DNA of 64,000 nucleotides from Fimbriosthenelais zetlandica. Lineage: Eukaryota. Position 1 is the stretch's first letter, and every line of letters begins with the position of its first letter. Below, piece after piece: positions 1 to 64,000 of this stretch. The position numbers were made by a program, and so were the translations under genes. The DNA is taken from assembly GCA_977030845.1 (NCBI GenBank), contig OZ365109.1:18662001-18726000 (forward strand). The letters are read 5' to 3'. Below the pieces are notes generated by a model. That model had not been told where the DNA came from and did not search any database. It saw only the letters and a program-made list of their open reading frames with translations.

Positions 1-720
1 CCAGCCTTACATCCCTATACTTGCCTAGGACAGCCTCTCATTTCTATGCTTGCCTAGGCCAGCCTCTCATCTCTATGCTTGTTTAGGCCAGCCTCTCATC
101 TCTATGCTTGTTTAGGCCAGCCTCTCATCTCTATGCTTGCCTAGGCCAGCCTCTCATCTCTATGTCAGCCTCTCATCCCTATGCCCGCCTAGGGAGCCTC
201 TCATCCTGCGCAGCCTAGGCCAGCCTCTTATCTATGTCGGCCTCATATCCCTATGCTAGTCTTTGCCAGCCCCACATCCCTATGCCTCTGTCAGCCTCTC
301 ATCCCTATGCCAGCCTAGACAGCCTCACATCCCTAGGCCAGCCTCTCATCCTGTGGCAGCCTATGCCAGCCTCCCACGCCTATGCCAGCCTAGACAGCCC
401 CTAATCTCTATGCTTGGCTAGGCCAGCCTCACATTCCTATGCCAGTCTAGGCCAGCCTGTCATCTCTATGCCAGCCTAGCCAGTCTCACATATATATGCC
501 AGTCTAGGCCATCCTCTCGTCTATATGCCAGCCTCTCATCCCTATGCCAGCCTCTAATCCTCATATCACCCTCTCATCATGTGGCAGTCTAGGCCAGCCT
601 CTATTCCACTATTCCTGCATCTCATCCCGATGTCAGCCTGTGGCAGCCTATCATCCCTATAAAAGTCTCTCATCCCGTTGCAGCCTAGGCCAACCTATCA
701 TCCCTATTCAGTATTACCCT
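1..720. repeat. Degenerate ~29-30 bp minisatellite (consensus approx. CTATGCTTGCCTAGGCCAGCCTCTCATCT), truncated by the window start
   Basis: Near-exact units at ~31-160 decay rightwards into shuffled CAGCCT/CTCATC/CTATGC modules. ORF 544-726 is a by-product of the repeat. Confidence 0.9.
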
Positions 721-1112
721 TTGTAATCTAATCATGTCTGATTTTATATTTCCTTCAAGTTCTCATGTTTTAATACCATATCCATTTTTATGTCTCCATG
801 TGATATCCATGTCAGCATAATTGTAATGTTTCCCAATCTAGATTTCTATGCATAACTTTAATCCTATGTTCCCCATCTTATATGGATTGATGTATCTAAA
901 CCTTATCCCAGGTAGTCTCTATAGGTGCGCACATCATAGGCCCTATCATCAAATCATCAATGATTTGATATAGGATGCAGGCAGCTTTATCTCATGGCCA
1001 TTGTATTTAGTGTATCTTTTGTTGCAGTATGAATAATAAAAAACCATTGGACTTCTGAACACTACTACATGTATTAGTATTTCTAGTTTAGAGTTTATAA
1101 TATGGGTCGAGG

Positions 1113-1176
1113 CTTGTCGTTATATGGGGCCTGTTTCATAACCCTAGGCTATTGTATGGCCCCATATAACGGCAAG
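1113..1176. repeat. Short inverted repeat (19-bp arms, 26-nt loop) overlapping a GGGGCCTGTTTCATAA MITE-terminus-like motif
   Basis: CTTGTCGTTATATGGGGCC (1113-1131) pairs with GGCCCCATATAACGGCAAG (1158-1176), 18/19 complementary. Confidence 0.7.
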
Positions 1177-3950
1177 GTAGGAGGATAGATAAGTACCTTT
1201 CCTGGAGATTTTCCTGAGATCGTACTATGCGACGGTGATTATGATTGAATTTCACTTAACCTTCTTTTGGGAGGCGGGCGGATCAAAAAAAAAATCATGA
1301 CTGGTACCGGTAATCCAAAATTAAATTTAGATATAGAGATAATAATAAATAACTTAATTAATTTTAAGTTAGCTTAAATGAAGACCTATATTAATATACA
1401 ATGTAGATATTTTTTAACATCCCAGGACTAGTAGCTCAAAAGCCTTATTAGGTCTAGATCTACAATGTTTTTCTACACAAGAGGTAGGCCTACACTTAAC
1501 ATTGGCGGATCCTTGAACCAAACAAAAAGAAATTCGTCTTCATATTATGGGGAAATGTAATGGGCCTAGTCCTATTTGATTCTGAAAAGTAGGTAGGCCT
1601 AGGCCTACAAATTCAAAAGTATTGTGTCGATAGGCTTCTGACAGGGTTGTAGCCATGGCCCATGCAGCTAAATTAGCCTATCGGCCTAGGTCTCAGGATT
1701 CGGTGTCTTCAGGGTTGGTTACAGTCCGGAACAAGGGGTGGTAATTTATCACAGTTAATTTCAAATATTTTCATTTTTTTTATTGGTAGTCCACGGTGCG
1801 GTGCCATAGATCTTATAATAATATACCGTAGCCTACCCACATAAGCCTACAGTAACATTAGTCTTTTGGACCATAAATTCCGAAGCTAGGCTTACCCGAG
1901 AATCTCTCACTATTTGACTTTAGCCTAGACCTAGGCCCTATACATTAATAAATTTAGCCTTTAATTAACCGCTATGTGCATCACAAATGAATAACAGATA
2001 CTCGATTTAGATTTCTCAACTTTATATCTGTTGACTTTCAAGAAAACAGCAACCTAGTTAGGCTACATTGTCTGTGTGCATGATGTCGTAGTGCGTGGTA
2101 ACGTTAGTGACGACTTACTGACAGCAAGTCCCGGTTACATTTGGTATGCCTATAAGTGAACTGATAGACTTGCGGAAGGTCGATGATCTTATGCCTTGGT
2201 CCGTAAGATGATTTTAAAAGAATTTCATGTATATTTAATTCAATGTAGCCAAGAACAAAGCCGTCTCTTGTTGTCCATGGGAGCGTATCTTGAGCGACTC
2301 GGCTCAGGCCATAGCCTTAGTGAGGAAACCACCCGGGACTACCCCCATTCTAGACCCTCACAATTCTTTGAATCATTCTCAATCTAAAGAATCTATTTAT
2401 GTGTGTAATGATGAAAAGCAAGAATAAGTCATTCTTATAGAGGTAGAGATTATTTTAAGAGTCTGTTATGGCTTTATTTTAATGGAAATCGACGTTTATT
2501 TTCGGATTCGGCATGCCGGGCGATAATAGAGGTTCCCGGGGTTTTGTTTATCCCCAGCGACCGAAATCTCGCGCTTTCTCGCAGGTTGTGCCACTTCCGC
2601 TGTCCCGCCCTATGCTTAGTGGAGTTTTAAAGTCTGGCAGGGGAAATGGGATTATTAATGATTACTGGTAACATTATGGCTAGTTTATATTGTTATCAAT
2701 GTACATGTATTGGGCCTACAGTTACTACATGTTGTTTCATTCAAGATTAGTTAAGGTTACCGTTGCTTGAATATGCCGACGATATACTGGGCTTAATATT
2801 GTGATCGACATTAGTGTCTATATGGGACATAAGGGAAGCAACAGCAATTGCAAAAGAGCAATTCTTTTATGGAGTGAGACTATCTACAAATTGTGACAAT
2901 AAAACTACTTGCAATGCGTTGATCACATAATAGCCTATAAACGAAAATATGGATATATATCTTTTGAGAAAAATGTTATTTCATGTCGAATTTTCAATGC
3001 GTTTTCTTCATCAAGTGGTGAAAGTAATTTTTCTAACGTCAGGTGCCCTAATTCCGTCAGGTGTCTTAATTCCGTCACTTTAATAAATGATCCCTTGCCC
3101 TTCCTCTGTCCAGGCGCAACCATGGTATGTAAACGTTTCTTAAAAGTTGAGCGCATTTTCTACTATTTAGATTGTTTTTAAGGCTTCTAGCCTCATAATT
3201 ATGCGTCGAAAATGGTCTCAGAATATTAGAGCTCTCAAAAGTAGCATCAAACCCGTGATGGCAATCTTGTAGTGCGATTTTGCAAAGTTTTTCTTCATAT
3301 CACAGGTAGATGTCAGCCTCTGCTGACAGTTATTTTATAGTTGCCAGTACACTCTACTAACATCCTGGAAGGTCAGAACATTAAGGGAGCATTTATTATT
3401 TGAAAGAAACAATACCAATGGAAGTGACGGAATTAGGACCAGAAAAAAGGGCTGTATGACGGCATTAAGACCCCCCTCGCAATAATTGGTCCATATTCCG
3501 TCAAGGGAGTCCTTATTCCGTCATGGGGCCCATTTGGGGTGTCCTTATTCCGTCAGGGAGAGGGCGATGCTAATTCAGACAAGTATTATAGACCTCTATA
3601 GGCTCAATATACATATAACTGGGCAATATAGCCATTAATTATAGCCTGGAATGTGGAATGTGGAGCTATATTAGTAGGATATCATGAAGTGAGAGGAGAA
3701 ATCGGCCTTACAAAGGCTACATGCACGCTCCAGACCTAGTAGCCTATAGCCAAGAATAGTATAATGGGCTAGGCCTATTAATAGCTATCTGTCCAAGACT
3801 TTGTCGGTTCTGGATTTGTTATCTCTTCAGCAATAAAAATCACGAATAGTCATACCCGCACCAGGAAACTAGCTGTGGCCATCTTTGCCAAGCCTCCTGG
3901 AAGTGTACCGCCACCTGGTAGCCTACGTGTTAACACTTTTTGTGGTCCAC

Positions 3951-4195
3951 GGGCGGCTTGGTCAAACCATCTGTGGGTGGCTTGGTCAAACCATCTGTGG
4001 GTGGCTTGGTCAAACCACCTGTGCCATGGGTGGCTTGGACAAACCACATGTGGATGGCTTGGTCAAACCACCTGGTAGTGTGCCGCTACCTGGCCCATGT
4101 TAACACTTTTTTTGGTCCATGGGCGGCTTGGTCAATTCACCTGTGTGTGGCTTGATCAAACCACCTGTGGGTGGCTAGGTCAAACCACATGCGGA
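3951..4195. repeat. 24-bp minisatellite (GGCTTGGTCAAACCACCTGTGGGT) embedded in a ~175-bp duplicated block
   Basis: About 8 units are visible. The flank ACCTGG...GTTAACACTTTTT..GGTCCA occurs twice (~3896-3950 and ~4070-4120). The four overlapping ORFs 3850-4155 are translations of the repeat. Confidence 0.9.
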
Positions 4196-4959
4196 TAGGG
4201 ATTTCAAGCCAACTGTGGCTGATTTTATGCCTTCTATGACCAGCTAAAATTAGGCTTTTTTGAAATTAATCAGGTGTTATATAAGCGGAATAATAATCCG
4301 ATTTAGGGAATAAACAACAGTGGTTTATAAGCAATATTTTTATTGAATAATAACATGATAACACAATGCAATACATTATAATTATTCACCTTCGATGTTA
4401 ACCATAACCAAATGTTAGCCAAATACATGATATAAACTAATTCCATCTATCGTATCAATTTAAATTATTTCCAATTACAATATTGATACCTTGGTCTAAG
4501 TACATTTGTAATTACAAATTTCTGAAAAAAAAGTGTCATTGCCCATAGTCACCCTCCCTAACCTAATGTAATGAGTTTAATTTTTCACTGATCCGTACCA
4601 AGCTCGTCGTAAATATATGGTACTCATCAAACATACTCTTCATCAATACATGTATATTAAATAATTCACCGATTTTTATATAGCACAGTAACCTATTATA
4701 GTTCAGAGCGCTTTGCAGTCATTATTATCCTTCGTCATTTCGTCATTTTCACTCCTACTCTATGTATATAGTTAACATTTCTCACCTGCCTTATTAAAGA
4801 AGTATCATACGAAAATATACTTCTAGGTTTAGTTTAATATTTACGTTTAATTTAACATGCCCTTAATCAAAACATATTAACAATGTATATTTTGAAAAAT
4901 ATATATCTAGCTTTAATCTAATACTTAAGTTTAGCTTTAATAATTAAGTTTAACTTAAT

Positions 4960-6230
4960 ATTCTTGAACCGGTCACAGAACTTGAGGTACTCTGTCTCTG
5001 CAGCTTTTTCTGTGGCCCTCTTTTTCCTGCTATATAGAACACATTGGCACCCAACAAACTTTTACAGCAAAGATTTTGTGTTTTTACCCTTTGGCCCCCT
5101 GGGTACTGTAACTATAATCTATATTACAATAATTTCTATATGACAAAGTAAATTGGTAATTTTTACCGGTTAAAATGTATAAAACAAATATAATTATCAG
5201 AACTATATAACGTCTGGGCTCATCTGCACTAAATAAGGCTATGCAAGCTTCCATGTGAAACTGAATGGAACATAGTATTATATATTGCATTAGTTTGAAA
5301 AATAAGAATAATAATTTTATTAAATATTCAAATTATATTATTGAGAGGGTCATTATATCCCTGTTTCTTTAATCTACAGGGCAGTAGTTAGTTATACATT
5401 TTCCTCAGTACTTCCATTTCATATTTACACCTTGCCCACCATATAATTTATCTCATGTCAATGTCACAAACTGTGTAAAATACAACTCACATTAATTCAA
5501 ATAATTCATGAAAATCCACAAATACATGTACCTATTTAAATCGTTCAAATTACAAAAATATCAGTATCCAGAGGAGGGCAGACCTTTTTGGCAAGGTCCC
5601 ATCCCAAGGTTTAGCATCTCCCAGCAGCCTTGTCATTTGCCCTTCTTGCCCATGTTGCTCGTCATTAGATCCATTTCTATCGAACCTTTTTTAACTGTTG
5701 GATAGTAGTCTCTGATCTATGGATGACTCTCTAGGCATTGTCTAATCGCATCTGAAAAAACAAATATAAGGACTTTTCAGTGACAATAATACTTTTTAAA
5801 AATCCACAAATAATACCAAAAGAAGGGATTGAAATATAGAGGCGGGAAAGCTACCTATATGCATGGTTCTAATTTTGTTGAATGATTTTGCTGCCAACGG
5901 ATGAAGTGCTGGTGACAAGCAAAGCAGCCCTGTCATTCAAGCGAATCTGGAAATGGCAAGGAAATAAAAAAATGATTAGCACAATGTACCTTAAAAGTAC
6001 ATGTATATCTGAAAAGTGGGTTATTTTCATCTTTCAATAGTAAGTAGAGCATTTTTGCTAAAATTAATAATCTACCCTTTAGAACAAATATATTATTTAC
6101 AAGTACATGTAGCAGTCCATATAATACGACCTGCTGGTCTACTTTAATGAATACCACTTATAAAATACCATCTGGTCCGTTTTAACTGCTTCTTGTATAC
6201 TGGCAGTCGGCGGTCAAGATAAGCCTCTGA
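4960..6230 (-). pseudogene. Decayed, spliced exon-like cargo inside the TIR element; product unknown
   Basis: Minus-strand blocks are mostly bounded by AG/GT and separated by AT-rich intron-like DNA: ~6170-6226 (AYLDRRLPVYKKQLKRTR), ~5862-5950 (TGLLCLSPALHPLAAKSFNKIRTMHI), ~5590-5752 (DAIRQCLESHP*IRDYYPTVKKGSIEMDL, in-frame stops), ~5213-5260 (FHMEACIALFSADEPR) and ~4965-5027. Confidence 0.4.
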
Positions 6231-7944
6231 TATAGTTATCATGTCTTACACAATCATGCCCGGTCAACGGTTGACAAGTCGGGCCCAATAAAATGCATAG
6301 AGCAACAATGGGAGTTGGGTATCGGTATAAAGTACTAATATTTATGGAATGCTGGGCGCTTAGAGATATTTTGTCCCTCTAACTTGTATGGGTTATTTTG
6401 GGTCAAAATTTAGACCATGGGCCAGATCATACATCCCCGTACTGCCCACCCCCTATAACCACCACCACATGTCCAAATGACCAAACACGTGGTGCTAGGC
6501 TTATATCAGATACATTATAATGGTGTGTACACAATAGTCCGTGTATAGTGCTATCACTGTAACTCAATATTATTTCATTCTTTTGCATAGTTCTTACTTT
6601 CTCCTATTCATTTCAAATTTAGTTGCACCTAGCATGCATATTACAATATTCTATTTTCTGTCAATTACATATATCGTCATCCCTTTAGTAGAACTAGAAG
6701 CTTTAAAACTCCTACCCACGTGCTAGATAGTGTGTGTATAGTAAATATTAACTTCCTATATATAACGTCCTGTCATATATTTTTTTCACTCCTAATCTTA
6801 ATCGAAGATATCTTATATGAAGTAATATATAGAAATATATCTCCTAAATAGCTATATCAGGGTCCACTAGGGAGACGGGGCAGGGAGGGAGTGTGAGACG
6901 GGGCGGGGAGGGGTGTCTCCCGTCAGAGAGACTATACACTCTGCGCCCGTGGAGTAAAATCAGAGTGAGGGTGGTTATAGACAAGGGGGTATGCATGCAT
7001 GGTGCCGTGGGGAATATGAGAGCCAGCCAGTGGCGGGGGGGGGGGGGGGGGGGGGGTTAAACCATAGTCCGGTATATAGTCCTATCATCCCCATGCAGGC
7101 CCTAACATTTCTGTATGTACAATGCATACTGATCTCTAAGAAGCTAAGATGTTTAAATAGCTACTATTTTGATATGATCTATCCATAATCTTCTCACACT
7201 TCATAAATGTCTTAGGAATGATAAGGATTGTAAACTCAATCAGCCATTCCGATCTGTCTACAACATTCTTCATAATAAACTCTCCAAGTTGCATGTCCAA
7301 GTGCCACGTGAGTTGGAGTGCTTGTAAGATTGCAACCTAATAGCTAAAATAAAAAAAACTAGAAAATAGGGCTCTAAAACTAAAACAAAGTTCAATCTCG
7401 GTACTGTCAGTTTCTGGGCTCAGTAGTGAACTATTTTCAATAAAATGAATAATACTTAGCTTTATGTACGATCACAGCAGAAGAGGAGACCGCCCCCCCC
7501 CCCCTTCCATTCACAGAGACGTCAGTTTTGAAAAGAACTTTTGAATGTGCACCACGTGATTAAATTCACGTGACCAATCTGTGCAACTTCCTGATGCTGG
7601 AGAAAGGACTCTGAGCCGCTATTTGCATTTGTCACCTGAAATATAAAAATAATTACAATAGGTAAAAACTATGATCATGAGACCAGTATGAAAAATTTGT
7701 TTCAATAAGGAAATTTTGAGTTGGGGAAGTACATTAAATCCATGCCTATGTGTATACCGCATTCAGTAAACAAAAATGGGGAACACTGGTGAGAAAAGGG
7801 TAGAAAATTAAATTAGCACCTTTACATACCTTATGATTGGTAAGATGTGTTCGAGATGAATGATTTCGATGACTTGATGCAGATGCTCAGGCTCCAATTT
7901 TACTTATTAATTTGTTATTACATGTTTCCCTCCTTCTGTTGGGG

Positions 7945-8725
7945 GCGGCAAGCATCCCGTGGGTCTGCTTCACACAGACGCTGACGTGATGGGAGATTAT
8001 GTGGGGATGGCAAGCCTCCCGTGGATCTGCTTCACATAGACACCTATGGGACAGGACCATGTGTGGGGATGGCAAGCCTCCCGTGGGTCTGCTTCACATA
8101 GACACCTATGGAACAGGACCATGTGTGGGGATGGCAAGCCTCCCGTGGATCTGCTTCACATAGACACCTATGGGACAGGACCATGTGTGGGGATGGCAAG
8201 CCTCCCGTGGATCTGCTTCACATAGACACCTATGGGACAGGACCATGTGTGGGGATGGCAAGCCTCCCGTGGATCTGCTTCACATAGACACCTATGGGAC
8301 AGGACCATGTGTGGGGATGGCAAGCCTCCCGTGGGTCTGCTTCACATAGACACCTATGGAACAGGACCATGTGTGGGGATGGCAAGCCTCCCGTGGATCT
8401 GCTTCACATAGACACCTATGGGACAGGACCATGTGTGGGGATGGCAAGCCTCCCGTGGATCTGCTTCACATAGACACCTATGGGACAGGACCATGTGTGG
8501 GGATGGCAAGCCTCCCGTGGATCTGCTTCACATAGACACCTATGGGACAGGACCATGTGTGGGGATGGCAAGCCTCCCGTGGATCTGCTTCACATAGACA
8601 CCTATGGGACAGGACCATGTGTGGGGATGGCAAGCCTCCCGTGGATCTGCTTCACATAGACACCTATGGGTTGGGACCTTATTTGGGGATGACAAGCCGC
8701 CGTGGGTCAGCTTCAAATACACACT
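7945..8725. repeat. 62-bp VNTR, ~12 copies (about 10 nearly identical core units, degenerate ends)
   Basis: GGCAAGCCTCCCGTGGATCTGCTTCACATAGACACCTATGGGACAGGACCATGTGTGGGGAT starts at 8009, 8071, 8133 ... 8629 with an exact 62-bp period. Confidence 0.97.
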
Positions 8726-10828
8726 GATAAACCATCAGAGCTATGATTTTGAGTTCCTTATATTAAGGACACCTGAATTCATATATATGGAGAAAAATCT
8801 TCTTTGCAATGTCATTTAGACATTGTAGAGCCAATTCGTTTTGCAGAAATAGGTGCACACAATTTTTTAGTCCATATGTGTCTACATGAAGCCCCCAATG
8901 GACGACGTATTTTATTTAATAGGTTTGAACACAGAAGCAATTGCCTCCTCAATATGAATAATATTGATAATGATATTATAGAGTGTCTGTCACATCTAAA
9001 AGTGTGATAGACAATATACTATGAATAAATAACAAGTAACTGAGGGTTTTTAATTTCCCTGGCTTGGCACAGACGCTAATGGACAACAGACGGCAACCAT
9101 GTATTATTTGTGGGAGAGTGGTCCATTTGTGGGGACGGGAGGCTTGTCCGAAGATGGAGACGGGTTATCCCCACCCACAACCCACTTATGGACCACTCAT
9201 GGCAAGGCTTGTGCACATAGGGACATAGGCCTATGCATAGTCTACACTGTTTGGTCTGGCCTACTTCCCGTTCCCGCCATGATAGAGTAGGCCCTATCCT
9301 ATTGGGAGGGTGGGTGGCTAGGCCTACTGTAGGCCTACCATACGGTAGGGCCTACTTCAGATTTCAGGAGGGTGAGGGAATGAACTCTGGAAGGAGAAAG
9401 AAAAGGAGGACTCGAGGAGGGAGGCGAAGTGGTGAGGTGGGATAGGCTAGGCCTAATGAAGGGGCGAGGCCTACATTTTAGTCTAGACCTAGGCCTACCT
9501 GGTAGGGCATGTAGCCTACCCGGTAGTCCTAGTATAGGCTAGCCTATATTTTTTTAGCAAAGTGTTTTTCTGTTTGACATTTGGTCCCTCCTATCTTTTT
9601 AATGGAAATATTTGTTAATTAGGCCTATATAGAATCACAAACGTTTGGAAATAAAGCGGCCTATTCATATAGCCTATAGGTCTAGCCTACCGGTAGGCTA
9701 CATCAGGAGTAGCCTAGGCCTAGCCCTAGCCCTAGGCTTTATGTAGAATAGGCCGATGCCTATGATAGGCCTAGCCTAATGATTGGCCTAGGCCTACCTG
9801 AGTATTTTATCGTTGGTGGGCCGAGGCCTATTTTTTAACAAAGTAAAAAAAACTATTTTCAAAGTAGGCTTAGGCCTAGGGCCTAAATAAAAACCGACCT
9901 CATGTCATCTGGAGGAGAGAGGTGTAAGCCTTAGGCCTAGGCCTATATGCCCTAATCTTTTTCCACGCCGCCATGGGAAAAAATGTTGACTCATTCCTGA
10001 AATTATTAGAACAAATAACCTAGGCCTATCACTAAAAAGTAGGCCTAGATGCGTCGTAGGCTGCCAGCAACATTCGCGCCAAGGAAAAATACCCGGAAAA
10101 AGCCTAGCAATAGCCTATGAAGATGCTTTAATTATAGAAGCTATTTAATAATAAAATATGTAATAAATGGGACTACTTCATGACGGAATAAAGACACCCC
10201 TAATAAAGTATATGACGGAATTAGGACACCCCATTATAATTTCATGACGGAATTAAGACACCCTGACGGAATAGGGACATCCCAAGTGACGACTTAAGGT
10301 CCCCGGTGTCCTAATTCCGTCATACTGACATAGCTTCAATAATTGTTTAATTACAAAACTAAAAATCAATGTTTATTGCATTTTTTGTCATAGATTTGTA
10401 GGAAACAAGTATATTTATTATATGAATAAAAAAAAACTAAGGTGGGAGTGAATAGGTTACAAGCTATAAATGGATATTTGGAGAGGGTGACGGAATTAGG
10501 GCACCCGACGTTATACAGAATATATACATGTATTTCTCAATTTGGAGGTGCTTTAAAATGCTGACATAACAATGATAGAAAATGTGAATAATGGAAATGA
10601 AAAGCAATATCTCTATCAGTCTGTCATCCAAAGCTCAAGGCAGATTTATAAGATGCTCTATATTTCTATCCATACTATTGAACAGTACATAATTTGAGAA
10701 ATTAAACAATAATTAATCTTTAATAATTATGATCCGCTTATGATCACTATTTCTAAAACTATTAGAGGTAACTTTCATAGAAAATTAGTAAATTTGAGTC
10801 ACAAATGCATGTCCGACATTGTGGGTAA

Positions 10829-11039
10829 AGCCGGGACTCCACTGCTGCGATTTTGCTTGCGACACGTCTGCGACAAAGGTGATGCTTGCGTTTCAATGAT
10901 AAATTTACCATTGGAGGACGGCCTTAAGGCCTTAGACACTTGAATCACAATTTATAAATTTTATTCTTACACAACTTCACAAGCATCACCTTTGTCGCAG
11001 TAGTGTCGCAAGCACTGTCGCAGCAGTGGAGTCCCGGCT
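10829..11039. mobile_element. PIF/Harbinger (Tourist-like) MITE, 211 bp
   Basis: The ~60-bp imperfect TIRs begin AGCCGGGACTCCACTGCTGCGA and end TCGCAGCAGTGGAGTCCCGGCT. TAA lies on both sides (10826-10828, 11040-11042). Confidence 0.85.
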
Positions 11040-12011
11040 TAACAACTTGAAATTTATTATTAAACCTTGCCAAGCATTAATAATTGTTAATGGGTAATAT
11101 AAAAACTCATAAATGAGTACTGTATGTTTAAATGTATTATATGTCTCTTTGTATGTCCTGTAATTAGTATGTGTCTGTATATATGTTTTGTCATGTTCCG
11201 TCAATCTGGTTGCGATGAAAACCGACGGCCACGCCGAGAACAACCAGTATAAATAAAACTCTTTAAAAAAAAAAAATGTCCAAAGGCCTTCCTTACACAT
11301 ATCTTTGTATATACGGTATCTTAACCTTGGGCTTACTCATCTTCTTCCCTATTAGAACCAACGTATCCAACCCTAGGGTTGAAGTTATGTTGGCATTTAT
11401 TAACATTTAGGTACCCCTGTATCTTAGAAAATAAAATCGATTAACATAATATTAAAAGTTTGAAACCACAGGAAGTTTCTCCCGATTGTTCATGAAAAGA
11501 ATGTAAATAAGAGGGATTACCCTATTGTTAAGTGTTGAGTCTGATGTATACATGTTGAAAATCTACATGTAAGTGTACATGTCTTGATCATTTGTCATAA
11601 TAATTGATTATTATTGATCAACTCATAAATGTTGATTGTGAAAGATCTGTTCTTAACTTAGAATGAAGGCTAATATGTAAATACGACATATTACATGTTA
11701 TGGTGGGTTTAATTATGTAAATAATAAAGTGCCTTCCATCAAATCGTTTCTGTTGACTCTATGTATATAATTGTCATACTTATATAACCGAATGACTGCA
11801 TGATTTCAAGACTGCATGATATGTCCACCTCCATATTGGTCACTATGGTCCCCCTCCCTCCCTCCCTCCCTCCCGCTCCCCCCCCCCCCTCTCTCTCTCT
11901 GGAGGACAATTAGCTATTTATTACATGTGTTCAACACAATAAGACTTAGGCCTATTTAATTATATTTTCTTAAAGGTAGAAAACGGCCATAAATCCCGAC
12001 AGCTTATTTCG

Positions 12012-12966
12012 CTAATTATACTTTACAAGGCTTCGTACAATGCAAACATTTGCAAATGCAAAATTATTGCTCCACGACAGTGTCGTTGGTTTTGTACAAT
12101 CGGCCCCTGATCTATTGGGTAGAAACGGGAGCATATAGGCCTACAGGCGAAGTTGATACATACACCTGGTTTCTTTTGGCGTGGGCATGGGCTTTTTCGG
12201 CCTACTGTATAGCCATAGGTCCAGTGATGGGTTTTCTTCCAAATATAACTTGGTGGTATCATATTTTAGACGGTATTGTTCTCTGTGTTCTCCTTTTCTC
12301 AGAGAACCTTTGATGCGCCCTTGGATGTAGACATAATCTTTGGTGAAACTATAATGTTTAGTATATATTATAACTTTAAGGCGAGGGTGTTGGAGGTGGG
12401 TGTAGGGGCCGTCGGGTTGGAGGGGGAATTTCTCTTTTGTAGCAGGGATGGGTGACGGACTGGTTTTCCCTATACAAAATAACAGGAAATCAGAAAATTG
12501 TGTTATTTTTTTTTTAATTTTTCAGTAAGTTAGTTTCATTTACAAAAAAAGTCCAAATATATTGCTGGATTATGGAGCATCGTATTGAGTTCGCTCGTGT
12601 AAGCCGACATATAATCAGAGGTAAAATGTGAATTAACGCCATAAATCGCAATTATTATTAGGCACTTCTTGAATTGATAATTTGAGCTCATAAGTTGGAG
12701 ATTTAAGACAAGAGTGAGTCAGTAAATAAGGGCATCTGTATTGGATGTTGTGTTTCTCATGACCCGCACGCCCGTTCCTAATTCCTAAATTACACACTAA
12801 GTCCTGCCTAAGGTAAATTTACCTTAAATCCAAAGGGGGCTCATGAGAAAATAAAACAAAGTTGTTTTCCATTGCATCATAAATTTTTTTTTCTTCTCCA
12901 CCCACCGGCCACATTATTTGTTGTTACCTCGGTCATGAGAAACATTAATAATATGGATGCCCTCAT
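12012..12966 (-). pseudogene. Candidate 3-exon gene or pseudogene (~140 aa, hydrophobic N-terminus); exon 1 needs a 1-nt correction in a homopolymer
   Basis: Exons 12823-12966, 12166-12348 (183 nt, open, phase 2-2, FTKDYVYIQGRIKGSLRKGEHREQYRLKYDTTKLYLEENPSLDLWLYSRP) and 12012-12111 all have GT-AG boundaries. The frame joins only if the A9 run (plus-strand T 12884-12892) is A8. Confidence 0.3.
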
Positions 12967-13229
12967 GGCGGATAGACAAATTCGAACATGAATCCTGCCT
13001 CTTTTCTTCCACTGTTTGGATTATTTTCAATCCAATAGATTTCTCCATTTGAGTCAACATTTGACTTTCTGCTTTTTAATTTCCATAAAAGATTCCTCGC
13101 CCTGTTTTTTTCAGCAATTCAATCCGAGGACAAACAGTCCGCTATGTGGAGGCAGTGGTTACAAGTAACTTGAAAGGAAGCAGTTTTGAAGATCGTACAT
13201 GCATTGAAATTTCTACAATTTATCAAAAT

Positions 13230-13264
13230 ATAATACTATACTCATAATATGAGTATAGTATTAT
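13230..13264. repeat. Perfect AT-rich palindrome (16-bp arms, 3-nt loop)
   Basis: ATAATACTATACTCAT-AAT-ATGAGTATAGTATTAT. Confidence 0.9.
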
Positions 13265-13341
13265 TTTAATCAGCTTTTCCAAAGTCCTATTAAAATACTT
13301 GCTATGCTGATAATGGATGCTCCGTTTTAAGATTCTCCTGT

Positions 13342-16300
13342 CTACAAGCAATTGTTGCATGCGTTCGTCGAAATCCACCCTGCCACATTGTGAACATGGC
13401 AGAAGAGGAACCTTGCTCCAGAATTACAAGGTGGTGCTGTAGTAGCAAACAACAAACCGATTAAGTCGTATCTTTCGTTATTGCAATCGCAATTTCCATT
13501 GCCGTTTCCATTGCAATTTCCGTTCCCCTTTCCTTTTCCATTTCCGTTGAAAAGCCTCACTGCCAGAGATCCCAGATCATGCTATAAACAAAGAGGTGCT
13601 CGGCTTAATTACACTTATAATTCCCCAATTTCTCTTCTACTACTGCTACTGCTACTGCTACTAATACTAATATTTGCCAGTGAGGTCACACTCCAAATGG
13701 ACCAATATAATATGTATAATTATCATGTTTATATTTTTTGAATTCTAAATATTATAACCTTCCCGTTTGATCGTCACAATCATTCCTGGAACTCATTTGT
13801 TTTCAAGAAGAGTGAATGATCCAGACATTTTAAACATAAACGTTTGAATGAAAGAGGTTAATTAAGGTGTTGAAAGACTTAGAACTACTAGGATGTCTTG
13901 ATGTATAGAATTGAAATCTTGAAAAACCTTCATCCCAAAGAGAGACTTGAACTTTCAACCTTCAGATTGAAAAAATCTATGCACTACCAACTGAGCTAGC
14001 AGAGCCTTGAACAACAAAAGCTGTATGGGTGCTTTCATGCTTTCAAATGGATTGGCTTTCATGATAGGCGGCTGCCAGTTCAGGTGTGCGATCTGTTTTC
14101 TTGGTATAATATTTTATAATTGTCATTTATTTAAAGAAGTTGAAATATTCCAATTTCATTGAACTTTTCAAGAAAGTTATATGTGGTCCTAGGGTGTATG
14201 TACTAAATAGAATAAAGAACTTATCCCTTAGAGCAGAGTACCTGTACAGGATATAGAGTACGAGCCAAAGGTTTGCATTCTGTATGCCCTAGGCTACGTA
14301 GACCTCCTTCACCATGTTCGCGAGACTCAAGATCAGGCTGAGTCAGGACGCTCGCCTGGATGGCCATATTCAAAACCATGAACCTTTGGCCATATTCAAA
14401 ATAATATCACTTACCACACATGGACTGAATGACGATACCATTTGAGCACAGAAGAAATCAGGTACTGGAGGTGTTCCAGCTCCAGGACCGAGTCCATTAC
14501 ACTGCTCAATAGGAACTTGTTCCATTCGTACTTTGAACAAATTCCCTCCATCTGTCAAAGGCAATATTGAAACATGAGAAACTCTTAAGCAATGGAGCTA
14601 AATCTTATCAATAATTTCCTATTTATAATGCCAGCCAATAAGTGTTCACCGCCCCACCCCCTACCGCGAACCACCCAAGGACTAGATAATTCCCCAGGGC
14701 TGGGTTTTTCAGATCTTGTAAAACCATGGGTCTGTTGTCATATCCCCCTGCTGGACCCTGGAGCCCTGTTTCGAAAGGAATATTAGCAATGCTAAGTCTA
14801 TGGCTAATATTTGTTTTGAAACATGCTCCTGGTCAACGGGAAGGGGGCACGGGTCCAAAACATGAAATACATGTCCAAACATTGGTCAAGTTATATAACT
14901 TACCATAGCCATTAACATCAAACTGTTCATTGTCAGCAATGGGATCCTGAGGCAGATCCACAAAGGGACATTTGCCAGCCGGAAAAAAAGTGGAGTTGAA
15001 TCCACTGAGGGTCAGAAGAGCATAATCGTTGGGTAGATTATTGACGCCTGAAACTACGGACGCCTGTGGTCCCGATCCTGTAAGACATGTGTCATACCTG
15101 TCAAAATGAAAAGTATGACAAAGAACTGACCAAGGCTTTTATTACCCACTGATATTGTGCGTTACTTTGCATGCACAAAATAAGACCTAATGCAGCATTA
15201 GACCTAGATATTGTGAACCGTAGGCCTAACTTATAATTTTTATTAAGTAATCGGTATAAAGTTATTTTCCTAGTTCTGACCTTAGATACTTGATTTTACC
15301 ACAAATTATAGCTGGCAGATCTCTCAGTAGGGAGAAATCAATTCCCATATCTAAACATGATCAAGTCCTCCCAGCTAAAGACATCTTTTAGCAAATATGT
15401 TGTAAGGGTAAATCGACACACCTCGCCTTCGAAGACCTATAGTTGACTACTTTGCAGACAGCCTTGACAAATGCAAAAAACAATACAGTCTTCATGAATA
15501 GACTTCAAAAAAGCTTTTGACGCACTAAACCACGACATACTAATCAAGTAAATTGAAAAGGCTGGTTTCACGGGAACTTCTATAGATTGGTCCCAGAGGT
15601 ATCTAAAAAACCAAATGCAGAGAGTATTTGCCAATAACCACCACTCCAGTGTACTCAATGTCACCACGGGAGTTCCACAAGGTTTTATCTTAGGCCCACT
15701 CCTATTCCTAATTTACATAAATGATCTACCTGCACGCACTACCCAACATCAACACACAGCTCTATGCTGACAACACAGTAATACATACTGGTACCACAAA
15801 GACCGAGATGTGAAGAAGACTAAACTAATGACAATTACATGAGGAAAAGCCTACAAGTATATTCAAATCAACAGTCCTACCATTGTTGGACTACAACTCG
15901 CGCATTTACCAATTTGCTAATGAACAACAGAAACAAAAACTAGAATGGCTACAGAAACGGGGCGATAGGATTTTTGCCATGCGGACAAATATGACAGCCT
16001 AACAGATCTTTTAAGAAAAAAACAAACTTAATTGGGCTGACTCCACTATAATCCAGAGGAGACTAAAGCCTGGATTCCACCTATCAGATTATCGGGTCAA
16101 AATTGATCGGATCAGATTTTTTGTAGGCAAAAAGTCCTACAGTAAATATTGCCAACCTTACCTTACTCCTAAATTGTTCCACAAATTGCCGCTCCCTTGG
16201 ACGTTAAAAGCACAGGATGCCTTAGTCAGCACAACGTCTTCGCATAACAGTGCCCCTGTACATCGATGGCTGTTGCCCCTTCTCACTGACACAGCCCATG

Positions 16301-17588
16301 GAAAGTAGTCGTCACTTGTGTTGGGGCAGGAGATACACTCCTGGCATTCGCCGTCTGTTTCAAAAATAAAACTATATAGAGAGGCAATATCTAAGTTTAC
16401 AGTATAAAAAGAATGTTTTGATGATCTTGAAGTGGGTATGACTGCTAGTAATTGAATAAAGATGAAGAAAGGCTTTATTATTATTAGGGGAGGGGAGTTA
16501 GCTCATAAAAGGCGATTGACCAATGCTCGAAGGGTCGGCGGTTCAATCACCCGAGCTGTCCAAGCATTTCCTTCCTCAGGGTGTTGGTGCGTTGTACATA
16601 CATGTACACGTTCTAGAGCACATGCACCTAGAAATATCCATTGTACAGAAGGCAATGTATACATCATCTATAGATGATTATGCACGTAGATAAAGTGCCC
16701 CCAGCTGAAATCCAGCTGGCTTCATCAATAATATGGCTCTGTAAAAATTCTAACTAAAAAAATAAAATTATGGTAATTATACTTCCAAGCACAGATGAAT
16801 TAAGAGTCATTAAACTTCAAATTATACTGACCCAAGAGATTATTTACCAATTGCAACAATATACGCCTATTGGTTTTTTCCTCGTCAAATATACATAAAT
16901 ATGCGGCTCTCATGAAAGTGAGGCTTGGACATGGTGATATACATGTATAGAAAACCGCCGAGGTTGGGTAGGTTCTTGAAATAAAGTTAACCTCCAAGTC
17001 GAAGTCGAGACATTCCAACAAACATTTCCTCCGATATTTGGAAAATAACCTCAGGAAAAATGACCCAATATTCCTCCTCTAAAGGCGAGGAAAAATATGG
17101 AGGAAAACAAGGAAAAATACTGAGCGCATATACATGTATATAGGATAAGACCCAAAAGCCGCCAACGGAGAGTCTGTTGCAGATTACATTGTGTATTTTG
17201 AAAGTTGGGCGACAGATCAGATGCCGGTAGCTTTTGTCGGCCTTGTGGACAGACCCAGAATTGTGAAGTGCCAGATAGTCTTAGCGGTTGGAACCCCATT
17301 CCCGGCATCCGCAGGGAAGAGCTAATTGTGTACTAAGGTTCAATTTATCCATAGAATAACTGTGGATTGGCCTGGAGTGAACCACCAGCTGACAAGGGAT
17401 GAGGACGGATGTTACATGTGTAATTAATAGGGTTGACCACGTTGACCAAGGAGGGCATAATAGAGTCGAAATTTACATAATGGCCCCGTGACTGGACTTT
17501 TGAACTTACCGTCGCAACAGCCATCAGCAGACGCCTGTAGAGCAAACACAAGGACAATGCCCGAGATGAGCAAAATCTTGGTCTCCAT
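13342..17588 (-). CDS. Uncharacterised secreted cysteine-rich protein, 209 aa, 4 coding exons, with a Gly/Asn-rich insert
   Basis: Exons 17510-17588, 14904-15077, 14415-14551 and 13342-13581 total 630 nt. All introns are GT-AG with GTAAGT donors, phases 1/1/0 match, and there is no internal stop. The N-terminus METKILLISGIVLVFALQASA looks like a signal peptide. The protein has 13 Cys. Confidence 0.8.
13934..14006 (-). pseudogene. Degenerate tRNA-like sequence (tRNA pseudogene or SINE head) in intron 3 of the secreted-protein gene
   Basis: The minus strand reads GGCTCTGCTAGCTCAGTTGGTAGTGCATAG...GGTTGAAAGTTCAAGTCTC, with Pol III A box and B box. The acceptor and anticodon stems are damaged. 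Confidence 0.65.
14758..14832. mobile_element. ~70-bp mini-MITE / hairpin element (family copy 1)
   Basis: Termini GGAGCCCTGTTTCGAAA ... TTTGAAACATGCTCC. The interior aligns with the reverse complement of 21392-21458. Confidence 0.65.
15420..16060 (+). mobile_element. Degenerate CR1/L2-group LINE reverse-transcriptase fragment
   Basis: Translates with stops and frameshifts to DFKKAFDALNHDILI ... TGVPQGFILGPLLFLIYINDLP ... LYADNT, which are RT motifs 3-5. Confidence 0.9.
16495..16765 (+). mobile_element. tRNA-derived SINE (family copy 1)
   Basis: It shares three blocks with the reverse complement of 22507-22765: the B-box region GAAGGGTCGGCGGTTCAATC.CCCGAGCTGTCCAAG, the body ACCTAGAAATATCC and GCCCCCAGCTGAAA, and the tail GGCTCT.T.AAAATTCTAACTAAAAA. 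Confidence 0.8.
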
Positions 17589-18613
17589 TGCAGATTACCC
17601 TTCGAAACGTAGCAGGTTGAGCTTTAACTGTATAGCTGAAATCTGAATAGATTTAAATTTTACTTGTAGGCTATACAATACAATAATTAGTCTATACAAT
17701 AAAATATTTGTGTATTGTTCCTGTGTACAGGTTAAATATGGACACCCGGTGTGGACAGGACTGATGCTTTAAGACTTTGTTATAATTATAAACACAGACT
17801 GGGTGCGCGCTTGCCGTTCGCCGCACGCTGGCCGCTCGCCAAATGTCATGTGGCGAAGACATATATCCTTCTAGAACCCTCTAGATTCAGCACAGTGGCG
17901 AATACCATTTTCTTCATGGCAGAGATAGGGATGTTCAATGTACAGCGCGCCTGTCTCAACTCCCCAGTTATAGTTACAGGTTTCTTCATTAACAACCAAG
18001 CAGCTAATAATGCTGTACTACAATGCCAACGGCTTCCATGAGGCTATCAAAGGCAAAAGAAAGGATGTGACGTACTAAATGTGATACAAGTTGTCTGTAC
18101 CAGAGAGACTGGGTATATCGCGTCCGCCTCAGATAACAATGCGGGATCAAGGTTATTTATAAACGGTTGAAAAGGCTACCCAAAACCCGTGGTAATCCGC
18201 TGGAATTAGCCAACATCAAGGGAAGAAATACACCCCAATTATAATGAGAATGAACAAGAGAGAGGTGGAAATACAAATAAAATGTCTATAATTTAGCCCT
18301 CCTCGTATATATAAATACCCCCAGAGGTTCATGCTGCAAATGGAGACACAATTTGGAATTTTAATGACAGCGCATGGAATAAGAAATAAATAAAATATTA
18401 AATTATATCCAGATATTCCCAGATATATGTTAATCCATTGTGAAAATATAATATTTCAATTTTCTCAAATTTTTCTCCGTTTCTCTTACTAAAAATATCT
18501 AGCAGACTGTGTCTAGCGTATTATTTTATGCATGCAGGTTTTATGTACCAGTGCATGTGCTTCCCACCTCCCCCCGGCCACGCCCGGGCTCAGTTTGGGG
18601 TCAGGGCCAGATA

Positions 18614-18960
18614 GATCAATTATACCAAGTAGTGAAGGGAGATATCTCCTAATCGACCAAGTGAGAAAATAAAATATCCATTAACTTCGATCAATTATGA
18701 CAGAGAGTGGAGGGAGATAGCCCTTAATCGACCATGCAATTGAGAAAGTAAAATATCCACTACCTTAGATCAATTATTACAGGTAGTGGAGGGAGATAGC
18801 CTCTAATCGACTAAGTGAGAAAGTAAAATATCCCCTACCTTAGATAAATTATAACAGATATAGTATAGGACGGAGATCCCTAATCGTTGAAATTAGAAAG
18901 TAAAATATCCATTAACCAAGATCAATTATACACTGTAATAGGTAGTGGGAGATATACATT
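18614..18960. repeat. Diverged tandem repeat, 75-79 bp unit, ~4.5 copies
   Basis: GATCAATTAT...GGAGATA...TAATCG...GAGAAAGTAAAATATCC anchors at 18614, 18689, 18768, 18843 and 18920. Confidence 0.85.
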
Positions 18961-20234
18961 AGCTGCAGAAATGGAAATAGGCCTACATTTTGATGGATTT
19001 TGATAGAGATTGAATAGCACAAATTGTACCCGATGGAACTTTGATAACTTACCTTAAAGAGTCATGCGGAGTATACTTGCGTTTCCGTCTGCGTATTTGG
19101 GGTTTTATACTGATATTTAACATGCATGGTTGAACTCAACCAATGAAAATAATCGGCTGATATTATTTGGATTACATTATGTATTCAAAATTGTCGTTAC
19201 AAAAAAAAACCGTGCGTGGATACCATTTTCGTCATGCATAACAGATCGAGGCCCAAAGATCACTATCAATGTCACTGAATGTGGAATCTGATTTGACGTA
19301 CTTGTGTGACACCACGTGATAATTTTATTCTTATTCTTTATTCATTTTATCCACACCTTTTAAATCTTTTATTTTTTGAATCCTTGAGTGTATATCTCTA
19401 TAGCCAATTTTTGAGTCAGGATCGATCGAGGCACTGGTATGACCGGTAAGAGATCGTAAGATCCTTGGATCTAGGCATACCCAGCAGTGCTCAGCATTTG
19501 GACAGTTTCTAAATAATTTTTTTTAATAAAAATACATGTATTTAAGGGGGCATTTTGGAAATACCAGTTTTCAATTTTTTCTAAAGTGTTTCCATATGAT
19601 ATGGAAGGTGATGAAAAAAGTTGGAAATACCAGTCTGTTCGTGTGTTGATAAATCTAGCTAGAGTTATTAAAATTCCTTAATTTGTGTAGCTCAATTAAC
19701 TTCAACGAAGGTTAAATTAATTAAGAAGATACATATTTAAGAGAAAAACTCAGTAATGGGCCCATAATGCTATATAATTGTTCTGTTTACATTGAGCAAT
19801 CGTACGAACTGAGCCTTCACCTCCTGGGTAGGAAATAAGATGGAAAATATTTGTATTTTTAAAAGGTTTTTATTGTTTGGTTCGCGGATCCTCCGGCACT
19901 AAATTTAACAATTGTAGATAAAATTGTGTTTCCACCATTAACATACCCGCCGACTCTAGATCCAGCCAAAACGGATTTTTAAAATTTCGATTCCGTCCTC
20001 CCAATTTACAAAAGTTCTACATTATACGAAATAAAACCTCTCTGTAGAGTAGTGTTTCCTATGACATGATATAATGGAGGTTTTGTTGGACTGATAGAAA
20101 CATAAATGACTCATATGTACTGGATTTCTTTTCTCCAGAAAGCAAACGATAAAAACAAATTTAATTATCTTGTCATGTCTTCATTAATTATCCTTTTAAG
20201 CAAAACATCCTGTAAGGTATGTTAGTGACTGTTA

Positions 20235-20320
20235 AGCCTGGACTCTACTGCTGCGATTTTGCTTGCGACACCCGTGGTAAGGCTTATGTCACAAAGGTAA
20301 TGCTTATGTCACAATAAAAT
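20235..20320 (+). mobile_element. 5' fragment of the same Harbinger MITE family as 10829-11039
   Basis: AGCCTGGACTCTACTGCTGCGATTTTGCTTGCGACAC is near-identical to 10829-10865 and is preceded by TTA. Confidence 0.8.
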
Positions 20321-21391
20321 TTCTAAAATGTGGTCAAAGTGTCCTAGGCCGTTCTTCACTGGTGCAATTTGTCTTGCGACAAAATCTTCACTGCTATCTT
20401 AATTATAACTATCTTATCTGCTATCTTACATAACTATCGTGATAATTTTTGAACACCTGAACAAAAACAGTTCCTGAGTCAATGTCTAATTTTTGGAACG
20501 GGCTCCTTATAAGCTCCTGTCTACATATTATTTGACCCATGTTTCATGACTTGTGATAATGATGTCGCTGATCACTTTTTTGCCCTTTATTGTCTTTATA
20601 GTTTTTCAAACTCAACTCAGCGACAATTCACAGCGATAAGTATGTCTTTATTCTTGACCATCATGTTTTATGGTAGCTACAGGGTCTGAATCTCCACAGT
20701 CACATCATATCAGTCGTAAAAAATGGGCGAAATATGTGGAATATGTTCCCATGCATGCCAAGGGATATAGCTGTTTAAAATATTCTCCATCATTAGGATT
20801 ATCTAAACAGGACAGGTCCTATCTATGTATTATGCCCCGATTGTAAACACCCCCAGAGAACTACCCCAGAGACTGTCTGAAAATATTTGAATAAATTTAA
20901 ATAATTTAATGAATGACTTTTGGCTCCCCAGTTCACAGATAACCCAACTATCCATGGTCTTCACAGACATTTCCTGCAATTCAACTTCACGGGGTGCCAT
21001 CCAAAGAAAACAAGCCAATAGAACGCCTGATCTCTTTTCCTTTCCCTCGTTAATGGTACGAACACACTAAAAAAAGTCGTGGCGCAATCGCAAAAAAATA
21101 CCACAGAGGTGTGGCCCTGCCACATGGTGGAGATACTCGATATAATATTGTTTAAGGCCTATTTTTTGGCTCCTGAGGAGCATGCATCAATTTCATGTAT
21201 AGGTAAATTCTGAATTAAAACGAACATTGACCATGGATTTAGCCTCTTGAAACCTCACCTCACTAATTCCTCTTGAAACGGGCTCCCGTTCCTCGGTATA
21301 TTAAGTCCCAGTGATTCGGTGGCACTGAGATACAATGTGTATTTTCCCCCTAGAATGTTGCATGCTTAGGTCACACATGTATTACATGTAG

Positions 21392-21458
21392 CAGGAGCCT
21401 GTTTCGAAACGAATATTAGATTTAGCATTGTTAAAATTCCTTTTGAAACAGGCCCCTG
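21392..21458. mobile_element. ~67-bp mini-MITE / hairpin element (family copy 2)
   Basis: CAGGAGCCTGTTTCGAAA ... TTTGAAACAGGCCCCTG are inverted termini; homologous to 14758-14832. Confidence 0.65.
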
Positions 21459-22506
21459 AACTTGAACGTGTGTATGCATAATAATAGCAGCTGAACTGCT
21501 AACTAGAATTAAAGATTAACGAACACGTTTGTCTCAATTTGGGCCAAACACTGACGGACATCTATTCCCAACACTGAGAACAATAAGACCACGAAATATA
21601 ATACCCAGATACAATCTGGGGCTGGGAAATTGAAGAGTGATCAACATGTAATTTTTCGTAGCCTTTGATGATTTCTAATTTGAAGTGTTTAATTATGGTG
21701 TTTACTGTAGGTGGCATATATAATATATTATGTATTCATGAGTTTATAGAAAGAGTGATTGAAGCTTGATGTATTCTAATCTAAAACAATTTCCGTTTCA
21801 GAGGATATATGCATCAAGTGTTTGCGTTTTAAATATTTATACCATGTTCTGTATTATATTCTTCAAATGAGATATACATATAAATAATTTTCTAGATCAG
21901 GTAGGCTACCATGTATGGATTAACTTAATCTTTTACTCTCTCCCATTTACTTTTATTACGTTATAATTGGTCACTAAATCTCTCGGCTCGCTAAATAATG
22001 CACTGATGTTAATCAGGTAGTGACAAGAAAAACCGGTCTAGGCCTGATCCCACTTGTTTGAAACTCTATATACTTTCTTTAAGATTATTAGTCTGCATCT
22101 CTTATGTTTTCGATATTGAGGAGTATGGAAATGTCCACATGGCATTCAGTAACCGAAACATACAAATACTTTATAAGCAATTTCCGTCCCTTTCTGTACA
22201 GTCTTTACTAATTTTCTTTACCAATTATAGGCCTAAATTCGAAACTAATGAGTAGGCTAGCATCATCGTTAAGAAGTTTGTCTAGGCCTATTGATCATCA
22301 TCCAGGCTTATTCAAAGTAAGTCTCCCAACTATTCGTCGCTTTGGCCCAATAAGAATTAGGCCTAATAACCAAAAATGTCCACCTAATTTGTCAAAAGCG
22401 AAGGACGAGAGTACGAGATGGCACTCATGGACCACCATAATATGGTGCATACAACTCTGACATAATATATTATTATAATTAATATAATTGGAGAAGAAAC
22501 AAGCTC

Positions 22507-22765
22507 TTTTTAGTTAGAATTTTCATAGAGCCTGTTATGGGTGAATACCAGCTCACACTCTTGATAACTCAAGTTTCTCGTATGATTTTCAGCTGGGGGC
22601 TCTTTCTATGTGCATTATGGATATTTCTAGGTCCAATGCCTCCCTGTGAGGAGGGAGGCATTGGAAATGCCTTGGACAGCTCGGGGGATTGAACCGCCGA
22701 CCCTTCGATCATAGGTCAACCACCTTTCGTGAGCTAGCGCTCTAACCAACTGAGCATGGAAAGGC
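22507..22765 (-). mobile_element. tRNA-derived SINE (family copy 2)
   Basis: Minus-strand A box GCTCAGTTGGTTAGAGCG and B box GGTTCAATCC; body and tail shared with 16495-16765. Confidence 0.85.
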
Positions 22766-23777
22766 AGGGAATTGCCCTTTATATTATTCAATTACAATCA
22801 GATCATTTTTCCTAATCATGTCGGCCCCCCTTTATGGCAGGCCTTCAGGTCAGAAAATAAAATATGCGTGTTCACTGCACACTGAAACAACAATGTGTTA
22901 CATAGTGGCAGGAATCCGTGAATAATTGTAAAGTTTCCGATTTCAAAAATAAAGGATTCATGGTTTTATATCTGAGGCAACAGGGCGCCATATTGTGCTA
23001 AACTCATTGATGTACAAAGGACAGAAGAAAATGGAAAGGAAAGTGAGAAATACAACGAAATGTTATTCGGATAACTATGTTCATTTATTGCACAAAGCCA
23101 TTAGATCACATGGATAAAGGCACGATTCACCACTACAGCCAAGCAACATTTAATTACAACCAATTTCATGTTCACAACCTGAGGTTTATGATTAATTCCT
23201 TAGTCTAAAACATTAATTGTCAATTCCATTTCAGTGTTTCATTAATTGTGAGGTTTTCTTAATCCTTGCATGCGCAGGTATTCTTGCTGTGGCATACACC
23301 AATGCGGCTTGTATACATCTATTTGGAATATTAATATGTGTTAGTGAAACAACATTTTAAATGTACCAATTTAATGCTCAAAAACAATTATTCCATCTAT
23401 CAGAAGGATATATGAAACAAAGCAGATTCCCTATACTTTTGGAAAGGGGATTCCCCTGAAGTCATTCCCTTGAGGTGTGACATATTCTCCGGACAGTTTT
23501 CATTAATAGAAATTAAGTAAAAGAATATACACAACTTCAACATATTTCGCTAAGCAACTCTTTATCTATACGTTTGAACTCAAATCTCATAAGAAGTAAG
23601 ACATCATACTATATATAGTCCCTATAAACCAATTTGTAGCAAAAATTCGTTGAATACAAAAAAAGAGACATTATGCAGTAAAATAAAGATCACAAAATAC
23701 TTCTGGTATACGTTAACGTACAGGAATTGAATAACCAACGTAAAGAGGCCAAGATACGCGAGTATGAATCACAGACG

Positions 23778-25103
23778 CTAGGTTTTTGCTGGCTTCAGAA
23801 TCTTGGAGAGGAGAATATATTCTTTGAGAAGTGGTGGAAGCTTGATTTTGATTTGAGTAATCTTTCTGGAAATTCCAAGACCCAGACTGTCTCTAATCGC
23901 GTTGCGGCTCGAGATGAGAAGAGGCAGTGGGTTTTCCAGGAGGTACTCAAGGCGCTTGCTCTGAGAGAGTTCTTTATTTTCCCTGATGAATTTGTGTGTG
24001 ATTGACTTAGTTGGTTGGCCACAGCGATGAATGTCAAAGCCGCAGTCAAGGAGAACATCAATACAATCCTTGGCTTTCTTCCATAGAGCAACGAACAGGA
24101 CCGAGTCATGGGGGTTGAAGGGGTCCTCCAAATCAACATCTCCTGATGCTGCATGTTTTCCGGTGTTCCAAATCAAAGGACAGTTTTCATAGATGAAAAA
24201 CTGGAGGCTCTCGATGCAGTTTTTGCCCACACTGTTACAGATAGGGGCCATGCACATTTTCAGATACTGGCTGTGGGCCGTCTTATCAGGCACGCAGCCC
24301 CTGCAGGGATCAGCCCCGAAGTCGACCAGCACAGGGATCATTCTCCTATCAAATATAGAGGCTAGAGCAAGGGGTGAAAAATACACTTTGTTGGAGTTCT
24401 GGAAAACAATGAATGGTATTTCTTTATGAACATTGGGTCTCCATTGGAGAATCATATGGACCATTTCAGATTCTTCTTTGATGAGAGCGGTGGCTAAAGG
24501 GGTCCATCCTTTATGATCTTCCCGGTCTACTGGGGCACCGGCTTCAAGCAACTTGCCGAGTATATAAGAATTGCCGGTGCGAATGGCTTCATGCAAGAGA
24601 GATGGCTCATCCAGTCTTGACCCGTATTCTAGAAGCAGATCCACCATACCTTTCTGAGACTGACGAACTGCCAGGAGGAGGGGAGAGGAATGTCTCATTA
24701 AAACATCATCTTCGCCATTGGTTGTGCTTTCTTCGGTGATGACATCTCGACAGGCCACGTTCACATCACAGCCCGCTTCAACCAACATCTTAGCCGCATC
24801 TAATCTAAATGTGTGTATGGACCAATAGAGAGGGGTCCTCCAACCGCAAATCACATTCACATCGCAACCAGCATGGAGGAAAATCTGGATCCTCTCTAGG
24901 TCATTATCGCACACTGCCCGATACAGTAGGGTCACCCCCTCAGGACTTTTAATTGAGCGGTATTCGGGGTGTTCGCAGAATGTCTCTTCGGTTGCATTAA
25001 GGTATACAGAATCAAAGTTTGGTTTAGGTAGGGACGACGGACCAAGAGTTTCCCCTTCACCACCCTCCTCTACCTCTTCAATGTGATCTCCAATGGAAGC
25101 CAT
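23778..25103 (-). CDS. Ankyrin repeat and SOCS box protein (ASB family), 441 aa, single coding exon
   Basis: Multiple ankyrin repeats (TLLYRAV, TPLYWSI, SPLLLAV, SLLHEAI, TPLATAL, SPLALAS). The C-terminal SOCS box reads PLPLLISSRNAIRDSL...LPPLLKEYILL. The context is AAAATGG after a CAG acceptor at ~25113. Confidence 0.92.
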   Translation of the reverse strand: MASIGDHIEEVEEGGEGETLGPSSLPKPNFDSVYLNATEETFCEHPEYRSIKSPEGVTLLYRAVCDNDLERIQIFLHAGCDVNVICGWRTPLYWSIHTFRLDAAKMLVEAGCDVNVACRDVITEESTTNGEDDVLMRHSSPLLLAVRQSQKGMVDLLLEYGSRLDEPSLLHEAIRTGNSYILGKLLEAGAPVDREDHKGWTPLATALIKEESEMVHMILQWRPNVHKEIPFIVFQNSNKVYFSPLALASIFDRRMIPVLVDFGADPCRGCVPDKTAHSQYLKMCMAPICNSVGKNCIESLQFFIYENCPLIWNTGKHAASGDVDLEDPFNPHDSVLFVALWKKAKDCIDVLLDCGFDIHRCGQPTKSITHKFIRENKELSQSKRLEYLLENPLPLLISSRNAIRDSLGLGISRKITQIKIKLPPLLKEYILLSKILKPAKT

Positions 25104-26149
25104 TTTGTCATCCTGTGTAATGAATCCTAAGCAAGCCCATACCGTACCTTACCTCTAACTGCGTATGTTAATTGCAGATTTAGTATGCATGGTAAAGTGT
25201 CAGTTCTTTTAGGAGTCTGATCGGGAGTGAACTTCACCTGCCATTGCTCCAATGCTACTAATGTTGCTGCCTTGCTTCCTCAAGGACTCGATACTCTAAT
25301 TCAAAATCGTACTGTAAAAAAGAATATCAAATTAGGACTTGGTCATAATGCTCGAATATAAATTGTTCATCATAAAATATTCGTATATTATACATATATT
25401 ATCTTGAAAACTTAATTTACTTTACACGGGAATCAGATTGTTATAATCGATATGAATTTTCATTTTTCACATGAATTTTCATTTTTCACATACGGTACGG
25501 TACATTCCTAGCATTATGTAGTGATCAAAACCTACCTTGAATTCAAGATCAATATCTTCCCACTTTTTAATCGCATTTAATTGGACCGCAAGCTAAAAAG
25601 AAAATGAAACATGAATAAGCATAATTTTAATATTTAATCTCTAACTCATTTTCATCTTCTCTGATTTAAAACGTAAATATTATAGAAAATTGATCTCATT
25701 CGCCATCTCAAAGCGACATTTATAAAACGCTGGAGGTACTTACTGAAGAGATGATCTGATACTGTCGAGCTAGTTTCACAGTGACACCTTCAAGTTCTGG
25801 ATAAGAATGGATCGTCCCTAAAGATTCAGCTGAAAGAGAATGAAAAAGATTTAGGGCCAAAATCATATACCAGATATAGTACCGTAGGATGTATGCAGTG
25901 GAACTATATTTTTCGCAGGAAGAACTGCACTAAAAGCCAAGGCATTACTTGCCTCTCTGTAAACTGGTAAAGTGAGAACCCCTCGGCATAAGCTAGGGCA
26001 TTTCATTGATTTTATCGATCGCCCCATATGAGTGACATTTATGAACGTAGGCAATCACTATAGCGCATTTGTGTAACGGGGCTTAAATAATCAATATTAT
26101 GTTTAAAGCGTTCTGAATCCGTCAAATACCGGACTCTTGCAACTTTTAA

Positions 26150-26540
26150 GTATTAATGGTATTACGGCAGCACATTTTAGGATTTCCATTTTAATCAGAA
26201 GAGCCTTGGTATCGTACCTGAAACTCTTGGAACCTTTTCTGGAATCTGCCATCCATTATACATTGTCGATGTTATCGCGTTGATTTCCTTCCACCTACAA
26301 AAAATTGCAATATGAAACGCATTTTCAATCCAACTCGGAATCTATTTTTTCTATCTCTATTTGCCGACCCTTTTCAAATATTTTACCCCCTAAAATGTAC
26401 CGTTGGCCTACTGGTACCCTTTTAGTGGAAGCCTCTCCCATAGGAAGAATAATGTTATCCGCTTTTTGCAAACTTGTTTTCTCTAAATTGTCTTCCTCTT
26501 CTCATTATTGGTCCATTTTTGTCACACCTATAAATTCTAT
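26150..26540 (-). mobile_element. Highly decayed non-LTR retrotransposon endonuclease-like relic
   Basis: The minus frame has stops and loosely resembles APE motifs (IILPMGE ~ IIMGDFN; NQRDNI ~ NQIDYI). Support is weak. Confidence 0.3.
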
Positions 26541-27429
26541 ACAGGTACGGTAGGCCGAGTAGCCTATCTATGTCTCTAAAAATTCGTTTGTCTACCGTTA
26601 CTTGCGAACAGATTATTCTCGATTTTCTCATTTTGTAGCAAAAACTAAGACTTCCTGCTCTTCCAACTTGGAATTTATAAGTTTTAGGCTACTTTACCTT
26701 GGCTGTGGCCGCCTGCACAACCACAGTGAAAGCCAAAACCACACCCCCCACAACGTTAACCACCACCCACCCCATCTCTCCCTCTCACTCTCTTTACTTA
26801 GGGGCCGTCCATATGTCACACCTTGGGGGGTGGGGCCTTTTCTGTAGGCCCTAGTAGGCCTAGGCCTAGGCCTATGTCTTATTTCTGTTTTCTAAGTCAT
26901 ATTGTGTACCAGTATATGCCTACTACTTCTACGGCACTTTTGCTTGTCAATTGACTTTTTTCTGCAATAAAGAATTGAATAATATTATTTATGATTGAAT
27001 AGCCCCAGTAGGTTACCGGTAGGCCTACCGTACCGTATGCTAATTATTTTTTTTTAGCAGTAGGCTGTAGCCTAGGGACCTACCAGTACCCGGTAGGCTA
27101 GGCCTAAACTAAAGGTCCCGGTATTCCCTTTTACATTGAAATTGGGAATGACCCCCAACCCACCTCCCGCGGGACATAACGTTACATAGCCATTGATTTA
27201 GAGAGGGCCCGCCCCGTCACCCAAAGATGGCCTGCCACCGACTGAAGCGAACGGGAGGCGGCCTCATCATGCTCATGCCCCGGCCATGGCCCGTAGCGTG
27301 AGCCGTGACTGGCGGCCTACTGGCTACCAGCCATTTACAAAAACACTAGCATAAGAACGATCCAGGAAAGAATATAAGAATATCTAGCCAGAAGAAAAGC
27401 AAATTGGAGGACAAAATAACGAAATTTAC

Positions 27430-27520
27430 CTTCGAAAAGTCACCGCGTAGGGCGAGGCTATTTGCAGACCAGCAGAACATCATTCGGATTTCGTGAACGG
27501 CATCATGGAAAACTAACCTC
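27430..27520 (-). promoter_or_regulatory. Probable non-coding first exon / promoter of the ASB-like gene
   Basis: Minus-strand donor G|GTAAAT at ~27429 in a CpG-richer context. A second UTR exon is likely at ~25150-25311 (TTTACAG acceptor). Confidence 0.45.
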
Positions 27521-27845
27521 GTATGGAAAGCCGAATATGAACATAGGATTTTATTTCAGTGGTAGGGCCTAGTATGAAGATATTTTGAACAGTGTTAATG
27601 GTGGAGACTAACAGTGCATTTTTAAGGAAGGTGTGAAACATGTTTCTGCCATATTTTAGCACTTATTAAATGGGGTTCATTGTCATTGAGATAACTGCAT
27701 GATCTTGGAGTCTGGCATAGGCCATCACAACAGGATTACACATAGCCTCATAGGGCATGTAGGCCTATAGGGTAAAAGAGCATGTTTCTACAAGGAGCTC
27801 TAGGCCTACATGGTCAATGATGGTCGGGCTAACCAGGTCATTATC

Positions 27846-29504
27846 ACTCCACAGGTCGAGACTAGCAGAGAACAGAATATCTGAACATTATTACACATCC
27901 AGATTAGTAGAACATCATGATCACAGGCGCAGACTAGCAGTCATGATACCACAGGTGCATAATGACTCCACAGGTGTTGACTATCATAACATCATGTCTT
28001 CACAGGTGCAGACTAGCAGCTACCGTACTAGCAGAACATCATGATTGTAGGCTACCAGAATATCATGTTTTCACAGGTGCAGACTAACAGAACATCATCT
28101 CACAGGTGCAGACAACCAGAACATCATGATCTCACAGGCCCAGACTAGCAGAACATCATGATCTCACAGGTGCAGACTAGCAGAACAGCATGATTCTACA
28201 GGTGTAGACTACAAGAACATCATGATTCCACAGGTGCAGACAAGCAGAACATCATGTCTTCACAGGTGCAGACTAGCAGAGCATCATCTCATAGGTGCAG
28301 TCTAGCAGAACATCATGATTCCACAGGTGTAGACTATCAGAACATCATCATCTCACAGGTGTAGACTATCAGAACATCATGTCTTCACAAGTGTAGACAA
28401 GCAGAACATCATCATCTCACGGGTGCAGTCTAGCAGAACATCATGATTCCACAGGTGTAGACTATCAGAACATCATCATCTCACAGGTGTAGACTATCAG
28501 AACATCATGTCTTCACAAGTGTAGACAAGCAGAACATCATCATCTCACGGGTGCAGTCTAGCAGAACATCATGATTCCACAGGTGTAGACTACCAGAACA
28601 TCATGTCTTCACAGGTGCAGACTAGCAGAACATCATCAACACAGGCCCAGACTAGCAGAACAGCATGAATCCAAAGGTGCAGACGAGCAGAACATCATGA
28701 GTCCCAGGTGTAGACTATCAGAACATCATGTCTTCACAAGTGTAGACTAGCAGAACATCATCTCATAGGTGCAGTCTAGCAGAACATCATGATTCTACAG
28801 GTGTAGACTACCAGAACATCATGTCTTCACAGGTGTAGACTAGCAGAACATCATCTGATAGGTGCAGACTAGCAGAACATCATGATTCCACAGGTGAAGA
28901 CTACCAGAACATCATGATTCCACAGGTGTAGACTGGCAAAACATCATGTCTTCACAGGTGTAGACGAGCAGAACATCATCTCATAGGTGCAGACTAACAG
29001 AACATCATGATTCCACAGGTGTAGACTATCAGAACATCATCATCTCACAGGTGTAGACTAGCAGAACATCATCTCACAGGCGCAGACTAGCAGAACATCA
29101 TGATTCTACAGGTGTAGACTACCAGAACATCATGTCTTCACAGGTGTAGACTGGCAGAACATCATCTCATAGGTGCAGACTAGCAGAACATCATGATTCT
29201 ACAGGTGTAGACTACCAGAACATCATGTCTTCGCAGGTGTAGACTGGCAAAACAACATGTCTTCACAGGTGTAGACTATCAGAACATCATGTCTTCGCAG
29301 GTGTAGACTGGCAGAACATCATCTCACAGGCGCAGACTAGCAGAACATCGTAATTCCACAGGTGTAGACTAGCATAACGTCATGTCTTCACAGGTGTAGA
29401 CTATCAGAACACCATGTCTTCACAGGTGTAGACGAGCAGAACATCATCTGATAGATGCAGACTAGCAGAACACCATGATTCCACAGGTGTAGACTATCAG
29501 AACA
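27846..29504 (+). repeat. Satellite left arm: 32/29-bp units CACAGGTG(T/C)AGACTAGCAGAACATCAT(GATTC/GTCTT/CATCT/CT)
   Basis: About 50 tandem units, degenerate at the left edge, with an exact 128-bp higher-order duplication at 28322-28577. Confidence 0.97.
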
Positions 29505-29687
29505 TGTTAAGCTAGCCATGATGGAGGAAAGGAAGACGTACAACACATGTGTCTTATCTAAAGCTTGGGACCCGAGAGAATGAGAGCTCCGCGTTGTCTT
29601 ATCTTTTATTAGCAATAGTTACATACAAGCTCGTGTGGCGGCGCCACTATAAGTCAGACTAGTTATGAATGTTCACACCAGTTTACA
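29505..29687 (-). repeat. 3' LTR of the copia element
   Basis: Direct repeat of 33045-33227. It is preceded on the minus strand by the PPT AGTGGGGG (plus 29688-29695). Confidence 0.97.
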
Positions 29688-29855
29688 CCCCCACTTGAAC
29701 ATTTGATAACATGCTTCAAAAATTCATACAGAAACGTTTTCAGAAACTTCACATAACGTTTATCAGTTTATACAATCATGGAAATTTAACAATATATTAT
29801 ACTGTCCGAAAGTGTATTCATTACAATTTAGAGTTTTGCAGTTATATAGACATAT

Positions 29856-32800
29856 TCAAAAACATTTATCATGATACTCTAACAACTTTTTCAGATAGCG
29901 TTTTTGACTCATTTTGACTTGATCATTTTCGACCTTGGATTCTATTCCTAAGAACCATGATAAGATTCCCAAGTCAGACATGTGGAATCTTTTCTTCAAC
30001 TTTGTTTTCACCTCAGACAACAAACATTCACTATCAGCAGCAAGTATTAAATCATCTAACCGGACCAACAATATAACATTACCTTGTCCATCGGTTCTGG
30101 TGTAGATGCACGCATCAACTTGTGATTGTACAAAATCATTTTGAGTTAGGTACTCTTTTAGAGTCCGATTCCAGTTTCGACCACTTTGTTTCAATCCATA
30201 GAGAGACTTGTTTAGTCTCCACACACAGTTTACATCATTACCAGTAGCTTCATAGCCTTTAGGCGGATCAATATATATTTCTTCTTCATTGGGTGCGTTC
30301 AAATAGGCTGTCTTCACATCAAGCTGATGTACAATAAGATTGTTTTGGGCAGCCACCTGGGCTAATCCCCTTAGTGAGGTCATCTTTGCTTTTGGGCTGA
30401 AGGTTTCTTTATAATCAATGCCCTCTACCTGACTATAACCTTTCGCAACATATCTGGCTTTATATCGCACCTCTTTACTTGCACCTTCTTTATCATTATA
30501 CACCCATCGACCCCCCACTGTCTTCCTACCATCTGGTAAAGGGGTTACAGAGTAGGTGTCATTTTCCCTCAGAGACTCCATTTCTGTCTCCATGGCATCT
30601 CTCCAACAATTTGAGTCAATGGTTTCCACATAGGTTTGAGGTAGACCCAACACTTTATAACAATAATCAACATTACAATTTACCTTCTCACCTCTAACAT
30701 AATCATCTAACCTTTTGGGCGGGCGCCTGTCTCTGGCGGGGTACCTTGCCTCCCTTACCTCTTGGTTACCTTGGGCTCCCTGCGCCTCGTTTCCCTGGTT
30801 TTCTACATTTTCATTTTGTTCATCGCGATCATAATTCTCAATCAACACATCTTCAATTGGCATAGGGGCATTGATAGGACCTTCTTCTATTATGTCAGTG
30901 AATCTGACGTTCCTGTATTTCTTTACATTTCCCGTATCTGGGTGATACACTAAGTATGCAGGGCTTCCCCTGTCGTATCCTACAAACCTTCCCTTTTTGC
31001 TTTTAGCATCCAACTTCTTCTTGTAATCATTATCATATGCATAACACACACTCCCGAATACATGCATCTTTGAAACATCTGGTTTCTTACCAACAAACAT
31101 GGAAAATGGTGTCTGCTCTATACGTTGGTTGTAACATCTGTTTCTGATATAAGCAGATGCCATAACCGCATACGTCCACAGGTTTTTAGGCAACTTTGCC
31201 TCTAACAACATACATCTGGCCATTTCAAAGAGTGTTTTCCATCCCCTTTCGGCCGAACCATTTTGGTGTGGTGAAAATGGTGCTGATGTCTCGTGTTTAA
31301 TCTGATTTTTAATCAGTACATCTCTGAATTCTTTACATGTATACTCGGTACCGTTATCGCTTCTTACACATTTTACCTTGCCATATGGCGCACAATCAGC
31401 TAGGAAACGCTCTAATGCTTTCACAGAATCACTTTTATGTTTCAAAAAGTATACAAAAATAATACCAGAAAAATCATCTGTAAAGGATATTGCGTACCTA
31501 AAGCCCTCTCTGGCTGTTGGATCAATTGGTCCAGCAAGGTCGGTGTGAACCATCTCGAGAATAGATGTAGCCCTTTGTCTCGGAATGCTACTTTGTGGGT
31601 TCGTTTGTTTTCCCATGGCACATGTTTCACAGTTGAACTTTTCTTTACTAATACACATACCTTCTGATACCTTTTCAAGCTGTATGATATCAGGAACATT
31701 GCAATGTCCGAGGATATTATGCCACGTTTTCAAGTCGCAAACTCGGTTTGCACAGTCAATTATGTCACTTTCACACTTCAAATAATATAGGCGTCCCTGC
31801 TGTTTTATAGCGAACTTGGTTCCATCTGGAGTCGTCATGTACGATTGTTCCTGTCTCAGTGTTACTATTGCTCCTTTCTGTGTCGCCACTTGCACAGAGA
31901 ATATGTTGTGTGGATATGTCGGGATGTAGAGTGCATTTTGGAGGGTTATTTTCACATGTCTACCTTTATCGTTTTGTATCACTACCATGGCGTCTCCCCG
32001 CTTCATGGCTACATTATTGGTCCTACTACCGTCAGCCAGTTCGATGTAATGTTCACTGGGTAGAAAGGAATTATCAAAACGTGTGAAAAGAGACTCATCT
32101 GTAACAATGTGGGTTGTGGCCCCACAATCAACTAGTAGTGAATCCTTTTTGTTGTTCGAAACATCCGTTAAATTCAGCTTGAACACAAACGAATGACTGT
32201 CCCTTGTGTCTGTCACACTGCCTCCATCTCCTACTACTTTTGCCCCATCAGTCGTTCTCCCGCCATGTGCGTTCTGCCCGCCATGTGCGTTCTGCCATCT
32301 ACACGACTGGTCTGTGTGGTTAGAGCGTTTACACAAGCTACACCACATGCTCTTCCCGTACTCTTTCTTTTGTCCACAGTCCATGGCCATGTGGCCGTAT
32401 TTCCTACATTTATAACACTGTCTATTATTTCTCTTTGACTCCGCATTCATAACACTGTCCTCAGTGACGGATCTTGCCGTCTCTGTATCTTCATAGCTTC
32501 TTAGCATGACTTTAAATTCTTGGAACGACACTTCTCTCTCCCTTTGTGTTACAACAACTACAAACGACTTGTATCTATCAGGCAGGCCTTTTAGAACCAT
32601 TGCTGTTAACAGGCTATCACTCACCAGTTCACCAGTATTTCTTAGTGCTGTGGCGGCCTTCTCTGCTTTGATGATGTAGTCGGTGATGGATTCATCCGAT
32701 CCTTTAACTAGGGAAGTCAGTTCCGTATATAGCGCGATAATCCTGGGTTTTCCTGTACCCGCATAATGTGCCCTCAATATGGCCATCGCTCTCCTTCCAT

Positions 32801-33059
32801 CGTCAGCTGCATCCCTCATAACCAACGACAGGCTTCTATCATCTAGGAACTGTATTAGCTCGGCAAACGCTTCTTCGTTTTTGGCGGCAAATCCTTCTGG
32901 CTCCACAGCATTGGTTTCCAGTTGAATAGTTTCCTTTAATTTCCTGAGCTTCATGTATCCTAGGAACTTGCTCTCCCATAGCTCGTATTTCTGTTCATCT
33001 CCATCGAAAAATAATCTGCTCCAGCGGTTGCTGGGCCCATAACCTGTTAAGCTAGCCAT
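29856..33059 (-). CDS. Copia Gag-Pol polyprotein, 1067 aa from the ATG inside the 5' LTR; truncated in RT
   Basis: Starts MASLTGYGPS. Contains two CX2CX4HX4C knuckles (CYKCRKYGHMAMDC, CSLCKRSNHTDQSC), protease LVDCGATTH, integrase HHCC plus HTDLAGP/RSDNG/NGSAER, and RT YKARYVAKGYSQ and LYGLKQS. The catalytic motif reads RLDD. The ORF ends KKLLEYHDKCF with no RNase H. Confidence 0.93.
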   Translation of the reverse strand: MASLTGYGPSNRWSRLFFDGDEQKYELWESKFLGYMKLRKLKETIQLETNAVEPEGFAAKNEEAFAELIQFLDDRSLSLVMRDAADDGRRAMAILRAHYAGTGKPRIIALYTELTSLVKGSDESITDYIIKAEKAATALRNTGELVSDSLLTAMVLKGLPDRYKSFVVVVTQREREVSFQEFKVMLRSYEDTETARSVTEDSVMNAESKRNNRQCYKCRKYGHMAMDCGQKKEYGKSMWCSLCKRSNHTDQSCRWQNAHGGQNAHGGRTTDGAKVVGDGGSVTDTRDSHSFVFKLNLTDVSNNKKDSLLVDCGATTHIVTDESLFTRFDNSFLPSEHYIELADGSRTNNVAMKRGDAMVVIQNDKGRHVKITLQNALYIPTYPHNIFSVQVATQKGAIVTLRQEQSYMTTPDGTKFAIKQQGRLYYLKCESDIIDCANRVCDLKTWHNILGHCNVPDIIQLEKVSEGMCISKEKFNCETCAMGKQTNPQSSIPRQRATSILEMVHTDLAGPIDPTAREGFRYAISFTDDFSGIIFVYFLKHKSDSVKALERFLADCAPYGKVKCVRSDNGTEYTCKEFRDVLIKNQIKHETSAPFSPHQNGSAERGWKTLFEMARCMLLEAKLPKNLWTYAVMASAYIRNRCYNQRIEQTPFSMFVGKKPDVSKMHVFGSVCYAYDNDYKKKLDAKSKKGRFVGYDRGSPAYLVYHPDTGNVKKYRNVRFTDIIEEGPINAPMPIEDVLIENYDRDEQNENVENQGNEAQGAQGNQEVREARYPARDRRPPKRLDDYVRGEKVNCNVDYCYKVLGLPQTYVETIDSNCWRDAMETEMESLRENDTYSVTPLPDGRKTVGGRWVYNDKEGASKEVRYKARYVAKGYSQVEGIDYKETFSPKAKMTSLRGLAQVAAQNNLIVHQLDVKTAYLNAPNEEEIYIDPPKGYEATGNDVNCVWRLNKSLYGLKQSGRNWNRTLKEYLTQNDFVQSQVDACIYTRTDGQGNVILLVRLDDLILAADSECLLSEVKTKLKKRFHMSDLGILSWFLGIESKVENDQVKMSQKRYLKKLLEYHDKCF
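33031..33044 (-). other. Primer binding site, initiator tRNA-Met half-molecule type
   Basis: GGTTATGGGCCCAG directly abuts the 5' LTR. From recall, this is the PBS of Drosophila copia and GalEa elements. It is also translated as GYGP. Confidence 0.85.
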
Positions 33060-33227
33060 GATGGAGGAAAGGAAGACGTACAACACATGTGTCTTATCTA
33101 AAGCTTGGGACCCGAGAGAATGAGAGCTCCGCGTGGTCTTATCTTTTATTAGCAATAGTTACATACAAGCTCGTGTGGCGGCGCCACTATAAGTCAGACT
33201 AGTTATGAATGTTCACACCAATTTACA
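33045..33227 (-). repeat. 5' LTR of the copia element (contains the Gag ATG at 33057-33059)
   Basis: Direct repeat of 29505-29687 with 2 substitutions. Confidence 0.97.
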
Positions 33228-33431
33228 GAACATCATGTCTTCACAGGTGCAGACTAGCAGAACATCATCAACACAGGCCCAGACTAGCAGAGCAGCATGA
33301 ATCCAAAGGTGCAGACGAGCAGAACATCATGATCTCACAGGTGTAGACTATCAGAACATCATCATCTCACATGTGTAGACTAGCAGAACATCATGATCTC
33401 ACAGGTGCAGACTAGCAGAACATCATGTCTT
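33228..33431 (+). repeat. Remainder of the satellite left arm, between the copia and the inversion point
   Basis: About 6 units in the same orientation as 27846-29504; resumes in register after the GAACA TSD. Confidence 0.95.
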
Positions 33432-33439
33432 GATAATAT

Positions 33440-35535
33440 ACACCTGTGAAGACATGGTGTTTTGCCAGTCTACACCTGCGAAGACATGATGTTCTGGTAG
33501 TCTACACCTGTAGAATCATGATGTTCTGCTAGACTGCACCTATGAGATGATGTTCTGCTAGTCTACACCTGTGAGTTGATGATGTTCTGCTTGTCTGCAC
33601 CTGTGATATGATGATGTTCTGCTAGTCTGGGCCTGTGATGATGATGTTCTGCTAGTCTACACCTGTGAGATGATGATGTTCTGATAGTCTACACCTGTGG
33701 AATCATGATGTTCTGCTAGTCTGCACCTATGAGATGATGTTCTGCTCGTCTACACCTGTGAGATGATGTTCTGCCAGTCTGCACCTGTGAAGACATGATG
33801 TTCTGGTAGTCTACACCTGTGGAATCATGATGTTCTGCTAGACTGCACCTGTGAGATGATGATGTTCTGCTTGTCTACACTTGTGAAGACATGATGTTCT
33901 GATAGTCTACACCTGTGGAATCATGGTGTTCTGCTAGTCTGCATCTATCAGATGATGTTCTGCTCGTCTACACCTGTGAAGACATGATGTTCTGATAGTC
34001 TACACCTGTGAAGACATGACGTTATGCTAGTCTACACCTGTGGAATCATGATGTTCTGCTAGTCTGCGCCTGTGAGATGATGTTCTGCCAGTCTACACCT
34101 ATCAGATGATGTTATGCTAGTCTACACCTGTGAAGACATGATGTTCTGGTAGTCTACACCTGTCGAATCATGATGTTCTGCTAGTCTGCGCCTGTGAGAT
34201 GATGTTCTGCTAGTCTGCACCTATCAGATGATGTTATGCTAGTCTACACCTGTGAAGACATGATGTTCTGGTAGTCTACACCTGTAGAATCATGATGTTC
34301 TGCTAGACTGCACCTATGAGATGATGTTCTGATAGTCTACACCTGTGAGATGATGATGTTCTGCTTGTCTGCACCTGTGATATGATGATGTTCTGCTAGT
34401 CTGGGCCTGTGATGATGATGTTCTGCTAGTCTGCACATGTGAGATGATGTTCTGCCAGTCTACACCTGCGAAGACATGATGTTCTGGTAGTCTACACCTG
34501 TAGAATCATGATGTTCTGCTAGTCTGCGCCTGTGAGATGATGTTCTGCCAATCTACACCTGCGAAGACATGATGTTCTGGTAGTCTACACCTGTAGAATC
34601 ATGATGTTCTGCTAGTCTGCGCCTGTGAGATGATGTTCTGCCAGTCTACACCTGCGAAGACATGATGTTCTGGTAGTCTACACCTGTAGAATCATGATGT
34701 TCTGCTAGTCTGCGCCTGTGAGATGTTGTTCTGCTAGTCTACACCTGTGAAGACATGATGTTCTGGTAGTCTTCACCTGTAGAATCATGATGTTCTGATA
34801 GTCTGCGCCTGTGAGATGATGTTCTGCCAGTCTACACCTGCGAAGACATGATGTTCTGGTAGTCTACACCTGTAGAATCATGATGTTCTGCTACTCTGCG
34901 CCTGTGAGATTATGTTCTGCTCGTCTACACCTGTGAAGACATGATGTTTTGCCAGTCTAGACCTGTGGAATCATGATGTTCTGGTAGTCTGCACCTGTGG
35001 AATCATGATGTTCTGCTAGTCTGCACCTATCAGATGATGTTCTGCCAGTCTACACCTGCGAAGACATGATGTTCTGGTAGTCTACACCTGTAGATTCATG
35101 ATGTTCTGCTAGTCTGCGCCTGTGAGATGATGTTCTGCTAGTCTACACCTGTGAGATGATGATGTTCTGATAGTCTACACCTGTGGAATCATGATGTTCT
35201 GCTAGTCTGCACCTATCAGATGATGTTCTGCCAGTCTACACCTCCGAAGACATGATGTTCTGGTAGTCTAGGCCTACACCTGTAGAATCATGATGTTCTG
35301 CTAGTCTGCGCCTGTGAGATGTTGTTCTGCTAGTCTACACCTGTGAGATGATGATGTTCTGATAGTCTACACCTGTGGAATCATGATGTTCTGCTAGTCT
35401 GCACCTATGAGATTATGTTCTGCTCGTCTACACCTGTGGAATCATGATGTTCTGCTAGTCTACACCTGTGAAGACATGATGTTCTGGTAGTCTTCACCTG
35501 TAGAATCATGATGTTCTGATAGTCTACACCTGTGA
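33440..35535 (-). repeat. Satellite right arm, same unit in reverse orientation
   Basis: About 65 units reading ATGATGTTCTGCTAGTCTACACCTGTG on plus, with a 93-bp (32+32+29) higher-order period at ~34430-34960. Confidence 0.97.
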
Positions 35536-36119
35536 GAAATGGGCCATGCTGGGCCCTGACATTAGGGTAGGCCTAGGCCTAGATGAAAATGTAGGCTAAT
35601 ATTAGGCCTTATAGCCTAATATAGGCCTAGGACCTACTACCCGTATAGGGCACCGTAGGACTACATAAGACTGGGGGCAGGCAATGGAGGCCTGGAGCTT
35701 TTCTTTTTCGAAATAAATACTTGTGAAAATATGGGTTAATTTGACAGAAGGAATTGCTGAAATAAATATTATATATTTTGTAGGCCCTATGTCATGTGTC
35801 CGCAATAAAGATGATTGAATTGAATTGAATTGAATAAATCTTTTATCCTCATAATAAGGTCATGCTCTTAGGTTTATATTGCCATTCGAACCCCTGTTTT
35901 CCACCGTTTATGAATTAATAATTTATTTTAAAAGATCATCCGCCCCCTCCCACCTTGCCATCTATGAGGTGGTCCCACCATTTTGAATCAGTCTACAGTT
36001 TGCTTTCCATACGAGGTTAGTTTTCCATGATGCCGTTCACGAAATCCGAATGATGTTCTGCTTGTCTGCAAATAGCCTCGCCCCACAGGGGCTGCCTCTT
36101 GCAAGGCGACAGGGAAGTT

Positions 36120-36272
36120 ATTGACACCGGAAGCGGAAATGAGATCATTCAGTGGCCAAAAATTAAAATGGCCGCCATCGGACCGTAGTCTTTGCTCTTT
36201 CTCCAATATCTAACGCTAAAAAACCAGTAGATCTACTGTTTAGGGTCATTCACGATAATACTTGGGTGTCCA
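36120..36272 (+). promoter_or_regulatory. UBAP1 promoter and non-coding first exon
   Basis: ETS-type CCGGAAG/CGGAAAT (36127-36140), YY1-type AAAATGGCCGCCAT (36165-36178), donor CCAAG|GTAAGA at ~36273, and the next acceptor TTTTGCAG at 36660. Confidence 0.6.
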
Positions 36273-36709
36273 AGGTAAGATAGCATCTCAATATATCTGA
36301 AAGGGGGGAAAGGTCGGTTTTATTCGTACATATAATCAGGAAAATCTAAGCCTGGCCACAGCCCACACTCACAACACAGACTCAGTGACAGGAGTCGCAC
36401 TATCAATATATCATTCATAGTCAGCTAGTGTATTACTATTAGTCAGCTAGTAGCCATAACCATACTCAGTAACTGCCTGTCATAGTCCCATCTTATGTCA
36501 TCATGGCTGGTCATAGGACCAACATTCATTGTAAACACTCAGTGAGTCGAGTCAGTGTCTAATTTTGTGTATGTGTCAGACTCAGAGGTCTCTGTTTATG
36601 TACGGTATTGTATTTGTATCTTTGGAGTTCTGTGAATGATCCCCTGTTTAAATTTTGCAGGCGAATTTCGTTCTCTTAAACGCATCTCTTCCCAACATAC
36701 ACACTAACA

Positions 36710-39700
36710 ATGGCCTATAGTGATGTGTACCGCAGTCCCAGCCAAAGCAGTAGTAAGTAAAGTTTAATTGATTATAAAGATCTATTAATTAATAGATTAC
36801 CGGTACCGTATAAGATGAATGAATGGATTAATTAATAAACATATATTAATTAATTATCTCTTTCAATATTTATTCTCTCAATATTTATTCATTCTCTCTC
36901 TCAATAATGATATCTATATACCGGTAACTATAAATTGTACAGGGGGCTTAATTTTATGATTTTTTTTTCAGGTTACAGCGTATCTGCCATCGACGGTATC
37001 GAAATAAAGATCAGTGAGAAACTAATTCCACCTCCAGCGGTACGTATACCTATGTCTTTCTGTTTTATGTACGGTACTTCTAATGCATGTACTGTAGTTA
37101 TTACATTTTTATATTCCAGAACGAATATATCAATAATTTTTTTTTCCCTTGCAGGTTCAGCGACCTGTGGAATATGACACTGGGAATCCTTCAGAAATAC
37201 TTTTTATGGAGGTAAGTTTGGCTAAAATTATATTGAAATCTATGATCACCATCAGTGCATCACTAGATCATAGATGATGACCAAATTCCCCAGGTTTATT
37301 TCCTGGTTGTAAATCATGTAAAACTCCCTCGAATATATTGGAAAATTATTAGACCTATTTCATTGTTGTTTCTGGGAGCCCTTTCTTTCATAAGGAATAT
37401 TTATTCTTCCAGTATGATTTTGGTTTGGAGGAACGTGTCTTGGAATGGTCAAGATCCCAACGAGAAAATGACGAGGCCCTTCAGCAAGCTGCCACTGAGC
37501 GAGTGGGAAACCAAATCCAGCAGTTCTCACAGATGCCTGAACCCCAGCCCCCACCCCCTCCTCCATCAAGTCAACAGGCACCAGTAGAATCACAGACTCC
37601 GCAGACTCTACCTTCAGGTAGTCACTCCTCTGGCCCTTCCACCTCCAACCCAACCACAGCTTGGAATGCCCAGGCAGAAATACACACCCAAGCTGGACCT
37701 GGTCTCAATCCCTTCATGAACATTGGCTCCTCAATACTAACCCCAATGCCGATCATCCAGGGTCATGTGAGGAAAGAAAGTGGGGGCAACAAAAACCAAG
37801 CTGGCATGATTGACCTGAAAGATTTTGAAAATGAACAGGACCCATTTGAAAATATGGAACTGAAAGTCTTAAATGACAAGGAGGAGTTGAATAAGATGAT
37901 ACTTGGTGTGCAGGCCGTCCCGGAAGGCTCTGGTCCGGTGGAGAACGGAGGCTCTAGTCAAAGCCAGGATGCTGCATCCCGCTCCCCAACATCCTCCCCA
38001 ATCAACCTCCAGGACGTGGACTACCCCGAAGTGGAGTCATATGATTCTGGCAAATTTGATATTCAACAAGGACAGCAACAACACGAAGCCGGAAAATACC
38101 CAAGTAACCAAGCCCAGGGTTCAGTCACTCTCCAAACAGGAACTCCCCAAGTATATTACCAGTCCCCTCAGTCAATTTCAACCCTGCCCTACACTAGTCA
38201 GAACCTACCCAGTACTACTTATTCTTACAACCAAGGAACTCCTCTCCCTCCCATTCCTAACGCTCGGTACTATCCCCAGCAGCCAGTGTCAAACACAGTG
38301 CAAAATTTCGTCTCCCCGAACAAGACAAACGCTGGTGGTTTCGACCCAACAGGTGCTCCCAACCACAACAATGTTACTTTTACAAGTGCTGGAGCCACAT
38401 ATAACAACCAGTTGGGAGAGAGGACATTTATTCCCTTCCAGAGTTTTTACAATAGGAATCCATTTCTAGATAACCAGAATGGGAATATAGTGACCAATGG
38501 TCAGGGAAGCTCACAAAGCTCAGCTGTCCAGGGGAGGGAGACCCCACCCCTCAACCCACTGAGGAATGCCCGGAGCACGCCCGATATCTCGGGCAGTGAA
38601 GACCGTAGACTTCCACCCCTGATGCCTTCCTCTCACACTCCACCGCCAATTACTAGGTCCATATCTCCCAGTGAAATTTCACAAACAACTTCACAGTCTC
38701 CCACACGAAAGAAGAAAGTAAGTGACCGCCTTTTCTTATTTTTCAATCAATAGACAATCGCTATGCGGCTATGCGATTTATTATTAAATGTTCTGGAGCT
38801 TCGCTAGTTTTGAAAATTTTGACTCTAATTTTTTCAGTGAATTGAGGAAGACCATGATTGAATTATACCAAAATATTGTAGTAAGTTTGACAACCAGAAA
38901 ATTGTAACGATTGATCATGGACCATTTATTTGTTGAGATTCTATGTTCTTATTTGTATAAATTCAATTAATCAGTTCTTTGTAATGCTCTATGAAACAAA
39001 AAATATTTCATTTTATAGGTTACCTCAGGAGAAGAAGATTCGGTAAAGATTATTTATCTGTTGTGTTTGACCTACGTTAAGAGGCGGATATTTATCTGCT
39101 GCCAATATTGCTATAAGGAATGCATTACCGAAACAATAACACGTTGAATGATACACTGACACCCACAAATTTACCCAAGAACACAAAGATAGATAGAAAA
39201 TCATTATGAAATTTTACCCGTCATCAGCGATAATTTACAGTTTTCTTTATTGGTGAATCACAGTTTTATTTCCCAACCTCACATATCACAAGATTTCCGT
39301 TCCCATTAAGGCCCTAGATTTGTCCACTATATGTAACAATTTATTGTCATGATACATTATGCCCTTTCCATATGATCTTTTATTGCTGATGTGTTGTTTC
39401 CAACTAACATATGTGGTGATATTATTTATTAACTATCTTTTCTCCAGGATTAATTCAATTTCATGAAAATCAATCCACCTCTTCTATATTAGGATCTATT
39501 ATAATAGGAGCTACAGCTTAAAAATCTATTCTTTTTTGGAAACCGGAAGTAATATTTGTATCTTTTTGGTTTCCAGACTTGGGAACATTATAGTGTTCTT
39601 CCTCCGAGTCCCCGCTCAGCTGGAAGCACAAGAGATAGTTATTCGCCTGCCGCAAGTTCTGCCAGGAAGCCTAGTTTACCTAACCCTTTTGACAGCCTGT

Positions 39701-40508
39701 CTCCAGAGGCTCGGCGCCTTGTAGAGAGCATCACCGACATGGGTTTCCCTAAAGCTAGGGTAGCTCGAGTGGTGGAGAAAAAAGGAATTGATGATAAACA
39801 GGTAATTTATTTTCACAAAAAAATCTTACTATTCTTCCTTAAAACAGATGTTTTCTTGAATAAGTTGCTAAATATTTTATATTTTCGTAAAAAGTATTTC
39901 AGGATAAATAGTTTTCAGAACCTAACATTGTACTGGTGTTTTCTGCCCCATTAATTGAATGTTGCTGAGGAAGTACAATGTTTGGCCAAACTAAATTCAC
40001 ATTCTTAATCTTTGTTTTTACAGGTAGTTGACTTGTTATGTTTGATAAATCGACTGGCTGAAAAGGGGTACGCGGCCGAGGATGCAGAGACAGCTCTTGC
40101 AATCAGTGAAGGCAGTATAGAAAAGGTGAAGATATATAATTTTCCTTAAGAAAAAATGCTCATCTCTTTAAAGAGAGTTAATTTTGATTACTCAAATCCA
40201 CAACACTGTAATTTATTATATTATTTAATATATTATAACGTATAATATACGATGCACTATTATGTTAGTGCACTACTCTCCTGTCATTTTATTATATTAA
40301 AATATACTTAATGAATATTTTCTGGGCTATATATTTTTAGTTACTTTCTAATTATTCTCTGTATTTTGCTTCTTTGTAGGCTGAACAGTACCTTAAGTTA
40401 TTAGCTCAATTCAAAGAACTTGGCTTCACTGAGAAAAATATCCAGGATGCGCTGGTGTCGACCAACCTAGATGAAAACAGAACACTTGATCTCTTGACGG
40501 CAAGCTGA
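36710..40508 (+). CDS. UBAP1: Ubiquitin-associated protein 1 (ESCRT-I subunit), 8 coding exons
   Basis: Exons 36710-36752, 36972-37039, 37155-37211, 37413-38717, 39019-39042, 39577-39801, 40024-40125 and 40380-40508 join in frame with GT-AG introns. Contains the UMA domain (IDGIEIKISEKL..YDFGLEERVL), the DFENEQDPFENMELKVLND motif and the C-terminal SOUBA (MGFPKARV; KELGF). Confidence 0.9.
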
Positions 40509-43500
40509 GAACTAAACTACCCAAAGAACATTTAGAAACTGGTACTCATTGTACAAAATAGTGTTCTTATCGAATATAGTCTCGAAAAATAATTAACAAC
40601 TTAGTCTTATCAGCGATGCTGACAGATCTATGTGTGATTTAGTCTTATGTGCAAGATGGCCTTGCTATTTTCAACCCAAAGGATATAAACCTCTCCTCAA
40701 TTTTCAGAAAAAATTAATTTGGCTGAAAAAAGGTTATACTTTGGAAAATGGGGAATACAATATTGTATAGAAGATAAACTGTCTCATTGTCTATTCATTC
40801 CTTGCTTTCTGCGGTGGTCTCGGGAGATGGGTTATATGCTTCTTTGAATTCCTATTTCTGTATAGAATTGAAACTTAAAAAATTCTCAGTATGCACACAT
40901 GTGCCAATGTATACATGTACACACCTATCCGCTATTATGAAATTTAAAACGTCTGTTTTCCCCGGATATATACATATTTCTGAAAGAGGCAAACTTAATA
41001 CATGTACCGGTACAAAATTGTTATTGATGCTTTTAGATGGATGAGAAAATATATAAAATTACATCTTCAAATGTATTCATTTTGGTATGGTTAATTATTT
41101 GGAACAATTTTCTGTTGTTAAGATTTTCAGATTGGTGAATTTATTTGTTATGTGTATAATCGTGGTGTATGTCAAGACGGAAAAGAGTAAAATTGATTAA
41201 AAGATGTAGCACACCGTATCTCTCAATAGAAATTTTATTTCTTCACCTAAGTTCCAATATGTTTTGGTGCATTCACTGCGACTCAACAAAGATTTCACTG
41301 TAGACAGCCACTGAGATCATACTTAACCTGATTAGTTTTTGACAGGAACCTAATGAAAAAAACCCTCTGACATCCTGAAAATGTCACCAAAACTGATCCA
41401 TAGGACGGTGAGGTAGCCTATTTTTCCCTTCATTTTCAAGTTCTTTGATGATTCGTAGTTTTGTCTGCAGAGTATTGTTCTAAGTCCAAAGTCATTTCAC
41501 AGAACGTGTTACCAGTTAGAAATCTGTTAACACGTAGTGGAAGTATTGTATCTCATTTGATACACTCATGCGATTTCCGTTTGTGTATGGTATGTTAATG
41601 AATGAGGGAATTGCCTGAGAAGAACTGAGTTGAATGCCATGATAAACAATATTTGCACAAACTTATATAATCTACCGTGATAGCTATCATTCCTGTACCT
41701 ATTCACTCATTTATTATTCGAGAGTTCGAGAGAACAAATATAAAGAGACCTGGGCGTTTTTGAGATTTAACTAAAAACGAATGTAACTGCATTAATTTTA
41801 TTCATGTACAAAGTTATTTCTGAAAAACATACATAAAATAAAGTTTGTTTTATTTATTTTCATTGAAATCTCAAAAATGCCAATCCCCCTTTAACATGAG
41901 TTTTGTACAGGTTATGTTTCAGTGATACTTTGCTTTCTTTTACGTGTGTAATAAATACCGGTACCTCTTCTTATAGTACAAGCTGAATCATTTAATGTAT
42001 ACTGTAACTGAAATGTACTGCTTTCAAGGTAAATTGATGTAAAATAATACTAATTTATTAATTAATACTAAGTTATGTTTGTTATGTTGCGAAAAGGATT
42101 TTAAAAAGGGCACCTTTTGTTTAAATCATGCAATCTCGTTATATTTGGAAACCCAAAATATTGCCCAAAATTATGGATTTGAGTTATTTTCAGTTATAGT
42201 ATCTGCTCTTGAGATACCCTCATGATTCTGTTTTAACTCGTGGGGGGAAAATTGATTCTAACCCCTAAGTTCGCCATCAAAACTTCGAATGGCTTAATAA
42301 ACTAGATCAATCCTTTATAAATTGACTACCATGACCATAATTAAGACCTACAATCATTTTCACTTTAGCAAAATGATGAACGCCAGTAGATTGCATAATA
42401 GCCAAAATAACTGTTATATGGCCCTCTGTTACTGTATGAGGATCGGGGATGACTTTATATCACAAAAAAACTACGCTTGTAAAAGTGTCTGTGATAAACT
42501 TTTATGTAGCTATTAGTAGTCTTCAGGTCCCTTTTGTGTGTCCTATGTTGTTTGGTCAATCATGGATCGTTTTATTTTCAATGACGGTAATCCCCGACTG
42601 ATCATGAGTTTTGTCGTCCTATTTTCACCTCTATCTTATGACTCAAATTTAGGTGCTATATTTGGACTTTGCCTTTTCAGTAAAAGACACTCGCTGTGTC
42701 TGGACACGTGAACATTTGACTTACTTCTCACATTTATTTTACTCCTTTCTGTACAGTGTTAAACTCCTCATAGGTATTTAAGAATTAGTTAGACTTATTA
42801 TCTCCAGATATAGTGGGTTTTTTTTTGCGTAAGCTGCGGGTGGCTTGCTCGTGGGATGGTCAAAATATACGTAGATCTTTTATTTATTCAAGAGATAGAT
42901 TTTATTTGCAGGATACATGTACTACAAGTAATATTACAAAAACATGACGGATTCAGTCAGTCGATTAAGATGTTATCATGTAGGCCTATATTCTGCAATA
43001 GTACTCAGTGTAGGTCCAAGAGGATAATGTAAACTGTCCGTTGACTGAGGAGACTTTGTACAAGGGAATAAAAATAAAGCCTGAAAAACATGGACCTTTT
43101 CTGTTAGGTTTTCGTTACTTTTCAATGGAATTTACTTAACATTTCTCGGAATTCAAAGATAGAACTTGTGATGAATGCCGTTAATTACAGACGAAGTTCT
43201 GTCTACATGAATTTCATAAGTGGTGATATGTAAAATACATTTTATCAAGTTCAAGTAACAAGGCAATTTTACATGACAGCTTCTCGATCATCTGGGGATT
43301 ATTTATTGAATAAACCTAGATTTATCAAGAAACAAAATTATGGAGGTAAAATAATTTAAGCAAAGAAAAAGTTCTCAGCCTGATATATTTTATTATCTTT
43401 CAGGTCATACATTCATGGCATCCAGCCTACACTTGCGCTCATAACGCATACCAGTGGACTAATGCATACATACAATAATATATAAAGAAATATGTGGTTA

Positions 43501-43590
43501 ATGTCTAGGAACAAAAGCCTCAGAAATGACAATTTCAGAGGAACAAGTATTTTAATGTACATTCGCAGATTTCTATTCTCTATAGCTATC

Positions 43591-47583
<3,993 letters not shown>

Positions 47584-48010
47584 GTTGCTCTCACGGTTTC
47601 TTCTGTATCACCTGGCGGCGGAAGTTGTAACCACTTGCAATAACCGTTACAACGCTAACTATCTGTGTTTTGTCATTTTCAGGATCGCTCTGCAACTTCC
47701 GTTTCGATCTGAGCGAGTTTGGCCCAGAAACGACCCGCCCTGATAATCATAATTGCATCGTTGACACAATGACATCGTCATTTATTGGAGCAAATTATCC
47801 GGCCATACATTCTTTATGCGATGGTTTGTGGTAAATTATTATAATCGGGCTGCTAAGTTACTGTCACTGTAGCGTACTGCCGGGTCGTGGACGTCGACCG
47901 AGCCCGTCTCAATCTCAGCCCCTGCCTGGCCCCGGACACACTCTCATTATCAGTATCACACCAGGACGGAAAACCGGCTCGGTGACCTCATCTGTATCTG
48001 TGAGTATATT
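47584..48010. promoter_or_regulatory. Bidirectional promoter shared by PSMC3 (-) and MFSD13A copy 1 (+)
   Basis: CpG-rich, with ETS motifs GGCGGAAGT (~47617) and ACTTCCG (~47695). A plus-strand GTGAGT donor at ~48000 marks a probable non-coding first exon. Confidence 0.6.
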
Positions 48011-48908
48011 CTGTTAGATGACAATACGTCCAAAGAGGTACAATAGTAATTTAATAGATGTCACAATACCCGGTACCGGTATGAGCAGGAGACCAGTGGG
48101 CGCCCCTCTTTTTTGAGGGTTAACCTTAACCTGGCCTGGGTTTTAAGCCCGGGGGGGGGGGGCACTCGAAATTAAACTTTAATTCAGAGTCTCCCACCCT
48201 GGGTTATAAGCCTAGGGTTAGCCTTAACCCTAACTCTAACCCTAGGTAAAGAAACGCTAACTCTAAGGTTAGGGTTAACCCCCCCCCCCCGCCCCCGCCC
48301 CCCTTGGAAAAATATTGGTTCCGCCCCCTGGAGACGGATAAAATAGGCCTAAAGTCCTTTCTCCTGTTGCATCTTGTAATTGTGTATAACCCCCAAGGCT
48401 AAGTCCTAACCATAGAACTAGAAAACATATCTTTCTAGTTCTATGGTCGTAACTCACCTTATTGACATGAACCAGTATGACTTAAAACATTAACCCCAAG
48501 CTAAAACATTAAACCTTTGGCTTTGGTCTTAAGCCAAGTTATATGGATCCCATGCCAAGTGGTCGTATAGTCTGTATAGTATAGGCCTTCAGGTAACTAG
48601 GTCCGCTGTACTTGACGGAACATGCGCCCGCCTGACCCAAATGCTGTAATTTACTCGTATCCACCATCCTGCTGTCATGAAACGTGCGAAAAAGCATGAT
48701 ATTAAAGACTTAGAGGGTGATCATGGTTTTACTTGCACTGATAAATTCCTGGATTCACGATCTATGAGGATGGAGAAAGGTAACTATCTTACAATACAAG
48801 ATTTAGTATTGCTACACAACTTCCTATTGATCTGTTCTGACATTTATTATTAATGCTTTATTGATTCACCTGTTGCTGCTTACAGGACACCGTAGGAAAG
48901 GCTTCAAA

Positions 48909-51249
48909 ATGGCGTTTGGACTCCACCACAAGTCTGTCGCTTATGCGGCCACTACACTAGGAGCTTCGATGATGAATTCAGTCTTCGGGTTTTATTATGT
49001 GAAAATATTCCTGAACCATTACCACGTTTCTCAAGGATGGTTTCAGGCAGCACAGGTATGCAATTATTAAAAATAAATTTCTGACTTAGGGCCAAGATAT
49101 ATTTTTCATAATTTGAAATAAAAAGATGCTTTTAATTGTCCAATTATAACTCCCTTTCTAATAATATTACCGGTATACTCATTTTACCAAACCATATATT
49201 AATTTTGAGGGAAATTTCCGAATCGGTTATGAGCGGGAATTTTCATTGAATCTGCTGTTGGACCAACCTTTGCTTTTATAATGCAAATGTTTGTCTCTTT
49301 ATGATTTCAGATTATCTACATGATATGGAATGCCATTAATGACCCACTCTTTGGATACATGCAAGACAACTGGAACTATTCCTGGCTAAAGAGTCGCCGT
49401 CATTCTATCCTGTATGGGGCACCTTTATACGGCATTGTCTTCCTCGTCGCTTGGTTCCCGTGGAGCAGATCTGGAGATGCCATGACCGGCCTACACCTCA
49501 TGGTCACCCTCTGTCTATTCGATGCCCTCCTCACCTTCGTCCTCCTCGCCCAGTGTGCCCTCTTTGCAGAGCTATCCAAAAAACAAGAAGACCGCCTCCA
49601 ACTAGTCAAATATTCCCAATACGCCAGCCTCCTTGGCTCCACAAGTGTTTTCTTCTGTGACTATTTCTCAAAGGGTCTCGAGAACTTCTTCGCTTTTCAA
49701 GTGATCTGTGTGGTAATTGCTGTGTTAGGATTTTTGTGCATCAGATACACCGGGATTCATTCAGTGACTGAGTATGATGAACTGGCCATAGCTAAAGTAC
49801 AGCCGGCCGGGGATTCCTTGTCGCAGGATGCTTCGACTTCATCTGTGAAGCAAATTATGAAACAGACGTGGGAGATTGTCAGATGTCAAGATTTCCTCAG
49901 TTTTGTCTTTATGAATTTCTGCCAGGTGTACCACAGCGCATTCCTGTCAGGATTTGTCATCATATTCTGTGATCAGCTTTTGTCACAGGACCTCATTCCT
50001 CCTACTTTTAGAAGCTTCTTCTACGGGTTTCTTCCCTTTGGTTCCCAAGTTAGTATCCTTTCTAGGGTTTTATTTGAACCAACTTTCATTTTATCGTCAC
50101 TATCAGTTCGCCAATAGATCTCAAGAAAAATAGGAATTATTTCATTCTAAGATCTTTCACCAGATATGATAGCTTTTTGAAAACTGGTACGATGGGTGTA
50201 CATGAATACTTTATTTTTTGCAATAACAAACTGCATATTTGATCATCCATCTTACACGTTTCTGCCGATTCATTTTTTGAACACAGTAACTTATTGACTT
50301 TCACTTTTCTTTCAGATAGTAGTTATTCTCTTCATTCCTATTGTTGGTCGGTTTGGTTACTTCAGGGTAGTAAGGGCGAGCTTTATCCTCAAGCTTGTCA
50401 TGGGCTTGGTTCTCTTCCTGATAGGCCCCAACCCCTGGTTCCTCATGATCTTCTTTATAGTAGACTCGTGAGTACAATTCAATCTGATAATAATTATTTA
50501 TTTAACATATTTTTGTATAGAAAAATCTTAGTTTACTTTAAAATGGAAGCAGTAATACATCTGTTTTAAGAACCTTATAGAACCATGGCTTATTTTGAAG
50601 TCTTCATAATATAAAATTAATCATCTGCCTTCTTTTTTATGATGTACTATATTGTGAAACTATTGTTTTCCAGAGCTGGGTGCAATGGTGCATTCTCCTT
50701 GTTCAATCTATCTTTATCTGATGTCATTGATCAAGATATAACAAAACATAATCGCAGGTAAGATTCTATTTTATCGTAAACGAAATAATTCTGTTTTTTT
50801 GTCTGTGGCCATTTATGACATTACATATGTATACGTTTCATTTCTCCATCATATATATTAGTGATTTCATTCTCTTTGTACTTTGTATGCAAAAAAGCAA
50901 TGGGCACCATATTATGAAGATATCAAAATTCACTGAGTCTTGATTGATTTTATTTTGTAGGCACCCATTATCGTCCATGGTGTTTGGAACTAATGCCCTG
51001 ATTACTAAACCGGCCCAGTCATTCGCTCCAATGATCACAGTGGCTGTTCTCAACTATTATGGGTACAGCGAGTTGAAATCCAAGTCAGATTTAAAGGCGG
51101 GAAGCCACGAGGACCTCAACAATGCCATGTTTCTATTGGCCTGTGCCACCTCTTTTGTGCTAGGCGTTATTCAGTTAGTCATATGGTCAAAGTATAGATT
51201 GAGAAAGTCACATGAAGTAGTTGGCAAATATACAGAGGCCGATGACTAA
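48909..51249 (+). CDS. MFSD13A: MFS domain-containing 13A / TMEM180-like transporter, copy 1 (5 coding exons)
   Basis: Exons 48909-49055, 49311-50048, 50316-50467, 50674-50757 and 50961-51249 are in frame. Motifs WNAINDPLFGY, LSDVIDQD and GTNALITKPAQSFAPM belong to the GPH/MelB-like family. Confidence 0.88.
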
Positions 51250-52152
51250 AGGTAATATGATGTATGTGAAATAATCTGGGAGGAGGGCAAAGATGGAATG
51301 GGGACTGGTACTTGCATTTCTTTTCGTCATGCAATGAATTATTCAAACTTTATCCGAGGGTAAACAAGAACTGTTACAATTTTACATTATTCTTCTTATT
51401 TTACTCATGTTAGAGGGACCAATTACATATAAATGTGATGTTCAAGTGGACAAGAAGTCTCGCAGTGAAAGTTGAATGTTAAAATGGTCTAGTTATATGA
51501 AGACTGGTAATTCATATAGGAAAGAGTGGTGTTGCTTTTTGAAAGGAAACTATAAAAATGCGAAGTCTCCGAATTTACCCGCTCTTATAGGCGGTAGGCT
51601 CGTGGTTATTCATGAAGTCAATTTGCGCCCGAAATCTGTACTTGGGATTGGGAATCATTAATATGTCATAGGCACTTTTCCTGACCGCTCCAATGTTTAT
51701 TCAGTGTAATCGCATACGACCTTCCGGAACGAATCCACTTTCACTTTAACGAATTTGAATAACGTTAATAACGTTATTAATGTAGATCTGCAATTCAGAT
51801 GGACATATTTATACAAGCAAATGTTAAATATTTTTGTTGTGCCATGTGCCATAATAATGTGAAAATGAGTTTTTAATTTCTAACCGAAGCCAGCCTACGC
51901 TAATTCATTTTCAATATTTTGCAATGTTATACTATTTGCATACTATCTACATTGAATACATATTATATTATAACAGTTAACTATGTACTCGTATGATTCG
52001 TGGATTGAATAAATTTACTCATGTTTTCCACAAAATATTCACAACATTATTCTTGTAACTTTAATATTTTCCGTTCATGTAATACATGTATACTATAGGT
52101 AACATAGGCCTACTTCTGCATTTTCACAAAGGGAACATAGATGATCTAACAA

Positions 52153-52332
52153 CCGTACTTGCCGGTGTATAAGCCGCACCGGTGTATTAGCCGCATCCCC
52201 TGGTCGTTCAGGTTAAAATCCTTATATAAGCCGCGGCTTTGTTTAGAAATGTATATAAAAATCGCGTCGTTGTATAAGCCGCAGGCTGCGATTTTTTGAA
52301 AAAAGTCGCGGTTTATACACCGACAAATACGG
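52153..52332. mobile_element. pogo/Tc2-type MITE, 180 bp, CCGTA...TACGG termini
   Basis: 25-bp TIRs are 22/25 identical (CCGTACTTGCCGGTGTATAAGCCGC), with internal TATAAGCCGC repeats. TA on the right; the left TSD reads AA. Confidence 0.85.
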
Positions 52333-52478
52333 TAAGCCTATCAGCAATTCCTAAATTAGAATGTACGATATAGTTTGATGATTTTCTATAGCTATATTTC
52401 ATTTACCTTTTTTAGATGCATGATAACTGGGAAAGGGAGGATTGATGCTAAGTTTTCATTGATGTCTTGAATATGAAA

Positions 52479-54799
52479 ATGTTGTCACTGGATGACAAGA
52501 CTGTCGCCTATGCAGCTACATCATTTGCAACTGCTTTGCTCGATTCAGTGTTCAGTTACTATTACGTCAAAATATTCTTGAATTACTTCAATGTCACAGA
52601 AAATTGGTTTCAAGCATCACAGGTATGCATTATTTATGCAAAATATGAACTCTCTTAATGGGCCTAAATATGATCCCAGGTCGCCAAATATATTTTCTTT
52701 AATAATTTTCAGCAAGTCATTCGAATCTATTTAAAATCAATTTCATCCATTTTCGTTTATCATTATAAAGAGTATATTCTTGATATATTCATAAATTATA
52801 CTTTTCCTGAATTAAATTTGAAACTCTTTGTACGTATATTGAAGTTGGACTAAGATCGATTTTAACCGCTGAAACTGCGAATTATTATTTTTCTGGAAAG
52901 CTGCAAAAATCTTTTTATTGCAGGTGGTGTACATGATATGGAATACAGTGAATGATCCACTTTTTGGTTACATGCAAGATAACCTTGATTATTCCTGGGC
53001 AAAAAGTCGGAGGCATTCTATATTGTATGGAGCACCGCTCTTCGGTCTTTCTTTTTTCTTGGCTTGGATACCATGGTCAAGAACAAACAGCATAATTAGT
53101 GGCCTTCATTTGATGTTCACTTTATGTTTCTACGATACTCTCTTTACATTTGTGGTGCTTGCACATTGTTCACTTTTTGCTGAATTATCACGAAAGCACT
53201 GTGATCGAATCCGACTTGTAAAATACTCGCAGTATGCTTCATTGTTTGGATCAACGAGTGTATTTTTCTGTGAATACTTCTCAGAAAACTTAAAGTATTT
53301 CTTCAATTTTCAAGCAGCATGTTTTGTGGTTGCAGTAGTGTCTTCCATGTGTATGATATACACTGGTCGCAATGCAGAGACGGAATATGACATTCTTAAT
53401 ATACCTATATCTAACATTAAACCAGGGGATGTAGATCCTCAATCATCAGCCATGCTTTTTGGCTTGAAACATGCCTGGAAACAGACATGGCAGGTGTTGA
53501 AGGAGAGGGATTGCCTTAGTTTTGTTCTAACGAACTTTTTTCAAACCTATCACTACGCCTACCTTGCTGGCTTTTCCATGATAATTTGTGATCAGATGAT
53601 CTCAGAGGAGACGCTTCCATCATTCTATAGAAGTATATTCTATGGATCCTTGTCTTTCGCTCCTCAGGTAAGATTTTAACCATTTTTACTAATTTCACTT
53701 TTCATAATATCAAGATAGTGAGTCATAGTTACCGGGGACGTACATTCTATTGAATATGTTCTTTAATTGATTTGTTGGAATGCCATATTTTCTCTGCTTT
53801 TTGCATTTTTCTCCAGATCCTTACCATTATCATGGTTCCTGTTGTGGAGTCTGTAGGATATTATCGAGTGGTTATGGGAAGCTTCATCATGAAAATAACA
53901 ATTGGCCTTGCGCTGTACATGGCTGGCCCTCATCCTCATTACCTTATGGGGTTCTTCTTTATAGACATGTGGGTATAGAAGACTTTTCCTAGTAATACCT
54001 GGTCATATTATTATCTGTATACAGGTACATATATTTAGTGAATTTAAGCCATATTGAAATTGGTTCATCGCTTAATAACATACTTTTTAAACTATTGTAG
54101 ACTGTGTTGCAATTCAACTGTATCCCTGACCAATCTTATACTCTCAGATGTTATTGATCAGGATAAAGTTCTGCATAATAGACAGTAAGTGCGGAAGATC
54201 AGTTTCTTAACTCAAACTCAAGAGATAGAGAAAAAGAAGAAAAAGGAAAGGGAAAAAAGAAATTAATAATCTGAGAATGGTATTTCCAATTCATTGAGGA
54301 GGTACTCGTAGTAGCCTTAGTTTTAGCTACCGAGAATATAATTATCCTTTCATTGTTTCACAGATCCAATAATAATTTTAGTTTTGGCCAAAATCTTTGG
54401 AAACTTTGTGACGCAACAATTAGTGCTACCATAGCCTAATTTGCTTTTTAAATTTCTTCACTACTAATTTGTTTCATTTCCAGGCATCCTTTATCATCAA
54501 TGGTATTTGCCTCTAATGCCCTTGTGACCTGTCCACCCGTGTCTTTTGCACCCATGGCCACTGTCTGGATTCTGAACAAATATGGTTACTATCTTGTAAA
54601 ATCTGGAGATGCTGCCAATGATCATCAAATCAACTCAGAACTGAACAATGCCATGTTTCACCTGGCTGCCTTCACTTCCATCCTGCTTGGCCTTGTCCAG
54701 GCATTGATATGGAGCTACTATAGGATACGTAACAGTCATAAGATTAAAACAAATATAAATAGCCTACTGCATCCTGAGTTTTCAACCTTAGGCCTATAG
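52479..54799 (+). CDS. MFSD13A: MFSD13A/TMEM180-like transporter, copy 2 (5 coding exons, intact)
   Basis: Exons 52479-52622, 52924-53667, 53817-53968, ~54101-54184 and 54484-54799 have the same intron phases as copy 1. An upstream in-frame ATG exists at 52473. Confidence 0.85.
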
Positions 54800-55074
54800 A
54801 TTTTCGAATCAAGGATGCAAAACCAGCACCAGAGATCATAGGGCAGTGTGGAAATGTAAAGAATATTTACTAGATCTGCACTTTAATCTCTTATTGAGAA
54901 AGACTAACACATACAGGACCTCGTATCTTCATTTTTAGCAACAATGCATTTAAACAAATCTATACATGTACTCAGCTCTACGAGAATTTATATCTATTGC
55001 AGGCCTGTTATATACATATTATGGAGGTCTTTATGTATACCGGTTATGGGGGTTGAAGTTGAACGTGCGTGGCT

Positions 55075-55235
55075 CGGGCCAGGGGGGTGGGGGCAGGTGA
55101 TCCAGAGGGTCCGGACCCCTTTTCCCCCCAAGAGACGATATATAGGCCTATCATCACTCAAATTGAAATAGTAACTTTGGGGGGTCACAAGGCTGAAGCG
55201 CCCCCCCCCCCCCCTCCAATTTTACAAAATCCAAT
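55075..55235. mobile_element. Relic of a GC-rich hAT-like MITE (GGATCCAG.GGG..CCGGACCCC type)
   Basis: GATCCAGAGGGTCCGGACCCC and CCCCCTCCAATTTTACAAAATCC resemble a common invertebrate MITE family (recall). The termini are not preserved. Confidence 0.4.
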
Positions 55236-55829
55236 GATCCGTCTCATGAAAAATGTACAGTGTCATAATAAAGCAATAAATAGAAAGGTTATGGTGTAAT
55301 TCGATGCCAATGATTTTAGAACCAACTTACCACAATAAAATATACACATGACAGGAATATACGCTGCTTCGTTTTGCATGAACGCACAGACCTACTTTAG
55401 TATCCAGGCCAGACTTGCATCTATAGATTCACTTCGTTTGGCAGCATAGGCCTAATAGTAGGCTACACTTGGGTCAAACCAGGACGTGGCAGGTGTGTAT
55501 TGATAGAAAAGCTTATCATCTACTGGTAGGACATTTCTGATAAATCTGTAACACCTGACACCTAATTTATATTAATGTATGGAAATTAATGTAATAGCCT
55601 ATACATGTACATGCATCCTAGACCTATATATCTGCCTGTAGGTAGTATTTTTGCAGGCCTCTGATTGTACCGGTGGCTCCTGTCAGTTACCTGCGGGTAA
55701 TGAAATATTGTGCATTGATCTCAATATAATAAGACAGAATGTCCCAAGGGGGATATTCTGTCTTTATATCATGTTGTCATATTTTAAATTAATCCGTGAA
55801 AACAAACCTTTTTGAGCGATAAAGCGGGC

Positions 55830-55920
55830 CGCAATCTTGTAAACAAGCGAGCAGCTGTGATGACGTCATAACGTCGCCAACAAAAATGACGTTAGCAACA
55901 TGACGTTAACAACGCTACAT
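55830..55920 (+). promoter_or_regulatory. Probable promoter of MFSD13A copy 3, with CRE cluster
   Basis: Palindromic TGACGTCA at 55861-55868, two further TGACGTT half-sites, and forkhead-like TTGTAAACAA in a CpG-rich patch. Confidence 0.5.
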
Positions 55921-56356
55921 TTTGCTTGGTTACGTCTGTACACCCCGCGTGGTGTAGAGATGACATTATTCCCACTATGTACATCCACCATTTTCAGTAA
56001 ATACAAGCTAATAACATGATATAAACAACCTATAACCATGATGAGCATTTGTTATCTTAAATCTTGTATGTTATGGTGATTTAATGTTCTTGTGTTGTAG
56101 GCCTAAATATCTAAATATTTAACTTCATTAGTTCGTTGTTTTTAATAGTAGGCTAGAATCAAAGAAATGATAAAGATTGAGAATTAATATGCTGCCTTAG
56201 TAGGTTACTAAAATCCAGAGCACAAAAATATTTTTGTCATCAAATAATACATTAAATTTGTTTTTACTTTTTTCTTCAGATCAGAAGGAATTGGCAAAAT
56301 TGGTTAGGCCTATGGATATTCTATGACACACGGCTGACTCATTAAACTACAGGAAA

Positions 56357-58397
56357 ATGTTATCCTCACTGGATAACAAGGCTGTGGCCTATGCTACTAC
56401 ATCATTCGCTTCTGCCATGATGGGCTCAGCATTCAATTACTACTATGTTAAAGTATTTCTAAATTATTACAATGTCACAGAGAGTTGGTTTCAAGTATCA
56501 CAGGTATGCAGTACATATTGTCTTAATTATTTGCATAAAATGCAATGTTCAAATAAATTTATATAAAATACTCATTGACTGTTATTTTGTGCAATTTATC
56601 TTTTCTGGCTAGATGGAATAAATTCCTAAATTTAGACTATTTGGAGGAATGCTTGAAACAAATTTTACATCATTTTTTTTTATTGCAGGTGGTGTACATG
56701 ATATGGAATACAGTGAATGATCCACTTTTTGGCTACATGCAAGATAACCTTGATTATTACTGGGCAAAAAGTCGGAGGCATTCTATATTGTACGGAGCAC
56801 CGTTCTTCGGGCTTTCATTCCTGTTGGCCTGGATACCATGGTCAAGAACGAACAGCATAATTAGTGGCCTTCATTTGATGTTCACTTTATGTTTCTACGA
56901 TACCCTCTTTACATTTGTCCTCCTTGCACATTGTTCACTTTTTGCTGAACTATCAAGAAAACATGGTGATCGTGTCAGACTTATAAAATACTCGCAGTAT
57001 GCCCGTTTACTCGGATCAACGAGTGTATTTTTCTGTGAATACTTCTCAGAAAACTTAAAGCATTTCTTCAATTTTCAAGCAGCATGTTTTGTGGTTGCAG
57101 TAGTCTCTTCCATATGTATGATATACACTGGTCGCAATGCCGAGACGGAATATGACATTCTTAATATACCTATATCTAACATTAAACCAGGAGATGTAGA
57201 TCCTCAATCATCAGCCATGCTTTCTGGCTTGAAACATGCCTGGAAACAGACTTGGCAGGTGTTGAAGGAAAGAGATTTCCTCAGTTTTGTTCTAATGAAT
57301 TTCTTCCAAACATATCACAGCTATTATCTTGCTGGCTTTGCCATGATAATTTGTGATCAGATGATCTCGGAAGAGATGCTTCCCTCATTCTCTAGAAGTA
57401 TTTTCTATGGATCATTATCTTTCGCCCCTCAGGTATAGTATAGGATATTATTAATCATTTTAATATGTAGTTATGCCTATATATTCTATCCGATATCTTT
57501 CTACTTATTATCTACAATGTAGGCCTTTACTTTTTAATGTCAAAAAATAATTTGAAATTGATTTTATCTCAAATCTTCTCTATTTCCGCAGGTTGTAACT
57601 ATTGTGATGGTGCCAGTTATGAGATCTGCAGGATATTATCGAGTGGTTATGGGCAGTTTTATTCTTAAAGTAACAATTGGCATTGCCTTCTACATGTCTG
57701 GACCCCATCCCCATTACCTCATGTGTTTTTTCTTCATCGATACGTACGTGTACTACTTATTTTATCATTATATTTCATTACTTATATTGAAAGATTCAAT
57801 TGATCAGATTGATTCCTTGCTAAACAGAATATTTTTGTATTCATATAGAATATGCTGCAGCGCATCTGCAAATATAACAAACCTTATACTGTCAGATGTG
57901 ATAGATCAGGATAAAGCTCTTCATAAAAGAGAGTGAGCATGAGCAAATTATTTATGTTTAGTGAAACTTTCGAAGAGAATTCTTCAATGAAACAGAAGGT
58001 GAGAATAGGTGTTAATATTGTTGGCTTCTTTTTCAGGCACCCACTATCATCAATGGTATTTGCCTCTAATGCTCTCGTAACAAAACCAGCCATATCTATT
58101 GCACCCATGGTTACTGTCTGGATTCTGAACAAATATGGTTACTATCTTGTCAAATCAGGAGATGCTGCAAGTGATCAAATCAACTCCGAACTGAACAATG
58201 CCATGTTTCACCTGGCTGCCTTCACTTCCATCCTGCTTGGCCTTGTCCAGGCATTGATATGGTCTTACTACAGGATACGCAACAGTTATAAAGTGATCAG
58301 CAAATATACTGAAGTGGATAGCGACGGTTTTCCACATTCCGTTACGGGAACTGATCCCCAAGCCAAGATTACAGTTCAGGCAACTAAAAACGCTTAA
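56357..58397 (+). CDS. MFSD13A: MFSD13A/TMEM180-like transporter, copy 3 (5 coding exons, intact)
   Basis: Exons 56357-56503, 56690-57433, 57592-57743, ~57849-57932 and 58038-58397 have the same structure as copies 1-2. Confidence 0.85.
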
Positions 58398-60120
58398 ATT
58401 TTCTGACATCCTTTTATTCCTTTAATTTCATAATCTGATAAGGGATATCCTTATTAATCTTATATTTTTAAATTCATATAATTTATATAGGATGGTACAG
58501 ATAGTACGCAGACCACGTCGGTCCAGACACCCGGTCTTCCCATGACCTCCTGTTCATCACAAAACGCTATTTAACACCAATGTATTTGGCGGGTGGAGGA
58601 ACTATACAAGAATAGTAACAAGGGCCCTGGTCCTCTTGCTCCTTTTAAATTTAATCTATTCCGGCACATACGCACACAATTGCATTGACAAATAAAACAC
58701 GAGGCATCATGGAAAAAGATAAGACTTTTTATTCGCAACCTCAGATCAATGCATCAATTGGTTTCCCTAACTGAACAGGTGGCCTGGCAAGCATTGATTC
58801 CGACGCTTCACAATATTTACATACATTTTGTTGTAATATGGAGATCTGAGAGATCCACCTTCCTCAAGCTGTGTAATAACAACCGTGTAAAACTTGAGCC
58901 ATGGCAGTCCTGATCGCAGAATTGAATTTCTTTTCTGTCAACAGATGACCATCGTGAAAATTGAGTGAAATAATCTAGACTTTGGAAAGGAATTCACTAT
59001 TTTTAAACTCCTATATACCAGGATACTGGGGATTAAGCTTAAGCAGCAAGTGGTTTGTTTTGTGAACTGTATGCAAGGACAAATCAGAATTAAGTCTTGG
59101 CTTAATTCATATATAAACATCTAGCTGGTGCAAAGAAAGGTGATCAGAGTGAAACGTGGCCTAATGCAGCGAGACTCTTGGATATTTAATTACATAATTA
59201 TATATGTTTCTCAATTTATTAAAACAATGTATTCAAATTTATAGAAATCCCATTGCAATATTTTTTTTATATTATAAGTACACATGAAGCGTGTTTAAAT
59301 ATAATATATTCGTGGTTTACCAATTACAGGGATGCAAGTTAGGCAAAGGCAAACTTACAAAAATTCAAAAACCATTTTCCCATGATAATTTCTGAAAAGA
59401 TGGCAATAAATAAGTTTGTATCTAATTTCTTGAATATACATAATTGCATCATATTTAGACCTAATCTGTCACTGAAAAATACATCAAAATATTGTGAAAT
59501 AGAGTAAACTTCACAAGTTTTGAGGTTGCCAGAAAATTTGCATCCCTGCAGCTAATTGATGAGGAAGAGGAAATTGAGGACAAACAGGACTGTGGATTGA
59601 CTTTTGTTACGGGTATTAATCTATTGGACTGCTGGACCAGCAAAATGTGCAGCAATGAAGATGTCTGACAAATGAACCTTTCAAGGTTCTCCTATGTACG
59701 ATATTTCTTCTGTTTTATTTTACAGAGCTCCATTGATCACAATGGTTCCCGACGGTAGAGGATAAACAAGCCCACTCTGCACCAAGAACCAATACACTTT
59801 CACCCTTTTTTTTCTCTCTCCATTCCAAGGCAAAGTGGGCCAGTCTCTGACTTTACATTTCATTTTCCATGTGGTTCCTCTCATTTCATCACATAAACCA
59901 CATCTAATAACTAATGTTATTTGTCCCAAACTAACTCGTGGCACAGTCTTGAAAGCATTCCATGGAGATTTTCTCCTGTTTTTCTCCGGTGAAATCGTAA
60001 ACCAGTCCTGATTATTTTCCCCACTGTTTCTCTAATTCGTTCAAGACCTAACAGAGACCCAGCTCTCCCATCCCCTCCCTGCAGAGAATAATCCTACTAT
60101 TGCGTCTCGCGCGACTGTTG

Positions 60121-63930
<3,810 letters not shown>

Positions 63931-64000
63931 CTAAATATACGAGATACAGAACATTAACAAATCATTTTCTTGCAAAAAGAAATAATAAATCTACTGCTGT

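What the first reader, a model, noticed from the sequence alone, without database searches (positions are those of the whole stretch)
35269..35276. TAGGCCTA caught in the act: a TA to TA-GGCC-TA insertion inside a satellite unit
Seen: sibling satellite units read GGTAGTCTACACCTGTAG, but this one reads GGTAGTCTA-GGCCTA-CACCTGTAG. That is a clean 6-bp gain at the TA, and the ancestral state is fixed by the many sibling units. Established: TA-targeting cut-and-paste transposons leave the duplicated TA plus a few terminal bases when they excise (Tc1 leaves TA-CA-TG-TA; Sleeping Beauty leaves TA-CAG-TA or TA-CTG-TA). Inference: this is the excision scar of an element with GG(C)...(G)CC ends and a TA target. 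No such element is present intact in this window, and the combination is not the classical Tc1/mariner terminus. The site is an internally controlled record of how this genome's most conspicuous motif is generated.
Basis: partly seen in the sequence, partly recalled or inferred. Interest (0 to 1): 0.72.

Follow-up and report, generated by a model that had tools for sequence, protein, structure and literature searches.

The report
Six-letter transposon scar in a satellite
One unit of a tandem repeat has gained six letters at a TA, making the palindrome TAGGCCTA; it is one of about 113,000 such marks in this worm genome, most likely left when a cut-and-paste jumping gene cut itself out, but that jumping gene is still not found.

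Summary
At 35269-35276 one 32-nt satellite unit reads GTCTA-GGCCTA-CACC where its siblings read GTCTACACC. It is the only 38-nt unit among 66 in its arm. Genome-wide, 380 units keep the ancestral TAGTCTACACCTGT, and this is the only 1-8 nt insertion at that TA inside an array of this satellite.

The excision-scar reading is the best one but is not proven. TAGGCCTA occurs 113,146 times against 2,970 for its reversed control. The same TA-to-TAGGCCTA gain recurs between 97-99% identical transposon copies. The 5-nt forms TAGGCTA/TAGCCTA, and a parallel class TACCGGTA with TACCGTA/TACGGTA, are the most enriched words of their kind, as Sleeping Beauty-type end-joining predicts for GGC...GCC and CCG...CGG ends. 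Two rarer classes, TAGATCTA and TACATGTA, have resident parents with TA duplications that I confirmed from empty sites.

The GG-ended parent was not found in about 300 kb. I tested and rejected two tempting candidates: abundant ISL2EU elements (AT duplication) and a GGCC-ended Tourist-like MITE (TTA duplication). Reads could not be checked.

The scan has found this same phenomenon several times before on other DNA of this genome. This site is a clean but ordinary instance.

The parts
35269..35276 (.). Palindromic octamer TAGGCCTA: an ancestral TA plus a 6-nt gain (GGCC plus a second TA). Read as an excision scar.
   Evidence: sibling units read GTCTACACC; this is the only 38-nt unit in the arm and the only insertion at this TA in the satellite genome-wide.
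35257..35294 (+). The single 38-nt satellite unit (32 + 6) that carries the scar.
   Evidence: unit lengths in the + arm are 29 (20 units), 30 (2), 32 (43) and 38 (1).
33439..35537 (+). The + arm of the 32-nt satellite (93-nt higher-order period). It supplies the sibling units that fix the ancestral state.
   Evidence: TRF: period 32, 67.3 copies; period 93, 22.5 copies.
27846..33430 (-). The inverted arm of the same satellite, interrupted at about 29.76-33.23 kb by non-satellite DNA. Its units also lack the insertion.
   Evidence: the closest inverted paralogue, 29258-28971, is 94.8% identical and has no GGCCTA.
35566..35640 (.). Cluster of the same and decayed scars just past the array end: TAGGCCTAGGCCTA at 35568-35581, TAGGCCTA at 35622-35629, plus TAGGCTA, TAGCCTA and TAGGACCTA.
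   Evidence: the nearest other TAGGCCTA is 299 nt downstream of the finding.

Best explanation
The 6 nt are the scar of one insertion-and-excision cycle of a TA-targeting cut-and-paste DNA transposon (Tc1/mariner-like in mechanism) whose ends read 5'-GG(C)...(G)CC-3'. Insertion duplicated the TA of GTC-TA-CACC. On excision the transposase cut the non-transferred strand 2-3 nt inside each end, which left 3' overhangs (GG or GGC) on both flanks. End-joining then sealed them. With GGC overhangs, a 2-nt GC overlap gives TA-GGCC-TA with no mismatch, while a full 3-nt overlap with a central G-G mismatch gives TA-GGC-TA or TA-GCC-TA. SHOWN: the TA target and the clean 6-nt gain; the recurrence of the same gain in unrelated young repeats; the 5-nt companions; the parallel scar classes that have resident TA-duplicating parents. 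INFERRED: the existence and end sequence of the GG-ended parent, the 2-3 nt cut offset, and the repair route. The parent is expected to be low-copy or lost. The GA-class family has only about 30 copies, yet its scar word TAGATCTA is about 4-fold enriched.
For: (1) Site.
(2) Genome scale: 113,146 TAGGCCTA against 2,970 for the reversed control. It is the most over-represented 8-mer in my 264-kb sample (180 observed, 11.8 expected under an order-3 Markov model).
(3) Independent TA-to-TAGGCCTA gains between 97-99.9% identical transposon copies: L023:7763/L025:8081 against L024, and L035:3455/L037:3492 against L036. TA-to-TAGATCTA at L038:7369, and TA-to-TACGGTA/TACCGTA at L037:3666 and L036:6683.
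(4) Of 32 strand-collapsed TA-NNN-TA heptamers, the two most enriched are TACCGTA/TACGGTA (3.9x) and TAGCCTA/TAGGCTA (3.4x). They match the two most enriched TA-NNNN-TA palindromes, TAGGCCTA (15.6x) and TACCGGTA (7.6x). The 5-nt form (162) outnumbers each single-substitution variant counted (10-46), so it is mostly a primary product, not decay.
(5) Resident TA-duplicating parents for other classes, with empty sites: TA|GAGTAGTGGCGGG (about 1 kb, about 30 copies) and TA|CAGTGAAGTCC (807 nt), plus a Tc1-like TA|CAGTTG element.
(6) Other TA-NNNN-TA palindromes are denser within 250 nt of TAGGCCTA than elsewhere (CC class 3.3x, GA class 9.3x, other TA palindromes 6.2x, CA class only 1.7x), while AT-flanked reversed palindromes are not (0.93x). 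These ratios rest on small counts (2-15 near, 3-30 far).
(7) Flanking bases of the octamer are diverse, so it is not part of a repeat consensus.
(8) Published mechanism: Tc1/mariner transposases cut the non-transferred strand a few nt inside the element, and end-joining leaves the first or last 2-4 nt between the TAs. The Sleeping Beauty canonical scars are TACAGTA/TACTGTA (PMC6943129).
Against: No TA|GG...CC|TA element with terminal inverted repeats was found in the window or in about 300 kb of other loci. The Tc1-like and pogo-like transposase hits in the genome are few (21 and 47), and the Tc1-like ends I could read start with CAGT. A GG start is not a terminus I know for Tc1/mariner (from memory). 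No filled or empty allele at this locus and no reads were available. In most events I checked, a motif of the same class lies within 36-364 nt. That fits local hopping but equally fits copying from a nearby template. Longer end remnants that would reveal more of the parent's terminus were not seen.
Confidence: 0.68

Rival explanations
1. Templated insertion without a transposon. A break or stalled fork at the TA primed on a nearby (TAGGCC)n tract through CTA or TA microhomology, as in polymerase-theta-type end-joining or template switching. It copied one GGCCTA unit and returned, so the motif seeds itself locally.
For: TAGGCCTAGGCCTA lies 299 nt downstream. In most events I checked, a same-class motif lies within 36-364 nt. 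Motifs cluster and form short tandem runs. No parent element was found.
Against: It does not explain why the unit is always bounded by TA on both sides (T...A flanks of AGGCCT 191, against 1-20 for other flank pairs). It does not explain why at least four different central tetranucleotides share the TA-NNNN-TA frame and cluster together, or why two classes match the ends of resident TA-duplicating elements. Copied tracts would vary in length and often carry donor flank, and the gains I saw carried none.
Confidence: 0.13
2. Scars of a process other than ordinary germline transposition. One version is a domesticated TA-cutting transposase. Another is the programmed removal of a GG-ended element family that is absent from the assembled DNA, which would explain why the parent cannot be found.
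For: There are 113,146 uniform scars with no parent in about 300 kb. An earlier agent reported crowding near gene starts, which I did not test.
Against: The scars are inherited through transposon copies and decay by substitution like ordinary germline sequence. A low-copy parent is enough to account for them: about 30 GA-class copies coexist with a 4-fold TAGATCTA excess. Nothing here points to soma-germline differences.
Confidence: 0.05
3. Assembly or sequencing artefact: the 6 nt are not in the real DNA.
For: The site lies in a satellite array, where assemblies are weakest, and no reads could be laid.
Against: The inserted letters are exactly the genome's recurrent motif rather than a slipped repeat unit or homopolymer error. 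The same gain is seen at independent loci shared by two copies each. The unit is otherwise intact.
Confidence: 0.03
4. Scar of one of the abundant PHIS-superfamily elements: ISL2EU with AGGGCC ends, or a Tourist-like MITE with GGCC ends.
For: The genome has at least 478 DDE_Tnp_4 candidate hits (150 scored), many of them intact and multi-copy. Family C ends read ...ATAGGGCCTGCAAGTC. A 405-nt MITE has GGCCACA...TGTGGCC ends.
Against: Empty sites show that ISL2EU duplicates AT at A|AT|T, not TA. Family G shows this inside a 75-nt satellite and family C inside a 121-nt repeat, in agreement with PMC4482050. Such a scar would be an 8-nt gain at AT reading ATAGGCCTAT. The finding is a 6-nt gain at C-TA-C, and only 16% of octamers have A...T flanks against 11.6% background. 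The MITE duplicates TTA, which would give TTAGGCCTTA.
Confidence: 0.03

Closest known systems
Tc1/mariner (ITm) excision footprints, e.g. Sleeping Beauty TACAGTA/TACTGTA and Tc1/Tc3 TA-CA-TG-TA
   Same: TA target duplicated on both sides; 2-3 terminal element bases retained; a 6-nt form and a 5-nt form with either central base, which is the pattern expected from 3' overhangs joined by end-joining (PMC6943129).
   Different: The retained bases are GG(C)/(G)CC, not CA(G)/(C)TG. No parent element or transposase was identified. The scale (about 113,000 intact scars, the most over-represented 8-mer in my sample) is far beyond anything I know to be reported (from memory; searches found no description).
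ISL2EU elements of the PHIS superfamily (PMC4482050)
   Same: Very abundant and young in this genome. Family B carries THAP, HTH and DDE_Tnp_4 domains plus a YqaJ ORF. Family C ends contain ...TAGGGCC.
   Different: The target duplication is AT within AATT, so their scars cannot produce a 6-nt gain at C-TA-C.
PIF/Harbinger Tourist-like MITEs such as mPing (GGCC ends; from memory)
   Same: A resident 405-nt MITE has GGCC...GGCC ends, the same four bases as the centre of the scar.
   Different: It duplicates TTA, not TA. PIF/Harbinger excision is usually precise (from memory).
Templated insertions of polymerase-theta-mediated end-joining
   Same: Short insertions identical to nearby sequence; local clustering.
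   Different: Here the unit has a fixed length and a fixed TA frame, and it exists in several end-specific classes.

Membership tests
Tc1/mariner-type excision footprint | Gain at a TA, with TA present on both sides of the retained bases | tested here: met
   GTC-TA-CACC became GTC-TA-GGCC-TA-CACC.
Tc1/mariner-type excision footprint | Retained bases equal the first or last 2-4 nt of a resident TA-duplicating TIR element | tested here: not met
   No TA|GG...CC|TA element was found in the window or in about 300 kb of loci. The feature is met only for the GA and CA classes. The whole genome could not be scanned for TIR pairs.
Tc1/mariner-type excision footprint | Spectrum of end-joining variants (canonical 5-nt form with either central base, 6-nt form, occasional 7-nt form) | tested here: met
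   TAGGCTA/TAGCCTA is enriched 3.4x and TACCGTA/TACGGTA 3.9x, the top two of 32 heptamers. Gains of 5, 6 and 7 nt are seen between paralogues.
Tc1/mariner-type excision footprint | Filled, empty and footprint alleles at one locus | not testable with these tools
   No sequencing run was listed, and the derived 20-mer is unique in the assembly.
Tc1/mariner-type excision footprint | An ITm DD(E/D) transposase in the genome that binds GG-ended repeats | tested here: inconclusive
   DDE_3 gave 21 hits and DDE_1 47 hits, and mariner PF01359 none. The only ends I could read start with CAGT. The pogo-like loci could not be fetched.
ISL2EU (PHIS) excision scar | Target A|AT|T with AT duplicated | tested here: not met
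   AT duplication is shown for families G and C. The finding's ancestral site is C-TA-C with a 6-nt gain.
PIF/Harbinger (Tourist-like) excision scar | Target TWA duplicated (3 nt) | tested here: not met
   The GGCC-ended MITE duplicates TTA. The ancestral site has no TTA or TAA, and a T before or an A after the octamer is not favoured.
Replication slippage / tandem duplication | Inserted bases repeat the adjacent sequence | tested here: not met
   GGCCTA shares only CTA with the flank GTCTA. It was classed as 'other', not 'tandem', like the TAGGCCTA gains.

The most novel reading that the evidence does not exclude
A so far undescribed TA-targeting cut-and-paste lineage with GGC...GCC ends (and a sister with CCG...CGG ends) has cycled through this annelid-like genome so often that its scars, about 113,000 intact and a similar number of 5-nt or decayed forms, have become the commonest 8-letter word and pile up in hot spots. 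The parent now survives only at very low copy number, or is absent from the assembled DNA. If so, transposon excision would be a major genome-wide source of new short palindromic sequence, possibly including regulatory sites.
Probability: 0.2. Interest if true: 0.75.

Novelty: new variant of a known kind. Interest (0 to 1): 0.45.

Why it matters
Excision scars are normally treated as rare curiosities. Here a single scar word makes up about 0.2% of the genome's letters. It marks TA sites at a rate of roughly 0.3% per TA (a rough estimate from about 80 TA per kb in my sample), and it can be read as a fossil record of a transposon that is otherwise invisible. The satellite site gives a clean, internally controlled example of the elementary event. 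The class structure (GGCC, CCGG, GATC, CATG) gives a way to infer the ends and cut offset of lost transposons from their scars alone. If the reported crowding near gene starts holds, the process may also write palindromic sites into promoters.

Tried and rejected
1. ISL2EU as parent. The young multi-copy DDE_Tnp_4 families looked TA-flanked (family C...A-TA-GGGCCTGCAAGTC). Empty sites then showed an AT duplication at A|AT|T, as published. Rejected.
2. Tourist-like GGCC-ended MITE (L036:3560-3966). Its duplication is TTA. Rejected.
3. A GG-start variant of the GA-class MITE. All of about 60 ends genome-wide start with GAG, and one with CAG. None found.
4. Longer end remnants that would extend the inferred terminus. 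Near-palindromes TAGG...CCTA of 9-69 nt and TAGGCC-VN-GGCCTA genome-wide gave only decayed tandem scars.
5. TIR scans for TA|GG...CC|TA, exact and gapped, at 40 nt to 10 kb. They returned only ISL2EU family C and satellite foldback pairs.
6. Reads. No run was listed.
7. More genome sequence. I did not use N-run patterns to read out further letters.
8. Literature. No paper describes TAGGCCTA as a genomic motif or a genome-wide excess of excision scars.
9. Gene conversion from a variant unit. The derived 20-mer is unique in the genome.

Full report
OBSERVATION

The stretch 35262-35285 reads GGTAGTCTA-GGCCTA-CACCTGTAG. It lies in the + arm of a 32-nt satellite (33439-35537; TRF period 32, 67 copies, with a 93-nt higher-order period). 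An inverted arm of the same satellite runs from about 27846.

- The ancestral 18-mer occurs 10 times in the window and the derived 24-mer once. The core GTCTACACC occurs 60 times in the array.
- When the + arm is cut at GTTNTG anchors, the 66 units are 29, 30 or 32 nt long, apart from one of 38 nt, which is the unit in question.
- The two closest paralogous stretches lack the 6 nt. One is 182 nt upstream (95.2% identity) and the other lies in the inverted arm (94.8%).
- Genome-wide (G000, 447 Mb; the window is C1:18662001-18726000), TAGTCTA-N(0-8)-CACCTGT has 412 matches, and 380 of these are the exact ancestral form.
- The 32 matches with a 1-8 nt spacer are scattered singletons, fewer than the reversed control (104). 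Only C1:18697264 (window 35264) sits in an array of this satellite.

The derived form is unique, which rules out conversion from another variant unit. No sequencing run was listed, so read support and allelic state could not be examined.

IS IT A MEMBER OF A GENOME-WIDE CLASS?

Yes.

- TAGGCCTA occurs 47 times in the window against about 1 expected.
- It occurs 113,146 times in the genome against 2,970 for the reversed palindrome ATCCGGAT.
- In 264 kb (the window plus 200 kb fetched around transposons) it is the most over-represented 8-mer.
- Its flanks are diverse, so it is not part of a repeat consensus.
- AGGCCT is flanked T...A 191 times, against 1-20 for other flank pairs, so the unit really includes both TAs.

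Comparison of transposon copies that are 97-99.9% identical gave independent gains of the same kind:

- TA to TAGGCCTA at L023:7763/L025:8081 (absent in L024).
- TA to TAGGCCTA at L035:3455/L037:3492 (absent in L036).
- A GGCCT gain at L037:3308.
- TA to TAGATCTA at L038:7369.
- TA to TACGGTA or TACCGTA at L037:3666 and L036:6683.
- A 7-nt TA-GATTC-TA at L038:2927.

The other 5-6 nt gains are unrelated to these motifs; some are plain tandem duplications.

WHAT THE SPECTRUM SAYS ABOUT MECHANISM

Among the 16 TA-NNNN-TA palindromes the enrichments over an order-3 Markov expectation are:

| Palindrome | Enrichment |
|---|---|
| TAGGCCTA | 15.6x |
| TACCGGTA | 7.6x |
| TACTAGTA | 5.9x |
| TACATGTA | 5.6x |
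| TAGATCTA | 3.8x |

The median for non-palindromic TA-NNNN-TA words is 1.17x, and the top ones are one-step derivatives of TAGGCCTA.

Among the 32 strand-collapsed TA-NNN-TA heptamers the two most enriched are TACCGTA/TACGGTA (3.9x) and TAGCCTA/TAGGCTA (3.4x; 162 copies). These are exactly the 5-nt companions of the two strongest octamers. The 5-nt form outnumbers each single-substitution variant I counted (10-46 copies), so it is mainly a primary product and not decay.

This is the pattern published for Tc1/mariner excision. The non-transferred strand is cut a few nt inside the element. The resulting 3' overhangs are joined by end-joining, and the scar carries the first or last 2-4 element bases between the two TAs. 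Sleeping Beauty gives TACAGTA or TACTGTA (PMC6943129).

For ends GGC...GCC, a full 3-nt overlap has a central G-G mismatch and gives TAG(G/C)CTA. A 2-nt GC overlap pairs perfectly and gives TAGGCCTA. The same logic gives TAC(C/G)GTA and TACCGGTA for CCG...CGG ends. That derivation is my inference. A 2-nt cut with GG ends, or a 4-nt cut with GGCC ends, would also give the octamer.

PARENTS OF THE MINOR CLASSES

Nested insertions with empty sites in sister copies show true TA duplications for two elements:

- An element of about 1 kb, TA|GAGTAGTGGCGGG...CCCGCCACTACTC|TA (L024:400-1400).
- An 807-nt element, TA|CAGTGAAGTCC...GGACTTCACTG|TA (L023:8816-9624).

A 1.7-kb Tc1-like element has TA|CAGTTG ends (L001).

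The GAG family has about 30 copies of about 1 kb and three longer ones. About 20 nt from the L024 copy the sequence reads TAGGCCTAGATCTA, which is stacked GG-class and GA-class scars. A family of about 30 copies therefore coexists with a roughly 4-fold genome excess of its predicted scar. This shows that a scar-rich class does not need an abundant parent.

HOT SPOTS

Within 250 nt of a TAGGCCTA, the other classes are denser than elsewhere:

| Class | Density near TAGGCCTA relative to elsewhere |
|---|---|
| CC class | 3.3x |
| GA class | 9.3x |
| CA class | 1.7x |
| Other TA-NNNN-TA palindromes | 6.2x |
| AT-flanked reversed palindromes | 0.93x |
| TA dinucleotides | 1.2x |

These ratios rest on small counts (2-15 near, 3-30 far). 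The finding itself lies 299 nt from a cluster at 35566-35640. Clusters of mixed classes fit shared insertion hot spots better than self-copying of a single motif.

THE GG-ENDED PARENT

It was not found. Exact and gapped TIR scans for TA|GG...CC|TA (40 nt to 10 kb) over the window and about 300 kb of loci gave only one family and satellite foldback pairs.

That family (C: about 12 copies of 7.4 kb...ATAGGGCCTGCAAGTC) belongs to the very abundant DDE_Tnp_4 elements, with at least 478 candidate hits. Family B carries THAP, HTH_Tnp_4, DDE_Tnp_4 and a YqaJ ORF, the ISL2EU architecture (PMC4482050).

Empty sites settle their target:

- A family G copy sits in a 75-nt satellite whose intact units read GGGTCAATTATAAC, while the filled unit reads GGGTCAAT|AGACC...GGTCT|ATTATA. 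This is an AT duplication at A|AT|T.
- A family C copy in a 121-nt repeat gives the same result.

Such elements would leave an 8-nt gain at AT reading ATAGGCCTAT. The finding is a 6-nt gain at C-TA-C, and only 16% of octamers have A...T flanks against 11.6% background.

A Tourist-like 405-nt MITE with GGCC...GGCC ends duplicates TTA, so it is rejected too. A GG-start variant of the GAG family does not exist. Searches for longer end remnants gave only decayed tandem scars.

Tc1-like (21) and pogo-like (47) transposase hits exist and mariner PF01359 has none. I did not try to read further letters through N-run patterns.

RIVALS

- Templated copying from the nearby (TAGGCC)n tract remains possible (about 0.13). 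In most events I checked, a same-class motif lies within 36-364 nt. It does not explain the fixed TA frame, the several end-specific classes, or their match to resident elements.
- A non-standard process, such as a domesticated nuclease or elimination of a family absent from the assembly, cannot be excluded (about 0.05).
- An assembly artefact is unlikely (about 0.03).
- A PHIS-element scar was tested and not met (about 0.03).

COMPARISON, NOVELTY AND SCORE

In mechanism this works like a Tc1/mariner excision footprint. Membership is incomplete because the defining parent element is missing. The GG(C) terminus and the scale are unusual, and I found no description in the searchable literature.

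The scan has already reported the same phenomenon several times on other DNA of this genome, including other tandem-repeat 'natural experiments'. As a finding, this site is therefore a clean but ordinary instance. Taking about 80 TA per kb gives roughly 36 million TA sites and about 0.3% of them scarred, so one to two scars are expected in an array of this size.

- the genome-wide control for this satellite;
- the 5-nt companion classes and the overhang model;
- parents of the GA and CA classes proved by empty sites;
- the tested rejection of ISL2EU and of the GGCC-ended MITE as parents.

Best explanation 0.68; interest 0.45; new variant of a known kind.

Noticed in passing
L041:1595-8363 (G000:C23), L029:321-7680, L026:2785-8621 and other loci: DDE_Tnp_4 (PHIS superfamily) elements are very abundant and young: at least 478 candidate hits, with several families of 5.8-7.5 kb at 99% identity or more. 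Family B has THAP, HTH and DDE domains plus a YqaJ ORF. Empty sites in two satellites show AT duplication at A|AT|T.
   Followed up: partly
L036:3560-3966: A 405-nt Tourist-like MITE with GGCCACATTTTTTTAATTG ends and a TTA duplication. A similar stretch also lies inside the ISL2EU family C copies (shared 16-mers in L029, L030 and L031).
   Followed up: partly
L024:400-1400; genome places: A TA-duplicating non-autonomous family with GAGTAGTGGCGGG ends: about 30 copies of about 1 kb and three longer copies (7.8, 5.4 and 2.5 kb) that may carry its unknown transposase. None of them coincides with a DDE_1, DDE_3 or DDE_Tnp_4 hit.
   Followed up: partly
window 28010-28037 (- strand): One unit of the inverted satellite arm is 15 nt too long and reads GCTAG-TACGGTAG-CTGCTAG. 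It contains the CC-class 5-nt scar TACGGTA together with a small duplication, and may be a second, messier scar in the same array.
   Followed up: no
window about 29760-33230: The inverted satellite arm is interrupted by about 3.5 kb of non-satellite DNA that encodes a CX2CX4HX4C zinc-knuckle-like stretch on the - strand. This is probably a retroelement inserted in, or lying between, the arrays.
   Followed up: no
window 18612-18930: A 75-nt tandem repeat related (82-89% identity) to the satellite that hosts an ISL2EU copy on G000:C23 (L041:578-1597).
   Followed up: no
window 9226-10047: The densest scar field in the window: 15 intact TAGGCCTA in about 820 nt, plus many TAGCCTA, TAGGCTA, TAGGGCCTA and TAGACCTA variants. 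It looks like a long-used hot spot.
   Followed up: no
L037:3260-3720 / L035 / L036: Inside transposon family E, a 450-nt stretch carries several TAGGCCTA (two of them gains absent from L036), a TAGATCTA, two TACGGTA (one stacked as TAGGCCTACGGTA) and decayed forms. L036 alone carries a further TACGGTA. This shows that the process also acts on transposons themselves.
   Followed up: partly
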